From assembly GCA_020860515.1 (NCBI GenBank), contig JAJBUG010000029.1, forward strand, positions 7,413 through 71,412: DNA of 64,000 nt, read 5' to 3'. The notes beneath the pieces were generated by a model that saw only the letters and a list, made by a program, of their open reading frames with translations, was not told where the DNA came from and ran no database searches. Positions 1 to 64,000 of the stretch are shown piece by piece (within the stretch, counting starts at the first letter, position 1; every line of letters starts with the position of its first letter). Source of the stretch: Bacteroidales bacterium (GTDB lineage: Bacteria > Bacteroidota > Bacteroidia > Bacteroidales > Muribaculaceae). A program made the translations under genes and the position numbers.

Positions 1-1886
1 AGGCGATACACATTGTCGGGATATTCTCTCAGCAATCTGTCCCACACAGCCATGGCCGCGCTGAAATCCTCAAGCTTGTCCTTGAGGATAAGACCCATAT
101 TATATAGGCCATCCTGGATAATCTCGTGGCATACCGCCTTCTCTTCCTCAGTCATTGGAATCTGGGCCAAGTAATATTCGCGGTTGTGGGGATCCTGCGA
201 AGCTTCCAAGGCTTGAGCTATGCTGTCGGTATTTTCCTCGGTGCCACCGCCCTCGCCTTCTTCCCCTTCTTCTTCATTATCCTCGTCGAAGTCGCTGAAA
301 TCGAAAGTGTTCTTATTGCGACGGCGCCAGTCATCCTCCAGCTTGCGACTGCCCCACTTCTTTTGGAAAGCGGTCTTTCCGGCATTGCGCGTGGAGGTGT
401 TGTAGAAGTACCACGAGTTGTCACTATTGATTGTAAACTCTCGGGAATCATCCTTCACATTGCTGCCTTGAGCTGCCTGATTGGCCAGGTATTCCTCGCG
501 TGCAGCCTCCTCGGCCTCTTTCTTCTCCTTCTCCTTGAGTTCCTTGATGATTCTGTCGATTACAGCCAGGCGCTCCTCTTCCGACATGGCAGCCAAGCGC
601 AAGAGCGAATCCTGTAGATTCACATTCTGCGAATACACAGCCAATTCGTCGAGCACGTCGCTGCGCTTTTTCAACAGTTTGTAATCAGGGTAGCTTTCGG
701 GCAGCAGAGGCACGGCCTCGGCATAGCAGGGCTGCGCCTTCTCATAGTTGCGAAGGTCGAAATAGAGTGTGCCGAGTGTAATCTGGGCGATTGCCTTTTC
801 GATGCCCCCTCGGGTGCTTTTCTCAGCTGCCAGCTCGTAATTCTTGATGGCGTTGAGGGTGTCGCCACGGCTTAGATACAGATTGCCAATGGCATAGTAA
901 ATCTGATCGAGATATTCCTTGTTGCGGTCGTAGCGAGTCATGCGCTGCAGAGCCTTTACCTCAGGAGTGATATCGGCACCGGTGAACACCTCGCTCTGCT
1001 TAATGCGAGCATTGAATTTGGTGCGGTAGGTAGTCGATGCCGAGCTGCCAGCCTTCTTATAGGCTTGGTATGCCTTCTCTTTCTCACCTAATTGGGCATA
1101 CAGCTGGCCTAAGAGGAATTGCAGGCGTGTCTTCTGCGAGCCGCTGCTGTATTTAATGGCTTGTATCAGATAAGGCACAGCCTTTTCATAATCCTTGCTT
1201 TTGATCCAAAAGTCGGCAAAGGCATGGTTGTAAAGGCCCTTGAGGGTTTTATTGTCGAGCTGCTCAGCTTTTATGCGCGTGAGAATCAGTTCGGCCTCGT
1301 AGAGCCAATCCATGCTGATGTAGCTTTGGGCCTGCCACAGCTTTGCCTCGGTCACAGTATTGGGAATCCAGGTGAAATGCTTCACCACATAATAGAAGGT
1401 AGAGGCTGCTCCCAAGAAATCGCCATTGTAATATTGGCTGCGACCCATCATCATCCAAGCATTGTGTATGAATGGGTTGTACTCGTCGCGCTTGAGCCAT
1501 GCCTTGTAGGCGTGGTCGTTCTTGCCCGACTTCCTGGCAGGCTTTTTCTTTATGCTGCGCACCTGGATGGCCTTCTGGGCCTTTTCGATGCTGCGGTTGA
1601 AACTGCCCGATGGCTGGGGAGCCTTAGGGTCGCTCTTGGCCTCGATTGGATGCATATACACCAGGCGCGTGTAGTCGTCCTCGTATTTGTCCTCCATGTC
1701 ATCGAGGGTTTCCTTGTAGTGCTTGTCGCCATTGTAATAGATGTTGTAGCGGGTGATAAAGGCAGTGTACTGGCGCGCAGCCGCAGTGTTTTTCTTCTGC
1801 GCATTGCACCCGGTCATGACAATAGCCGCCACCACGCATAGAAGCAGCGACATCAGCATCTGATATCTATGGCCAAAAATTTTCAC
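1..1886 (-). CDS. sprE: TPR lipoprotein of the T9SS/gliding apparatus (SprE/PorW family), 3'-partial at window edge
   Basis: Not in the ORF track because it runs off the edge. Translated by hand from GTG at 1886: MKIFGHRYQMLMSLLLCVVAAIVMTGC-NAQKKNTAAARQYTAFITRYNIYYNG...YNPFIHNAWMMMGRSQYYNGDF. It has a lipobox and the KKNT..R.Y....RYN.Y.NG N-terminus typical of SprE/PorW. The frame is also open at the window start (AAMAVWDRLLREYPDNVYR). Confidence 0.75.
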   Translation of the reverse strand, partial: MKIFGHRYQMLMSLLLCVVAAIVMTGCNAQKKNTAAARQYTAFITRYNIYYNGDKHYKETLDDMEDKYEDDYTRLVYMHPIEAKSDPKAPQPSGSFNRSIEKAQKAIQVRSIKKKPARKSGKNDHAYKAWLKRDEYNPFIHNAWMMMGRSQYYNGDFLGAASTFYYVVKHFTWIPNTVTEAKLWQAQSYISMDWLYEAELILTRIKAEQLDNKTLKGLYNHAFADFWIKSKDYEKAVPYLIQAIKYSSGSQKTRLQFLLGQLYAQLGEKEKAYQAYKKAGSSASTTYRTKFNARIKQSEVFTGADITPEVKALQRMTRYDRNKEYLDQIYYAIGNLYLSRGDTLNAIKNYELAAEKSTRGGIEKAIAQITLGTLYFDLRNYEKAQPCYAEAVPLLPESYPDYKLLKKRSDVLDELAVYSQNVNLQDSLLRLAAMSEEERLAVIDRIIKELKEKEKKEAEEAAREEYLANQAAQGSNVKDDSREFTINSDNSWYFYNTSTRNAGKTAFQKKWGSRKLEDDWRRRNKNTFDFSDFDEDNEEEGEEGEGGGTEENTDSIAQALEASQDPHNREYYLAQIPMTEEEKAVCHEIIQDGLYNMGLILKDKLEDFSAAMAVWDRLLREYPDNVYR

Positions 1887-1928
1887 ACACTATAAACGAA
1901 AACCACCCCAAAGTATTGTATAAACGTA

Positions 1929-1962
1929 AAGGCGCATATCCTTGTCCAAGGACATGCGCCTT
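1929..1962. terminator. Hairpin, probable intrinsic terminator of the 2113..2856 gene
   Basis: AAGGCGCATATCCTTG-TC-CAAGGACATGCGCCTT, a 16-bp stem with one mismatch. Confidence 0.6.
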
Positions 1963-2112
1963 ACCTTATTCTGATTAATTGGTGAGATGGATGTTAAATT
2001 AATTTTTTAAATAAATCGCTACGTTTTCTGTCACAAGGTCGACGTAAACGCCAACATGAGTAGTGCAAATAATTCTTTCATTTCAAATGGTTTTTGGTTA
2101 GCAATCGAGTTG

Positions 2113-2856
2113 TTAGGGAAGCTGGGCCACTGGATCGTCGGGCACCAGGATGGTGACTACATGGAGGCCTGCATCGGCGTAGTCGTGCTCAAGGATGCCG
2201 TCGTCGGCGCTCTCCTCGCGGTCCATCCAGTAGCGTCCGCTGCTGTGCTTCTCGTAGTGGCGGTCAACCATCTTGCCGCGGGTCTTGTACACGTGGCTGC
2301 GGCTGCCCTGTCCTTCGTCGCCCCAGTAGATCAGGCACTCCTTGCCCTGAATCTCGGCCGGGAGGGTCAGGCTGTACTCAACGTTGTCGTTGGGGGTCAC
2401 TACCGACACGACCTGCACTACGCGGTAGCTAAGGGGAGCGCTCAGGTGGTATCCGGCCTTGGCGCCCGAGCCGTCGCGGTTGACATGGAGGGTGTAGTTG
2501 GTGCCGGGCACGATGCGGAGCCAGTCGATGTTGAGGGCGTCGATGTGGGTCACGCCGGTGGGGAAGTATCCGAGGCCGTCGGCGTCAATCAGCAGGTTGG
2601 CCGAAGCCTTGTCGGCGTCGCATGTGATGCTGTCGATCGAGAGAGCTTGGTTCTCGCGGATGTTGAGGAGGATTCGCATGCCGTCCTGGCGGATGTAGTT
2701 GACGGGAGCCACGTCGGTGCGGGGGATCGACACGGTGAACGGGGTGTTCTCCTCGATTTCTGGGAATGTGTCAGCTACAGCGGGAGCTGCGAATGTAGCA
2801 GCGATGAAAAGGATAGCGGCTGCTACGGGGCCGGTGGTGTTGTGAATGGTCTGCAT
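2113..2856 (-). CDS. Secreted hypothetical protein with PKD-like C-terminal motifs, possibly truncated
   Basis: Signal peptide (AAAILFIAATFAAPAVA). IYWGD...LEHDYADAGLHVVTILV resembles a PKD strand pattern. GC-rich relative to its flanks. Confidence 0.55.
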   Translation of the reverse strand: MQTIHNTTGPVAAAILFIAATFAAPAVADTFPEIEENTPFTVSIPRTDVAPVNYIRQDGMRILLNIRENQALSIDSITCDADKASANLLIDADGLGYFPTGVTHIDALNIDWLRIVPGTNYTLHVNRDGSGAKAGYHLSAPLSYRVVQVVSVVTPNDNVEYSLTLPAEIQGKECLIYWGDEGQGSRSHVYKTRGKMVDRHYEKHSSGRYWMDREESADDGILEHDYADAGLHVVTILVPDDPVAQLP

Positions 2857-3148
2857 AATCTGAAAGTTTAAAAGTTCGACTTTTGATGTTAGTTTTGTTA
2901 GTTAGTTAAGTTGGTTGATAATCGCTAATTTTCTTTTTCCTCTATTTTGTTTTAATGGTTTGTTGATTCGCGGTTCGTTTTTAATGTTTACGTCGCAAAG
3001 TTAATTCAAAAATCAGCCTAAATCCAAACAAATTTTGTCTAAAGTTACGATTTTGCAAAGATTTGGTTAAAATAGTATCATAATTCTTGACAAAAATGTT
3101 GCAATTCTGTAACATATGACTCAATTTTGTCATTTTCTGTAAAAGTCG

Positions 3149-3156
3149 TAACTTTG
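3149..3156 (+). promoter_or_regulatory. Bacteroidetes sigma-A -7 element (TAnnTTTG)
   Basis: TAACTTTG just upstream of the ATG at 3174. Confidence 0.65.
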
Positions 3157-3173
3157 CGCCATAATAGATTGCA

Positions 3174-4469
3174 ATGACTACAAACCTACATACCGAAAAG
3201 ATTCCAGCGGGGCGCGGCTGGCTGGCTTTGAGCCCCTTGATAGTGTTTCTGTGCCTTTACTTGGCCACTTCGCTTATCATCAACGACTTCTATGCTGTGC
3301 CAATCACCGTGGCATTCTTGATTTCGTCGATATATGCCGTCACAATCTCAATAGGCCGACCCATGGGCGAACGCGTGGAAGAGTTCTCGCGAGGTGCTGG
3401 CGAGCCCAACATCCTGGTGATGATCTGGATATTCATCTTAGCCGGGGCCTTTGCAGCCAGCGCCAAGGCAATTGGCAGCATCGAATCCACGGTCAATCTC
3501 TGCCTGCAGTTTCTTCCCAGCCAATGGGTGCCAGCCGGCCTGTTCCTGGGAGCCTGCTTCATATCACTTGCCATTGGCACATCTGTCGGCACAGTGGTGG
3601 CATTAGTGCCAGTGGCAGCCGGCATTGCCGATGTCACCGACACCAGCCTCGGCTTTATGGTGGCCATCGTAGTGGGCGGCGCCTTCTTCGGCGACAATCT
3701 CAGCTTCATTTCCGACACTACCATTGCAGCCACGCGCACCCAAGGATGCGACATGCGCGACAAATTCATGGCCAACATCCGAGTGGTAATACCCGCCGCC
3801 CTGGTGGTATTGGCGATCTATATCATCTGCGGCCTTGAGGGCAATTTCGAGGCTTTGGAGGTAGGCGAAGTGGATTACGCAAAAATTTTACCTTATATTA
3901 TAGTATTGGTAGGCGCATTGGCAGGCATCAATGTGCAGGTGGTGCTGGTGCTGGGCTTGCTCACTGTGCTTGGCGTGGCTTTGGGCACGCACTCGGCAAA
4001 TGTGCTGGAGTGGTTTGGCTCCATGGGCCAGGGCATAGCGGGAATGGGCGACTTGATTGCCGTGACCCTCCTGGCTGGCGGCATGCTGGAGCTGATTCGC
4101 ATCAATGGAGGCATATCATATCTGCTGCAAGCCCTTACGCGCCATGTGCATGGACGCAGAGGCGCAGCCTTCTCGATTGCCGCCCTGGTGAGCGTGGCCA
4201 ATGTGTGCACTGCCAACAACACCATTGCCATCATCACGGTAGGCAAAATTGCCAATGACATATCGCGCCGATATGGCCTCGATCCCAAGCGAGTGGCAAG
4301 CATTCTCGACACCTTCTCCTGCGTGATGCAAGGCATAATCCCCTACGGCGCACAGCTGCTGATGGCCGGCAGCCTTGCGTCCATTTCGCCCCTGTCGATT
4401 ATTGGCTACCTCTACTATCCCATGGTATTGGCCCTGACTGCCATCATTGGCATTGCTGTCAGGAAATAA
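3174..4469 (+). CDS. NhaC-family Na+/H+ antiporter-like transporter (putative amino-acid/methionine transporter)
   Basis: About 11-12 TM segments. ISLAIGTSVGT, GGAFFGDNLSFISDTTIAATRTQGC and IIPYGAQLL motifs. Confidence 0.85.
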   Translation: MTTNLHTEKIPAGRGWLALSPLIVFLCLYLATSLIINDFYAVPITVAFLISSIYAVTISIGRPMGERVEEFSRGAGEPNILVMIWIFILAGAFAASAKAIGSIESTVNLCLQFLPSQWVPAGLFLGACFISLAIGTSVGTVVALVPVAAGIADVTDTSLGFMVAIVVGGAFFGDNLSFISDTTIAATRTQGCDMRDKFMANIRVVIPAALVVLAIYIICGLEGNFEALEVGEVDYAKILPYIIVLVGALAGINVQVVLVLGLLTVLGVALGTHSANVLEWFGSMGQGIAGMGDLIAVTLLAGGMLELIRINGGISYLLQALTRHVHGRRGAAFSIAALVSVANVCTANNTIAIITVGKIANDISRRYGLDPKRVASILDTFSCVMQGIIPYGAQLLMAGSLASISPLSIIGYLYYPMVLALTAIIGIAVRK

Positions 4470-4512
4470 CATTCCACCACTGCATTTATTTGGGTGTTTA
4501 AGAAAAAAATAG

Positions 4513-4520
4513 TAACTTTG
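4513..4520 (+). promoter_or_regulatory. Bacteroidetes -7 promoter element
   Basis: TAACTTTG upstream of the ATG at 4552. Confidence 0.6.
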
Positions 4521-4551
4521 TGGCACAGAAAACCTATATAAACATGGCACG

Positions 4552-5697
4552 ATGAAACTCCCAATTTCAAGTATATTATCTTTTCTGACAGCATTGCTCC
4601 TTGTCGCCTGCGGGGGCGGCCAAGGCAGCAATGCAATATCCTCGGCTGATGGCAGGGCAGTAGATTTGCGATATGCCGATTATCTGACTATCACTGATTA
4701 TCCCGATGGCTATTCTGTGGCCACAATCCGCAATCCATGGGACTCTACCAAGGCGCTTCACACCTATGTGTTGCTGCCCGACTCAGTGCCCATGCCAGCC
4801 TATCTGCCCGAGGGCACCCTGGTGCGAACTCCGCTTACCAGAAGCGTGGTTTATTCCAGCGTGCACAATTCTCTTATCACTGAATTGGGTGCAATCGATG
4901 CTATCTCGGGGGTGTGCGACCCGCAATACATCCATCAAGCTGATTTGGCCAAGCGCATTGACCAAGGGCTGGTGGCAAATTGCGGCAGCAGCATGGCTCC
5001 AAACCTGGAGCAAATAATTGCCCTGCAACCCCAGGCCATATTGCTATCGCCTTACGAAAACAACAACGGCTACGGCGCAGTGGAGCAAATCTCCATCCCA
5101 ATTGTTGAATGTGCTGACTATATGGAGACATCGCCGCTTGGCCGAGCCGAATGGGTGAAATTTTACGGCATGCTGTATGGCCAGGAGGCAAGGGCAGACT
5201 CAATGTTTGCCAATACTGAGGCAGAATACTCACGCCTAAAAGCCGTAGCCGCCAATGTCACTGCAAAGCCCAAGGTAATGATGGACCTTATATGGTCCAA
5301 CGTATGGCACCAGCCAGCTGCCAATTCCACCATGGGAATATTCCTGAGCGATGCTGGAGCCCAAGGGATTGCACAGGACATTGAAAAAAGCGGCAGCATA
5401 GGATTCACACCCGAGGAAGTGCTTTATCGCGCTCAGGATGCCGACTATTGGCTGATGAGATATGCACAAGCAGTGCCGATGACCCTCAAGCAATTGGCCA
5501 AGGACAATGAAATTTACACCCGCTTCCCAGCGTTCAAGAATGGCCAGGTATATGGCTGTGACACACAGCAGGTGGATTTCTACGAGGAGACCCCCTACCA
5601 CCCCGAGCGGCTGCTGAGCTGCATGATTGCCCTGCTCCACCCCGAGCTCGCAGACGCGGTGCCTAACGCCCCAGTCTATTTCACTAAAATCCAATAA
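4552..5697 (+). CDS. ABC transporter substrate-binding lipoprotein, BtuF/FecB (cobalamin/iron-chelate) family
   Basis: Lipobox LLVAC. PNLEQIIALQPQAIL and DYMETSPLGRAEWVKFYGMLYG motifs. Confidence 0.85.
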   Translation: MKLPISSILSFLTALLLVACGGGQGSNAISSADGRAVDLRYADYLTITDYPDGYSVATIRNPWDSTKALHTYVLLPDSVPMPAYLPEGTLVRTPLTRSVVYSSVHNSLITELGAIDAISGVCDPQYIHQADLAKRIDQGLVANCGSSMAPNLEQIIALQPQAILLSPYENNNGYGAVEQISIPIVECADYMETSPLGRAEWVKFYGMLYGQEARADSMFANTEAEYSRLKAVAANVTAKPKVMMDLIWSNVWHQPAANSTMGIFLSDAGAQGIAQDIEKSGSIGFTPEEVLYRAQDADYWLMRYAQAVPMTLKQLAKDNEIYTRFPAFKNGQVYGCDTQQVDFYEETPYHPERLLSCMIALLHPELADAVPNAPVYFTKIQ

Positions 5698-5715
5698 CTC
5701 CAGGGAATTATTAAT

Positions 5716-6723
5716 ATGAAAGCAGGATGGAAATTCATAGCGCTGGTGGTGCTTACAGCTGCGCTATTTGTCGGCAATCTTTACGTTGGCGGCATCCGAC
5801 TGCAGTGGACCGACGTTACCAACGCTCTTCTGGGGCGTGGCGCCATCAATCCCACCACACAGTACATTGTGTTGGGCATGCGACTGATGGAGGCTATCAC
5901 AGCCCTGCTGGCCGGCGCGGCCTTGGCAGTGTCGGGCCTGTTGCTGCAGACTGCTTTCCGCAATCCCCTGGCTGGCCCGTCAATCTTAGGCATCAACTCG
6001 GGGGCAAGCCTTGGTGTGGCCTTGGTGATGCTGCTCCTTGGCGGAGCTGTGACCCTTGGCAACCACGTGATCAGCGGCTATCTGGCCGTGATGCTGGGCG
6101 CATTTATCGGCTCGCTGGCTGTGATGGGGCTGTTGCTGATGCTATCCACCGTGGTCCACAGCGATTTGCTGCTGCTTATAGCTGGCGTGATGCTGGGATA
6201 CTTAGCCTCGTCGGTGGTGATGCTGCTCAATTTCGCCGCCACTGCCGAGGGGGTGCAAAGCTATGTGATGTGGGGCATGGGCACATTCGGCGGTGTCAGC
6301 ACCTCCAGGATGCCGCTCTTCGCCATAGTCAGCCTGATAGGCCTGTTTATTTCCCTGCTGCTAATAAAGCCTCTCGACCTCTTGCTGCTGGGCGACCGCT
6401 ATGCCCAGAACCTCGGCCTTAATCTTACACGCACTCGCAATCATCTGCTGATCGCCACCGGACTGCTGGTGGCAGTGGTCACGGCTTACTGCGGGCCCAT
6501 CTCATTCATTGGCTTGGCAGTGCCCCACATGGCGCGGTGGGTGTGGCGCACCGATCAGCACGCAATCCTTATGCCTGGAGTAATGCTTGTGGGGGCCGAT
6601 GTGGCTCTCGCCTGCTCATTTGTGAGCCAGCTCCCGACCCATGGAGCCATCCCAATTAACGCCCTCACCCCCGTGATCGGGGCGCCAGTGATTATCTATG
6701 TGATTATTCGCAACCGCAAATAA
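5716..6723 (+). CDS. FecCD/BtuC-family ABC permease
   Basis: SGLLLQTAFRNPLAGPSILGINSGASLG and GPISFIGLAVPH motifs; hydrophobic. Confidence 0.9.
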   Translation: MKAGWKFIALVVLTAALFVGNLYVGGIRLQWTDVTNALLGRGAINPTTQYIVLGMRLMEAITALLAGAALAVSGLLLQTAFRNPLAGPSILGINSGASLGVALVMLLLGGAVTLGNHVISGYLAVMLGAFIGSLAVMGLLLMLSTVVHSDLLLLIAGVMLGYLASSVVMLLNFAATAEGVQSYVMWGMGTFGGVSTSRMPLFAIVSLIGLFISLLLIKPLDLLLLGDRYAQNLGLNLTRTRNHLLIATGLLVAVVTAYCGPISFIGLAVPHMARWVWRTDQHAILMPGVMLVGADVALACSFVSQLPTHGAIPINALTPVIGAPVIIYVIIRNRK

Positions 6724-6969
6724 AACATATTTCGCAAAGCAAAGGTAGCAAATATTTATTTGTCAACCAAATTTTTGTGAAAAATATCAATTTTCTTTCA
6801 ATTTTTTACCTCAAAAATAATTTTTGATAAAAAATTAATATTTTTCACTTAAATATTTGGTAGGTTGTAAAATTTCTTGTATTTTTGGGGGATAATTCAA
6901 AACAATTAAAAAAATTACACCTAAAATTACCTTAAAAGAAACAAACTTAACAACCAAATACCATAATAA

Positions 6970-8958
6970 ATGAGTTATCTTAAATTTGATAAGAACCTAC
7001 TCATCAATCTCGAGCAGAGCCTGCCAAAAGAGATGCTTCGCACCAACTTCGCAGGCGCCTACCATTGTACAACTCTGGTTGGCTGCAACACCCGCAAGCA
7101 GCATGGCTTGCTGGTGATTCCTATCCCCGAGATGGGCAACAAGCCTCATGTGCTGCTGTCGAGCCTTGATGAGACGGTGATTCAACACGGTGCCCCATTC
7201 AACCTTGGCATCCATCGCTACCAAGGCGGCGTTTACAGCCCCAATGGTCACAAGTACATCCGCGAGTTCGACTGTGAGAACGTGCCACGCATGACCTACC
7301 GCGTGGGCGGCGTCATCCTCACCAAGGAGAAAATCTTCATCTCGCAGGAAAACCGCATTCTGATTCGCTACACCCTGGTGGATGCCCACTCAGCTACCAC
7401 TCTGCAGTTCCGCCCATTCCTCGCATTCCGCGAGAGCAACTCGCTGTGCATCGCCAACGACGCCATCAATCGCGAAATAATCCCGGTGGAGAATGGTATC
7501 GGCACATGCCTCTACCACGGCTACCCCACCCTCTACATGCAATTCTCGCGCAAAGTGGAGTGGGTTGACAATCCCAACTGGTACAAGAATGTAGAATACA
7601 TCAAGGATATGGAGCGCGGCGTGCCCTACACCGAGGACCTGTGGGTGCCCGGATATTTCCAACTGCCAATCAAGAAGGGCGAAAGCATCATCTTCTCGGC
7701 TGGCGTAGAGCCTGTATCGCCCCGCTCGCTCACCAAGATGTATGAGAAGGAAATAATATCGCGCACTCCGCGTTCGAGCTTCTTCAATTGCATGAAGAAT
7801 GCTGCCAAGCAGTTCTATATCACCGATAAGGAGGGCCACTTCATCATCAGCGGCTTCCCCTGGGGCACTATCCTGGCACGCAACACCATGATGGCCCTTC
7901 CGGGCCTGACCCTCGCTATTGACCACCGCAAGGACTTCGAGGAAATCATGGCCACTGCAAGCGAAGCCTTGAAAAATTTCATGGAGAAGGGCGAGCTCAG
8001 CGACCGCATCCACGGCATCGACCTGCCCGACATACCCCTGTGGTGCGTATGGGCTCTGCAGCAATATGCCAAGAATGCTGGCGACGAAGAGGCTCGCAAG
8101 CGCTATATGGGCCTCATCGCTGAGATTCTCAATTATGTGCTCGATGGGGGCCATCCCAATCTGCGCGTAGATGAGGAGAACGGCCTGCTCACAACCCTGG
8201 GCACCACCAGCCCGGTATCGTGGATGAACTCGCAGCTCAACGGCAAGCCGGTGATTCCGCGCACTGGATATTTGGTAGAGTTCAACGCCCTGTGGTACAA
8301 TGCTCTCAAGTTCGCCGCTGCCCTGGCTGCTCCGCTGCCTGAGCTGGAGGAGAATGTGAAGCGTTGGGAAGAAGCCGCCGAGAAGATGAAGCAGCCATTC
8401 GTGGATGTGTTCCTCAATGATTACGGCTATCTCTACGACTATGTAAGCAACGGCTATGCCGATCCGCAGGTTCGCCCCAATATGGCAGTTGCCATCGGCC
8501 TCGACTATTCGCCGCTCGACCGCCGTCAGCGCAAGGGCGTGCTCGATATCGTGACCCGCGAACTTCTCACCCCCAAGGGTCTGCGCACCCTGTCGCCTAA
8601 GAGCTATGGCTATCGTCCGTTCTACCTCGGCAGTCCCGAGGAGCGCGAACTTGCCCTGCACCAGGGCCCGGCTCGTCCTTGGCTGTTCGGATTCTATGCC
8701 GACGCCTATATCCGCGTGTTCGGCATGAGCGGCATCAGCTACATCGACCGCATGCTTATTGGCTTTGAGGAGGAAATGACCCAAGGCTGCATCGGCAGTT
8801 TGAGCCAGCTCTACGATGCCAACCCGCCTTACACTGGCCGAGGCGCTGTGTCGCACGCCACCAACGTGGCCGAGGTGCTTCGCGCTCTGCGCACCGTAAA
8901 GCGCCTGACCAAGGACCAGGAGAAGAAAGAAGAAGAAGAAAAGAAAGCCACAATCTAA
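6970..8958 (+). CDS. Glycogen debranching enzyme (amylo-alpha-1,6-glucosidase, GDE_N + GDE_C, GH133-like)
   Basis: EMLRTN..GAYHCTTLVGCNTRKQHGLL, VEFNALWYNAL, VRPNM..AI, LLTPKGLRTLSP. Confidence 0.9.
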   Translation: MSYLKFDKNLLINLEQSLPKEMLRTNFAGAYHCTTLVGCNTRKQHGLLVIPIPEMGNKPHVLLSSLDETVIQHGAPFNLGIHRYQGGVYSPNGHKYIREFDCENVPRMTYRVGGVILTKEKIFISQENRILIRYTLVDAHSATTLQFRPFLAFRESNSLCIANDAINREIIPVENGIGTCLYHGYPTLYMQFSRKVEWVDNPNWYKNVEYIKDMERGVPYTEDLWVPGYFQLPIKKGESIIFSAGVEPVSPRSLTKMYEKEIISRTPRSSFFNCMKNAAKQFYITDKEGHFIISGFPWGTILARNTMMALPGLTLAIDHRKDFEEIMATASEALKNFMEKGELSDRIHGIDLPDIPLWCVWALQQYAKNAGDEEARKRYMGLIAEILNYVLDGGHPNLRVDEENGLLTTLGTTSPVSWMNSQLNGKPVIPRTGYLVEFNALWYNALKFAAALAAPLPELEENVKRWEEAAEKMKQPFVDVFLNDYGYLYDYVSNGYADPQVRPNMAVAIGLDYSPLDRRQRKGVLDIVTRELLTPKGLRTLSPKSYGYRPFYLGSPEERELALHQGPARPWLFGFYADAYIRVFGMSGISYIDRMLIGFEEEMTQGCIGSLSQLYDANPPYTGRGAVSHATNVAEVLRALRTVKRLTKDQEKKEEEEKKATI

Positions 8959-8973
8959 CACCACGATACCGCA

Positions 8974-10236
8974 ATGAAAGCATTAATGTTCGGGTGGGAA
9001 TTCCCCCCTCATATCTTAGGCGGACTTGGCACGGCGAGCTACGGCCTCACAAAAGGCATGTGGGAATGCGGCGACATGGATATCACATTCGTCATCCCCA
9101 AGCCTTGGGGCGATGAAGACCGCTCGTTTGCACATATCATTGGCGCCAGCCAGGTGCCCGTATGCTGGCGCGACGTCAACTACGACTATGTAGAAAGCCG
9201 CATCGGAAAGGTGATGAATCCTGAGCTCTATTTCAAGCTCCGCGACCATATCTATGCCGATTTCAACTATATGCGCACCAACGACCTGGGCTGCATTGAG
9301 TTCTCAGGCCGCTACCCCGACAACCTGCTCGAGGAGATCAACAACTACTCGATTATGGCAGGCGTGGTGGCACGCACACTCGATTTCGACATCATCCACA
9401 GCCACGACTGGCTCACCTACCCCGCTGGCATCCATGCCAAGCAGGTGAGCGGCAAGCCTCTGGTAATCCACGTGCACGCCACCGACTACGACCGCAGCCG
9501 TGGCAACGTGAACCCCACTGTGTTCTCAATCGAGCGCGATGGCATGCTCAACGCTGACCACATCATCACCGTGAGCAACCTCACTCGCCAGACCGTAATC
9601 GAAAAATATGGCATCGACCCCAACAAGGTGACTACCGTGCACAATGCAGTGGTGCCATTGAGCGAAGAATTGCTCAATGTAGAGGTGCGCAAGCCAAAAG
9701 AGAAAGTGGTGACCTTCCTGGGGCGCATCACTATGCAGAAAGGCCCCGAATACTTCGTGGAGGCTGCTGCAAAGGTGCTCAAGAACAACCACAATGTGCG
9801 CTTCGTGATGGCCGGCAGCGGCGATATGATGGACAAGATGATCAGCCTCGCAGCCGAGCGCGGCATCAGCGACCGCTTCCACTTCCCAGGTTTCCAAAAG
9901 GGCAAGCAGGTTTACGAAATGCTCAAGGCCAGCGACGTGTACATCATGCCGTCGGTATCCGAGCCTTTCGGCATCTCGCCCCTTGAGGCTATGCAGATGG
10001 GAGTGCCAAGCATTATCTCAAAGCAGAGCGGTTGCGCCGAAATCCTCAACAATGTGATCAAGACCGACTACTGGGACATCGATGCCATGGCCGACGCCAT
10101 CAACTCGATTTGCAGCTATCCCGCCATGTACGAGACACTGCGCGAGGACGGCTTGGCAGAAGTGGCTCAAATCACATGGGACAAGGCTGGCAAAAAGGTA
10201 ATCGACATCTACAACAAAGTCTTGGGCAAAGCCTAA
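8974..10236 (+). CDS. GT4 glycosyltransferase (Bacteroidetes glycogen synthase-like)
   Basis: MFGWEFPPHILGGLG, HSHDWLT, YIMPSVSEPFGISPLEAM. Confidence 0.9.
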   Translation: MKALMFGWEFPPHILGGLGTASYGLTKGMWECGDMDITFVIPKPWGDEDRSFAHIIGASQVPVCWRDVNYDYVESRIGKVMNPELYFKLRDHIYADFNYMRTNDLGCIEFSGRYPDNLLEEINNYSIMAGVVARTLDFDIIHSHDWLTYPAGIHAKQVSGKPLVIHVHATDYDRSRGNVNPTVFSIERDGMLNADHIITVSNLTRQTVIEKYGIDPNKVTTVHNAVVPLSEELLNVEVRKPKEKVVTFLGRITMQKGPEYFVEAAAKVLKNNHNVRFVMAGSGDMMDKMISLAAERGISDRFHFPGFQKGKQVYEMLKASDVYIMPSVSEPFGISPLEAMQMGVPSIISKQSGCAEILNNVIKTDYWDIDAMADAINSICSYPAMYETLREDGLAEVAQITWDKAGKKVIDIYNKVLGKA

Positions 10237-10242
10237 AGGATG

Positions 10243-10316
10243 CCGGATGGCGTTAGGTTCCCCCTTCTCCAGATGGCGTTCGGTTCCCCTTCTCCGGACG
10301 GCGTTCGGTTTCCCGG
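10243..10316. repeat. Three-copy 25-26 bp tandem repeat between GT4 and GH57
   Basis: CCGGATGGCGTTAGGTTCCCCCTTCT / CCAGATGGCGTTCGGTTCCCCTTCT / CCGGACGGCGTTCGGTTTCCCGG. Confidence 0.85.
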
Positions 10317-10381
10317 AAATCTTCGCTTCCCCGCTTTCCCGACAAAAAAATAATTTTTGAAAAAAATAAATCATTTTATAT

Positions 10382-11893
10382 ATGAAAGCAATTTGCTTCA
10401 ATTTCGAAATCCATCAGCCGATGCGCCTCAAGCGCTACACATTCTTCGACATCGGCAACGACCACTACTACTACGATGACTTCCTCAACGAGGACATCAT
10501 CTCGCGCATAGCAGAGCGCAGCTACATCCCCGCAGCCAAGACACTGCTCAAGATGATTCAGGACAACAAGGGCAAGTTCCGCTGCTCAATCTCAATCACT
10601 GGCACAGCCATCGAGCAATTTGAGCAATATGTGCCCGAGTTCATCGACCTGCTCCGCGAGCTCGCAGCCACTGGCAAATGCGAATTCACCGCTATGCCCT
10701 ACGCCAACTCGCTGGCTGCCCTCACCGACCCCGATGAATGGCAGGCTCAAATCCAAGTGCACGCTGAGAAGCTGAAGGCTCTATTCAACGTAACTCCCAA
10801 GGTGCTCCGCAACACAGAGCTTATCTATTGCGACGAATTGGCCCCCCAAATCCTGGCAATGGGTTACAAGGGCGTGATGACCGAGGGCGCAAAGCATATC
10901 CTGGGCTGGAAGAGCCCTAACTATGTGTATTCAGCCGCTTCGGCCCCTAAGCTGAAGATTATGCTTCGCAACAGCAAGCTGAGCGAGGATATCGCTGCCC
11001 GCTTCAACGACCACAGCTGGCCTGAATTCCCCCTCACAGCCGACAAATACATTGATTGGATTGCCCAGACCCCCGAGGAGGAGCAGGTGGTCAATCTGTG
11101 GATGAATCTTGAGACATTCGGTGGAATGCAGCCCGCTGAGACTGGTATCTTCCAGTTCTTAGAGGCTCTCCCACGCTTCGCTCAGGAAAAGGGCATAGAG
11201 TTCTGGACCCCCAGCGAGGTTTGCAGCAAGATCAAGCCTATCGACAGCCTGGTGGTTATGCACCCGATTTCATGCATCGACGAGGCTCGCGACACCAGCG
11301 CATGGCTTGGCAACAAGCTTCAGAACGAAGCTTTCAACAAGCTCTACAGCGTGGCTGAGCGCGTACGCATCTGCGACGACCGGCGCCTGAAGCAGGATTA
11401 CTGGTATCTGCAAGGCGCTGACAACCTCTACTACATGAGCACCAAGCACTTCGCTGATGGCGCTGCTCACAGCATGTTCAGCCCCTATGAGACTCCGTTC
11501 CAGGCCTTCACCAACTATATGAATGTCCTCAGCGACTTCATCGTGCGTGTAGAGGAGCAATACCCAAGCACCATCGAGAACGAGGAACTCAACGCTCTGC
11601 TCACCACCATCCGCAACCAAGGTCGTGAAATCGAAACTCTCAACAAGGAGGTAGAATCGATGCGCCGCAGCGAGGAGCAGTACAACATCGAGCACGCTTT
11701 GCGCGAGCCCAAGAAGGAAGAGGCTCCTAAGGAAGAGGCCAAGGCAGAGAAGGCTCCCAAGGCTGAAGATGCCCCCAAGGAGAAAAAGAAACCAGGTCCC
11801 AAGCCCAAAGCAAAGGCCGAAGCCCCCGCTGAGCCAGCCGAAAAGCCCGCTCGCAAAAAGCCCGGTCCCAAGCCCAAAGCCAAAGTTGAATAA
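10382..11893 (+). CDS. GH57 glycoside hydrolase (alpha-amylase/branching-type) with Lys/Pro/Ala/Glu-rich tail
   Basis: FEIHQP (GH57 CSR1), RNTELIY (nucleophile region), NLWMNLETFG. Located in the glycogen cluster. Confidence 0.9.
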   Translation: MKAICFNFEIHQPMRLKRYTFFDIGNDHYYYDDFLNEDIISRIAERSYIPAAKTLLKMIQDNKGKFRCSISITGTAIEQFEQYVPEFIDLLRELAATGKCEFTAMPYANSLAALTDPDEWQAQIQVHAEKLKALFNVTPKVLRNTELIYCDELAPQILAMGYKGVMTEGAKHILGWKSPNYVYSAASAPKLKIMLRNSKLSEDIAARFNDHSWPEFPLTADKYIDWIAQTPEEEQVVNLWMNLETFGGMQPAETGIFQFLEALPRFAQEKGIEFWTPSEVCSKIKPIDSLVVMHPISCIDEARDTSAWLGNKLQNEAFNKLYSVAERVRICDDRRLKQDYWYLQGADNLYYMSTKHFADGAAHSMFSPYETPFQAFTNYMNVLSDFIVRVEEQYPSTIENEELNALLTTIRNQGREIETLNKEVESMRRSEEQYNIEHALREPKKEEAPKEEAKAEKAPKAEDAPKEKKKPGPKPKAKAEAPAEPAEKPARKKPGPKPKAKVE

Positions 11894-11911
11894 ACCCTAA
11901 CTTATTCAGAA

Positions 11912-11975
11912 TTTGACATGAAAACAGACTTTTTTGAGGTAAAAACCCCTCAAAAAAGTCTGTTTTCATGTCAAA
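11912..11975. terminator. Perfect 28-bp stem-loop between convergent genes (bidirectional terminator)
   Basis: TTTGACATGAAAACAGACTTTTTTGAGG - 8 nt loop - CCTCAAAAAAGTCTGTTTTCATGTCAAA. Confidence 0.8.
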
Positions 11976-12047
11976 AAACTCCTTTTGTTATGACATGGGA
12001 GCATGGTAGCGGACGAAATGGTTAAAGTCGTCTACGGTGCAGAGGCG

Positions 12048-12791
12048 CTATATGCCGCCATACCATTTGAGGAACTGGTCGCGCCGCAGGGCGCTTACCG
12101 TGACCTTTTCGGTGAGGTGGCCAGCAGAAAGAGTGACAGAAAGGCGCCCTCGGAAAAATTTGCTCACCTGGTCTATCGCAGTGATTGACACAGTGATATT
12201 CCGGGCTATTTGGAAAAAGTCAGGACCTGACAATTGCTCAGAAACAGCTGTGAGGTTGGTATTTACCAAGAGCTTGCGCTCGCCTTGGCGCGTTATGGCA
12301 AACACATACTTGTCCTCGCTCTGCAGCCAAGCAATCTCTTCGATCGGAATGGCCGAGTAGCTGTCGCCGCTGGCACACAAAATTCGCTTGGCCGGCAATG
12401 GGTTAGAATCAGCAGCCAATTGGGCCGAAGATCGACTGCGGCGCAACTCAAACTTGTTGATAGCCATCAGCAATTCAGCTTCGGAAATGGGCTTTAGCAA
12501 ATAGTCCACACTGTCAGTCTTGAAAGCCTTAAGAGCAAAATCAGTATATGCAGTTGTAAAAATGATGGGCACATCCACATTGGTTTGGCTGAAAATGTCA
12601 AAGCAGTTTCCGTCAGCGAGCTCGATATCCATAAAGACCAAATCCACTTGAGCCGACGTACTGAAAAATTCTATGGCCTCGGACAAAGAGTCGCTTTCGC
12701 ATACCACCTGGTAGTCGGGCTTCATGCGCTTGAGATTGAGCTTAAGCTGCTCGCGAGCAAAGAGTTCGTCTTCAAAAATGGCAACTTTCAT
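12048..12791 (-). CDS. LytR/AlgR-family response regulator (REC + LytTR)
   Basis: IFEDE, LVFMDIELADG, IIFTTAY, DYLLKP; C-terminal FFQIARNITV LytTR motif. Confidence 0.92.
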   Translation of the reverse strand: MKVAIFEDELFAREQLKLNLKRMKPDYQVVCESDSLSEAIEFFSTSAQVDLVFMDIELADGNCFDIFSQTNVDVPIIFTTAYTDFALKAFKTDSVDYLLKPISEAELLMAINKFELRRSRSSAQLAADSNPLPAKRILCASGDSYSAIPIEEIAWLQSEDKYVFAITRQGERKLLVNTNLTAVSEQLSGPDFFQIARNITVSITAIDQVSKFFRGRLSVTLSAGHLTEKVTVSALRRDQFLKWYGGI

Positions 12792-12805
12792 AACAATGAT
12801 ATAAT

Positions 12806-13816
12806 TTATAGATAAGGCACAATGGCCACAAATCGGTCATCCACCTTCTGAGCCACAAACTGACGTCCGTAACGGTTGTAAAGCTCAGTCAGATACCTAA
12901 GACCAGTTCCGGATGATGCCTCATGCTCGGCATTTATCTTAGGGTGTATGGGGTTGCTGACTATTATGGAATCCGAGGCCACTTCAATGCTCACATGCAT
13001 TGGACATTGAGTACGGATTGCGTTATGCTTGGTAATGTTTTCTATTAGCAGTTGCAAGCAGTAGGGAATCACCTCCTGGCTATTTGCTTCGGTCTGCCCC
13101 GTAATGTCTACGAAGAAGCAATCATGGTATCTGATGCTGAGCACATCAATGTAAGACTGCAGAAACGCCAGCTCTTCTTTCACCTTTACCCTTTGTGTCT
13201 GTTGCTGTGACAGGATGTAGCGATACATTTGCGAGAGCGACAATATGAACTCTCTCGACTTCTCCACATCAATGCTGGTGAGTGAATACAGGATGTTGAG
13301 CGAATTGAACAAGAAATGTGGATTCACCTGCATTTTCAGCATGTCGTACTGCATTCGCGTGGCCAAATGCCGTTGCTGCTCTTCTCGAAATTTTGATTCA
13401 CGGTAATGCATTATGAAATACGCCATTTCATTGAGCAGCAAAATCAAAGTGTCACTAAGCAGAGTGCCTGCCCAATCCACATGCCCCTCACGGTGGAAAC
13501 ACCATGTCTGCACCCCCAAGAACACTAAATTCACCACAGCGGTTGCCATCATTGAGAGCACCAAGTCAACCACGATTTTCAGGCCAATCAGCTTGATTCT
13601 GCGTGAAAGATTGAACACAATCAATGCGTTCAGGCAGAACAAAGCCAAGATTGGGAAGAAATTATACGCAAAACCCGTCAGTGCTTGGCTCAAATTGCCG
13701 TAAGGATAAATTGAGTCGAAAGCCACCATGTTGTAGAAAGCCTGAAACCACAGGTAATACAGGAATATTACCACCAGGTATATTCCAGCTTTCTTGTATG
13801 TTAGTTTTGCATCCAT
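12806..13816 (-). CDS. LytS/YehU-type membrane sensor histidine kinase
   Basis: Four TM helices, QVNPHFLFNSLN H-box, LQLLIENITKH, GTGL. Start moved to the ATG at 13816 because a TATCTTTG -7 element lies at 13824-13831, inside the longer ORF. Confidence 0.85.
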   Translation of the reverse strand: MDAKLTYKKAGIYLVVIFLYYLWFQAFYNMVAFDSIYPYGNLSQALTGFAYNFFPILALFCLNALIVFNLSRRIKLIGLKIVVDLVLSMMATAVVNLVFLGVQTWCFHREGHVDWAGTLLSDTLILLLNEMAYFIMHYRESKFREEQQRHLATRMQYDMLKMQVNPHFLFNSLNILYSLTSIDVEKSREFILSLSQMYRYILSQQQTQRVKVKEELAFLQSYIDVLSIRYHDCFFVDITGQTEANSQEVIPYCLQLLIENITKHNAIRTQCPMHVSIEVASDSIIVSNPIHPKINAEHEASSGTGLRYLTELYNRYGRQFVAQKVDDRFVAIVPYL

Positions 13817-13921
13817 ATCGATGCAAAGATAATAATTTTCCATCGAATTACCAAAAACCGGCCCTTTTCGGCAAAGGACCGGCATTCTAAGGGTGCAAAA
13901 ATCTAATTTATGAGAAAAACT

Positions 13922-16597
13922 TTACTTCACAATCTTGTCAGAGATCGCAGAACCGTTGGAAAGTATGCGCACTCGCACATAAATGCCCCTTTCCGGATTA
14001 GCCACTTTTCGACCCTGCAGGTCATAGTAGACAACCTGAATTACATCAGAATCAAAGTTACGAACATCTGTTAGTGAGTCCACGCCATCGATGGTGTACA
14101 TTGAGGCATAGCCTACGCATACCAGATTGGCAAGAGATTGAGAGCTTAACACAAATGAGCGCTTGCCATTGACTGCAAGGCATGAGATGCCATAGTCGTC
14201 ACGGAGATTATTTTTGGCCTCGCCTACGCTTTTGGCAGTGACTTCGCCATTCAGGCTTACAGCTGCCACCATTTCTTTCACCTGTGTGCCATTGGTTTCC
14301 CATCCGGCCACCACAATGCCTTCATCGTTAAGGACAGCGCGATAGGCGTAGGTGTATTGCGTGGGCGAGTCTATGTCGCAAGTCCATGCGGGGGTCAGGG
14401 AGCTATCATTGGCCAAAGCCATTATTCGGCCCACAATGGTCATTGTGCCAGCTGGTGTTACAGTGCCGCACAGGTAAGGCTGGTCATCTTTGCCCACTAT
14501 TGTCTCATAGAAGCCCAAATCATCACAAATCTTTTCCTCGACGATATTGCCATCGGCATCAATTATGGCATAATATGCGTTATCGCCAGCTCCTCCGCAA
14601 ACGTAAGTGCGGCCGGCAGTGTCGCTCCAAGCTCCGTACAAGCACCCATCAATGGCAGTCATCGGCAGGTCGTAAATCACTGTGCCATCAGTGGTGCCTT
14701 TGAGTACGCAGCCCACCATGTTGAAATCAGCATCGTAGCCCATGCCATAGGCCAGCACATCGCCATTCTGGTCGATTGTGCCTGCATAAGGCTGCATGTA
14801 ATTCATCGATGATAATTCAGAATAAGTGAATGTGCCTTCAGGATTTGCTTTTTGCACCAGGATGATAGGCATCCAGAAAGAATTATAACCAGAACTGAGT
14901 ATATAGATAGCTCCATCGGCCTGCCACTGCGCATTGAGCATCGAGGGGTACATTGCGCCCTGGTCGGCAATGGTGGTCGACAATATGTTGCCTTCTTGGT
15001 CGAAATTGGCTATGAATGAATAGTTAGTGCCATAGTCGTCGCCTGTGCTTTCACTGATGCCCACCAGGGTGACAGTGTTGTCGGCATTGATGTGCACGAA
15101 ATTTCCCTGACCGGCAATGCCATCGCATTTGGTGTACCAAGCCAGTTTGCCATCGGCGTCATACTTTGCCAGAGCCGGTGCGCCGCTAATGGTAATGGCT
15201 GCAAAGGCTGAGCCATCGTCAGCAATTGTGCCTGAGCCTGTGTAGTCGCAAGGCACATAGCCCTTGTCAGCCATAACATGCCAAAGCTGCTTTTCAGAAT
15301 CCTTTATGTCGTATGCGGCAAAGAATGGGCTGTAGCCAGCAGTCAAATCCTCGGGGCGCAGATAGCCTGCGAAATAGAAGGTGTCGTTGCTGAACGATGA
15401 CATGCCATCGGTCGAGTAAGCATAACTGTAATTGTTGTCAATCACATCTGCGCAATATGATACCAGCTTTCCGCTGTCGGCCGCCAATGTGTACCAGAAC
15501 ACCAGGAAATCGCCCGTATGGCCACCGGCCACGAAATCGCCGTTCGAGGCTACGCCCAAGGTGTAAGCGTATCCCTCGCACACTGCCGTATCCGGGATGG
15601 CAAAGCCATTGTTAGTCCAAATCACTGCCCCATCCTCGCCCGAAAGTTTTGCTACTCGGTGAGCAGCGTTTGACTTATGCCACATGTAAACATTTCCGTC
15701 ATCGCATGGCGCCACCACTGGCGAATAATAATTTGTGTCGAATTCAATGGTCTGAGAGGTCCATTTGGTGTTGAGATAACCGTTTGAGTAGAAGCAACGC
15801 TCAACTGTGTAGCCCACACCGCTTTCAAGGACAAAATAAAAGTCTTCGGCGTCGGCAGCACCGCACTTGTAGCTTCCTGAGCGTGTCTTTGGGGCATCAC
15901 TGCTTTCAATCGGGAAAATTATAAGCTGGCCATCTGTGTATGGGCCACTTTCGATTACAGTGACCAGAGCATTGTCGTTCGACACCACGCTGATTGGCAC
16001 AGAAATGCTACCGCTGGGCGCATACGTGCTTGAGGCTTTTTCTTCGAGGTCGTAGCCATAGTATTTATAAGTGTACTGTCCGGCCAATGTCGAGGAATTG
16101 CGGGCCGAGAAAAAGAGAGTAAAGCCAGACGTTAGTGCTTCGAAATTGCTAATCATCACCTCGCTGTTGCCATTGTCTATTACAAATAGGCCGTCAGCTT
16201 GCCCGTCGGCAGAGAATTTTGCCACATAGGGCTTGGTAATGTTGTCCTGGAGAGTGGTGCCAGTCACAAATATGCAGCCATTTGGCCCTTCGATCACACG
16301 CTGCGCAGTAGTTTGAGTGGCAGCCTGGATTGACTGCTGCCACAGGGTTTTGCCCTGCATGTCCATCTTTAATACTCGCCCCTCGTAAATATCGCCATTG
16401 GCACCTGTGGTGTATACTCCCACGCATTTGCCGTCGGCGGTAGGGATTAGTTGACCGTCCTCACACGAGGTATCTCCCTCGGCCATGTCGATTGTTGCGG
16501 TCCAGTCCTGCTTAATAGGTCCTTCATTCTCGACTGCGCCAAAAGCGCCGGCGCATATGCCAAGAGCCAAGGAAAATAGTAGGTATTTGTTTGCCAT
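13922..16597 (-). CDS. T9SS-secreted protein, repeated beta-propeller-like blades plus C-terminal sorting domain
   Basis: Signal peptide. Repeated D..G..(L/V)W motifs. C-terminus VVYYDLQGRKVANPERGIYV...KIVK typical of a T9SS CTD. Confidence 0.8.
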   Translation of the reverse strand: MANKYLLFSLALGICAGAFGAVENEGPIKQDWTATIDMAEGDTSCEDGQLIPTADGKCVGVYTTGANGDIYEGRVLKMDMQGKTLWQQSIQAATQTTAQRVIEGPNGCIFVTGTTLQDNITKPYVAKFSADGQADGLFVIDNGNSEVMISNFEALTSGFTLFFSARNSSTLAGQYTYKYYGYDLEEKASSTYAPSGSISVPISVVSNDNALVTVIESGPYTDGQLIIFPIESSDAPKTRSGSYKCGAADAEDFYFVLESGVGYTVERCFYSNGYLNTKWTSQTIEFDTNYYSPVVAPCDDGNVYMWHKSNAAHRVAKLSGEDGAVIWTNNGFAIPDTAVCEGYAYTLGVASNGDFVAGGHTGDFLVFWYTLAADSGKLVSYCADVIDNNYSYAYSTDGMSSFSNDTFYFAGYLRPEDLTAGYSPFFAAYDIKDSEKQLWHVMADKGYVPCDYTGSGTIADDGSAFAAITISGAPALAKYDADGKLAWYTKCDGIAGQGNFVHINADNTVTLVGISESTGDDYGTNYSFIANFDQEGNILSTTIADQGAMYPSMLNAQWQADGAIYILSSGYNSFWMPIILVQKANPEGTFTYSELSSMNYMQPYAGTIDQNGDVLAYGMGYDADFNMVGCVLKGTTDGTVIYDLPMTAIDGCLYGAWSDTAGRTYVCGGAGDNAYYAIIDADGNIVEEKICDDLGFYETIVGKDDQPYLCGTVTPAGTMTIVGRIMALANDSSLTPAWTCDIDSPTQYTYAYRAVLNDEGIVVAGWETNGTQVKEMVAAVSLNGEVTAKSVGEAKNNLRDDYGISCLAVNGKRSFVLSSQSLANLVCVGYASMYTIDGVDSLTDVRNFDSDVIQVVYYDLQGRKVANPERGIYVRVRILSNGSAISDKIVK

Positions 16598-16764
16598 AAT
16601 CTTATGTGTTGGTGATTACATTGATTTTTGCACACAAAGTTATGACATCTGAAACCCCTTACCTACCAAAATCTGACGAAAGCGAATATTCGGCTACCGA
16701 ACTTGACTATATTCTTCCCGACTCTTGGGAAACTTATCCGTAAATCAGCGGAAAAGGGGGGATT

Positions 16765-17781
16765 TTAAGGCTCGGGGGCGTAGTAGTGGGTGAAGGAGTC
16801 GATGGCGGCGACGGTGCGGATGCGCTCGTTTTGAGTTTGGTTGCGGTAGCTGGGAGCAATGGTTGGAGGGAGTTGATGAGCCACAGTGTCGCGGAACCGT
16901 ATCCAACGGAAAAAGCGTGTGGCTATCGTGTCAGTGATTTGCGGTTGCGACGCTTCATCCTTGGCAGGGCGAAGCACACCAGGCAACATTCCACGGAATT
17001 TTGCCCTTAATTTTTGGTCACTTACTGGTGTGCCTTGGAGCTTTATGGGAGTGCCATCAGCAGCGCCTAAAAGCTGGCGCATAGTGTTGGCTCGCGCTTG
17101 AAATCGCTCACTGGCTTCATTATTGCGCACCAACGACTTCATGGAATAGTTGCCATTAAATGCATCATCGGCCCTGTAATAAAGTTCTTCTAAAGAACTT
17201 TGATATTGGTTAAACAGATCCCATTCTTTACGGATTTCAGCCTGTGGAAATCTTTCTGCAACATCTGCAGTGACTCTCATGAGCAAAAACATATTTGCCA
17301 CACCTTCAATGTAACTATAACCATTCATAAAAATTTGGGCCCCAGCGGTACTATTTCCCAAATATCTCAGCAACGAATCCATAGCCACGGTGTAGCGAGT
17401 AACAGGATTGTCGAGATTAAGTTCGGACTTGGTAGCAAGCGAATCAATTACGTCCGTTACCTCCTTGCCCCAATTCCAATAATATTCACCAAAATCAGTA
17501 ATAGAATCTTTTGCCCAAAGCGAAAACATCATGCGATTGAGCAACGTTTCCAAGCTTTGAGCATTAGTCATCTCATAATCATAAATCAATGCCACATATT
17601 CATCGATGCCATGGGTTATGGTATCTTTGTCAGCACAATCCGTCATTGATAATCCATCATCCTGAGATTGGCTCTCTTCCAGAGCAGAACTCTCCTCCGT
17701 GGATTGAGAAGTCCTCTTACAATCCGCCATGCTCAAGCACAAAGCAGCCAACGTCGCCACTACCATCCATTTGCCTTTCAT
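16765..17781 (-). CDS. Hypothetical lipoprotein
   Basis: MKGKW...LCLSMADC lipobox-like N-terminus followed by a Ser/Glu linker. A -7 element (TATCTTTG) lies at 17863-17870. Confidence 0.65.
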   Translation of the reverse strand: MKGKWMVVATLAALCLSMADCKRTSQSTEESSALEESQSQDDGLSMTDCADKDTITHGIDEYVALIYDYEMTNAQSLETLLNRMMFSLWAKDSITDFGEYYWNWGKEVTDVIDSLATKSELNLDNPVTRYTVAMDSLLRYLGNSTAGAQIFMNGYSYIEGVANMFLLMRVTADVAERFPQAEIRKEWDLFNQYQSSLEELYYRADDAFNGNYSMKSLVRNNEASERFQARANTMRQLLGAADGTPIKLQGTPVSDQKLRAKFRGMLPGVLRPAKDEASQPQITDTIATRFFRWIRFRDTVAHQLPPTIAPSYRNQTQNERIRTVAAIDSFTHYYAPEP

Positions 17782-17921
17782 TGGTTTATTATTTCTATTA
17801 TAATCTACTCTTTTGAATAAACTAAAAATCTCGTTTTTTAATATAAGTCGTAACAATGTTTACAAAGATAGGAACATTTTGAGTAACATCAAAGTATATA
17901 CCTGGATTTTGCATTATTTAA

Positions 17922-18041
17922 TCCTATAAGGGTTTATGCCCAGGGTCATGTCCTGCGTGCGATGCTGAGCTGAAAGCCATTGATGATGCAATCCAACAGA
18001 AAAAGGAACAAGGTGAACACATCAATATACCTTACGTTTGA
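17922..18041 (+). pseudogene. Remnant of a Bacteroidales Cys-cluster N-terminal domain (C..G.C.G.CP.C..E motif)
   Basis: Hand translation gives SYKGLCPGSCPACDAELKAIDDAIQQKKEQGEHINIPYV*, with no start codon in frame. Confidence 0.4.
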
Positions 18042-18081
18042 AAACGAAGAGATTAATTTTTCTTGATTGTGGAAGCAAGCC

Positions 18082-19273
18082 CTATTGCTGGAGGCGGTCG
18101 ATGATGCGGAGCTTTGCTTCGGTGGGATGGGAATAGGCATTGCATTGAGCAAGGTACTCCTTAAGCTCGGTAAAGTCAGTGCCGTAAAGATTATCGCTGA
18201 ACCGCTGCAGTTTTTCCATTACTTCCACAAATGTAGCAGGTTGTTTTTGGCGCGTAAGCTTTCTCAATGCCAAGATATAGTCTTCACGGAATACAGTTGG
18301 CACGATTATTCTGGTCTGTTGGGCCTTAACCAATTCAGCGTTCATCATAATGCGTGATACTCGTCCGTTTCCATCATTGAATGGATGCACCTCACTAACC
18401 ATAAACATCATGAAAATAGCCCGTGCCATTGGATCTTGTAGGAATTTGTAGAATTGGAACCCTTTCTTCAGAGTACCCTTAACAAGCTGATGGTCCACGA
18501 ATTCGGTCATTCCAGCACGATTGTTGCGCTGTTTGAACGAGCCCGGATCCATTGAAGGACGCCCTGACAACAAAATTTCATGTCTTGACTGCAACAAAGA
18601 AAAGAACTCTGTTTCCGAATCTGGCGTTTTCATCATCTCTGAGCGATTTGATAATACACGGAATGTGCCCAAAATGTCATGAGAATCCTCATCACGTCGA
18701 GGAATGGGTATGCCTGAATCTACAATTTGTTTAGCCTCATCGATTGAGAATTCTGTCCCTTCGATATAGTTAGAGAAATAGCTCTCAAAGAAAGAAAACA
18801 AGCGGAAAGACTCTTCATCGGAGGTACGAGCAGGATAAGGCAAAAAAATGACCTGACTTCCGCGACACCTGCATACATTCCAACATCCAACGGTACTCGC
18901 TTGAAATGAAGAGCCCATTGAATGAAATATCTGTTGATTGTCCTTTGGGACCTTTTGATATGTTGATTACGATTCCAGGCAAATCTGTGACACGAGCCTT
19001 GCGGGAAGATGTCATTAAAAATTCGCCAGTTGGCGTAGGTCGCATTTCGTTAGCGCTGCGGTGGCTGATCACGGCTTCAGGGTATCTTTTGGCAAGGATG
19101 TCAATAAAATTACGGCGAATAATATATACAGGTTCATCGATAAGATTAGTGGTATATATCTTAGGGGCAAGTTTCCTTACCTTGCCTTGAGCCTCCAATG
19201 CGGAAATTGTACGTGACACCTCAGTGTCGGAGGATCCAAATATAATTTCTCGATTCAAATTGATATCACGCAT
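18082..19273 (-). pseudogene. Fic-family protein (N-terminal wHTH-like domain + Fic), split by internal deletion/frameshift
   Basis: The N-part (18815..19273) matches the long Fic family start (IIFGSSD..SR.IS.LE..GK.RK.APKIYT). The C-part carries FFESYFSNYIEGTEF and an intact HPFNDGNGRVSR. The frame changes at about 18850. Confidence 0.8.
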
Positions 19274-19280
19274 ATCGATT

Positions 19281-19430
19281 ACAAAAATTTGTTCCTAAAA
19301 ACCTGTTTTTTATGACAAAATTACAAATTTTTGTTCCTATAACCAAGAAAGACACAAATTTTTGTTCCTATAACCAAGAAAAACACAAATTTTTGTTCCT
19401 ATAACCAAGAAAAACACAAATTTTTTTCCC
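19281..19430. repeat. 31-bp tandem repeat with ACAAA-NN-TTTGT palindromes upstream of the Fic gene
   Basis: ACAAATTTTTGTTCCTATAACCAAGAAA(G/A)AC starting at 19323, 19354 and 19385, partial at 19416, plus ACAAAAATTTGTTCCTA at 19281. Confidence 0.9.
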
Positions 19431-19450
19431 TAAGAAATGATAGTCATTCT

Positions 19451-19864
19451 CTATGGCTTTATGGGCAGGGGACTGGTGGATGCGCCCCAAGAGCCTCGGT
19501 CAAGATTGCGGTAGCCACAGGCCTCGCGGATGTGGTCGGCGGTGACGCCGGGGCTGCCGGCCAGGTCGGCGATGGTGCGGGCCACCTTGAGGATTCGGTC
19601 GTAGGCGCGGGCGCTCATGTCGTACTTGGTCATCATCTTTTCCAAGATAGCACGGCTCTGGTCGTCGAGCACCACGTGCTGCTGGATTAGCCGGCTACCC
19701 ATCTGGGCGTTGCAATGCACGTTGGGCTCGTTGGCGAAGCGAGCCTCCTGTATCTGGCGTGCGGCAATCACTCGGGCGCGCATAGCTTCGCTGCGTTCGC
19801 CAGTGCCTCGCTCAGCAAGTTTCTCAAAGGGCACCGGAAAAATCTCACATTGAATGTCGATGCG
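19451..19864 (-). pseudogene. comM: 3' fragment of comM/yifB (Mg-chelatase-like AAA+ ATPase), 5' portion absent
   Basis: RIDIQCEIFPVPFEKL...SEAMRARVIAARQIQEARF...CNAQM...MSARAYDRILKVARTIADL....V..DHI.EA..YR.LDR. Homology begins abruptly at the RID motif. Confidence 0.88.
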
Positions 19865-19936
19865 ATTTCGTAATTTGGTACCCTGGTTTTTCCCGAACTA
19901 GAGTAACACTCGTTTGCTTGGTCACGCTAATGGGAT

Positions 19937-20671
19937 TTACCAAATCATGTTTCTGTAGAGAAGGTAGTTGTCCAGAGCCTCTTGTTGTTGGCGAAGATTG
20001 TAGAATGATTGGCAAGTATTACAGTATTGGTTGCCGGTCTGTTCTGCAATATTACATACCTGCTGTAGGTATGGTTGCAATTGCGGGGTGCATACAGCTC
20101 CACTGTTATTAAAATTATTGAAGTTGGTGCATGCGTTTTGCCACATATTTACAACCTGCTGAGGAGTGACATAATTATATTGGGCCTTCGCCGCCCCTTC
20201 GTTGCACCATATTATGAAATCATCCATATAGCCGCGGGCGGTCTCATAGCGTTGAGCCAAATTAGGGTCGTTTTTCTTAAGCTCGTTATAGAGGCGAATC
20301 TCCTCATCGCACCAGCGGCAGCCGTATCGGAGGTTGCGGGCCACAGCATAGGGATTCGGGAGGCCAAGGTCATTGCCCTCGTAATAGCCAGAACTGTAGT
20401 CGCTGCTCGAGGACGAACTTCCACTTTTGCGATAGCCAGTACCGCCGCAGTGCGAGCAGTGCACATGGGTGTGGCCTGAATAGTGCCATTCGCCACATTC
20501 GGGGCATTTCTTTTTGGTGTCGTTGCCATAAGTGCTCACGGTAAGATTTTTCACGACCTTACCAGTGCCGCTACAATAGGGGCAGTCGCCCCTCGCAATA
20601 GCCATAATGGGGAGAGCCATAGCAAACGCCAAGACCATTCCATCTTTGAATAATCTTTTAATCAACTTCAT
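19937..20671 (-). CDS. Secreted hypothetical protein with DnaJ-like CxxCxGxG zinc-finger motifs
   Basis: Signal peptide. CPYCSGTG, CPECG and CSHCGGTG motifs, a poly-Ser linker, and an Asn/Gln-rich helical C-terminus. Confidence 0.7.
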   Translation of the reverse strand: MKLIKRLFKDGMVLAFAMALPIMAIARGDCPYCSGTGKVVKNLTVSTYGNDTKKKCPECGEWHYSGHTHVHCSHCGGTGYRKSGSSSSSSDYSSGYYEGNDLGLPNPYAVARNLRYGCRWCDEEIRLYNELKKNDPNLAQRYETARGYMDDFIIWCNEGAAKAQYNYVTPQQVVNMWQNACTNFNNFNNSGAVCTPQLQPYLQQVCNIAEQTGNQYCNTCQSFYNLRQQQEALDNYLLYRNMIW

Positions 20672-20701
20672 AGTTATCTTTGTTAAAATGGCAGGATTCT
20701 A

Positions 20702-20715
20702 ATCTGTCAATTGAA
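20702..20715 (+). repeat. Left arm of a 14-bp perfect inverted repeat (partner 23253..23266)
   Basis: ATCTGTCAATTGAA. Confidence 0.7.
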
Positions 20716-20738
20716 CTATTTGAGAGAATTTAATGGCT

Positions 20739-22001
20739 TTATTCTGGAAAAACAAATGTCGATTTGTCTTTTTTAGTAATAATTTCCTCTCCAGGGAAAA
20801 GAACTATATCTTGAGGCCACTCTTTAAAATTTAGTCCGAAATAATTATAATTGGTACCGGTCAATTGAGCTAGGTAAAACGAGGAATCCATAGTACAACA
20901 CTCACTAAAATTCTCATTTTCTGAATAAGTCAGTAAGAATTGAAATTTTACTTCTGAAATATCGGAATTTAATGTGATAGGTACATTATATTGTATCAAA
21001 TCTCTATCTCCTTTGGTTGTGTTAATAACAAAATGTCCTTGCTCCCACACTCGATAATACAAACCCTTTCCAAGAGAATACCATTTCCCCTTTTCTGTTT
21101 TGTCTGGAAATAAATATTGAGCATCAAGAGAATAGGTGCCTGTAGGAGGAATGGCAATAACTCTTTGAGAATAAATAGTGGTTGAACTGCCATTTGTTTT
21201 GGCGCCACCAACATTTACTCCATTTGCCAGTGTACCCACAGCTCCGCCAACTCCCAAAGCACTTGCTATAGAACCCATATTCACACTTGCTCCCCCAGTA
21301 CTTGAAGAAGAAGTTGTTGTAGACGTAGGAAGATAATAGCAACAAGGACTACCACAACATACATAAAAAGTATTACCTAAGTCTATATAAATAGGTTGAT
21401 TGGTTTTATTTTTGATTTTAAACTGTATCGCAGGGTGATAATATAAACTAATTTCTTTCTCAAACTTTGAACCATTTTTTGTATGTTCCATCATACCGAG
21501 TTCCATAGAGATTTGGATATCCTTATTTTCTACAACAGAATTTTCGTCAACAAAAAAACGATATAAGAGCCTATCGCTCTTTTTCCCAATATTACTTTCT
21601 TTAACTTTTGGATAATTGATTTCTCGGTTAAAATATGCGATTCGTTCAGAATTAAGGGCAATTTCGTCTGGGGTCAGATCATTAATGGTTATATGCTTAT
21701 TACCATTGGCAGTTGTGGATTGAGCAGACGTATTATCAACGACTTCTTCGAAGGTTTCTTTCTCGCCGTCTTCGTAGTTGATGGCAAGGACATCCGATTT
21801 GTTGACGGTGTAGGTGGGGCCATCGAGGCGAGTGGCCTTTTTGTACTTGACCTCCTTTTGGGTGATTTCCGTGACCTTGGCAATGACCAAGTCACCATTG
21901 CGCATCACAATGACATCGTCTGCCTTTGAAATTACAAGACAGAACACCATCATCATGATGACCATGATTGTGGATTTACTAATTGTGTTCATATAATTCA
22001 T
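20739..22001 (-). CDS. Secreted hypothetical protein (DVIVMRNGD-type N-terminal module), paralogue A
   Basis: Signal peptide, DDVIVMRNGDLVIAKVTEITQKEVKYKK module, Gly/Ser-rich GGAVGTLANGVNVGG block. Low-GC 3' part. Confidence 0.75.
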   Translation of the reverse strand: MNYMNTISKSTIMVIMMMVFCLVISKADDVIVMRNGDLVIAKVTEITQKEVKYKKATRLDGPTYTVNKSDVLAINYEDGEKETFEEVVDNTSAQSTTANGNKHITINDLTPDEIALNSERIAYFNREINYPKVKESNIGKKSDRLLYRFFVDENSVVENKDIQISMELGMMEHTKNGSKFEKEISLYYHPAIQFKIKNKTNQPIYIDLGNTFYVCCGSPCCYYLPTSTTTSSSSTGGASVNMGSIASALGVGGAVGTLANGVNVGGAKTNGSSTTIYSQRVIAIPPTGTYSLDAQYLFPDKTEKGKWYSLGKGLYYRVWEQGHFVINTTKGDRDLIQYNVPITLNSDISEVKFQFLLTYSENENFSECCTMDSSFYLAQLTGTNYNYFGLNFKEWPQDIVLFPGEEIITKKDKSTFVFPE

Positions 22002-23111
22002 CTATTTTTCCATTGTACAACTGGCAGTTGTGAGTACATTTAAGTTGACATCACTCAAATGTCGCATATTTATTGAGCCTAATAAACCCCCATTTAGACC
22101 TATCAGTTTGTACAAATAGTAATTCTGAGACAAGGTCATGGGTTGGCTTATGTTTTCATCAAATCCATAAGTGATATAATAACCAGTTTGGCATGGAGAA
22201 TTGGCCTCAGTAAAATACCTTACCTCACCAATGGTCATTCCTGGATTCAAGCCATCTAAGCCCCATAACCATGAATTTTGCAATTGAACACATGAATGGG
22301 GCGGGATTGCTACTACTCTTTGAGAATAAGTAACTGTTGTTGAGGTATTGGATGATCCACCACCTACATTGACTCCATTTGCGATTGTCCCTACGGCTCC
22401 ACCTACGCCAACGGCGTTTGCTACGCTACCCAGGTTGACTGATCCTCCGGTACTTTTGCTTGTGCTTACGCTTGTGGCTGATGGAACAAATAGTGATGTA
22501 GACTTACCATTATCGATTATGAACGTATTTGCCAAATCGAGATAAATCGTCTGGTCGGTAAGATTTTGCACAAAGGGATAGACTTTGGAGCCTCCACCTA
22601 AAAGTGTATTTTTGGTAGTATAGTCATGTTCATCAATGGTAATTTCCTAACTCGGGGCAATGTATACATAACCATCGGTAAATTTGGAGTTCTCTGAAAT
22701 ATGGTACAAACCAAAACCTTTCTTTGTTATTTTGTTTTTAGGCTTGTCATTGAATGTGAAACAGTCTACATTAAAAACAGTAAAGTATTGATTATTTAAA
22801 ATATCTATAGAGTCTTGGTCAATGGCCGGCTGTGGCAGTGTTGCTACTATAGCTTCTTCTTGCGAGGAAGATCTTTCCTCGAAGGTTTCCTTCTCACCAT
22901 CTTCGTAGTTGATGGCGAGGACATCAGATTTGTTGATAGTGTAGGTGGGGCCATCGAGGCGAGTGACCTTTTTGTACTTGATTTCCGTTTGGGTGATTTC
23001 TGTGATCTTGGCATTGACCAAGTCGCCATTGCGCATCACGATGACATCTTCAGCGTTGAGCGCCAGCGAGCACAGAAGCAGAAGACTGCAAATGACAAAT
23101 CGGATGGACAT
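22002..23111 (-). pseudogene. Paralogue B of 20739..22001, interrupted by one in-frame TAG at 22647-22649
   Basis: ORFs 22647..23144 and 22002..22571 are in the same frame. Reading through gives ...YIAPS*EITIDEHDYTTKNTLLGGGSKVYPFVQNLTDQTIYLDLANTF, colinear with paralogue A. Confidence 0.8.
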
Positions 23112-23252
23112 GTTACGTTTTTCCATTGATTTTAAGGGTGCCACAGTCCTATGGCGTTAGATGTGGGACATAAGAAATGCGTGGACCGCTATGCCACGCA
23201 TTCAATTGAGATTCTGGAAATACTGTAGTTAACTAATGAGAATTTTCCAAAT

Positions 23253-23266
23253 TTCAATTGACAGAT
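23253..23266 (-). repeat. Right arm of the 14-bp inverted repeat (partner 20702..20715)
   Basis: TTCAATTGACAGAT is the reverse complement of the left arm. Confidence 0.7.
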
Positions 23267-23375
23267 AGACATAGACACTTTTCTTTTTGATTGTTTAAGA
23301 CGGCGTCTGCCATCCATGTGGTACGCATGGCGATGATTCTTTCGCACCATCTACGCCTTCGCACCATCTACGCTG

Positions 23376-23444
23376 CAAATTTACAACAGAAATCTGAAAC
23401 TTAGAAATTTTTTCTCAAAAATCTTGAAAAATTTCGTACCTTTG
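23376..23444. promoter_or_regulatory. Divergent pair of -7 promoter elements
   Basis: TAAATTTG on minus (23376-23383) and TACCTTTG on plus (23437-23444). Confidence 0.55.
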
Positions 23445-23448
23445 TCCT

Positions 23449-25107
23449 ATGATTAATTTTAAGAACATATTTTACCGCCTTTGGAACGAACCAGAAAACG
23501 AGGTAGTCGAATTCAAAGAGGCTAAGACCAATTTCGACATCGATGACCTCGGCAAATATTATTCGGCTCTTAGCAACGAAGCCAATCTTCGGGGTATGGA
23601 CTTTGCTTGGTTGATTTTCGGCGTGTCTGACAAAAAGCGAGAAATCGTCGGCACTACGTTTAAAGACAGTGACAAGGCTCTCAATAGACTGAAAAACGAT
23701 ATGGCGCAGAACACCACTGGCAATCATATCTTCCGAGAAATCCATCCAATTGATGTGAATGGCAAGCGTGTGCTCATATTCCAGGTACCAGCATCGCCAC
23801 GAAACATAGTGATGTGTTGGCGAGGCATTGCTTACGCTCGCAACGGCGAAAGCCTAAAGCCATTGGACCAAGGCAAGCAAGATGAAATCCGGAATCAATC
23901 ACCCATCAAAGACTGGTCTGCCGAAATCGTACCTAACGCCACCATTAAAGACCTCGATGAACTTGCCTTGGCCAAAGCACGCATCGAATATGCCAAGGTG
24001 CACAGAGAGCGAATACCTAAGGAGGAGATCGACAGTTGGAGTCTTGAAGAATTCCTGGGCAAATGCAATTTGATGAGAGATGGGAAGTTGGTCAGGGCCG
24101 CAATCCTGTTGCTTGGCAAGCCAATGTCTGAGCAAAAACTGTTCCCAGCTGTAGCTCAAATCACTTGGTGCCTCAACGATAATGGGGGAAATCCAATCGA
24201 TTATGAACACTTTACTGTGCCATATCTACTTACGGTTGACCATGTACTGGCCAAAATCCGCAACCTTACCATGTGGGAACTTCCAGAGGGAACCTTGTTC
24301 CCTGACATCATGCAGCAGTACGACAGCTATACCATGAGAGAAGCTTTGCATAATTGTATTGCACATATGGACTATAGGATGGAGGAAAGAATCACCATTG
24401 TGGAAAATCCAGGCACCTTAGTATACGCCAATGGCGGCAGTTTTGTGCCAGGCACTGTAGAAGATGTGTTGAATACTCATGGGCCTCAGCGATACTATCG
24501 AAACAAGTGCCTTTGTATCGCCATGGTCAATTTCAATATGATTGACACTATTGGCCGTGGCATTAAGAAAATGTATACCAATCAGCGTGAGCGTTCCTTC
24601 CCAATGCCCGACTACGACATAGACAATGAGCGCCGCGAAGTGAAGGTCACCATCTATGGACGAGTAATAGATGAAAAATACACCCAATTATTAAAAGAAG
24701 ACACGTCGCTATCGCTCAAAGAGTGTATCTTGTTGGATGCGGTGCAGAAACACCACCGGATCCCGGCTGAGGCATTGCGTATGCTCAGAGAGAAAGGGTT
24801 GGTTGAAGGCCGCGTCCCAAATGTCACCATTTCGCTCAAGGTCGCTCAGGCTACCAATCAACTGCCCCAATACCACAAAATGAAGGGGCTTGAAAAGAAC
24901 CGACTAATCCAAATGATTGAGCAGTTCGTAGGGTCAGCCAAAGACGGTGCCACTCGAAATGAGATTTTCCAATATGTCTCACTTGTTCTCCCGTCTGGTA
25001 AAAGTCCATCTCAAAAACTACGGATTTTGAGTCATGTTTTGGAAGAGATGAGTACTGCGGAGAAAATAACTAATGTGAAGCGCCATTGGTTTTTGACCAA
25101 GAAATGA
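23449..25107 (+). CDS. Schlafen/AlbA_2 domain + HATPase_c_4 (RecG C-terminal-like) + wHTH protein
   Basis: ENEVVEFKEA, YYSALSNEAN..AWLIFGVSDK (AlbA_2); REALHNCIAHMDY, NGGSF, RYYRN..L..AM..FNMIDTIGRGI (HATPase_c_4). Confidence 0.82.
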   Translation: MINFKNIFYRLWNEPENEVVEFKEAKTNFDIDDLGKYYSALSNEANLRGMDFAWLIFGVSDKKREIVGTTFKDSDKALNRLKNDMAQNTTGNHIFREIHPIDVNGKRVLIFQVPASPRNIVMCWRGIAYARNGESLKPLDQGKQDEIRNQSPIKDWSAEIVPNATIKDLDELALAKARIEYAKVHRERIPKEEIDSWSLEEFLGKCNLMRDGKLVRAAILLLGKPMSEQKLFPAVAQITWCLNDNGGNPIDYEHFTVPYLLTVDHVLAKIRNLTMWELPEGTLFPDIMQQYDSYTMREALHNCIAHMDYRMEERITIVENPGTLVYANGGSFVPGTVEDVLNTHGPQRYYRNKCLCIAMVNFNMIDTIGRGIKKMYTNQRERSFPMPDYDIDNERREVKVTIYGRVIDEKYTQLLKEDTSLSLKECILLDAVQKHHRIPAEALRMLREKGLVEGRVPNVTISLKVAQATNQLPQYHKMKGLEKNRLIQMIEQFVGSAKDGATRNEIFQYVSLVLPSGKSPSQKLRILSHVLEEMSTAEKITNVKRHWFLTKK

Positions 25108-25270
25108 TTATGACCAAATTATGACCAAATTATGACCAAATTTTATGGGATTATAATTTAGTCTTTCTTCATAAGTACCTTAAAATCAATTGAATTACGT
25201 TAAATATCGAGTTTTGAAGATTCGTTATTTCGACTAAATTTCGACTAAAAATCGACTAAATTTTGACCAA
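25108..25270. repeat. Two 11-bp-period tandem arrays after the Schlafen gene
   Basis: (TTATGACCAAA)3 at 25108-25140; TCGACTAAA at 25230, 25241 and 25252. Confidence 0.85.
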
Positions 25271-25304
25271 TTTTTGGCTAATTCAATATGTGAGTCTAAC
25301 ACAG

Positions 25305-25365
25305 ACTTAGGCCTCTTAGGAATCTTAGGAGGCCTAGAATCTTAGGAGACCTAGTAGGCCTAGGG
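25305..25365. repeat. Degenerate ~9-bp CTTAGG/CCTAG array after the AAA gene stop
   Basis: CTTAGGCCT CTTAGGAAT CTTAGGAGG CCTAGAAT CTTAGGAGA CCTAGTAGG CCTAGG. Confidence 0.75.
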
Positions 25366-25369
25366 TTTC

Positions 25370-26992
25370 CTACAGTTTGGTGGGCAGGGGGTTGGCGGTC
25401 GGGGTGATTTCGATGGTTTCGCCGTCGGGGGTCTCGATGAGCCAGCGCTTGATATTGCGCTTCTCTGAGGAGAAGGAGGCGCCGATGCGGTAAACGGCCC
25501 GGCCATCGGCAAGGTAGGGACGCGCATAGCCGTTGTCCTCGATTTGCTTCAGGGCTGACTCTGCCGACTCGTCAAGCTTGAACTCGATCACGTAGATGTA
25601 TTTGTCGGTGAACGCCACCAGGTCGGGACGCCCATCGGCCATAGGCTCCTCGCAGCGGTTGTCAACGCCAACAGCCAGGCAAAGGCAATAAACGATAAGA
25701 TGATAGGCGCTCTCCTTGCTGTCCTTGTCAAAGATGGGGTAAGGCACTTTGGCTATGAGCGAATCCAAAATTCTTACGAACCTTTCAAGATCGCATTTCA
25801 CCAAACATTGGCGCAGTTCACGAGCTTTTTCAGCAGCAGCATTGGATGCAATGCCAAGGTACATTGGTGAGAGGTCTTCGAACAAGGCCCCTCGCACTTC
25901 TCCGTTGGGAATTTTCAAGAGATAAGTGCCAAGATCACGATTGTATTTTTCAATTGTGAGGTAGCCAGTCTGATACAGCAACGGCACTGGGTCGTTATCA
26001 TCGTATAGGCTGCTCAATCTTTCCTCAGTAGCCCAAATGCCATGGATTTGTGTGATGTCGTAATTTGCTTGTTTCAGAAAATCAATAAATACTTTCGAAG
26101 TACCAGATGTTAGCCAATATTTGCCCAAAAAGTTTGTACTGAAAGCCCGCAGTATGCTGAATGGGTTGCACACATGCACTTCGGCGCGTGAGAAGCGATA
26201 GCCATCGTATTTTTGCAGCAATCTATTTACCATATCTTCCTGTGATTCTTCGTATTCCTCAGCCAATGACGCTAAGCCTTCAGAAAAATTGTTCCTTAAT
26301 TCATCCACAGTTATGCCACAGATTGCAGAGTAAGGCTTCATGAATGATATGTCTTCCAGATTGTTAGCACCAGAGAACAGGGTGTAATGCCTGAACCGAG
26401 CCACGCCAGTGACCATGGCGAATTTGATGAATTTATCCTGAGCCTTTAGCTGAGAAAAGAAAGGTCGCAGTGGTTCTTGATTCTTTTCAAGGGCCGGTTT
26501 GTCATTGATGGTCTCTTGGATGCCCTTGTCATATTCATCGACAAGAATGACGCAGTATTTGCCTGTAGCTCGGCTAACCCGTGAAATCAGCCAGCCAAAA
26601 GCCTCCCCTACGCTTTTGCAATCACTGACGTAAACGCCGTACTGATTTTCATATTCATGGATTTGATTCCATAGGTATCCTTCCAATTTGTCAGGATCAC
26701 TCGCTTCGCTCTTGCTCAGGTCAAAATGAAATACTGGGTAAATCTCCCACTTCTCCTCACTCTGGCTAATCTCCAGTCCATCGAAAAGCTCCTTTTTACC
26801 TTGAAAATAAGCCTCGATGGTTGATAGCAGCAAACTCTTGCCGAATCTGCGAGGACGTGACAAAAACACAAAGCGAGATTTTCTCACTAAATGGGCTATA
26901 AGGCCCGTCTTGTCAACGTACACAGCCCCAGCATTCCTTATCATTTCAAAGGATTGCCACCCTACAGGATATAACACATCTTCCTTAACCAT
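25370..26992 (-). CDS. AAA-ATPase-like + PD-(D/E)XK nuclease protein (PF09820/PF08011 type)
   Basis: YVDKT, FLSRPRRFGKSLLLSTI, VILVDEYDK, GRPDLV...IYVIEFKLD..A..AL.QI...GYA. Start moved to the ATG at 26992, with a -7 element at 27010-27017. Confidence 0.9.
   Translation of the reverse strand: MVKEDVLYPVGWQSFEMIRNAGAVYVDKTGLIAHLVRKSRFVFLSRPRRFGKSLLLSTIEAYFQGKKELFDGLEISQSEEKWEIYPVFHFDLSKSEASDPDKLEGYLWNQIHEYENQYGVYVSDCKSVGEAFGWLISRVSRATGKYCVILVDEYDKGIQETINDKPALEKNQEPLRPFFSQLKAQDKFIKFAMVTGVARFRHYTLFSGANNLEDISFMKPYSAICGITVDELRNNFSEGLASLAEEYEESQEDMVNRLLQKYDGYRFSRAEVHVCNPFSILRAFSTNFLGKYWLTSGTSKVFIDFLKQANYDITQIHGIWATEERLSSLYDDNDPVPLLYQTGYLTIEKYNRDLGTYLLKIPNGEVRGALFEDLSPMYLGIASNAAAEKARELRQCLVKCDLERFVRILDSLIAKVPYPIFDKDSKESAYHLIVYCLCLAVGVDNRCEEPMADGRPDLVAFTDKYIYVIEFKLDESAESALKQIEDNGYARPYLADGRAVYRIGASFSSEKRNIKRWLIETPDGETIEITPTANPLPTKL
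25776..25838. repeat. 63-bp segment duplicated at 35698..35760 (61/63 identical)
   Basis: ACGAACCTTTCAAGATCGCATTTCACCAAACATTGGCGCAGTTCACGAGCTTTTTCAGCAGCA. Confidence 0.9.
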
Positions 26993-27299
26993 TATCACAA
27001 ACTTTTCCGCAAAGTTACAAAAAAAATCCAACAAACCGCCACACGCTAATGCAATAACTATGACCCCACTCCAAAAAGCCTACCTGTAAGACTGAAAATT
27101 TGGTCGTTTAAAATATTATTTTAAATTTTTGGTTAATTTTTAAAATGACATTTCTCACGCAACATTGATGATGGAATAATTCATCTCCATCTGCGTCGAT
27201 TCCTCACCGAAGGTTTGAAATAAAAAGAAAAAGTTTGATAATTGGATGAGGATTGGAAAATTTATTGTATCTTTGTGGCCTAAGAAAAAATAAAAGGCA

Positions 27300-28778
27300 T
27301 TGGAAAAACTATTCTTCACAATATTATTGCTGGTGATGGCGGTGTTTGCGAGCGAGGCACAACAAATCACAATGGATCATTTCTCACCTGAAGAACATTA
27401 TCAGGAGGGGATGAAGGCCCTCAATCGCAACGAACAAATCACAGCTATGAGGTATCTTCTTCAATATGTGCATGAACAAGAGGGCAACCCTAACAGCGAC
27501 CCCGAAAAACTCATAATAGCAAATAAGCGCCTGGGCAATATATTCCTTTTCTATTATGATTACGCATCAGCCTATCGCTACTATGAAAAGAGCTACAAAT
27601 TAGCTTGTGATAAAGATAGTCCTCTACAATTAGGAATACTCTATAATCTGGGAGTGGTTTGCTCCTTACTACATAAACAAGAAGAAGCTCAAAGATGCGA
27701 CAGTTTGATTCGTACATACCCAACTCCTGGTCCATCACATCAGTATTACATGTGCATAGAGAAGGCTTTTTACGAAAAAAGTTTCGGTAAAGAACAGAAA
27801 GGAATCGACAACCTTAAGCAGGCTATAAAAGAGGTAAAAAAGGCCGACTTAGACCCTCGACATCTCAGTACTCCCTTCTCAGAACTCACGGAGATATATC
27901 AAGGGAATGGAGAAATTGACTCTGCCCTTCACTATGCTCGCCTTTACTACAACATCTCGCGCGAAGGTGAGGTGAACAATATGCTGGTGGATAGCCATCG
28001 TTATCTGATGCAACTTTACACACTAAAGAAGCAATACGACTCGGCAGCCTACCACCAGAACATGTACCTTACCCTTTCTGACTCCTTAATGAAGACCTCG
28101 GTTTTTATTGAGACTACCAACAATTGGAACGACATGCCGCATGAGGCATCAACACAGAAAATTCATGGCCTTGAAGACACCATCTCACTACAGAAGGCTA
28201 TGCTTTGGGGGTTTGGGATGCTGATAATAATGATAGTGGTTGTGGGATTTATAATTTACCGCAACCAATTGTCATTACGCAAGAAAGATCGTGAGATCTA
28301 CGAGCGCAATAAGGAACTTGTGGATTTAGAGCGCCGTCACGAATCAGAAGAAAAAAGAGCTGACCATGACCAAGAATCCACAAACACTGAGGATGTACCC
28401 AAGAACGACGAAGCCTTGGCGGGGTTAAGCCAGAGAATCGTACGATTAATGGAAAACACAGAAGAATACTGCAATCCCGAGTTTTCACTACAGATGCTGG
28501 CCCAGCTTTTGAACTCAAACACCAAATATGTGTCGCAAGCTATCAACGATTACTTAGGACAAAACTTCCGTGGCCTGGTGAATGAATATCGTGTGAAGAA
28601 AGCACGCCAACGCCTGACCGAAAACCCTACTTACGCTAACTTTACAATTCAGGCAATAGCCGAAAGCGTTGGCTACAAATCAGCCGCAAATTTCATCGCA
28701 GTCTTTAAAAAGATTACTGGTCTTACTCCGGCCCATTATCAAAAAATGGCCAAAGAAGACACTGCCGCCAAAAGTTAA
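27300..28778 (+). CDS. Membrane-anchored TPR-sensor / AraC-type HTH transcriptional regulator
   Basis: Signal peptide, TPR-like helices, a TM segment (AMLWGFGMLIIMIVVVGFII), then YCNPEFSLQMLAQLLNSNTKYVSQAIN...AESVGYKS..NF..VFKKITGLTP. Confidence 0.88.
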   Translation: MEKLFFTILLLVMAVFASEAQQITMDHFSPEEHYQEGMKALNRNEQITAMRYLLQYVHEQEGNPNSDPEKLIIANKRLGNIFLFYYDYASAYRYYEKSYKLACDKDSPLQLGILYNLGVVCSLLHKQEEAQRCDSLIRTYPTPGPSHQYYMCIEKAFYEKSFGKEQKGIDNLKQAIKEVKKADLDPRHLSTPFSELTEIYQGNGEIDSALHYARLYYNISREGEVNNMLVDSHRYLMQLYTLKKQYDSAAYHQNMYLTLSDSLMKTSVFIETTNNWNDMPHEASTQKIHGLEDTISLQKAMLWGFGMLIIMIVVVGFIIYRNQLSLRKKDREIYERNKELVDLERRHESEEKRADHDQESTNTEDVPKNDEALAGLSQRIVRLMENTEEYCNPEFSLQMLAQLLNSNTKYVSQAINDYLGQNFRGLVNEYRVKKARQRLTENPTYANFTIQAIAESVGYKSAANFIAVFKKITGLTPAHYQKMAKEDTAAKS

Positions 28779-28915
28779 AATAAATATCAAAAAGGGAGAA
28801 TTCCCCTTTTCAAAATATCAAATTCAAGAATTTGACACTCTAAAACGTAAAAGTGTTGATTTTTGAAGGGCTTTTTGTGTAAATTTGTAAGTTGTTCTAC
28901 AAATACGTTCTACTT

Positions 28916-31265
28916 ATGTTTTCAAAGCTACTACCTTATTCAATCCTATTGTCGTGCTTTCTTCCTACACTGAGTTATGGAGAAATCCTGACCCAAGAAG
29001 AAGCATTGGATCGTGTGTTCACCTCTACCCGAAATATGGTGGCGGGGGAAAAATATGAACTTGCTTACCAAGGCATCGCACCCGATGCTTCGCCATCATT
29101 CTATGTTTATAATATAAGAACCGGGGGGCTGGGTAATTCTATCAGCCGATGATTCAGCAGCGCCAGTCTTAGCATATAATAAAGAAGGACGATTCTGGCC
29201 CGACAGCCTTCCTGTTGCTATGAACCGCACACTCGAATGCTACTCGCAGGAGATGGGAGCACTAAGAAAAGTTGGAGCGAAGGAATACCAGAAAGTCGAA
29301 TCAAAGACAGAGGCAATAGTGCCCTTGTTAGGCAATATCGCCTGGAACCAGGACTCGCCATTCAACGACATGTGCCCTACCTATTATGGCAATCTGCGGT
29401 CTGCCACAGGCTGCGCCGCAACAGCCATGGCCCAAATTCTTTTCTACCATAAATATCCTGAGGTAGGCGAAGGTGTGCATACATACATTCCCACAGTTAA
29501 CACCTCGATAGGAGAACTGAGCGTAGATTTCTCACAAAGCCATTACCAGTGGGATAAAATGCTTGAACGTTATGATGCCGACAGCGATGAAGAAGTTCGA
29601 GCAGCAGTGGCCAAATTAATGTTCGATTGCGGAGTGGCCATCAGCATGGAATATGGCGAACAAAGCGGAGCCATGTCGATTGATTGGTGCGAGGCTTTAA
29701 CTACCCACTTTAAGTACGACAGAGGCGTGACCTACCGACTCCGCAACTATTATTCAATCGAAGAATGGGAAAGCGTGATTCAAAACGAGTTGGAGGAAGG
29801 GCGTCCGGTGTATGTGACCGGATACTGCGATGACGGAGGTCATGCTTTTGTGTTCGACGGTAGCGATGGCGAAGGCTTTTTCCATGTGAATTGGGGCTGG
29901 GGAGGAATGTCGAATGGATATTTCCGCACCACCGCTTTGACCCCTCCCACCCAAGGCATAGGAGGATCAACAGGAGGCTTCAACTCGAAGCAACTCATAA
30001 TCACTGGCATAAAGGCCGCCGAGGAAGGTTCCGAGCCAGCAGTGTCGCTCATATCAAGCGAACCCTTAAAGTGCACGCCTTCAAAAACTACCCAGGGAGG
30101 TACAGTGCAAGTGAAATTAAACGGAACAATTACCAATGTGGGATGGCAGGATGCGAAATTCGACGCCGGAATAGGGATTTATGATACCGTGGGCAATCTT
30201 AAATGCCAAGTAACATGCATAGAGGATTTGGAATTAGCAAAAGATGCCACGTTTCGATCAATAGATTTCGGACAAATTGAGCTTCCTATGTTAGACGAAG
30301 GAGAATACATCATGCGCCCACTATGCAAATGGGCAGGCGGCAACAATTGGGACCGCATAAGAGATTCTTACATTGGGCTGCCAAATTATCTGAAAATGAA
30401 TGTGACTGACGAGTCAGTATTTTTCAGTTCCCCCGAGTTCTATTCTTTACAAGCTGAAGAGATCAATATCAATTCCGATATTATTAGGGGCGTTCGCTGC
30501 AATGTCACTGCTCAAATTCTAAATGTGGGAGAAAGCGAATACTACGGTAATGTAAGATTAGCCCTTTATGACTCCGATACTAAGAAAAAAGTTACCGAAG
30601 GAGAAAAATATCTAATCGACCTTATGCCCAACCAAAGTGCGTGGGTGGATTTAAGCGACAGCTTCGATGTTGATCCGGGCTTTTGGCTTCTTAGCATCAT
30701 TGATGAAGACCAGCAGATGATTCATGACTTCATTAATATTGAGGTTAAAGAAAGCACTGCTGGCACCTTATCAGCGCTGAGAGCAATCTCCTTTGAGGAT
30801 AATACAAATGTACCTAAGGACGATGTAAAGCTTTATGCTGAGGTGGGATGCAAAGGCGGAGCCTTTGGCGGCACAATATTAGTATATATTTATGATGCCG
30901 CAGAAACTGATGTGGTGTGCTGCTTGGATCCTATCGGAGTTTATCTTAATGATGACGAAAGCATAGAGCTTACATTCTCTGGTCCATTTGAGAATGGCGT
31001 GCCAGGCACCACATATAAAGCCACTTTGGTTAACGGCGAGACTATGACCTATGTAGAGCCCACTGAATTATCGAAATGTATGTTTACTCTTACAGAAGCT
31101 TCAAATCTCGAGCCATCTATCATAAGTGATAATGAAGCAGTTAGTATATACAATTTCCAAGGCCTAATGATGGGGTCAGACACAAACCAGTTGCCAAAAG
31201 GAATTTACATAATTGTAACCGAAGGTCACTCGGGAATATCAGTAAGCAAATATATCAAACAATAA
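28916..31265 (+). pseudogene. C10 (streptopain/interpain-like) cysteine peptidase with I69 propeptide and T9SS CTD, frameshifted at a G6 tract (29123-29128)
   Basis: Catalytic ATGCAATAMAQ and GGHAFVFDG...HVNWGWGG. Removing one G joins the signal peptide ORF to TGGWVILSADDSAAPVLAY...LP, the I69 consensus. CTD ends IYNFQG...LPKGIYII...SKYIK. Confidence 0.85.
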
Positions 31266-31275
31266 TACCAATTTT

Positions 31276-34200
31276 ATGAAAGCCAAAACTTTACTTTTAA
31301 GCTCGATAGCAGCTATAGGCTTGCCTGCCTTAGCAATGCTAATGCCCAGGACCACAGCCGACGGTGGAGCTATGTGGAAAGAACAACTTTCACTGCGCTC
31401 TGATGCAACTCAGCCCCTAAAGGCTAAAACAGTGATTGCCAAAGCTCCCAAAAGCAATGCAAATGTATTGGAAGGGCGCACCCTGTATGGCAATCTGATA
31501 AGCCATGTTGATTTCAACAACTACTCATCCACTGAAATACCCATGGGTATTTATAAGTTCGAAGTGAATGGGTCGGAGCTTGTTGACACTCCACTGCTCA
31601 CCAATTTCGCCTACGACTTATATTCTGGCACATACGCTCGAACCGGATTCTACGGAGCCAGAGTGGCCTCAGTGTTTGGCTATATCAATGCCATCGCCTA
31701 CTACGATTTTGATGTAGAGAATTATGTGGAGCGCGAATGCAACATGGTAGAAGCTAATGGATCGTATGGGCTCATACCCTCGGTGATGTGCTATGATCCA
31801 CTTGACGACACTATATATGCTATCCAATATAATGACGATCTGAGTGGGGCCTATTGGTCAACTTTCAATCGCGAGTCATTGGAATTGGAAATAAAGGCCA
31901 GTTGGAAAAGCAAGTTCCAAATCTACGCAATGGCAGCCTGCCCCGATGGCTATATCTATGGCATAAATGCCGATGGCGATTTGTACCGCATAAACAAAGG
32001 CACCGGCATAGCTTCTTATGTAGGTACCACTGGAGTGAATGTGCTTGGCTACAATCAATCGGCCATATATGATGGATTGACAGGAGGCTTGATATGGGCA
32101 GCCATTACCGACCAAGGAGCAGCCTTGTATCTGGTTGACATCAACACTGGCGGAGCCTCATTAGTGCAATCGCTTCCCAATGGAGAAGAAATTGTGGGTC
32201 TTTACACTCTCGACAATGGAGCCTTGGCAAATGCACCAGGTGCTGTGTCGGACCTTAGAGTGGAATATGCCCAACCTGGCTCAACACAAGCCAGTCTCAA
32301 CTTCACAGTTCCAAGCACCACTTATCAAGGCGGTGGACTAAATGGAAATGTGGAGACCACGGTGTTGGTTGATGGAGAAGCAATGTATGAAGGCAGTTGC
32401 GCCCCAGGCCAAAACCTTTCACTGAATTTGGATCTAAGCAATGACAATCACTATTATTGCGTAGTCTCCCATAACGAGGATGGGTACAGCCCCTACGCCT
32501 ACCTCTATGAATACGCAGGCTGGGACACCCCACTGCCCGTGGAAAATGTAACATTTGAAATAGAAGATGGCACATCCAAATTAAATTGGACAGCACCACA
32601 GAGCGGTGTGAATGGCGGCTATATCGACAGCGATGCACTATGCTATGAAATCATTCGCATGCCCGGAGAAAAGGTGGTGGCTTCTGGAATTAAAGAGACT
32701 ACCTATTCCGAAGTACTTCCAACTGAGATGCGCGCTTACTCTTACAAAATTATAGCTTACAACGGCAATGAAAAGAAGAGCGAAGCCGTAGAGACACAAT
32801 CCATTCTTTATGGCAATGCCTTCCCCACCCCTTACAGCCAAACATTCGACACCACATCTTCGACTGAATTATTCGACATTCTCAACTTGGATGGAGGAGA
32901 CACTTGGACTCTGTCAGGATGGAATCCAGAAATCGATATTAATACCACATACGGGGCCAGCGAGCCATCGAACGACTGGCTAATTACTCCTCCTATTCTT
33001 TTGGAGGCCGGGAAACTCTACCAGTTCAATGCCAATCTTCGCACCTACGCTGCGCCGTATGTTGAAACTTTAGAGTTGGCTTACGCAACCAACTACGACT
33101 CAGCTACAGCCGAAGGATTTGAAACATTCGCCACTTGGCAAGACTTCCTATTGACAGAGTTCACCGACAAGGATGAATATTTCAGCGTACCCGCTGATGG
33201 AAAGTATTACATCGGATTGCATTACACCTCCGATCCATCGATCGGCTCTATGATACGTTTGGCTTCATTAGGAGTGGACGAAGTGGGCCGCATTGAAGCG
33301 CCTGAAGCAGTGACCGAATTAGTGATAACAGCCGATGAGAATAATGCGTTAGCAGCAACACTAAGTTTTGTAACCCCAACCACCAATCTTAAAGGTGAGT
33401 CTATCAGCGCAATTTCTGATGTGAAAATATATCGCGATGGCGAACTGATTGGCCAACTTGGAGCCCTGGCAGCAGGGACCCAAACAAGTTATGTGGATGA
33501 GAAAGTGCCCACCGTAGGAATGCACACTTACCGAGTAGTACCCGTAAATGAAAATGGCGATGGCAAAGGCTCAGAATCAACATTATTCATCGGAGCTTAC
33601 TCAGCACCCTATAGCGCTGACTTATCCGACAGCGAAACTTTGAAACTCTGGTCGATGGATTACACAGGCATTCCAGATTCAGACATAGGCAACATCAGCT
33701 TCGGTACCAGCTGGCTCGGAGGCTTAGGAATGTCATATTTCTCAATGGCTGGTCCTGTGGAAATGATGGCATATTCTCCTGGAATTCTATTTGAGGATGA
33801 AACAGTGTACAACCTGAATTTCAATTTCTACAATGGAAATTATCAGGACTCTGACACTTATGAATATTGGATTGGACTAAGCGACGGCACAATCGAAGGA
33901 TTTGAAAAGAAAGAAAAACTACCAGTGTCCACAAACTACACTTTCGAGCCCCAAGAATGCGAAATCGTAGTGTCCGAGGGTGGCAAGAAACATCTTTCGT
34001 GGTACGTCTATTCAAATCAAGATTATCATTATATCGACATTTCTATCGATAAAGTGGAATTGACAAAGGCAACCTCGGCTAAGGCTCCTTATACAATTTC
34101 CGACTTTAAGGCTGTGCCCGATGCAACAGGTCTTAACAAAGCTAATATTACCTTTGCCGCACCTGATAAGGATTATGTAGGCCGCGATTTGACATCGCTG

Positions 34201-35439
34201 TCATCAGTGAATATCTATCGTGGCAACTCGGCTATTCCAGTCAAGGCATTTGAGAATCCTACTCCAGGTGCGACATTGAATTGGCTTGACGAAGAAGCTT
34301 TAAGCGGAGAAAACACTTACACTGTGGTAGGCATTAATGAATATGGACATGGCAAAGCATTTGTAGCCACAGTTTACGTAGGCTATGATGTGCCAATGCC
34401 AGTGTCAGATTTCACAATTGCTCCAACCTCCGACAATCAAAAGCCACAACTCAGCTGGACAGCGCCCACTACCGGCGTTAACGGCGGCATTATCGATTTT
34501 GATAACCTGGAATATGCAATCGTGAAAATCGATCCCACAGTCACTGAGGACTCCGAAGCCATCAAAATTTTGGAAGTAACTTCAGGAACCAGCTACACAG
34601 TAAATCGTGAGGCTACCGAATATCAAGCGGTAGAATATTACGGAGTGCTTTCAATGACAAATCAAGGAATGGGCGGACTGGCCTATGCATACACCATCTT
34701 AGGCAAGCCATACGAAGTGCCGTTCAAAGAATCCTTCCCACAAGGAGAATTAGAAACCTCACCATGGTTAGTGATCGAATCGGATAATTATGCATCAGCC
34801 TCTCCGGTGGCCGGCGAGGGCATGACTTCCTATTCAGTAGAACCTCAAGATGGTGACAACGGCGCCTTCTATTTCTACAATGGGTCCTATTATGAGAGCT
34901 TTGATGGAGTAACTATGGCATCGCCCAAAATTACACTTGGCAACCAAAATGCCACATTGAAGATTTGGATTTACAACACTGAGGCCAGTGTTTACTCACA
35001 GGCTCCACAAGTAATAGTGCAAGCCACTACCGATGAAGTCAACATTGACACTCTGGCTACCATCACAGTTAGTAACGGTCAAGTGACAGGATGGCAAGAA
35101 TACGAAGTTGATTTGTCGGCCTACAAAGATGCTCCTTCATTGTGCCTGCTCCTTACTGGCAAGACATCAGGCTACAACGATATTCTGTACATCGATAATA
35201 TAACTATCGAGACATCGACAGGCATAACATCGTTGTTAGGCGCCGCAGGATTGTCGATCAAGGGCCTTAACGGCGGAGTGATGATTAATGGAGCCAATAG
35301 CGAACAAGTTAGAATCTACGATGCATCTGGCCGATTAGTCGATTCATTCGTTCCCACAAACAATGAAGTGCGTCCTCTTGGCTCAGGCATCTACCTGATC
35401 ACCGTCAATGGCACTACTCAAAAGATTATCGTAAGGTAA
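31276..35439 (+). CDS. Large T9SS-secreted multidomain surface protein (beta-propeller, FN3-like, cleaved-adhesin/choice-of-anchor-J-like domains)
   Basis: Signal peptide. SNDWLITPPILLEAGKLY and ASPKITL...WQEYEVDLSAY..YIDNITI adhesin motifs, repeated L(S/N)WTAP FN3 motifs, CTD VRIYDASGRLV...GIYLITVNGTTQKIIVR. Confidence 0.82.
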   Translation: MKAKTLLLSSIAAIGLPALAMLMPRTTADGGAMWKEQLSLRSDATQPLKAKTVIAKAPKSNANVLEGRTLYGNLISHVDFNNYSSTEIPMGIYKFEVNGSELVDTPLLTNFAYDLYSGTYARTGFYGARVASVFGYINAIAYYDFDVENYVERECNMVEANGSYGLIPSVMCYDPLDDTIYAIQYNDDLSGAYWSTFNRESLELEIKASWKSKFQIYAMAACPDGYIYGINADGDLYRINKGTGIASYVGTTGVNVLGYNQSAIYDGLTGGLIWAAITDQGAALYLVDINTGGASLVQSLPNGEEIVGLYTLDNGALANAPGAVSDLRVEYAQPGSTQASLNFTVPSTTYQGGGLNGNVETTVLVDGEAMYEGSCAPGQNLSLNLDLSNDNHYYCVVSHNEDGYSPYAYLYEYAGWDTPLPVENVTFEIEDGTSKLNWTAPQSGVNGGYIDSDALCYEIIRMPGEKVVASGIKETTYSEVLPTEMRAYSYKIIAYNGNEKKSEAVETQSILYGNAFPTPYSQTFDTTSSTELFDILNLDGGDTWTLSGWNPEIDINTTYGASEPSNDWLITPPILLEAGKLYQFNANLRTYAAPYVETLELAYATNYDSATAEGFETFATWQDFLLTEFTDKDEYFSVPADGKYYIGLHYTSDPSIGSMIRLASLGVDEVGRIEAPEAVTELVITADENNALAATLSFVTPTTNLKGESISAISDVKIYRDGELIGQLGALAAGTQTSYVDEKVPTVGMHTYRVVPVNENGDGKGSESTLFIGAYSAPYSADLSDSETLKLWSMDYTGIPDSDIGNISFGTSWLGGLGMSYFSMAGPVEMMAYSPGILFEDETVYNLNFNFYNGNYQDSDTYEYWIGLSDGTIEGFEKKEKLPVSTNYTFEPQECEIVVSEGGKKHLSWYVYSNQDYHYIDISIDKVELTKATSAKAPYTISDFKAVPDATGLNKANITFAAPDKDYVGRDLTSLSSVNIYRGNSAIPVKAFENPTPGATLNWLDEEALSGENTYTVVGINEYGHGKAFVATVYVGYDVPMPVSDFTIAPTSDNQKPQLSWTAPTTGVNGGIIDFDNLEYAIVKIDPTVTEDSEAIKILEVTSGTSYTVNREATEYQAVEYYGVLSMTNQGMGGLAYAYTILGKPYEVPFKESFPQGELETSPWLVIESDNYASASPVAGEGMTSYSVEPQDGDNGAFYFYNGSYYESFDGVTMASPKITLGNQNATLKIWIYNTEASVYSQAPQVIVQATTDEVNIDTLATITVSNGQVTGWQEYEVDLSAYKDAPSLCLLLTGKTSGYNDILYIDNITIETSTGITSLLGAAGLSIKGLNGGVMINGANSEQVRIYDASGRLVDSFVPTNNEVRPLGSGIYLITVNGTTQKIIVR

Positions 35440-35457
35440 TAAAGGATCTACCATAGG

Positions 35458-35491
35458 AAAGACCTCGTAATTCGATTTACGGGGCCTTTTT
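35458..35491 (+). terminator. Intrinsic terminator after the T9SS adhesin gene
   Basis: AAAGACCTCGTAA-loop-TTACGGGGCCTTT followed by a T-tract. Confidence 0.65.
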
Positions 35492-35617
35492 ATATTTTTA
35501 ACCTCAATAATTCATACTAAACAAAAAATAAAGACGAGGCCTTGCCTATTTCAGCAAGATTTTGTAATTTTGAAGTGTCAAAAACAAATTTACAATAACC
35601 ACGTCTTTATAAGAGAG

Positions 35618-35700
35618 ATGTCGTGCCACAAGTTCCTGGCTAACACCTTCCGGCTGTTCATGTACGCGGCTGCTACGTTGTCCTCCACATGCTGAAGACG
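35618..35700 (+). mobile_element. IS1380-family transposase remnant (frameshifted fragment)
   Basis: Hand translation gives MSCHKFLANTFRLFMYAA-[1 nt shift]-YVVLHMLKT, matching the IS1380 C-terminal pattern SC..F.AN.FRL....AY.L...L(K/R). Confidence 0.6.
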
Positions 35701-35760
35701 AACCTTTCAAGGTCGCATTTCACCAAACCTTGGCGCAGTTCACGAGCTTTTTCAGCAGCA
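35698..35760. repeat. Second copy of the 63-bp AAA-gene segment
   Basis: Two substitutions relative to 25776..25838. Confidence 0.9.
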
Positions 35761-35815
35761 TCAAAACTTCGATTACTCTAAGTGAAAGGGAGGATTATTG
35801 AATACCAGCTGGAGG

Positions 35816-37030
35816 TTATGATAGCATGTCGTGGGCACGGCGGAGAGCGGCGATGAAGGCGTCGGCCTCGGCGCGGGTGTTATAGACTGCGAATGAGGCG
35901 CGCACGCAGCCTTCAATGCCGAGAGCGTGCATTAGGGGTTGGGCGCAGTGGTGGCCGGTGCGTACAGCCACACCCATCTTGTCGAGAAGCATGCCTACGT
36001 CGTAATGATGGGCGCAATCAAGATTGAATGAGATTACCGCACTCTTATGCGGAGCCATGCCATAGATATGAATACCAGGAATTTCCTCCAACAGCCGAGC
36101 GGTTGTATAGCGAAGCAAATCCTCCTCGTGGTCGTTAATGGTCTCGATGCCCGTCTCCTTGATAAATTCAATAGCCTTGCGCATAGCTGCAATATCCACA
36201 TAATCAGGAGTACCAGCCTCAAACTTGAATGGGAGCTCTGCCCAAGTGGTGCCTTCGAAGCTCACATGGCCAATCATTTCGCCACCACCCTGATAAGGCG
36301 GCATCATCTTTAGCAGATTCTTTTTACCATATAGGATGCCCACGCCCGTTGGCCCGTACATTTTATGTGCAGAGAATGCATAGAAATCAGCATCAAGGTC
36401 ACGCACATCAATGCGCAAATGGGGCGAAGCTTGTGCTCCATCAATCAGCACAGGCACACCACGACTATGGGCCTCGGCTATCATCTGCTTTACAGGGTTG
36501 ACGGTACCCAGGACATTCGACACATGGCACATAGCCACAAGGCGCGTGCGCTCGTTGAATAGCGAGCGGTAAACCTCAAGATCCAGTTCGCCTATCTTAT
36601 TTATAGGCACCACACGCAGCATAATGCGCTTGCGATTGCCAAGCAATTGCCAAGGCACGATATTGCTATGATGCTCCATCACGGTGAGTATGATTTCATC
36701 ACCATTTTCAAGCAACTGACCATAACTGGAAGCCACAAGGTTGATAGCCTCGGTTGTGCCACGAGTGAAAATAACCTCTTCGATGCTCTCTGCATTGATG
36801 TATCGGCGAATCATTTCGCGCGTGGCCTCCTGAGCATCGGTCGCCTCTTGGCTAAGAGTATGCACCCCACGGTGCACATTAGCCTTAGCATTATAGTACA
36901 TATGCACTATTTCATCGACAACACGCTGGGGAGTTTGACTCGTAGCAGTGTTATCAAGATATATCAGAGGCTTTCCGTAAACCTTGCGCTCAAGTATCGG
37001 AAATTGAGATCTTATATTTTCTATATCCAT
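35816..37030 (-). CDS. sufS: Cysteine desulfurase SufS
   Basis: IYLDNTATSQTP, FSAHKMYGPTGVG, VRTGHHCAQP. Confidence 0.95.
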   Translation of the reverse strand: MDIENIRSQFPILERKVYGKPLIYLDNTATSQTPQRVVDEIVHMYYNAKANVHRGVHTLSQEATDAQEATREMIRRYINAESIEEVIFTRGTTEAINLVASSYGQLLENGDEIILTVMEHHSNIVPWQLLGNRKRIMLRVVPINKIGELDLEVYRSLFNERTRLVAMCHVSNVLGTVNPVKQMIAEAHSRGVPVLIDGAQASPHLRIDVRDLDADFYAFSAHKMYGPTGVGILYGKKNLLKMMPPYQGGGEMIGHVSFEGTTWAELPFKFEAGTPDYVDIAAMRKAIEFIKETGIETINDHEEDLLRYTTARLLEEIPGIHIYGMAPHKSAVISFNLDCAHHYDVGMLLDKMGVAVRTGHHCAQPLMHALGIEGCVRASFAVYNTRAEADAFIAALRRAHDMLS

Positions 37031-37033
37031 AAG

Positions 37034-37062
37034 TCACTAAATCACTGAATCACCAAATCACT
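37034..37062. repeat. Octamer tandem array between sufD and sufS
   Basis: TCACTAAA TCACTGAA TCACCAAA TCACT. Confidence 0.75.
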
Positions 37063-38413
37063 CTTTCTGACAGTCGGCGCAGTGCTCAAGCTTGCCGAGA
37101 AGGCGCAACTGTACCAGTTGGCGCAGGCGTGTCTTAAGGGCATCTATTCGCACCGTATCGATTACATCTTCCATAAAAGCTTGCATCAGCATCATCTTGG
37201 CTTCTGCCTCAGGAATGCCTCGACTGCGCATATAGAACAGCGCATTTTGGTCAAGCTGGCCCACAGTGGTGCCATGGCTACACTTTACTTCGTCGCAATA
37301 AATCTCAAGTTGCGGGCGAGTGTACATTCGCGCATCAGTAGATGCCAAGAGATTGCGATTGCTTTGGTAGGCATTGGTGAATTTGGCTTTCTCATCAACT
37401 ACTACACGACCGTAGAACGAACCTTTGGATTGGCCCTCAAGAATGTATTTGAACATCTGGTTGCTCTCGCACTTGGGGGTATTGTGGCGCACCAGCGTTG
37501 CATTATCCACGATTTGGTTGTCAGCGCCCACGGCCATACCCGACAACAATGTGCGGGCATGCTCAGCGATATGCTCCACCACATAACTATTCCGTGTGAT
37601 GCCTCCAATCAGTGTAGTGCCATTCGATGTGAAAGAGCTATTCTGGTCCTGCTCTACAAATACTTGCGACATCCTACTCGTAGCAAGCGACGATTCTTCC
37701 AGATCATAGAAGTCAAATGTTGCATCACGTCCGACATATATCTCCACCACTTGGCTTGCAAGATACTTCTGCGCCTCGTCAGCTGTGTGATCACAAACCA
37801 AGAGTTGGGCTTGCGCACCCTCCTCAACTACAATTAGCATCCTGCGCACTCCCATCATTGGGAAGGGTGCATTGAACACGTTGACCAATTGCAGAGGCTT
37901 TTCCAATTGTACGCCACGCTGGATGCGCACAAACACCCCGTCTTGACAAAGCAGAGTGTTGAGAGCAGCCGCAGTAGTGGTATCGGTTAACTTATTATAG
38001 TATTTTGCGATTAATTCTGGTTGTTCTTTTGCTGCACGAGCAAGCGAGGTCATTTCCACACCCTTAGGCAAATTGCGCAATAGATTAGGAGTAGCATAGA
38101 AAGTGTCGTTGACCACTAATGCCAGTAGGGTGCTGATATTAGGAAGTCCGCATTTGAACACCGAACTGGGATCATTGCCAAACTGGCGCCTTGCTATATT
38201 TACCCCATAATCAGGGGCAAACATCTCCTCCACCGAAAGAGCTGGGTAGCCTTCGTCGCCACGCCGTGGCAAACAAGCGCCAGGCTCCAATAGCCGCTCC
38301 AATGCCTTTGCTCGCGGTGCATTCAGCACCTCTGGCGCATGGCTTTGCAACAAAGCCGCATTCTCGGTGTAAAGGTCAATATATTGTTTCAGAGCGTCCA
38401 TAGCTTCAATCAT
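37058..38413 (-). CDS. sufD: Fe-S cluster assembly protein SufD
   Basis: FYGRVVVDEKA..T.AYQSNRNLL, RPQLEIYCDEVKCSHGTTVGQLD..ALFYMRSRGIP. Start taken at 38413 (38401 is possible). Confidence 0.93.
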   Translation of the reverse strand: MIEAMDALKQYIDLYTENAALLQSHAPEVLNAPRAKALERLLEPGACLPRRGDEGYPALSVEEMFAPDYGVNIARRQFGNDPSSVFKCGLPNISTLLALVVNDTFYATPNLLRNLPKGVEMTSLARAAKEQPELIAKYYNKLTDTTTAAALNTLLCQDGVFVRIQRGVQLEKPLQLVNVFNAPFPMMGVRRMLIVVEEGAQAQLLVCDHTADEAQKYLASQVVEIYVGRDATFDFYDLEESSLATSRMSQVFVEQDQNSSFTSNGTTLIGGITRNSYVVEHIAEHARTLLSGMAVGADNQIVDNATLVRHNTPKCESNQMFKYILEGQSKGSFYGRVVVDEKAKFTNAYQSNRNLLASTDARMYTRPQLEIYCDEVKCSHGTTVGQLDQNALFYMRSRGIPEAEAKMMLMQAFMEDVIDTVRIDALKTRLRQLVQLRLLGKLEHCADCQKE

Positions 38414-39167
38414 TTTGTCCCTTGATCCAATCGTAGCCCCGTTCTTCCAGCTCAAGTGCCAATTCAGGCCCTCCGGACATTACGATGCGGCCCTTATACA
38501 GTATATGCACTACATCCGGCTTGATATAATCAAGAAGGCGTTGGTAGTGAGTGATTACGATTGTGGCATTCTTATCGGTTCTGAGCTTGTTTACGCCGCC
38601 AGCCACGATGCGCAGGGCATCAATGTCGAGGCCTGAATCAGTCTCGTCAAGTATCGACAGCTTAGGCTCAAGCACTGCCATCTGGAAAATCTCGTTGCGT
38701 TTCTTCTCACCACCTGAGAAGCCCTCGTTGACCGAGCGCGAAGCCAACTTATTGTCCAGCTCCACGATAGCGCGCTTCTGGCGCATCATCTTCAGAAATT
38801 CGCTGGCGCTCAGCGGAGGTTCATGCCAATATTGACGCTTGGCATTAACGGCTGCTCGCATGAAATTGACCATTGACACACCGGGGATTTCCACAGGGTA
38901 TTGGAAAGAGAGGAAAAGCCCTTCGTGGCTGCGATCCTCAGGAGAAAGAGCCAACAAATCGACCCCATGAAAATCCGCATATCCGCCATATACGGTAAAT
39001 TTAGGGTCACCAGCCAATACACCCGAGAGCGTGCTTTTACCGCTTCCGTTAGGACCCATTATGGCATGCACTTCGCCGGGACGAATTTCGAGGTTTATGC
39101 CTTTTAATATTTCTTTGTCTCCGATTCCAGCACGCAGGTCGGTGACTTTTAACATTATATCTTCCAT
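38406..39167 (-). CDS. sufC: Fe-S assembly ABC ATPase SufC
   Basis: GPNGSGKST, VNEGFSGGEKKRNEI, ILDETDSGLDID. Confidence 0.96.
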   Translation of the reverse strand: MEDIMLKVTDLRAGIGDKEILKGINLEIRPGEVHAIMGPNGSGKSTLSGVLAGDPKFTVYGGYADFHGVDLLALSPEDRSHEGLFLSFQYPVEIPGVSMVNFMRAAVNAKRQYWHEPPLSASEFLKMMRQKRAIVELDNKLASRSVNEGFSGGEKKRNEIFQMAVLEPKLSILDETDSGLDIDALRIVAGGVNKLRTDKNATIVITHYQRLLDYIKPDVVHILYKGRIVMSGGPELALELEERGYDWIKGQND

Positions 39168-39173
39168 AAGTTA

Positions 39174-39202
39174 GTGTTTCAGTGTTTTAGTGTTTCAGTG
39201 AT
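39174..39202. repeat. Octamer tandem array between sufB and sufC
   Basis: AGTGTTTC AGTGTTTT AGTGTTTC AGTGA. Confidence 0.75.
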
Positions 39203-39209
39203 GTGGTAT

Positions 39210-40697
39210 TTAGCCAACTGAGCCTTCCAATGAGATAGAAAGGAGACGCTGTGCCTCAACGGCAAATTCCATGGGCAGCTTGTTCATCACCTCTTTGGCG
39301 TAGCCATTGACGATCAGACCCACAGCCTCCTCGGTGGGGATGCCTCGCTGATTGCAATAAAATAGCTGGTCCTCAGAGATTTTCGATGTGGTGGCTTCAT
39401 GCTCCACCACTGCACTGTCGTTAAGCACGTCAATATAGGGGAAAGTATGCGCACCGCAGGTCTCGCTCAGCAGCAGCGAATCGCACTGGGTGTAATTTCT
39501 TGCGCCCTCGGCACTCGGGGCCACCTTTACCAAACCTCGGTAACTATTTTGGCTAAAGCCAGCCGAAACGCCCTTGCTTACGATGGTTGAACGGGTATTG
39601 CGCCCTATATGAATCATCTTGGTTCCAGTGTCGGCTTGCTGACGATTATTGGTCAAAGCCACTGAGTAGAACTCCCCTACCGAATTGTTTCCAGCCAATA
39701 TGCAGCCCGGATATTTCCAAGTGATGGCGCTACCAGTCTCAACCTGAGTCCACGACAGCTTGCTATTGTCCCCTCGGCAAAGACCGCGCTTGGTCACAAA
39801 GTTGTACACGCCGCCTCGGCCTTCCTTGTCGCCGGCGTACCAGTTCTGCACTGTACTGTATTTTACCTCTGCGCGCTCCTCTACGATAATCTCCACAATT
39901 GCGGCATGGAGCTGATTCTCATCACGAATTGGAGCTGTGCAGCCTTCGAGGTAGCTCACATAGGCATCATCGTCAGCCACAATCAGCGTGCGCTCAAATT
40001 GTCCTGTGCCCGATGCATTGATGCGGAAATATGTGCTCAGTTCCATCGGGCAGCGCACTCCCTTGGGGATATACACAAACGACCCATCTGAGAACACTGC
40101 TGAGTTGAGCGCAGCAAAGAAATTGTCGGTGTAAGGCACCACCTTGCCAAGGTATTTCCTCACCAAATCAGGATAATCCTTCACTGCCTCGGAGAACGAG
40201 CAGAAGATAATGCCCAATTCAGCCAGCTTCTCTCGATGCGTGGTTTTAACCGATACCGAGTCCATCACAGCATCCACTGCCATTCCAGCCAAGTGCTTTT
40301 GCTCCTCCAGGGGTATACCAAGTTTGTTGAAAGTTTCAATCAATTGCGGATCCACCTCATCCATGCTCTTTGGCCCCTCCTTTTTCTTAGGAGCGGCATA
40401 GTAGCTGATGGCCTGGTAATTGATTTCAGGGATGTCGAGATGCGCCCAATGGGGCATCTTCATGGTCAACCATTTACGGTAAGCCTTCAAGCGGAAGTCG
40501 AGCAGCCATTCTGGCTCCCCTTTCTTATGTGAAATCAGTCGTATCACCTCCTCCGACAGACCTGGCGGGATAGTGTCGGTATCGATGTCGGTGTAAAAGC
40601 CATATTTGTAATCCCCAGTGGCTTCGTTGAGGATTTCATCACGGCTCTTATCACGCTCTTTGTCCTTATCTCGATTTTTTTCTTTATCGTCTTGCAT
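39210..40697 (-). CDS. sufB: Fe-S cluster assembly protein SufB
   Basis: [46 protein letters not shown]. Confidence 0.96.
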
Positions 40698-40748
40698 CTG
40701 TGCTATATAGGGTGATTATTTTACTTAATTATTATAACGTAAAAACCT

Positions 40749-41249
40749 TTAGGTTTGTTGATTTTCTGCCTCAATTAGCAATGTGGAGGCTGGCTGGGTG
40801 CCCATTACCACGGGAGCAATTGCCTCTACGCGCTGCACCCACTTGCCCTCAGGCGCCTGGTGGGGCAGAAAAGCGCACCACACATTTAGGATTATGCTCA
40901 GTCCAAAGCCCCAAAGCACTATCTTAAACGCGGCACCGGCCACACGATCGACAATGCTAAGATGCATGCTGCTGATCAACGACCTCATCATGCTGCCACA
41001 CATCACCAACGCAAAATAAGCCACGATGAAAATGCCAGCATAGCTAATTACCGTTAGCATCACATCGCTCGAGTCCTCAGCAGCTATTGATTTGCACCAG
41101 TCCACTACCGCTGGTCCGAACATGCGGCAGGCTATCACACCGGCCACAATCCCGGCAATGCTGCCAACTTGGCGAATTATACCCGCACGGAAGCCCAAGG
41201 CCCCAGCTACCGCCGCCAGCAGAATCAGAAACATATTGAAAGGCGTCAT
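40749..41249 (-). CDS. CvpA (colicin V production) family membrane protein
   Basis: GFRAGIIRQVGSIAGIVAG...DRVAGAAF pattern; four TM segments. Confidence 0.8.
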   Translation of the reverse strand: MTPFNMFLILLAAVAGALGFRAGIIRQVGSIAGIVAGVIACRMFGPAVVDWCKSIAAEDSSDVMLTVISYAGIFIVAYFALVMCGSMMRSLISSMHLSIVDRVAGAAFKIVLWGFGLSIILNVWCAFLPHQAPEGKWVQRVEAIAPVVMGTQPASTLLIEAENQQT

Positions 41250-41250
41250 A

Positions 41251-41443
41251 TTCGTTTTTCGTTTTACGTTTTTCGTTTTAAGTTTTAAGTTTTAAGTTTT
41301 AAGAAATACTTTCGTAGATTATCGTTCACTCGTAGATTATCGTCTCTCGTATCTCTCGTTCACTCGTATCTCTCGTCTATCGTATCTCTCGTCTCTCGTA
41401 TCTCTCGTCTCTAATATCTCTCGTCTATTCGTTGATTCTCGTT
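41251..41443. repeat. Composite repeat arm: heptamer array + GAAATACTTTCG core + CTCGT-type array
   Basis: (C/A)GTTTT(A/T) heptamers, then TTAAGAAATACTTTCGT (41299-41315), multiple TCTCGT/CGTAGATT units, and TTCGTTGATTCTCGTT (41428-41443). Confidence 0.9.
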
Positions 41444-41452
41444 ATTATTTTG

Positions 41453-41503
41453 CAAATTTAGTGATTTTTTGTGGGATTGTTGTTGCAAACCTTACTAACT
41501 TTG
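41453..41503. promoter_or_regulatory. Divergent -7 promoter elements for cvpA-suf (minus) and the ECF sigma (plus)
   Basis: TAAATTTG on minus (41453-41460); TAACTTTG on plus (41496-41503). Confidence 0.6.
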
Positions 41504-41534
41504 CGTGTATTAAACAAAACTGCGACAAAATTCA

Positions 41535-42047
41535 ATGGAAAGTACGACGCTGACAAAGGTATTTACTCGATTGCGGGCCTCCCTCCTTGGCAAGGCTGCC
41601 ACAATCACTGGCAACTCAGCCGAGGCCGAGGATGCCGTGCAAGATGCCTTTACACGCCTATGGACTTCCAAAACCCCAATCTCCGATGCTGACCAAGCCG
41701 AGGGCCTTAGCCGTACGGCTGTACGCAATGCCAGCATAGACATTCTGCGGCGCCGAAAACCAAATGTAGAGTTAGAGACCGGTCTTCATGCAGACACCTC
41801 CGAGGTTATCTATTATAGCCCTCCCTCCCATGAAGAGCGAGACGATTTCTTTGAGGATGTGCAGTCACTGATCAACCACTATCTCTCGCCTCGCGACCGC
41901 GACCTACTGATAAAGCGTGACATGCACGGATATGAATACGATGAATTGGCTCAGCTCTACGGCATCAGCGAAGCAAATGTAAGAATGATCCTGAGCCGCT
42001 CACGAAAAACCATCCGCGCCCTATATCGACAAAAGTTAAGACAATAG
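41535..42047 (+). CDS. ECF-type RNA polymerase sigma factor
   Basis: AEDAVQDAFTRLW (region 2), VRNASIDILRRR, GYEYDELAQLYGISEANVRMILSRSRK (region 4). Confidence 0.9.
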   Translation: MESTTLTKVFTRLRASLLGKAATITGNSAEAEDAVQDAFTRLWTSKTPISDADQAEGLSRTAVRNASIDILRRRKPNVELETGLHADTSEVIYYSPPSHEERDDFFEDVQSLINHYLSPRDRDLLIKRDMHGYEYDELAQLYGISEANVRMILSRSRKTIRALYRQKLRQ

Positions 42048-42118
42048 CCCGTTCCCAAATAATCCGATTTCCCATTTCCCCCTTAATCCGTTTATCCGTT
42101 TTCCCGACAATCCGATAA

Positions 42119-42215
42119 GACGAAAATCTACGAATCAACGAGAATCAACGAAAGTATTTCTTAATACTTAATACTTAACACTTAATACTTAATACTTAAC
42201 ACTTAATACTTAAAG
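42119..42215. repeat. Composite repeat arm, inverted relative to 41251..41443
   Basis: AACGAGAATCAACGAAAGTATTTC followed by seven TTAA(T/C)AC heptamers (42161-42209) running up to the ATG at 42218. Confidence 0.9.
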
Positions 42216-42217
42216 TT

Positions 42218-42700
42218 ATGGATATCAATGCTTTAATAGATAAATATTTTGATGGGGAGACCACTGTGGCTGAAGAGCGCCAGCTCCGAGAGATGCTTGC
42301 CGACCCATCTTATGATAACAACGCTGCCGACGAGGCTCGCGCCACCATGGCAGCAATCGACGCAATGGCCTCCAAAGCTCAACATTCACCTAATACCTGG
42401 AAGCAGTCACTTAGGGAATCCCAATTACGGCCAACCTTAAGGAGGCAAAGTGCAGCTTTTTGGTCCCACCTCGCCCGTGCTGCTGCAGTGGCAGCTGTAA
42501 TCATAGTAGGCGCCTTAGCCATTTTCAAGCCAGCGCCAGATTGCGTGGCTTACGCCTACGGCCACCGCGTTGACAGTCCCGAACTTGCCCTCCAGTTCAT
42601 GATGAGCGACCTCGAAGCAGTGGGCGCAGCCCAAGATGCCGTGCAAAGCCAAATAGCCGCCGATTTCTCAGCCATCGCCAATGCATTAGATAATGAATAA
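42218..42700 (+). CDS. Putative single-TM anti-sigma factor
   Basis: LIDKYFDGETTVAEERQL N-terminus typical of Bacteroidetes anti-sigma factors, one TM segment, directly after the ECF gene. Confidence 0.7.
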   Translation: MDINALIDKYFDGETTVAEERQLREMLADPSYDNNAADEARATMAAIDAMASKAQHSPNTWKQSLRESQLRPTLRRQSAAFWSHLARAAAVAAVIIVGALAIFKPAPDCVAYAYGHRVDSPELALQFMMSDLEAVGAAQDAVQSQIAADFSAIANALDNE

Positions 42701-42760
42701 AGCCACCGTTCGGTCCGCGTTAGCGACCGCTCCATAAATGACAATTAAAATCCACCTGAT

Positions 42761-43204
42761 ATGAAACGAATAATAATGTGCAGCTTGATGCTTGCCGCTT
42801 GCTTAGGACTCGCCTTCGCCCAAAAGGGCTTGGCAATCAACGAGCTATTCGGAAAGCGGTACACCGACGACAAACAGGCGATCGTCACCAGCATCAAAGG
42901 CTCTACCCTTGAGCCTTATGACCTCTCGCGCTACAAATCTCTTACAGTAAACAACCGCCCAGCCGAAGCTAAAACCATCGAGCCCATTTTGGCAAAAGAC
43001 GCCGCCATTGCTATCGACAGCGAGACCAGCTACCGCGATGGCCAGCTCTATTATGCCTTCTATTCTTTGCCCAGGATTGATTCAGAGAATCGTTATATCT
43101 TTTACCTTAATCAATCGCTTGCGGGAAAAGATAAAATCATCCTGATGTATCTGCAGGGCTATGCCTCGGCAAATCAAGTAAAGAAAATGTTAAAATCCAA
43201 CTGA
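42761..43204 (+). CDS. Secreted hypothetical protein (DUF6108-like) in the ECF operon
   Basis: Signal peptide; GLAINELFGKRY...YYAFYSLP...NRYIFY pattern. Confidence 0.6.
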   Translation: MKRIIMCSLMLAACLGLAFAQKGLAINELFGKRYTDDKQAIVTSIKGSTLEPYDLSRYKSLTVNNRPAEAKTIEPILAKDAAIAIDSETSYRDGQLYYAFYSLPRIDSENRYIFYLNQSLAGKDKIILMYLQGYASANQVKKMLKSN

Positions 43205-43205
43205 T

Positions 43206-44051
43206 ATGAAAAAAATAATTACTCTAATATTCACTCTGTGGCTGGCTTTAACGGCTACAGCCCAAACACCAGTTGACACAGTGGCAGTGCTGAAAGATGC
43301 AAAAAATGTCACCCTCACCTCAACAGAACAGGGCGTAAACCTGCTAATTCGCAACGACAAAGGTGGCCTTACCTACCGCTATAACACCCAAAATACCAGC
43401 GTTGACTCAGTAAAAGAGGATGACGACTGGAATCTGGAACCAGTATTCCTTAACAAACAAAAACGCAAGAAATACGCCACCATCTGCGGTTCACTCTACG
43501 GAGGTTACACTTGGCTTTACGATGCTCCCGAAGGCATAAATCACGGAGCTGAAGTTGGCTTCAAAGACCTTTGCGCCTTCCAATGGCGACCAACCGATTA
43601 CACTTATTTATCAATCGGCTTTGGTTGGCAAATGAATTGGTATTATCTCAAAAAAGGCATGATCCTTGACCAGCAAAATCATAACCTTCTTATCAAAGCT
43701 GCCGAAGAGGGAATGGCTAAGACTGAAGGTGAAATCTTCATGACCAGCCTGTTGCTGCCTGTCACTTATACCCAGAAAATTAGTGGAGATTTCGGATTCT
43801 CTATTTCTGCAATAGCTAATTTTTGGCCTTTCTGGAAACAGGCCAGCACTTCCTACCAACTCGATGGATATAAATATAAAGAAAGTTTCAAACACCTTGA
43901 GACTAATTTCATTACCCCCGAATTTATGTTCACAATGGGATGGGTAGGATCATTCGGAGTTTATGTGAAATACAATCCATGTTCGCGCTTCCGTGATGGC
44001 TACGGCCCTCAATTCAAAGCTCTCTCGGTAGGCGCCAGCTTAGTATTCTAA
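43206..44051 (+). CDS. Outer-membrane beta-barrel (porin-like) protein
   Basis: Signal peptide, alternating strands, C-terminal ...LSVGASLVF. Confidence 0.7.
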   Translation: MKKIITLIFTLWLALTATAQTPVDTVAVLKDAKNVTLTSTEQGVNLLIRNDKGGLTYRYNTQNTSVDSVKEDDDWNLEPVFLNKQKRKKYATICGSLYGGYTWLYDAPEGINHGAEVGFKDLCAFQWRPTDYTYLSIGFGWQMNWYYLKKGMILDQQNHNLLIKAAEEGMAKTEGEIFMTSLLLPVTYTQKISGDFGFSISAIANFWPFWKQASTSYQLDGYKYKESFKHLETNFITPEFMFTMGWVGSFGVYVKYNPCSRFRDGYGPQFKALSVGASLVF

Positions 44052-44115
44052 AGCATCTTCCCTCCTTTTTCATCCTTTTCACCTTTCATCCTTTAACCGA
44101 TTTAATCAAGAAATT

Positions 44116-45030
44116 ATGAAACTTCTATATATTCTTTCTGCCATGCTGATAGCAGGAATTTCAGCGTCGGCGCAGGCTCCAGCCGATACTATTGTAGCCA
44201 ACGTGAGAGTTGACAGCGTGATGGTGACACAGGCCAACGACAAAGTGACCATCTCACTGATGGGAATCGATGGCAACGCTGACCAAAACATTACCTACGA
44301 CCAGCACTTGGAGAAAAACCGTGTGACCAAAACCACACAAGGCCGAAATGTAAAAAGCTTTTGGGACGACTGTGACGAAGCCATCGAAGTGGTGAAGCTG
44401 CGCAGCAACAATGGCAAATGGGATGCCATTATCGGAGGCTTGGGCTTTGGCTTCAACACTGCCCTTGGCAAACCTGCAGCCATGCAGACACAAATGATGA
44501 AGAGCTGGGATATACAGTGGCTCTATGTAATCGGTGCACGCTACCATATTGGCAAGACTCGCAATTCAATCAATTTTGGTCTGGGTCTTGACTGGCGCAA
44601 TTACAAGTCAACCCTTGGCTCAAGGTTTATACAAGATGAAAATGGCAGAGTAGCCATTGATCAATTCCCCGAGGGGGTTGACCCGGGATTTTCACGCATA
44701 AAGATATTCAGTCTTACCGTGCCTGTGCTCTACAAGCAAACCTTGCCCATAAATTTCCCACATAATGGCAAGATGTGGCTCGCATTTGGCCCTGTGGTGA
44801 ATTTCAATACCCATGCCAGTATTCGCACACAATGGGAGGGTGACGATGAGCGCACAATGCAACAAAGCGCCAACATTTCGGGTCGGCGCAAAGTTACAGT
44901 TGACGGCATTGCCATCATTGGCATCAATAGCTGGCTCGGCGTATATTTCCGTTACAGCCCAATGAAGCAGCTCGAAAGCGGTTCACCCCAATTCTCCAGC
45001 TTCACCACAGGCCTCACATTTGGCTTCTAA
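44116..45030 (+). CDS. Outer-membrane beta-barrel protein, paralogue of 43206..44051
   Basis: GLGFGF, FGLGLDWRNY, GVYFRYSP..., C-terminal FTTGLTFGF. Confidence 0.72.
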   Translation: MKLLYILSAMLIAGISASAQAPADTIVANVRVDSVMVTQANDKVTISLMGIDGNADQNITYDQHLEKNRVTKTTQGRNVKSFWDDCDEAIEVVKLRSNNGKWDAIIGGLGFGFNTALGKPAAMQTQMMKSWDIQWLYVIGARYHIGKTRNSINFGLGLDWRNYKSTLGSRFIQDENGRVAIDQFPEGVDPGFSRIKIFSLTVPVLYKQTLPINFPHNGKMWLAFGPVVNFNTHASIRTQWEGDDERTMQQSANISGRRKVTVDGIAIIGINSWLGVYFRYSPMKQLESGSPQFSSFTTGLTFGF

Positions 45031-46321
45031 TAAACAAAGGTTTCTTTTCGGGTTTTGGCTGAGGAGGGAAGAGATTGAAGATGAAGCCTACGGGTGTGAG
45101 ATACTGATTCCAGTCCACACTTTCAAATACGGTGTGGGGTACGCTCAGGGCGATCACATCGTAGGAAGCAGCTTCGAGCTGTTGGATATCCGTGATTATA
45201 TCCAAACCATATTCTTCCTTTACATCATCGGCAATTGCCAAGGGGTCGTAGATATCCACCTCAGGAATATAATTCTTGAGCGTGCGATACACATCAATCA
45301 CCTTGGTATTGCGGGTGTCGGGGCAGTTGGGCTTGAATGTGAATCCAGCGATCAGCACCTTGGCCTTAAGGCTCGACAAGTCATGCGCCAGCATATAATC
45401 AAGAATCTGCTTGGCCATGTAATGACCCATATTGTCGTTGATGTTGCGAGCTTCAGAAATCAAGCGAGGCTTGATGCCTCCGAGTTCGGCCCGATGAATC
45501 AGATAATATGGGTCAACGCCAATGCAATGGCCACCTACCAAGCCGGGGCGAAAAGGCAGAAAATTCCACTTGCTCGACGCTGCCTTGATCACATCCTCAA
45601 TGTCAATTCCCATCGAGCGAAAAATCATGGCCGTTTCGTTCATAAATGCAATGTTCACATCTCGCTGGGTATTCTCAATTATCTTTGCAGCCTCAGCCAC
45701 CTTGATGCTCCGCGCTGGATAGGTGCCATTGAGCAATACTGAGTTGTAGAGGTCATCAATGCGCTTGGCAACCTCGGGGGTAGAGCCCGACGTTATCTTC
45801 ACAATGGTCTCTACCGTATGCTCTCGGTCGCCGGGGTTTACACGCTCAGGCGAATAGCCCGCAAAGAAATCTATATTGTATTTCAAGCCGGATTCCTTGG
45901 CTAAGATTGGTACGCAGGTGTCCTCAGTCACACCTGGATACACGGTGCTTTCGTAAATCACGATATCGCCATGCTTGAGCCAGGAGCCTACTTGCTTCGA
46001 GGCTTTTTTCAGCGGACGCAAGTCAGGCTTGTGGCAGCAATCCACGGGAGTTGGCACTGTCACAATGTAGATATTGCAGTCCTTCATCAGCTCTGGATCA
46101 CTGGTGAGGGTCAGACCGCGCTCCAATGCATGCTTCACCTCATCGTGAGCTACTTCATCGGTAGCATCATAGCCTTTGAGCAATTCATCCACTCGCTTTT
46201 GCTTTAGGTCAAAGCCCACCACATCGTGGGCCTTGGCCATCAAGCAGGCAAGCGGGAAACCCACATAGCCCAAACCAATGATTCCAATTTTATCCTTTCT
46301 CATTGGCATAAGTATAATCAA
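45014..46321 (-). CDS. UDP-N-acetylhexosamine 6-dehydrogenase (TviB/WbpO-like nucleotide-sugar dehydrogenase)
   Basis: IGLGYVGFPLA, VIYESTVYPGVTED, YSPERVNPGD, GGHCIGVDPYYL, GFTFKPNCPDTRN. The true start is probably a few codons downstream (MPMRK). Confidence 0.9.
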   Translation of the reverse strand: MIILMPMRKDKIGIIGLGYVGFPLACLMAKAHDVVGFDLKQKRVDELLKGYDATDEVAHDEVKHALERGLTLTSDPELMKDCNIYIVTVPTPVDCCHKPDLRPLKKASKQVGSWLKHGDIVIYESTVYPGVTEDTCVPILAKESGLKYNIDFFAGYSPERVNPGDREHTVETIVKITSGSTPEVAKRIDDLYNSVLLNGTYPARSIKVAEAAKIIENTQRDVNIAFMNETAMIFRSMGIDIEDVIKAASSKWNFLPFRPGLVGGHCIGVDPYYLIHRAELGGIKPRLISEARNINDNMGHYMAKQILDYMLAHDLSSLKAKVLIAGFTFKPNCPDTRNTKVIDVYRTLKNYIPEVDIYDPLAIADDVKEEYGLDIITDIQQLEAASYDVIALSVPHTVFESVDWNQYLTPVGFIFNLFPPQPKPEKKPLFIRSQM

Positions 46322-48862
46322 TTAAAGCTTGAACACTCGGATACCAGCCCTACCGTAAGCTACAACCAGATACTTATTGCCATTGTCGGCAAGTGGCTGC
46401 ACATAGTTGGCCGATGCGGATTCATTGTTCATAAAGTAACGCACAGGAACAAGAGCACTCTTGGTGAGTTCCCATACACCAGCGCCACCGTTGGCCACAT
46501 ACACATAATCACCGTCGATGCAAAGGCCGTTGGCTGCAGAACCGCGATAACGATTTGGATCTGGCGTCTTAGCGGCGGTGTCTTTCTTGAGCAAATCATA
46601 ATTGGCATCCATCCAATCGGGAATGTTAATGCGAGCCACCTCCGCACCGCTGGTGCTATACTTGGCTACGCCATTCCACCCTTGGCATGAGTAGAGATAG
46701 CCCTCGCTGTCGAAGGCAATCACGTTCTTGCCATAGATTGGACCGAAAGCAGGCACCTCGATTGTTGAAGTTGGCTCAAGGTCGGCTGAGAACGACCAAG
46801 GATTGCTCCAGATTTTGATTTCGGCTTTGAGCTGTGTGGCATTGTCGTTCCACCACATGTATTCTTCATCCTTGGGCACATCCACATATTCAATTGTTGC
46901 TATTGCTCCTGTGGGGCTCTTGGCAATGTGCTTTACAGAATTGTCAGTACTCTTAGCATCCTTCCAAGGTGAAAAAGATACCCAGCCTTGACCATCAACT
47001 TTAATGCTCTTCACTGAGAAATTGGCGCCATTGTCGGCATAATCCATAATTTGATAGCCACCGCGGCTTACAATCCACAGTTCGTCATTGCCGTCAGCAT
47101 CTTGACCAACAATAAGCGAGTTGCCGCTGCGGCCTGCCTCGATATCTGCGGTTACAGTGCCATCTTCTGCTACTGTGCTGTTATCCTTGCCAAGTTGGCG
47201 GGCAGTAAGGATGTCCATGCTGTTGCCAGTCCAATCCTCACCTGCGCTTTTGATATCAGCAATCTTGATTCGACCAATGAATCCACCCTTCTTGTCGTGG
47301 TCGCCAACAAGCAAGAGATAATCATTGTGGTAAATCAAGTGGTTGAAATCATAAGCATTGTCACGGTCGGTACCATGCTTTGTGATATCATCTTTCTCTT
47401 TGCCCGATACTGTCTGATACTCATCATCAGGATCAGAGTAAGCAAGCCATGCAGGCGTTTCCATCCAAGCATCCAGGGTTACCTTGTCGGTGCTGCCATC
47501 AACAATTATTTTCTCCACGCAGCCCCACACGTTGCCACCGCGAAGATGCCACGACACATAAGCCTCATTGCCATTCACTGCGATGCAGGTGGCCGAAATT
47601 GGATGGGTATGGGTAGGATCAATATCGGCAATATTCACAAATTCCGGGAACGGAGTCACCGAGGGAGTTCCATAAGCCGAACCGCAACCGCTGCTGGGCA
47701 CATAGTATTCCTTGGCCTCGTCAATAATCACATTCTCAGGAGTAGTAGCAGTCCCTCCACCACTTTCATGAGCAATAGTGCCATAGAGAATTACATAGCT
47801 GTCACCGAACTGCTGTGCAAAAGCCTCCTTTGTGTTAAGGGTAATGGTTGACTTCTTGCCATCAGCTGTCTCAGCCTGGATTACAGCATATTCCGAGCTC
47901 TCATGATCCTCAATTTGGATTACATTGACTTGCGAACTGCGGGGCTGCATAGTCATTCCATTGTATGCCCGAACAATGGCGCCGTTAGCCATGGTGAGAT
48001 TGCCACTTCCATTGAAATCAATAGCGTTGCACGCGCCACCCCATTCAGTAAACAATGTGTTGGAATCGACCTTCAGCGTTCCTGACAAATCAAAACACGC
48101 AATAGCTACCGAAGCGTTAGCATTGACAGTCATGCTCGCACCCTTGAATTTCTGGGCGAAAATCACTCCAGCGGAATCCCCGTTCTTTTGTGGGATTATA
48201 TCAACTGTAGCCTCGATTTCATCTGATACGATAAGGCCTTTAGGGCTATTTTTAGTGATCAAGATTGGCTTAGATGAGAAATTGAAAGCGTTGCCAGCGA
48301 AATCTCCGTTGATTTCCAATTGACCTTGACCAACGATAATGAAAGTTACCAGGTTTGAACCACATTCTGTAACTGTCAGTTTGCCTGAGGTCACATATAC
48401 CACTCTTTTCTTGTCCGCAGCATCCACTCGCGAAGTCAGATTTGCGGTAGAGACAAAGTTTGTCTCCCCTTTTTCATCTGAGGTGTAATCTCCATTTCGA
48501 AAATCGAGAGATGTGAGAGTCACATACTGGTCATACGATTCCGGCAATGTAATTCCATCATACTCCTCAATCGCAGCTTTTAAAGCAGAATTGTTGGCCT
48601 TTAAGTATGTTTCCCAGGTCTTGTAGTCGGCAGCGGCTGCGCGGCTTGCGCTGCTGTAATTGGTCACATACTGGCCCAGGAGGTCAGGATCAGTGACGAT
48701 TGACATCGGCGAGGCCTCAATCTGAGTTTCCTCGGGTGCAGTAGAATCGCTGCCATTTGAGGGGCCCTTGATGTCATCGTCGGAGCATGATGCGGTGAGC
48801 CCCAGCACGGCAATCGCCATTGCCAGGATTAACCCCTTGTTGCAAAAATTTTGTTTCTTCAT
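46322..48862 (-). CDS. Large lipoprotein with C-terminal beta-propeller (LVIVD-like blades)
   Basis: Lipobox LTASC-SDDD. ISATCIAVNGNEAYVSWH, SAANGLCIDGDYVYVANGGAGV, YLVVAYGRAGIRVFKL. Confidence 0.7.
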   Translation of the reverse strand: MKKQNFCNKGLILAMAIAVLGLTASCSDDDIKGPSNGSDSTAPEETQIEASPMSIVTDPDLLGQYVTNYSSASRAAAADYKTWETYLKANNSALKAAIEEYDGITLPESYDQYVTLTSLDFRNGDYTSDEKGETNFVSTANLTSRVDAADKKRVVYVTSGKLTVTECGSNLVTFIIVGQGQLEINGDFAGNAFNFSSKPILITKNSPKGLIVSDEIEATVDIIPQKNGDSAGVIFAQKFKGASMTVNANASVAIACFDLSGTLKVDSNTLFTEWGGACNAIDFNGSGNLTMANGAIVRAYNGMTMQPRSSQVNVIQIEDHESSEYAVIQAETADGKKSTITLNTKEAFAQQFGDSYVILYGTIAHESGGGTATTPENVIIDEAKEYYVPSSGCGSAYGTPSVTPFPEFVNIADIDPTHTHPISATCIAVNGNEAYVSWHLRGGNVWGCVEKIIVDGSTDKVTLDAWMETPAWLAYSDPDDEYQTVSGKEKDDITKHGTDRDNAYDFNHLIYHNDYLLLVGDHDKKGGFIGRIKIADIKSAGEDWTGNSMDILTARQLGKDNSTVAEDGTVTADIEAGRSGNSLIVGQDADGNDELWIVSRGGYQIMDYADNGANFSVKSIKVDGQGWVSFSPWKDAKSTDNSVKHIAKSPTGAIATIEYVDVPKDEEYMWWNDNATQLKAEIKIWSNPWSFSADLEPTSTIEVPAFGPIYGKNVIAFDSEGYLYSCQGWNGVAKYSTSGAEVARINIPDWMDANYDLLKKDTAAKTPDPNRYRGSAANGLCIDGDYVYVANGGAGVWELTKSALVPVRYFMNNESASANYVQPLADNGNKYLVVAYGRAGIRVFKL

Positions 48863-48871
48863 AATCTGTTA

Positions 48872-48937
48872 ATTTTAACTTATCATTTTGTACCTATTAA
48901 TTCTTAATTCGTATTTTGTACTTCGTATTTTGTATTT
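48872..48937. repeat. Degenerate 7-bp-period tract between GT2 and the lipoprotein gene
   Basis: On minus: AAAATAC GAAGTAC AAAATAC GAATTAA GAATTAA TAGGTAC AAAATGA TAAGTTA, ending shortly before the ATG. Confidence 0.6.
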
Positions 48938-50257
48938 TTACAGTCCTTCTATCTGGGCCACTTCGCTGGTCTTGCGGGGATTCCACTTGTCCTTGTAGCT
49001 CGTACGCAACAGCAATTCTTGGGTGTGGCCCACAAGGCGCGCGATGCGCAGGAAATAACCCGTGTAGAAGGTATGGAACAGAAGGTACGCCCCAAGATGA
49101 CGCTCCTGGCGCGGACGCTCAGTGATGCACTGCATACAGAAGAACGACATCATTGCAAATGCCAATCTTATGATCCATGCCACCACGAAAATCTCAAACA
49201 CCCGGTCGGTGTTTGCCATGAACAAATCTATGATATACCAAATCCAAATGTAATTGAACACCAGGTCGTAGGCGATATTTTCAAGGTTAGAAATGGCGTT
49301 AAGGAAGTTAAAGTTGCGATCGCTCCACAATATGTCGCGATGCTTGCGAATGCGGAAACGCACCAAGCTTTTGCTCCAACGCTTGCGCTGTTTGTATAGA
49401 GCATACCACTTTTCAGGTACATTGGTCATGCAGATGGCATCGTAGGCAAACTTCACCTTGTAACCAGCCTTGCGCAGCTTCTGTGTAATGTCGCCGTCGA
49501 GGCCCGGGCCAATGTCCCAATATCCCACATCTCTAAGGGCTTGAGCATCGAAAGCACCGAATGCACCCGAAATGATATGGTAAATGCCAAGCAGGTCGGT
49601 CCCCATGCGACCAATCTGAATGGTCTTGCAGTATTCCAAGGCTTGCATGGCTGTGCACATGTTGCGGTCTTGATTGCGCACCTTCACGCAGCCACCAACT
49701 CCTTTTACCTTTGGGTCGATATAGAATGGCAGCAATATCTTTTCGATAGCATCACGGTCGAGACTCGAATCCGCATCGAGGTGCACTATGTATTTGCCCG
49801 AAGCATGGTAAGCGCCGTAATTGGCAGCAGATGCCTTGCCTCCACGCTCTACCAAGCGGAAATATTTTGTAATATAGCCATGGTTAACCAAGTCTTTGCA
49901 AATCAATGGAGTGGCATCGTCGCTGCCATCATCCACCACTATGATTTCAAAATTGTGGTAGGTTTGTTCGCGCAGGCTCTTCACCAGTTGGTATATGTTT
50001 AGGCCTTCGTTTTTGCCAGGGACAAGGATGGTAATCAATGGTTTTTCAGCAAAAAGTTGCCGGCGTGCCAAAGCTGCACGTTCGCCACGCTTTCGCCATG
50101 TAAGGCCCTGACGAAGGAGCACAATCAGGTCAAGCACACAATATCTTGGAAACTCGATGAAAATCAAGAACCAAAAAGTAGTGCTCAGATAGTGCCACGA
50201 CAGATTAGCGGTGAAGCACGCCACCACCCCGTCGATAAATGCAAATACATAATCCAT
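48938..50257 (-). CDS. Processive membrane GT2 polysaccharide synthase (PgaC/IcaA/hyaluronan-synthase-like)
   Basis: N-terminal TM, VVDDGSDD, HLDADS, ISGAFGAF, GLDGDIT, QRKRW (QxxRW), C-terminal TM helices. Confidence 0.9.
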   Translation of the reverse strand: MDYVFAFIDGVVACFTANLSWHYLSTTFWFLIFIEFPRYCVLDLIVLLRQGLTWRKRGERAALARRQLFAEKPLITILVPGKNEGLNIYQLVKSLREQTYHNFEIIVVDDGSDDATPLICKDLVNHGYITKYFRLVERGGKASAANYGAYHASGKYIVHLDADSSLDRDAIEKILLPFYIDPKVKGVGGCVKVRNQDRNMCTAMQALEYCKTIQIGRMGTDLLGIYHIISGAFGAFDAQALRDVGYWDIGPGLDGDITQKLRKAGYKVKFAYDAICMTNVPEKWYALYKQRKRWSKSLVRFRIRKHRDILWSDRNFNFLNAISNLENIAYDLVFNYIWIWYIIDLFMANTDRVFEIFVVAWIIRLAFAMMSFFCMQCITERPRQERHLGAYLLFHTFYTGYFLRIARLVGHTQELLLRTSYKDKWNPRKTSEVAQIEGL

Positions 50258-50262
50258 ATTTC

Positions 50263-50296
50263 GTTTTACGTTTTAAGTTTTACGTTTTAAGAAATA
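50263..50296 (-). repeat. Heptamer arm C, flanking the four-helix-bundle gene
   Basis: On plus: GTTTTAC GTTTTAA GTTTTAC GTTTTAA GAAATA. Confidence 0.9.
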
Positions 50297-50312
50297 GTAT
50301 TCTTAACTGGGG

Positions 50313-50693
50313 TTATCTACTTTTTGGTTTATTACCAAATTCTATACTCTTTCTAAGATTATATATCATTCGTGAAATACCATCGATTAATTCATTGACA
50401 TATTTTAAATGTTCTTTTTCTATGTAGCCAAAAGAATATGCTAATTCTGTTTGAGTACTCAATTCCCAAGCCGAACCATTTGCTACCCTTAAAAAATAGT
50501 CTAATTCTTTATTGGAGTCCCGTCCATTACCTTCTGCAATATTAGAAGGAATAGAAACAGCCGATCTCTGCATTTGATTTGCAAGATTATATTTTTCTTC
50601 CTTGGGGAAATAACCTGTAAGTTGGTAGGTATATCTGGCTAAATCCATAGCTCTTTTCCATACTATCAAATCCCTATGATTTGAATAACCCAT
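50313..50693 (-). CDS. Four-helix-bundle protein (23S rRNA intervening-sequence protein / Avd-like family)
   Basis: HRDLIVWKRAMDL....Y.LT..FPKEEKY.L..QM.RSAVSIPSNIAEG.GR.S.KE...FL..A.GS..EL.TQ. Visibly more AT-rich than neighbours. Confidence 0.92.
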   Translation of the reverse strand: MGYSNHRDLIVWKRAMDLARYTYQLTGYFPKEEKYNLANQMQRSAVSIPSNIAEGNGRDSNKELDYFLRVANGSAWELSTQTELAYSFGYIEKEHLKYVNELIDGISRMIYNLRKSIEFGNKPKSR

Positions 50694-50723
50694 AAAAATT
50701 CTTCTTAAAGGAGTTATATAATG

Positions 50724-50757
50724 TATTTCTTAAAACGAAAAACGTAAAACGAAAAAC
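50724..50757 (+). repeat. Heptamer arm D, inverted partner of arm C
   Basis: TATTTC TTAAAAC GAAAAAC GTAAAAC GAAAAAC. Confidence 0.9.
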
Positions 50758-50765
50758 CCAATAAA

Positions 50766-52184
50766 TTAATCGCTTATGCGATTAATAAATGTTTCTACGT
50801 CTTCAGCGGGGTGTAGGACGCTGGTGCTTACCAGGTCATACTGGAAATCGGGGCAGCGGGTCACATAATCGTCAAATTCACTGCGAATCTCGAAATCCAT
50901 CTCAGCCTGCTTGACAGAAACCTCGCCAGGATTGACGCGGCAAAGGAAATAGTAATCGTTGCCGTGAAGGGCGCTCTTATAATTGTAAAGACGGCGCAGA
51001 CGACGCACAAGCCTCGGCACAGTCTCTCCAAATTTTGGAGCTAATAGATTGGGATCGTACACATGGTAGCGCATCACCACGATAAACTCCTTTTCAAGTT
51101 CCTCGGTGTTGCGCATAGCCTGACGCAGATAGTCTTCAAAATCACGCATCGAGGAATGGCCGAAGAATCCCACTTGGCTTATAGTCATGACCACATCATT
51201 GTTGGCAAAGGCGCGTATGCCGTCAGGCGTAAACTCGTATTCCTCCACATCGAGTGGAATAAGTTTGTCAGGCGTAGTGGGTCGGCGACATACAGCGCAC
51301 TGCACTCGCATATTTGAGTACATAAAGCTCTCACCACATTGGTTGCATGTATTCACAGCCGATGGCTTGTCATAGTCAACGCCAATATGAAGCAGTTTGT
51401 GCTTGCACTTGGGGCATTTCAATTCGCCATCCCATTCGTAAGCGCTTTCTGGAGCCACGTGGGCGCAGCGGAAATGGTGGATTACGTCCTCCTGCTTGAT
51501 GTCGCTGCTGCCGCATTTGGGGCAAGTTTCAAAGAAAAGCAAGTGACTGCGGTTGCAATTGGGACAAAGATGAATCTTGTCGATAAATCTTTTCTTGCGA
51601 ATATATCCCATCTCAAGCAACTGCTGATGGAAATATTCACGCTCCTTGAATTGCAAGCGCTCGTGCTCCTGATTCCAAAGTGTGTTGAAATAAAGAGCCA
51701 TATACCCCGAATTAAGCCCGGGGGTTGGTTGAGATGAAAAAGTGTACTGGCCTCGGCTGATGGCATAACGGCATAGGCGATACACTTCCTCGGCATGTGT
51801 GACCACCGGGTCGGTACCGAGGAAGAAATTGCAACGCATCATATTGGCGTAGATTTCCTCGATAGTCTGAGCCACCAATGCATCCTGAGGGTCGCTGCCG
51901 TAGCCATCAACCAGAATATCGGTAGTATAGCCAATCCAGCTCTTGAGACGGCGCGTCACAAAGCAGGGTTTGAAGCGGCACTTCTCGCTCTGCAGAGGGG
52001 ATGCCATGCGGATGGCATGCATCACACTATCGAGCACCGAGTCGATAGTATTGATGAAAATGGCATCAAAGTCCTCAAACTGCAAATCCTCCTCTTTCTC
52101 AACATCCACTACATCATTGATCACAAGGATGCGACGCTGATTCACGTTTGAGACAATTTCGTATGGTTTGCGTAATGCTGTCAT
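50766..52184 (-). CDS. TackOD1-like multi-zinc-ribbon protein with degenerate REC-like N-terminus and possible degenerate GGDEF-like C-terminus
   Basis: CPNC..SHL.F.E.CPKCGS.DI....VIHHFRCAHVAPES.Y.....LKCPKC.H.L.HIGVDYDKP....C.QC...CAVC. Confidence 0.7.
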   Translation of the reverse strand: MTALRKPYEIVSNVNQRRILVINDVVDVEKEEDLQFEDFDAIFINTIDSVLDSVMHAIRMASPLQSEKCRFKPCFVTRRLKSWIGYTTDILVDGYGSDPQDALVAQTIEEIYANMMRCNFFLGTDPVVTHAEEVYRLCRYAISRGQYTFSSQPTPGLNSGYMALYFNTLWNQEHERLQFKEREYFHQQLLEMGYIRKKRFIDKIHLCPNCNRSHLLFFETCPKCGSSDIKQEDVIHHFRCAHVAPESAYEWDGELKCPKCKHKLLHIGVDYDKPSAVNTCNQCGESFMYSNMRVQCAVCRRPTTPDKLIPLDVEEYEFTPDGIRAFANNDVVMTISQVGFFGHSSMRDFEDYLRQAMRNTEELEKEFIVVMRYHVYDPNLLAPKFGETVPRLVRRLRRLYNYKSALHGNDYYFLCRVNPGEVSVKQAEMDFEIRSEFDDYVTRCPDFQYDLVSTSVLHPAEDVETFINRISD

Positions 52185-52210
52185 TGCTGTTAATTTGAGT
52201 CAAGATGAGA

Positions 52211-53428
52211 TTAATTGGAAAATTGCGACCACACTGAGGCGGTATCTTTTGGCGCCTTGTATTTCCAGTCGCCTGGGAGGTCAATTTTGATGCCCTCGCC
52301 AGTGGTGTACCACAGATAGTTCTCGGCTGTAGGCTCGGCTCCCCATGTGTCAGTGTTGCGCACTCTCACTCTTACTGGCAGCCCCGATGCCATATTCCAG
52401 AATGGCACGGTCTGGCCAGGATCGATTTTCAGAATTGCAATAAGGGCAGTGTTCTTCTTACTGAAATAGCTGCGCAGATGCTCTGGAATAATATCTGCCC
52501 TCAGCCCAAGCACTGATACCGTGGCTTTAAAAGAAAAATCACCGTTAACCACCACCTCGGCTTTGCTGCAATTAGTAATGCGGTGCATCTTGTCGATGGG
52601 GATGTAAGCCACCACTTGCAGGTTGTTGGCCTCCAAATCAAGATGCTGGGTGGTCATGATTTCCTCCTTTTTAAAGAAAATCATTCGGTCAGGGGCCATC
52701 ACCTGTGTCACAATCGACGAATCGCTAACAAGGTGATAACTGATAAGCTGACGCAGGAAATTGCTGCGAGTATCATCGTAGATTTGCTGGGCCATGTGGC
52801 CATTAAGGCCCCACGAACCGCTGCTCCCCTCGGCATAGGCTGGGGTGGTCTCATTTCTCATTCTCCATAGCGTGCCCAGTTCGCCCAACAATGCTTTCAG
52901 CTGGGTGCGTGCCACATTTAGCTCTCGCTCTAAGTCGAGCTTGTGAGAATTGCTACTGAGGCCGAAGCTAATGTTGTGGCTTTCCACTTCAATCTGCTTC
53001 TCCAGCTCGGCAATGCGGGTGCGGAGCACTGCCACTTGCTGAGCCGCTTTCTGGTACTTCAGCGTGAGGTCACGGTTGTGGGTCACCAGCGAAGGCTCGG
53101 TAGCAGGATTTGCATGGTCGAGCAGCAAGTCGATATTATAATACGAATAAAGTGTATCGCCTGGAGACACGATATCACCCTCCTTTACATACACGCTGTC
53201 GAGATAAATGTCAAAGGGTGTGCGCACCTTGTTGGCATCCACATGCACATACCCATCATATTCGGTATAGTACACATGGAAGCCAACATAAAGGCCCAGC
53301 GAAATCAGGATGGCAGCAATAATCAAGGCTGACACAAATTGCTGTCGGTTAAATTTCCGCTTTCGCTGCCTGAGAATTTCTTCTATATTGTCTTTCTCCC
53401 TTTGGGAGCGATATGTGAAATTATTCAT
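52211..53428 (-). CDS. HlyD/membrane-fusion-type periplasmic adaptor
   Basis: Single N-terminal TM, lipoyl-like V.EGD.V.PGD.L, coiled coil, beta-barrel (VVAYIP, G.PVRVRV). Confidence 0.75.
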   Translation of the reverse strand: MNNFTYRSQREKDNIEEILRQRKRKFNRQQFVSALIIAAILISLGLYVGFHVYYTEYDGYVHVDANKVRTPFDIYLDSVYVKEGDIVSPGDTLYSYYNIDLLLDHANPATEPSLVTHNRDLTLKYQKAAQQVAVLRTRIAELEKQIEVESHNISFGLSSNSHKLDLERELNVARTQLKALLGELGTLWRMRNETTPAYAEGSSGSWGLNGHMAQQIYDDTRSNFLRQLISYHLVSDSSIVTQVMAPDRMIFFKKEEIMTTQHLDLEANNLQVVAYIPIDKMHRITNCSKAEVVVNGDFSFKATVSVLGLRADIIPEHLRSYFSKKNTALIAILKIDPGQTVPFWNMASGLPVRVRVRNTDTWGAEPTAENYLWYTTGEGIKIDLPGDWKYKAPKDTASVWSQFSN

Positions 53429-53441
53429 ATTTGTTATGTTG

Positions 53442-53589
53442 GTTTTAAGTATTAAGTTTTAAGTATTAAGAAATACTTTAATATCATTAAATCTATATAA
53501 ATATACCTAAAAATCTATATAAATATACCTAAATTTATCTCACTAATCATTTTCTTAATACTTAATACTTAATACTTAATACTTAATAC
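53442..53589. repeat. Empty inverted heptamer-arm element between tolC-like and hlyD-like genes
   Basis: GTTTTAA GTATTAA GTTTTAA GTATTAA GAAATAC ... (AAATCTATATAAATATACCTA)2 ... TTTC (TTAATAC)5. Confidence 0.88.
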
Positions 53590-54921
53590 ATTACAAAAGG
53601 TTAGGATAGAGGTGTCGGATAGGAAGGCTTGGAGGTCGGCCACAAGGCAGTCGCGGCGATACTGGTATTCCACCAATTTTTCCAGGCATTCAAGATACGA
53701 ATTATATTCCTTGATGCGATCGAGGCGACTGTATTCGCCACGGCGGTTTTCATAGCCTCGGGCTCGGAGCGCCAGATAATCTTTGAGGTCCGCAATCCGG
53801 GACTTTTCACCAAGGATTGCACGATTCATGCGCTCAATTTCTTGGGTGAGATACCCTATCTTATCACTCACCTGCACCATGATGTCGGCTTCGCTGGCAG
53901 CCAATTCGGCTTGCTGCGCGCGGATTACGGCTCGCTTGCGCTTGCTCTCGTTATTTACCGGGATTGTGAACGACACTCCAGCATCCACATTGGTGCTTGT
54001 GCCAAGTTCGTTGCGAAAATAGCCTGAATATCTCACGAATGGAGCAACGCGGGCCGAAGCCCACCAACTCTCATTCTTAGAGCGCTGCTCCAGCAAGTCG
54101 ATGCGCGCTTGCAGCAGGCGCAAGTCAATCTGAGTGGAGCGCAGATGCTGCATCAGCGCCGCAGTGTCCACATCAATTGTCCACGCCTCAATGTCGGCTA
54201 AGGTAATGGCTTCCTGGAAAGGGCTCGACATAGTGGCGAGCTGGCGCTCGGCTTGAGCCTTGCTGTCGAGCACGCGCAGCAGGTCATCGCTGCTGATGTT
54301 TTCGTTCTCCAGCAGATACACATTGGCACTCTGCAGAAGTTGCAGATTCCTCACTCGGTGATGCAGCACCCCAGCAAGCAGACTGTCGCTCATCCACCGC
54401 AGCAATTCTTTCTGCCGATAAATGGTCAGGTCGATGCGGTCGCGCTCATGCTGCAACAAATCAATCTTAGCTTGCAGTCGCGCTTCATTGGCACGCCCCT
54501 GTGGCTTGAACAATGCGCTCTGCAAGAAATACCATCTCACCTCGGCCTGAATCTTCGCCTTGTAGCGCGATACCTCAGGGCCATCGCCATCGTCGTGAAG
54601 GCTGAGCGCATTGTCGAGGCGATAGTAAGTCTGGCCTGTCAACTGGATTCCTGTCTCTGCTTTTATAGCAGCAATCTTGGCTTCTACGGTAGCGTTTACA
54701 GCCTGGGCGTACACACTGTCGTGTGCCTCGGCTCGCTCTATTCCCAGTGCTGAAAAAGGAATGGCGCCCCTATTTACATTTACAGCGTGAGGTGTGAAAA
54801 TAAGAGAATCGAGCTGCAGGATGCGACTATCCATTTGTTGTAACAGGTCGGCTCCCTGTTGGGCAAACGACAACAGAGGGGAGCACAGAAGTGACAATAT
54901 GATAATGAAGGTGTGTTTCAT
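53569..54921 (-). CDS. TolC-like outer-membrane efflux protein
   Basis: Signal peptide, two helical halves with beta strands (AEVRWYF, AGVSFTIPV), adjacent to the MFP gene. Confidence 0.7.
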   Translation of the reverse strand: MKHTFIIILSLLCSPLLSFAQQGADLLQQMDSRILQLDSLIFTPHAVNVNRGAIPFSALGIERAEAHDSVYAQAVNATVEAKIAAIKAETGIQLTGQTYYRLDNALSLHDDGDGPEVSRYKAKIQAEVRWYFLQSALFKPQGRANEARLQAKIDLLQHERDRIDLTIYRQKELLRWMSDSLLAGVLHHRVRNLQLLQSANVYLLENENISSDDLLRVLDSKAQAERQLATMSSPFQEAITLADIEAWTIDVDTAALMQHLRSTQIDLRLLQARIDLLEQRSKNESWWASARVAPFVRYSGYFRNELGTSTNVDAGVSFTIPVNNESKRKRAVIRAQQAELAASEADIMVQVSDKIGYLTQEIERMNRAILGEKSRIADLKDYLALRARGYENRRGEYSRLDRIKEYNSYLECLEKLVEYQYRRDCLVADLQAFLSDTSILTFCNVLSIKY

Positions 54922-54982
54922 TTTATCGCTATATTTGCAAACAGGAAATAAAATGTGCTTAGGCGTGTGGTTTTCTTTGATG

Positions 54983-55072
54983 CAAAGTTACAAAAAATTG
55001 GCCAATTTTCCTATTAATTTTTATATTTTTATCACTTGATAGTTGAAAATTCATTGTTTTTTAGTAATTTTG
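54983..55072. promoter_or_regulatory. Divergent -7 promoter elements (polysaccharide operon / NlpC-P60 operon)
   Basis: TAACTTTG on minus (54983-54990); TAATTTTG on plus (55065-55072). Confidence 0.6.
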
Positions 55073-55116
55073 CTGTCACTTGAAAGAATTAAGCGAAATT
55101 TCATAAAATCGATAGC

Positions 55117-55764
55117 ATGAAGATATGTCGCGTCATATTATGGCTTGCTTTGCTTCTTGGGTTGGCTTCGTGCCATTCCAGCAAGAAGACTGCGCGTGTG
55201 CCCTACGCTGATGATATCTATGCTAACGTGCAGATGGGAGGCAACGCATCGGAAACCACACCCATCGAGCGCCTATTGGCTGAAGCTTATAGCTGGAAGG
55301 GGACGCCTTACAAAAGCGGTGGGCATAGCCGCAAGGGCACTGATTGCTCAGGCTACACCATGGAGGTGTACCGCACGGCCTTAGGGGTAGAATTGCCAAG
55401 AAACAGCGCCAAGCAGTTCGACGCCTGCGACAAGGTGAAGAAAAGCAAGATTCAGCCTGGCGACCTGCTCTTTTTCCATCCCTCAAAAAAAGGCAAGATT
55501 AGCCACGTAGGCATCTACGTAGGCGACAACAAGATGCTGCATGCCTCATCGAGCGGCGTGATGGAAAGCGACATTACCCTGCCTTATTGGGAAAAATGCT
55601 ACCATAACGCCGGCCGCGTGAAAATGAAGGATGTTTCAATCACAAATACCTCCACCTCACAGTCCTCAGCTCCGGCCAAAGACACCTCAGCTCAAACCAC
55701 ATCACCCAAAGCAACCTCGGCTCCGCCCAAGGATGCTGTCACAAGCCCAGATTGGAGTTTTTAA
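55117..55764 (+). CDS. NlpC/P60 (C40) peptidase lipoprotein
   Basis: Lipobox LASC, W.GTPY..GG.SRKGTDCSG, PGDLLFF, HVGIYVGD..MLHASS. Confidence 0.92.
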   Translation: MKICRVILWLALLLGLASCHSSKKTARVPYADDIYANVQMGGNASETTPIERLLAEAYSWKGTPYKSGGHSRKGTDCSGYTMEVYRTALGVELPRNSAKQFDACDKVKKSKIQPGDLLFFHPSKKGKISHVGIYVGDNKMLHASSSGVMESDITLPYWEKCYHNAGRVKMKDVSITNTSTSQSSAPAKDTSAQTTSPKATSAPPKDAVTSPDWSF

Positions 55765-55767
55765 GAA

Positions 55768-57273
55768 ATGTTGAATTACACATTTATTGCCCGCAAATCA
55801 TTACAGCCGCAAGCCGAGCGTGCCATAGAGGCAGCTCATAATTGCGAACGCACTCAACGCAAAATCCTGGAATACCTGCTGGGGCAGGCTGCCCTGACCA
55901 AATGGGGCCGGCATCGAGGGATTAGCGCGCGGCTCAGCTATGAAGAATACTCATCGAAAGTGCGCGTTCATGATTACGAGTATTTCCGCTCTAAGGTAAT
56001 GCGGATGATCAATGGCGAAAAGGATGTGCTGTGGCCTGGCATCACTAAGCGTTTCGCTCAATCCTCGGGCACAAGCGGAGGCAAGAGCAAATACATACCT
56101 GTGACCGACGACTCGCTCAAGCAAAATCATTATCCCGGAGCAGCCGTCAGCGTGGGCCTTTATCTGAGAGCTTACCGACATTCCCGCATGTTTGCTGGCA
56201 AGGGACTGATTCTTGGTGGCAGCTTCGCCAACGAACTTTCTCTGCCCCCTGAAGTGAAAGTGGGCGACCTTAGCGCCAATCTCATCGACGCTGTGAATCC
56301 TCTGGTAAATCTGGTGCGAATCCCAAGCAAGCGAATTGCCTTGATGGAGGATTGGAGCGAAAAGCTCCCCGCTATCGTGGAGGCTTCGATGCACAAGGAT
56401 GTGACAAATCTCTCGGGGGTGCCCAGCTGGATGCTGAGAGTGCTGCAGCAAGTGCTGGAGCGCACTGGCGAATCATGCGTGCAGGACGTATGGCCCAATC
56501 TCGAAGTATTCTTCCACGGCGGCATAGCCTTCGAACCTTACCGAGGAGAATACGACAAAATCATGGACCACGAGATGCGTTATTGGGAGACCTACAATGC
56601 CAGCGAGGGATTCTTCGCTGCTCAAATAGCCCCTAATGACTCAGGAATGTTGCTGATTCCCAATATAGGCGTATTCTATGAATTTGTGCCGCTCGACCAA
56701 GCTGGGCTGGAGCATCCAAAATCTCTGCCTATGTGGGAAGTGAAGCGAGGTGAGACTTATTCCTTGGTGATTACCTCAAGCAATGGCATGTGGCGATATG
56801 CCCTTGGCGACACGGTAAAGATCGTAGGCCTCGACCCAGTGCGCATTGTGATTGCAGGGCGCACCACCAGTTTTATCAACGCTTTCGGTGAAGAGGTGAT
56901 GGAATACAACACCAACGCTGCCATGGCTCGCACATGCGAAGAAATGGGCTGCGAGATGCGCAATTATACCGTGGCTCCCGTCTATACCCTCGATGGCAAG
57001 CGCGGACGACACCAATGGCTGATAGAGTGGGAGAAGGCTCCCGAAGATATCGAGGGTTTTGCTGAGGCTCTCGACAAGGCCCTGCAGCAAGAAAATAGCG
57101 ACTACCAAGCCAAGCGCTCAGGCGGCATATTCCTTGACCGCTTGGAAGTGACCACGGCCGAGCCTGGGACCTTTGACCGTTGGCTGGCTGCCACCGGCAA
57201 GCTCGGCGGTCAACGCAAAGTACCACGCCTCAGCAACGACCGCAATCTTATTGATTCAATTTTAAAAAATTGA
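55768..57273 (+). CDS. GH3 auxin-responsive-promoter family (acyl-amido synthetase-like) protein
   Basis: FAQSSGTSGGKSKYIP, ETYNASEGFFA, WRY.LGDTV, GGQRKVPRLSN.R. Confidence 0.9.
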   Translation: MLNYTFIARKSLQPQAERAIEAAHNCERTQRKILEYLLGQAALTKWGRHRGISARLSYEEYSSKVRVHDYEYFRSKVMRMINGEKDVLWPGITKRFAQSSGTSGGKSKYIPVTDDSLKQNHYPGAAVSVGLYLRAYRHSRMFAGKGLILGGSFANELSLPPEVKVGDLSANLIDAVNPLVNLVRIPSKRIALMEDWSEKLPAIVEASMHKDVTNLSGVPSWMLRVLQQVLERTGESCVQDVWPNLEVFFHGGIAFEPYRGEYDKIMDHEMRYWETYNASEGFFAAQIAPNDSGMLLIPNIGVFYEFVPLDQAGLEHPKSLPMWEVKRGETYSLVITSSNGMWRYALGDTVKIVGLDPVRIVIAGRTTSFINAFGEEVMEYNTNAAMARTCEEMGCEMRNYTVAPVYTLDGKRGRHQWLIEWEKAPEDIEGFAEALDKALQQENSDYQAKRSGGIFLDRLEVTTAEPGTFDRWLAATGKLGGQRKVPRLSNDRNLIDSILKN

Positions 57274-57602
57274 ATCAATAAGATAATCTTCTTTATTTTC
57301 TTCTTTCGTAGATTTTCGTGTACTCGTAAATTTTCGTTTGATTTTGTCACAAAAATTGTAATTGTTTTTAGGCGTAACAATTTTGTCACATTTTGAAACA
57401 ATTTGTAATCCGTTGCAGATTAATGTATTAAAGGGACATTGCAAAACAGAATCTTAAATTAACATTTGTTTGCTTAAAAGATTCGTGTTTCGTCGATTCC
57501 ATGTGTTAACTTTGCATTGTAATCAGAAAAGCGGGGGCAACCTCATAATCAGAATTACAGGTAACCAGCATTAATAACAACACAAAATAAACACTTGCGA
57601 CT

Positions 57603-58115
57603 ATGAAGACTGATAAATTTCAAGCTAACCTGATGGAGCTGCAGAGCAACTTGCTCAACTTTGCCTACATGTTGACTTCAAATCGCGACGACGCTTACGA
57701 CCTGCTTCAGGACACCACTCTCAAGGCCCTTGACAACCAGGACAAGTACGCCGACAACACCAATTTCAAAGGGTGGGTCTTCACGATTATGCGCAATATC
57801 TTCATCAACAATTATCGTCGAGCCTCCAGGGCGGCCACCATCGTTGATACCACCGAGAATCTCTATCATCTCAACCTGAGCCAGGATTCCGGGCTGACTG
57901 CTCCCGAGGGTTCGTTTACCACCCAGGAAATCACCGACGCTATCAACAACTTTGATGAGGACTACCGCATACCTTTCTCGATGCATGTGGCTGGCTATAA
58001 GTACAATGAGATAGCTGAGAAGATGAATCTTCCGCTTGGCACAGTGAAGAGCCGCATCTTCTTCGCCCGCAAGAAACTGCAGGAACGCTTCGCCGACTAC
58101 GCAAATGAGAAATGA
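57603..58115 (+). CDS. ECF-type RNA polymerase sigma factor
   Basis: DAYDLLQDTTLKAL, NFKGWVFTIMRNIFINNYRR, GYKYNEIAEKMNLPLGTVKSRIFFARK. A -7 element lies at 57507-57514. Confidence 0.93.
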   Translation: MKTDKFQANLMELQSNLLNFAYMLTSNRDDAYDLLQDTTLKALDNQDKYADNTNFKGWVFTIMRNIFINNYRRASRAATIVDTTENLYHLNLSQDSGLTAPEGSFTTQEITDAINNFDEDYRIPFSMHVAGYKYNEIAEKMNLPLGTVKSRIFFARKKLQERFADYANEK

Positions 58116-58180
58116 CAAATTACAAATGACAAACTATTAAATCTATTTTTAATTTGTAGTTTGCAGTTTTCCAAAAGAAT
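58116..58180. terminator. Heptamer-armed imperfect hairpin between convergent sigma and uvrC genes
   Basis: AAATTAC AAATGAC AAAC ... AATTTGTAG TTTGCAG TTT. Confidence 0.45.
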
Positions 58181-58232
58181 GATTTAAGGTAAAATAGATT
58201 GTTTTAGAGCTGCCATGTGTGAGGCGGCTCTA

Positions 58233-60047
58233 TTATTTTTTGCTTGCAAAGTATTCACGGAGGATAGCCGCTTTGGCGCGGCCAACTACCGAGGCAAGAT
58301 CATCCAGAGATGCTTCGGAGATGCGCTTTACACTCTTAAAATGCTGCAATAGCTGAGTCTGGGTTTTCTCTCCGATACCCTTTATGTTATCCAGTTCGCT
58401 TATTGTTTGGGATTTGCTTCGCTTGTTGCGATGATGTGTAATGCCGAATCTGTGAGCCTCGTCGCGCAGGTGTTGCACCACTCTTAGGCTTTCGCTCCCT
58501 TTGTCGATATACAGGGGGATGCTGTCTCCCGGGAAATATATTTCTTCGAGGCGTTTGGCAATTCCGACAACCGCAATCTTGCCTCTGAGCCCAATCTCTT
58601 CCAAGGCCTCCACAGCGCTGCTAAGCTGACCCTTGCCGCCATCAACCACGATGAGCTGGGGCAAATCGTCAGGAGCCTCAGCCATCAATCGAGTGTAGCG
58701 GCGCGTGAGTACCTCCTTCATCGAGGCGAAATCATCAGGACCTTCCACTGTCTTTATATTGAAATGACGGTAGTCTTTCTTACTGGGTTTACCATCGCGG
58801 AATACCACACACGATGCTACAGGATTGGTGCCTTGGATATTTGAATTATCAAAGCACTCGATATGCCTTGGCTGCACATCGAGGTGGAAATCTGCTTTCA
58901 TTCTCTCCATCAATCGCTCAGTGTGTTGCTCTGGGTCGAGCTTTTCCAAATGTTTCAGGTCATCGATTTTTTTCTGCTTGGCATTCCGCTGCGACACTTC
59001 GAGCAGCTTGGCTTTGTCGCCTCGCTGAGGCACGATAAAGCTCACGCCAGCCCATCCGATCTCAGGTACCACTGGCACGATCACTTCATCGTATTCAATG
59101 CCCAAATCCTCCTGTATTTCTCGCATGGCATAAGCCAGTAGCTCTTGCTGGGTCTCTTCCAATCGGCGCTTGTAGCGCAGGGTCACGCTGCGTACCACCG
59201 CGCCATGGCGCACATGCATGTAATTGATATATACATCGCGGTCATCATCTTCGATTCCGAACACATCAATCTCGTCGATTGTCTGGCTCACAATCACGCT
59301 CTTGCTTTGGTAATTCTCCAGCAATCGGTATTTCTCTTTCAGTTCCTGCGCTTCCTCGAATTTGAGTTGCATTGCCAGCTGCTCCATCTCCGATTTGAGA
59401 TAACGCATCAAATCCTGGGTTTCGCCACGCAGGATTTGCTTAATCTTTTCGATATACCCGTTGTACTCTTTGGGTGATATTCTGCCCACGCAGCAACCTT
59501 GGCATTTCTTCAAGTGGAAATCGAGGCAAAGCCTGCCCTTCTTTTTGTCAATATAGTCTTGGTCGATTGGGTGTCGGCAGCTTCTCACTGGATAGAGCTC
59601 GCGGATAAGGTCGAGCACCACACGGGCCACGCCCGTATTCGTGTAAGGCCCGTAATAGCGGCTGCCATCCTTGATGCGATGGCGAGTCATAAACACACGG
59701 GGATATAGCTCGCCAGTAACGGCAATCCATGGGTACGACTTGTCGTCCTTAAGCAGCACGTTGTAGCGTGGCTTGTATTCCTTGATCATGGAGTTCTCCA
59801 GATTCAGTGCGTCCTGCTCAGTAGGCACAACAATATAACTCATATCAGCGATTGCCCGCACCAGCAGGTTGGTGCGCAGCGAATCGTGGACATGGGTAAA
59901 ATAGGACGACACTCGGCGCTTGAGGTTCTTGGCCTTGCCAATATAAATTACCGTGCCGTCCTTGTCGTAGTATGTATAGACACCCGGAGTGTCAGGCAAG
60001 ATTGCAATCTTGGACTTTAGCTCGGGCGACTTTTCATGCATCGCCAT
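58233..60047 (-). CDS. uvrC: Excinuclease ABC subunit C
   Basis: PGVY.Y......VIYIGKAKNLKRRVSSYF, IECFDNSNIQG, VVDGGKGQL, LRDEAHRF, HhH GIGEKT. Confidence 0.97.
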   Translation of the reverse strand: MAMHEKSPELKSKIAILPDTPGVYTYYDKDGTVIYIGKAKNLKRRVSSYFTHVHDSLRTNLLVRAIADMSYIVVPTEQDALNLENSMIKEYKPRYNVLLKDDKSYPWIAVTGELYPRVFMTRHRIKDGSRYYGPYTNTGVARVVLDLIRELYPVRSCRHPIDQDYIDKKKGRLCLDFHLKKCQGCCVGRISPKEYNGYIEKIKQILRGETQDLMRYLKSEMEQLAMQLKFEEAQELKEKYRLLENYQSKSVIVSQTIDEIDVFGIEDDDRDVYINYMHVRHGAVVRSVTLRYKRRLEETQQELLAYAMREIQEDLGIEYDEVIVPVVPEIGWAGVSFIVPQRGDKAKLLEVSQRNAKQKKIDDLKHLEKLDPEQHTERLMERMKADFHLDVQPRHIECFDNSNIQGTNPVASCVVFRDGKPSKKDYRHFNIKTVEGPDDFASMKEVLTRRYTRLMAEAPDDLPQLIVVDGGKGQLSSAVEALEEIGLRGKIAVVGIAKRLEEIYFPGDSIPLYIDKGSESLRVVQHLRDEAHRFGITHHRNKRSKSQTISELDNIKGIGEKTQTQLLQHFKSVKRISEASLDDLASVVGRAKAAILREYFASKK

Positions 60048-60125
60048 AGACTATTTTTAGGATTAACAGAGAAAAGCCTTTTATTGTTCACCGTCTTCGA
60101 TGGTGTCTTTTTATCTATCACTTTT

Positions 60126-60239
60126 AACCCCACAATTCCGCTTCGCTACATTGTGGGGTTATCCTTATGGAGCATCTTCGATGTTATTCTAATTTCTCAC
60201 ATTGGGGGTATCCTTAGGGAGCATCTTCGATGTTATTTT
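60126..60239. repeat. REP-like hairpin plus ~50-bp direct repeat between apt and uvrC
   Basis: AACCCCACAAT-TCCGCTTCGCTAC-ATTGTGGGGTT (60126-60160); ACATTG(T)GGGGT(T)ATCCTTA(T/G)GGAGCATCTTCGATGTTATT at 60148 and 60199. Confidence 0.75.
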
Positions 60240-60756
60240 AGTATTCTATGAGAGAGGTGACGTCGGCATCGGCTGGCAGGGCGGCGCGGCCATTGAGGGC
60301 AGTGAGTTCGATTATGAAATTGATGTAAATCTTCTTCGGATTCATGCTCTTCACCAATTCGTAGGCGGCAGCCATGGTGCCACCTGTGGCCAGCACATCG
60401 TCGTGGATTACCACTACATCGTCGGGGCCGATAGCGTCGCGGTGCATCTCTATCACATCGGTGCCATATTCCTTGGCATATTCTTGGCGTACCACATCGG
60501 CGGGAAGCTTGCCTGGCTTGCGCGCTGGCACAAAACCTGCGCCGAGTTCGAAGGCGAGGATTGAACCGCAGATGAAGCCTCGGCTCTCGATGCCCACCAC
60601 CTTGGTCACGCCTTTGTCACGGTAGAGTTGGCTGAGGTCCCAGCCGATGATGTGGAGGGCGCGAGCGTCCTTGAACACGGTGGTGAGGTCGTAGAACATG
60701 ATGCCCTTGCTTGGGAAGTCGGGCACCGAACGGATTTTAGATTTGATGTATTCCAT
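60238..60756 (-). CDS. apt: Adenine phosphoribosyltransferase
   Basis: VPDFPSKGIMFYDLTT, GIESRGF, ARKPGKLP, IHDDVLATGGT. Confidence 0.95.
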   Translation of the reverse strand: MEYIKSKIRSVPDFPSKGIMFYDLTTVFKDARALHIIGWDLSQLYRDKGVTKVVGIESRGFICGSILAFELGAGFVPARKPGKLPADVVRQEYAKEYGTDVIEMHRDAIGPDDVVVIHDDVLATGGTMAAAYELVKSMNPKKIYINFIIELTALNGRAALPADADVTSLIEY

Positions 60757-60758
60757 AT

Positions 60759-60801
60759 TTTTGTGGTTTGGTGATTTTGTGATTTGGTGGTTTTGTGAAT
60801 C
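60759..60801. repeat. Octamer array immediately upstream of apt
   Basis: On minus: CACAAAAC CACCAAAT CACAAAAT CACCAAAC CACAAAAAT then ATG. Confidence 0.75.
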
Positions 60802-60854
60802 GGGAAAACGGGAAAACGAACTCCATCCGGGTGCAGGATGGGGAGAGGGCCGAT

Positions 60855-60870
60855 TGTTCCACGTGAAACA
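60855..60870. promoter_or_regulatory. parS site (ParB-binding)
   Basis: TGTTCCACGTGAAACA fits the consensus TGTTNCACGTGAAACA; lies just downstream of mnmG. Confidence 0.85.
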
Positions 60871-60873
60871 CGG

Positions 60874-62835
60874 TCAGCGACCCATCATCAACAGAAGTAT
60901 GTTGACGTCGCTCGGGCTGACGCCTGGGATTCGGCTGGCCTGCCCCACGGTCTCAGGCCGTATGCGCGCCAATTTCTGGCGAGCCTCAGTGCTGATCGCA
61001 TTGATGGAAAGATAGTCGAGCCTTGGGGAAAGTTTCACGCTTTCAAGCCGGTGGAGCTTGTCGGCAACTCCGCGTTCGCGGTCGATGTAGCCTTGGTACT
61101 TCACCATGATCTCTGCAGCCTCAACAATCTCCTCTCGCCGCTCAGCAGGGATTTCCATGCAAAGCTGGGCCAGTTCGCAAAATCTCTCGCGAAGGTCAGC
61201 CATGGCGATTGTCGGACGCGTCAGCAGGTCGTGTAGTCTTACGCCCTGGCGCAGCGGAGCGCTTCCTCTTTCCTCGAGCCATGAGTTTGTATCGGGCGTC
61301 GGTTTTACTGGGAAATCCTTAAGGAACTCCACGAGGCGGTCACGCCATTTACGCTTCTCTTCCATCAGCGCCAAGCGTTCGTCGGTTGCCAAACCGATTG
61401 AATGACCCAGAGGGGTAAGACGCATATCGGCATCGTCTTGACGAAGCAGTATGCGGTACTCGGCACGCGATGTAAACATGCGGTACGGTTCGTCCACGCC
61501 CTTTGTCACCAGGTCGTCGATCAGCACGCCTATATAGGCCTGGTCGCGGTCGAGGGTGAACTGCCCTCTTCCCAATGCGCGCAGCGCAGCGTTAGCTCCT
61601 GCCACCAGGCCTTGGCCTGCCGCCTCCTCATATCCGGTAGTGCCATTGATCTGGCCTGCGAAATAAAGATTGCGAACTAACTTAGTTTCAAGGGTGTGGA
61701 TAAGCTGCGTTGGATCGAAGAAGTCGTACTCGATAGCGTAGCCCGGCCGATAATACTGCGCCCCCGCCAAGGCAGGGATTGTATGGAGCGCATCGAACTG
61801 CACTTTCATTGGCAGCGACGATGAGAAGCCGTTGAGGTAAAATTCCTGGGTGTCCTCCCCTTCGGGTTCGATGAAAAGCTGGTGCTGTTCTTTGTCGGCG
61901 AAGGTCACAATCTTGGTTTCGATGCTGGGGCAATAGCGGGGACCGATGCTTTGTATCTGTCCGTTGTAGAGCGGTGATTCGGGGAGGCCCTGACGCAATA
62001 TCTCGTGGGTGTCGGGATTAGTGTAGCAGATATAGCAGTCGCGCTGCTTCAGCTCGCGCTTTACCCATGGCAGGTATGAAAACTTGTGAAAATCATCCTC
62101 GCCGCTTTGCGGCGTTGTGAGCGAGAAATCTATGGTGCGTCCGTCGATGCGCACAGGCGTACCAGTCTTCATGCGCCCCACCTCGAAGCCGAGCGCGCCA
62201 AGCTGTTCGGCAATGCCGTGGCTTGCCGGTTCGCCGATGCGGCCGCCAGGCATCATCTGGCGCCCGATGTGCATGAGGCCGTTAAGGAAGGTGCCATTGG
62301 TTAGCACCACGCACTTGGCGCGGAACTCCGCGCCCTGGGCCGTGTGCACACCCGCCACCCGAGGCAGCCCAGAGCTCTCGGGGTTATCAGAGTTCTCGGA
62401 GCTCTCTGAGTGCTCGGAGTGCTCGGAGTGCTCTGATTTAACAGCTGGCTCGATTATGAGGCTGGTCACAGAATCCTGCCATAAAGATAAATTTGGCGTA
62501 TTTTCGAGCAAATTGTGCCACGTGGAACAATATTTGTTCCTGTCACTCTGCGCTCTCGGACTCCACATAGCAGGGCCCTTTGAGCGATTCAACATTCTGA
62601 ACTGAATCGCAGTGCGGTCGGTGACAATTCCCATCATTCCGCCCAGCGCATCGATCTCGCGCACAATCTGCCCCTTGGCAATTCCGCCTATGGCGGGATT
62701 GCAACTCATCTGGGCCACTTTGTCGAGGTCCATCGTAATGAGCAGGGTGCGCGCTCCAATCTTTGCTGCGGCATGAGCCGCTTCGCAGCCAGCATGGCCT
62801 GCGCCAACCACTATGACGTCAAAATCAAAATTCAT
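60874..62835 (-). CDS. mnmG: tRNA uridine 5-carboxymethylaminomethyl modification enzyme MnmG (GidA)
   Basis: [53 protein letters not shown]. Start set at 62835 (MNFDFD). Confidence 0.97.
62370..62436. repeat. In-frame 9-bp tandem repeat inside mnmG
   Basis: Encodes [21 protein letters not shown]; on plus GAGTGCTCG-type units. Confidence 0.85.
62514..62529. promoter_or_regulatory. parS-like site within the mnmG coding sequence
   Basis: TGTGCCACGTGGAACA, one mismatch from the palindrome TGTTCCACGTGGAACA; encodes CSTWH. Confidence 0.6.
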
Positions 62836-63268
62836 CTTTTCTAAGTTTGTTGAGGAGTTCAAGGGCAGCATCCTCGTTGGCCTCCATTATTTCGCGTTCG
62901 CCAGGCCCCTTGTCATTGATGCCGCAGAGATGCAGTATGCCATGTATGATCACTCGGTGCAGTTCGGTGTCATATTCTGCCCCTACCATCTCGGCATTGC
63001 TGCGCACGGTATCCAAACTTATCACCAAGTCGCCGCTGATGAGTTTGCCGCGCGAATAATCGAAGGTGATAATGTCGGTGTAATAGTCGTGCTGAAGAAA
63101 CTGGCGGTTTACAGCCAATATGTGTTCGTCGTCGCAGAAGAGGTAGCCCACGTCGCCAGTGATGCGACCATGAGTCTTAGCCACTTCGCGCACCCACCTT
63201 TCAAGAAGCGGGAAGCACAAAGTTGGCATTTGCGTATTTTTGCAATTCCAAGAAATCAGGCCTGGCAT
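62825..63268 (-). CDS. ybeY: rRNA maturation endoribonuclease YbeY
   Basis: [40 protein letters not shown] -7 element lies at 63291-63298. Confidence 0.95.
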
Positions 63269-63356
63269 AATTCAAATCAAAATTAACATACAAAGTTACG
63301 AAAATTTCCCATAATTTCAAAGACGAAAATCCACGAAGAAAAGAAAATTGACGAAG

Positions 63357-63440
63357 AAACGAAAATTTACGAATAAACGAGAATCAACCTTTTTTATAAA
63401 TTAAAGTCGTTGATTCTCGTGTGTTCGTTGATTTTCGTTT
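63357..63440. repeat. Palindromic element built from ACGAAAAT/ACGAGAATCA units
   Basis: ACGAGAATCAAC (63377-63388) and GTTGATTCTCGT (63409-63420) form a perfect stem that extends outward with a few mismatches. Confidence 0.8.
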
Positions 63441-63714
63441 CATTTCACCTATTTTACCAAAAATCAATATCCAACCTAAATCATTTTATTTTGTTGATTC
63501 TCAAATGTTTGTCGGATTTTTGAGCTTTTGAGATTTTAAAATTTGAAATTTTATTGACAATCATTCGGGAATTTTAGATTTTCAAAGGGTCAAAAATCCC
63601 CAACTATTTGCTATATTTGCAGTAAAGTTTTCACACCAACATAAAATCTGTGAAACTAATTTTCTCGTTAAGAGAAAACGCAAAAACGTAACTAAATTTT
63701 CAGTTAGCGACTCT

Positions 63715-64000
63715 ATGATCAGAGTGATGAACATACTCCCCGAAGGCACCGACCTCGCACCGAGGCTTCGGGAGATGTTGCGTAATTATGACACACTGTG
63801 CCAGGCACTCTCCCCTACCCTATTGGGCGCCTTCACCGCTGTAAAAATTGGCAGCGCTCTTGGCAAGGAAGTTTTCGATTGCATACACGCCTACAATCTC
63901 AAGGATGCCATGGCCGCAATTTCCGGACGCAAGATTTCCAAGGGAGGCCAGCCTAAAGTGGTGGTGGAGATTTCTCCCAACACAGAAATCCCCAAAAGCA
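63715..64000 (+). CDS. Hypothetical protein, 3'-partial at window edge
   Basis: Open frame MIRVMNILPEGTDLAPRLREMLRNYDTLCQALSPTLLGAF... continues to the window end; no family recognised. Confidence 0.5.
   Translation, partial: MIRVMNILPEGTDLAPRLREMLRNYDTLCQALSPTLLGAFTAVKIGSALGKEVFDCIHAYNLKDAMAAISGRKISKGGQPKVVVEISPNTEIPKS

Follow-up and report, generated by a model that had tools for sequence, protein, structure and literature searches.

Genes of the PF05635 type were first found within intervening sequences (IVSs) of 23S rRNA. In the IVS of Coxiella burnetii, which contains GACAGAT heptamers, a 28-bp stem encloses an ORF of this family (S23p) and is cut by RNase III in its middle; the ORF itself was considered to be in decay (Warrier et al., 2016, PMC4990558). 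Tandem arrays of 7-nt units have been described in other settings, as GGGNATC in Xanthomonas and Nostoc (Rehm et al., 2015, PMC4692102), as TAACTGA in Beggiatoaceae, Cyanobacteria and Bacteroidetes (MacGregor, 2015, PMC4679880), and as four-heptamer elements in Geobacter (PMC2700814). A heptamer-repeat hairpin is also present in the hmw 5'-UTR of H. influenzae, where it is a target of RNase III (PMC12721329). The ORFs of rRNA IVSs and the heptamer repeats of bacteria have both been unexplained for about 30 years and have been treated separately; in our literature search, we found no paper linking PF05635/TIGR02436 genes with inverted heptamer arrays outside rRNA.

We analyzed a stretch of 64,000 nucleotides from a member of the Muribaculaceae (Bacteroidales), hereafter the window, in which a four-helix-bundle (4HB) gene of this family lies within a polysaccharide-synthase operon, between a gene coding for a TackOD1-domain protein and a gene coding for a GT2 processive synthase-like protein. 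Like the ORF-bearing 23S rRNA IVSs of C. burnetii and Leptospira, this cassette carries an ORF of the same PF05635 'S23p' family in the loop of a long stem closed by terminal inverted repeats (28 bp in the Coxiella IVS, 40 bp here), and heptamers form or adjoin the arm in both. Also as in IVSs, the composition is foreign, and spread and loss plausibly occur by recombination between conserved flanks. Unlike an IVS, the cassette is hosted by an mRNA operon junction, between two protein-coding genes, and not by a 23S rRNA helix (9, 25 or 45); its arms are whole heptamer arrays that occur as a family throughout the genome; RNase III, by which IVSs are excised, is absent from the organism; and, unlike in Coxiella, substitution patterns indicate an ORF under strong purifying selection.

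The locus also resembles the heptamer arrays cited above (PMC4692102; PMC4679880; PMC2700814). The repeats of this genome are tandem 7-nt units, preferably about four, which are lineage-specific, lie in intergenic regions between co-directional genes, and have a fixed polarity, with the G-rich reading after stop codons and its complement just ahead of start codons; as in those systems, some are paired and convergent and able to form stem-loops. However, the papers on those arrays name no protein family and no gene within the hairpins, and the GTTTTNN units found here differ in sequence and are not G4-forming. The H. influenzae hmw hairpin likewise has heptamer repeats in one arm of a long hairpin directly upstream of a gene and, when transcribed, sets the expression of that gene (PMC12721329). 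Unlike the present element, it acts through RNase III, has a non-repeat partner arm and no ORF, and is a single phase-variable locus.

Layout of the cassette, its predicted fold and its protein

The features of the locus are collected in Table 1. An AT-rich gene of 126 aa in a GC-richer operon had been described in an earlier note on this DNA, and this description holds: the cassette has 30% GC, with a GC3 of 22% in the 4HB ORF, against 49% GC and a GC3 of 57-59% in the host genes.

Table 1. Features of the TackOD1-4HB-GT2 locus and related elements in the window (window positions)
Feature	Position	Strand	Basis
TackOD1-domain protein, upstream host gene, 472 aa	50766..52184	-	PF18551, E 2.8e-46
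5' arm in the transcript, UAUUGG-(GUUUUUC GUUUUAC GUUUUUC GUUUUAA)-GAAAUA	50724..50763	-	inverted repeat I1, fold
Loop segment and 4HB leader, A/U-rich, without a TAnnTTTG -7 box	50694..50723	-	sequence scan
4HB gene, 126 aa, pI 9.1, PF05635/TIGR02436, invariant SIPSNIAEG motif	50313..50693	-	profiles, AlphaFold2, Foldseek; ORF list
16-nt loop segment, 4HB stop codon to 3' arm	50297..50312	-	sequence
3' arm, UAUUUC-(UUAAAAC GUAAAAC UUAAAAC GUAAAAC)-GAAAUA; final base is the A of the GT2 AUG	50257..50296	-	inverted repeat, fold
GT2 processive synthase-like protein, downstream host gene, 439 aa	48938..50257	-	profile search
Hairpin of this super-family without a gene, also in the operon, (GTTTTAA/GTATTAA)4-GAAATAC ... 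ATTTTC-(TTAATAC)5	53442..53589	.	ORF list, repeat search
Solo GTTTTNN-family array, reading (NNAAAAC)7 on the minus strand and followed after 4 nt by the ATG (41249-41247) of a gene on that strand	41254..41302	.	repeat search
Bacteroidetes-type -7 box TAnnTTTG, the sole one upstream of the operon	54983..54990	-	regex scan

The inverted repeat that encloses the 4HB gene is 40 nt long and 88% complementary, with its arms 427 nt apart, and both arms consist of tandem GTTTTNN heptamers (families D5 and D7). Its 34-bp core (50263-50296 / 50724-50757) has exactly the three mismatches that the note had counted, which we read as U.U, C.U and U.U, and the 3' arm of this core does end 5 nt upstream of the GT2 AUG; the extended pairing reaches into the start codon itself. 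On the other side, the TackOD1 stop codon lies 2 nt ahead of the 5' arm. The flank complementarity score of the locus is 25, a value reached by only 0.36% of 2523 control ORFs from the same genome, which places the arm pairing beyond chance. Since the cassette is identical on the 6 public contigs compared, of 17 carrying the protein, it is not an assembly artefact. A search against Rfam gave no match in 48000-53000 at E<=1. Moreover, a regex scan found no TAnnTTTG box between the one upstream of the operon and GT2, and none inside the cassette, so GT2 is presumably transcribed through it.

When folded, the 561-nt transcript closes the arms, with a minimum free energy of -122.7 kcal/mol (z -3.6) that none of 100 shuffles equalled; the arm duplex by itself accounts for -30.5 kcal/mol. 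Positions -20 to -1 of GT2 have a mean probability of being unpaired of 0.26, and the proposed occlusion of the GT2 initiation region is thus predicted by folding. We also considered simple translational coupling via the stem and rejected it: with a ribosome footprint masked at the TackOD1 stop codon the GT2 start is still paired (0.27 unpaired), since the repeats slip and pair again out of register.

The 4HB protein matches PF05635 with an E-value of 1.2e-36 and 125.5 bits (cut-off 33.8) and TIGR02436 with 120.6 bits (cut-off 24), and it is a single-domain protein within the size range of the family (about 110-130 aa). Residues S47, I48, P49, S50, N51, A53, E54 and G55 are invariant in 27 homologues, and I52 is nearly so. 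The AlphaFold2 model of the monomer (pLDDT 92.6) has helices at 10-26, 37-56, 61-87 and 93-118, and Foldseek aligns it with 2gsc (Xcc0516; TM 0.86-0.96, 39% identity) and 2rld (BT_0352; TM 0.79-0.90). The 23S-IVS/Avd-like identity proposed from the sequence is therefore borne out, for the family by the profiles and for the fold by these predictions. The related PDB entries 2gsc, 2rld and Avd have five chains and, by analogy, the protein modelled here as a monomer is probably pentameric. No catalytic site is present in the modelled fold.

With Avd of diversity-generating retroelements (bAvd, PDB 4dwl, 8ub7) the protein shares a four-helix bundle (TM about 0.76), a basic character and related structures of five chains. 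Unlike Avd, to which it is 9% identical, it scores below the Avd equivalog cut-off (NF033474, 39.2 bits against 80; PF22296, 26 bits against 40), and no reverse transcriptase lies beside its gene, the only PF00078 match of the genome being on another contig (C36). PADLOC returned no match for either the 4HB protein or TackOD1.

The TackOD1-GT2 junction in related strains

The earlier note had suggested looking for an empty TackOD1-GT2 junction, and one exists in a near-identical strain, where the two genes overlap in a stop/start TGATG and the flanks are 98.7% and 96.9% identical to the window allele. In the filled allele, GT2 starts 4 codons later than in the empty one, at an ATG within the cassette-edge sequence GAAATATG. 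Near the junction the two alleles lose similarity: in the final ~220 nt of TackOD1 and the initial ~240 nt of GT2 they are only 63-70% identical. There is no convincing target-site duplication at the boundary, where GATTA is present on both sides, and the alleles are distinguished by 460 bp of divergent sequence rather than by a clean insertion. A third state is found in a sister species (G004), which has a gene-less (GTTTTCA)4 hairpin at this junction, with no 4HB gene remnant found in its loop; the contig of this species was the only one returned by a contig search with TackOD1. More distant homologues of the junction have 4-nt overlaps or 12-13-nt spacers.

The cassette is found at the same place in a further lineage (L102), whose TackOD1 is 97% identical to that of the window at the amino acid level and about 86% at the nucleotide level. 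The 4HB proteins of the two are 85% identical, with a pN of 0.084 against a pS of 0.73, values which indicate that the ORF is under strong purifying selection. Arms are identical at 54 of 55 positions and loops at 27 of 50; taken separately, the 5' arm matches at 34 of 35 nt and the loop segment with the 4HB leader is only about half conserved. Such conservation of the arms could also be due to gene conversion with the many copies elsewhere, or to quasi-palindromes being repaired by template switching. Over the junction patch, the window allele is at background level with respect to L102 (0.82) and the empty allele is the outlier (0.68-0.69), so a recombination tract most likely removed the cassette from the empty allele.

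As established from these alignments, the ancestral state of the TackOD1/GT2 junction is the overlapping TGATG, which was replaced by the cassette; the cassette is an old insert, inherited vertically at this junction across saturated synonymous divergence; and homologous recombination in the genes on either side accounts for its presence or absence among near-identical strains. The alleles of this single junction in closely related strains, whether filled, empty or with a gene-less hairpin, lie upstream of a synthase of measurable output and provide an unusually clean natural experiment.

Heptamer arrays across the genome and around other 4HB genes

The genome contains about 93 GTTTTNN arrays, arranged as 17 hairpin pairs and 52 solo arrays. 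The hairpin pairs have a common inner boundary, GAAATA/TATTTC, and only the one studied here encloses a gene. The repeat-armed stem of the earlier note can therefore be retained for the 4HB gene in its loop inside an operon, but the arms are not specific to the cassette and belong to a genome-wide family of arrays and hairpins. The polarity of the family is strong, with GTTTTNN after stop codons and NNAAAAC 3-15 nt ahead of start codons: read as NNAAAAC, 28 of 94 arrays have the ATG of an ORF of at least 100 aa within 3-15 nt, and 39 of 94 within 60 nt, whereas read as GTTTTNN only 4 of 93 have such an ATG within 60 nt. The gene-less hairpin of the same operon (Table 1) lies between an outer-membrane-protein-like gene (450-aa ORF, 53569-54921) and an adaptor-like gene, and the stop codon of the upstream gene falls within its arm; the 450-aa ORF has no Pfam or NCBIfam match, and its designation is that of the earlier note. 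We also observed that the arrays break assemblies.

Checking the flanks of 4HB genes throughout the Bacteroidales, as had been suggested, gave a clear answer. Among 67 4HB loci in 60 genomes, 40 (60%) are armed, meaning that their flanks reach a complementarity score of at least 14, compared with 0.5% of mismatched pairs and 1.0% of the 2523 control ORFs. Scores were those of local alignments, RNAduplex energies over 150-nt flanks being too noisy. The repeat unit differs at nearly every armed locus; a period of 7 is dominant, with 4 as the modal copy number, and the 5' arm has more G than C in 36 of 39 armed loci. Where the neighbouring genes are co-directional, 4HB genes are oriented in sense 14 times and in antisense twice. 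The arms of two loci match each other in 3 of the 4 pairs with at least 60% protein identity, in 21% of those with 50-60%, and in 4% of those below 40%. A few weak PF05635 matches (L004-L006) sit within larger ORFs.

Readings of the element

We hold it to be somewhat probable, at slightly better than an even chance, that this locus belongs to a lineage-specific family of polar heptamer-array hairpins, in this case with a gene inside, and is in architecture the mRNA counterpart of the ORF-bearing 23S IVSs, with a stem that gates GT2. Elements of this family have the layout 5'-(GTTTTNN)n-GAAATA-loop-TATTTC-(NNAAAAC)n-3' and occupy the whole space between the stop codon of one gene and the start codon of the next. 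The 4HB gene, without a promoter of its own, would be co-transcribed in sense with the operon, and the 40-bp stem would loop out the 4HB cistron and bury the A of the GT2 AUG along with the 20 nt ahead of it. For GT2 to be translated, some factor would have to open the stem, the obvious candidate being the cassette's own basic and probably pentameric protein, which may bind one of the two arrays. The locus and the census show that IVSs and heptamer repeats are two faces of one architecture, which also occurs in ordinary operons with a protein kept by selection. If the stem does gate GT2, it would represent a new kind of cis-regulatory insert, acting on exopolysaccharide production in gut Bacteroidales.

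A reading that we consider unlikely places the element at the DNA level, as a selfish or structural entity whose hairpins or cruciforms act in replication or recombination. Template switching or gene conversion would keep its arms complementary in a purely mechanical way; the stem in the RNA would be a by-product without regulatory function and the 4HB gene a passenger. Over 49 loci, arm mismatches comprise 73 G.U against 95 A.C, and this lack of a G.U excess provides no signature of selection acting on the sense RNA as opposed to DNA or either strand. The polarity of a hairpin is identical on both strands, gene-less hairpins far outnumber gene-bearing ones, sister species have drifted apart in array copy number and unit (GTTTTAC versus GTTTTCA), and the breaking of assemblies fits as well. 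However, the strong stop/start polarity and the 3-15-nt spacing to the ATG point to constraints on expression, the 4HB genes within operons mostly have the sense orientation, and the purifying selection on the ORF argues that the gene is not a decaying passenger. The family also resembles REP/REPIN-RAYT systems and MITEs in being made of dispersed, lineage-specific extragenic palindromic repeats at operon junctions, with many gene-less copies and few gene-bearing ones. It differs from them, and from IS-type elements, in its non-enzymatic 4HB cargo with no nuclease or transposase fold and in having no target-site duplication and exact copies at one site; no movement was observed, and the arms are variable-number tandem arrays and not a fixed palindrome.

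It seems to us rather improbable that each 4HB protein acts in trans as the reader of its own heptamer word, the gene-bearing copy being the master of dispersed arrays that it would spread or maintain in the manner of REP/RAYT, or through which it would regulate the roughly 39 genes with the word before their ATG. The arm units do belong to genome-wide, expanded and lineage-specific families in three hosts: GTTTTNN has 239 matches in G000, where the arm units of the second 4HB locus (AAATTAC/AAATGAC, C9) are also among the largest array families; TTTTGNN, which goes with the arms of locus L042, has 108 in G025 (seen as a reversed control pattern); and GTGACCA has 197 in G054, against about none in 58 other genomes. 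Arms also diverge together with the 4HB protein, and the modal 4-5 units per arm fit a pentamer. On the other hand, CAGTNGG arms show no such expansion in their host genomes, which rules out that the arm unit of every cassette is a genome-wide family. The largest expansion of this type, GTTTTCR with 513 matches, is in G004, whose MAG, only 88% complete, has no detectable 4HB gene, and at least one large family of G000 (AAAGACT; also AATAATG) has no 4HB partner. The absence of a catalytic site from the predicted fold and of any PADLOC match likewise speaks against this reading. By analogy, one could imagine, as a likewise rather improbable proposal, a TRAP-like ring-shaped reader of its own heptamer word: a pentamer would grip one arm by its four or five units, in RNA or in single-stranded DNA, and thereby hold the hairpin around its gene open or shut, autoregulating itself and gating the downstream cistron, here GT2. 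Were this true, the 4HB protein would control every gene with the word in its leader wherever the word has spread; in this genome, at least 39 start codons have (NNAAAAC)n in the 60 nt ahead of them. The long-unexplained heptamer repeats would have a cognate protein, and the IVS ORFs a reason to exist.

We regard as very unlikely the reading of the earlier note, an IVS-like mobile cassette that inserts in operons and is cut from the mRNA by RNase III at its stem. The architecture of the Coxiella IVS (PMC4990558) matches, the hmw heptamer hairpin of H. influenzae provides a precedent as an RNase III target (PMC12721329), and both filled and empty alleles exist. But the enzyme is missing: the host genome (99.99% complete) has no PF14622, PF00636 or TIGR02191 match, tblastn searches of it with three Bacteroidales RNase III proteins gave a best E-value of 1.3, and RNase III is found in none of 37 genomes of the genus, compared with 22 of 24 genomes that each represent one other family of the order. 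RNase III excision is therefore unsupported here and, in the gated-stem reading that we prefer, it would have no part in the mechanism in this organism. Since the host genus lost the enzyme, the element can be considered apart from the sole processing mechanism with which it has been linked to date. Mobility fares no better, with neither a target duplication nor an associated enzyme or recombinase, identical copies only at this junction, and a presence/absence pattern that bears a homologous-recombination tract.

Finally, although the repeat is abundant in this genome, the census refutes a coincidental placement of an ordinary small gene between two copies of a common repeat, a negligible prospect when arms surround 60% of the 4HB genes of the order against about 1% of controls, with units differing by locus, and when arms, built of a different unit in each case, also flank the three 4HB genes that this genome has.

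The four-helix-bundle gene, its arms and its operon

The locus is confirmed as a repeat-armed four-helix-bundle (4HB) gene within an operon-like row; the genes considered here are all encoded on the minus strand (table below). The cassette, that is the 126-aa 4HB gene plus its inverted heptamer arms, has 30% GC and its ORF a GC3 of 22%, versus 49% and 57-59% in the host genes. No TAnnTTTG -7 box is present on the minus strand between the one at 54983-54990 and GT2, so transcription of GT2 presumably runs through the cassette and reads the 4HB gene in sense.

Features of the operon and of related heptamer arrays in the window
Feature	Position	Strand	Remarks
Outer-membrane-protein-like ORF, 450 aa	53569-54921	-	Label from the earlier note; no match in Pfam/NCBIfam
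Gene-less hairpin, same operon	53442-53589		(GTTTTAA/GTATTAA)4-GAAATAC ... ATTTTC-(TTAATAC)5; same super-family as the cassette arms
Adaptor-like ORF	52211-53428	-	Downstream of the 450-aa ORF
TackOD1-domain protein	50766-52184	-	PF18551, E 2.8e-46
Inverted arms of the cassette	50257-50296 / 50724-50763		Enclose the 4HB ORF
4HB ORF, 126 aa	50313-50693	-	PF05635, TIGR02436
GT2 synthase-like protein	48938-50257	-	Downstream of the 4HB ORF
846-aa ORF, then nucleotide-sugar dehydrogenase			Downstream of GT2
Solo (GTTTTNN)7 array	41254-41302		End 4 nt away from a minus-strand ATG start codon

The arms are 40 nt long and 88% complementary, each built from four GTTTTNN heptamers and a GAAATA boundary, and the 34-bp core with three mismatches reported in the earlier note is correct. 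The stem begins 2 nt past the TackOD1 stop codon, and its last base is the A of the GT2 AUG. In the fold of a 561-nt transcript the arms are closed (z -3.6), with a duplex energy of -30.5 kcal/mol.

The four-helix-bundle identity of the gene holds: the ORF scores 125.5 bits against PF05635 (cut-off 33.8), the S23p protein family of 23S rRNA intervening sequences (IVS), and 120.6 against TIGR02436 'four helix bundle protein' (cut-off 24), and an AlphaFold2 model (input 27 homologues) has four helices at a pLDDT of 92.6. The closest structure is Xcc0516 (2gsc; TM 0.86-0.96), with BT_0352 (2rld) also among the best. DGR Avd (4dwl, 8ub7) ranks after these (TM ~0.76, 9% identity), and in profile search the ORF scores below the Avd models.

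One arm of the gene-less hairpin contains the stop codon of the 450-aa ORF, and its loop carries a 21-bp direct repeat. Beyond the solo array, within 41254-41440, lie unrelated short tandem repeats (CTCTCGT/ATCTCTCGT type), followed by an ECF-sigma-like gene.

Armed 4HB genes and heptamer arrays in Bacteroidales

The cassette locus is genuine and one instance of a widespread pattern. We found ~110 4HB copies in 31 of 60 Bacteroidales relatives and examined 72 loci, 67 of them with both flanks complete, calling a locus armed when the local alignment of its upstream and downstream flanks scored at least 14. Complementary arms, which the earlier note proposed to look for around homologous genes, are present at 40/67 loci, versus 1.0% of 2523 control ORFs and 0.5% when upstream and downstream flanks were mismatched. 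Both remaining true 4HB genes in the window's genome are armed, with heptamer units that differ from those of the cassette (GTGATTT/AAATCAC and ATGACAA/TTTGTAA). The unit differs at nearly each locus; the period is 7 in 78 of 120 arrays, with a modal copy number of 4, and G exceeds C in the 5' arm of 36/39 armed loci. Where the 4HB gene lies between co-directional genes it is in sense in 14 cases versus 2. Arms match across loci in 3/4 pairs at protein identities of at least 60%, a share that drops to 21% at 50-60% and to 4% below 40%; by this measure the arms co-diverge with the 4HB protein. Assemblies break at the arms, leaving many 4HB copies in relatives ~100 nt away from a contig end, and many contigs of the window's genome begin or end inside heptamer arrays (C7, C14, C24, C63, C68, C69 and others), so that short-read MAGs likely under-count cassettes.

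The assembly containing the window (4.07 Mb, 93 contigs, 47.6% GC) holds 218 period-7 arrays of at least 10 unit families (TRF). The GTTTTNN family has 93 arrays of at least three units, arranged as 17 inverted pairs and 52 solo arrays. All 17 pairs share the layout 5'-(GTTTTNN)n-GAAATA ... TATTTC-(NNAAAAC)n-3', with non-coding loops of 21-200 nt, and only the TackOD1-GT2 pair encloses a gene. The family is strongly polar toward genes. Read as NNAAAAC, 39 of 94 arrays are followed by an ORF of at least 100 aa whose ATG lies within 60 nt (28 of them at 3-15 nt), against only 4 of 93 read as GTTTTNN, and a stop codon precedes the GTTTTNN reading in 34 cases versus 13. Like polarity, a preference for about four units and inverted pairs have been described for other heptamers (PMC4692102, PMC4679880, PMC2700814). 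Since the whole family is polar, the earlier remark that 5 nt separate the 3' arm from the GT2 AUG, although true here, describes the family rather than the cassette.

GTTTTNN has 239 matches in the window's genome; the sister species G004, with GTTTTCA/G as its unit, has 513. Among the other 35 genus genomes it has none except 3 in G025, and none in 24 other families. On this distribution, the family is lineage-specific. The G004 load (513 GTTTTCR matches in 2.6 Mb; for instance L008:1-80, L085:1-136, L101:2928-2960) is twice that of the window's genome. The shift from GTTTTAC to GTTTTCA between the two species points to a concerted change of the whole repeat family.

In the searchable literature the pattern is described in pieces only. 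The Coxiella S23p IVS has a stem and heptamers (PMC4990558), and polar heptamer arrays with inverted pairs are reported with no named protein partner (PMC4692102, PMC4679880); we found no paper there linking S23p/4HB genes to heptamer arrays outside rRNA.

States of the TackOD1-GT2 junction

The exact 4HB protein occurs on 17 public contigs, with the same context and identical arms in all six places fetched. Homologues of TackOD1 supplied the other states of the junction, including the anticipated empty one. In two Logan contigs (L092, L093), whose TackOD1 is 97% identical in amino acids and whose flanks are 98.7% and 96.9% identical in nucleotides to the window, the two genes have no spacer and overlap as TGATG. 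GT2 starts four codons earlier there (MEWIRDY... versus MDY...); the filled-allele protein lacks the first four residues of the empty (L092:2814-4145) and G004 alleles (MEWI/MFEFI-RDY), its start being an ATG created at the cassette edge.

The earlier note had inferred a mobile cassette able to insert into operons, a reading at odds with the boundaries. Filled and empty alleles are 98-100% identical over TackOD1 nt 1-1200, after which identity falls to 0.88, 0.77, 0.67 and 0.63; within GT2 it ranges from 0.67 to 0.9 across the first 240 nt before returning to 0.97-1.0. Given this decay on both sides, the alleles differ by a ~460-bp homologous-recombination tract plus the cassette rather than by a clean insertion, and no convincing target duplication is present between the window and the L092/L093 alleles.

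A lineage ~14% diverged in nucleotides (L102; TackOD1 97% identical in amino acids) carries an 85% identical 4HB gene in the same place with the same arm family. Against it the window's junction patch stands at background level (0.82) and the empty allele is the outlier (0.68-0.69), so that most likely both lineages inherited the cassette from a shared ancestor and the empty allele is an import of a cassette-free tract. Between the window and L102 the 4HB ORF has a pN of 0.084 against a pS of 0.73, which indicates strong purifying selection, and arms plus boundaries are identical at 54/55 positions versus 27/50 in the non-coding loop segments.

G004 (TackOD1 84%, GT2 81% identical) has a gene-less hairpin at the junction, (GTTTTCA)4 - 40-nt loop - (CTGAAAA)4, followed by a second array abutting the GT2 ATG. 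This junction was built from two contig ends (51-nt overlap, one mismatch) and is corroborated by an independent third contig; the MAG, 88% complete, yielded no 4HB gene. Among more distant homologues the two genes overlap by 4 nt or are separated by 12-13 nt. Elsewhere in the genus, one junction between a 264-aa and a 455-aa gene (77-80% nucleotide identity) holds different cassettes in two species (L022:1372-1877 in G020, L027:1418-1917 in G031), 54% identical in amino acids, with different arms and opposite orientations, which suggests repeated colonisation or replacement.

The locus thus adds three allelic states of a single junction (filled, empty, gene-less), evidence that the cassette has long been retained vertically while selection acted on its ORF as well as its arms, and cassette exchange via homologous recombination, not transposition.

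Possible working of the cassette

Excision by RNase III, as previously proposed, fails for want of the enzyme. The window's genome (rated 99.99% complete) has no match to PF14622, PF00636 or TIGR02191, nor by tblastn to three Bacteroidales RNase III proteins. RNase III is found in 0/37 genomes of the genus versus 22/24 genomes of other Bacteroidales families, one per family, and appears to have been lost from the entire genus. The locus therefore adds a host genus that lacks RNase III. Families with the enzyme have armed cassettes too, so the element does not require its absence. There is no excess of G.U among arm mismatches (73 versus 95 A.C), and sense RNA is thus not singled out over DNA as the selected structure.

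Occlusion of the GT2 start is thermodynamically plausible as far as a predicted fold goes, the 20 nt upstream of the AUG being only 26% unpaired. Opening of this region by a ribosome terminating on TackOD1 was rejected in a fold test, where the repeats re-pair in a shifted register. Both an effect of the cassette on the GT2 synthase and a function for the 4HB protein are things that we infer.

The 4HB protein might be the cognate reader of its own heptamer arrays. In three hosts the arm unit is also an expanded lineage-specific array family: in the window's genome GTTTTNN, with AAATTAC/AAATGAC, the arm units of its second 4HB locus (C9), also among the largest families; in G025 TTTTGNN; and in G054 GTGACCA (197 matches versus almost none in 58 other genomes). 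However, the hosts of CAGTNGG arms, which related proteins share across four families, show no expansion of this unit, the largest GTTTTNN-type expansion is in G004, with no detected 4HB gene, and at least one large array family of the window's genome has no 4HB partner (AAAGACT; also AATAATG). We therefore give the idea a low probability.

Three weak PF05635-like stretches in the window's genome (E 1e-7 to 3e-5; C57:4286-4423, C22:12382-12591, C40:8940-9098) may be distantly related to the 4HB domain; they sit within larger ORFs of 132-255 aa. The sole reverse-transcriptase-domain ORF of this genome (C36:255-944, 543 aa, PF00078 E 1.3e-12), not adjacent to any 4HB gene, shares its contig with three long GTTTTNN arrays (8922, 11999, 13711).
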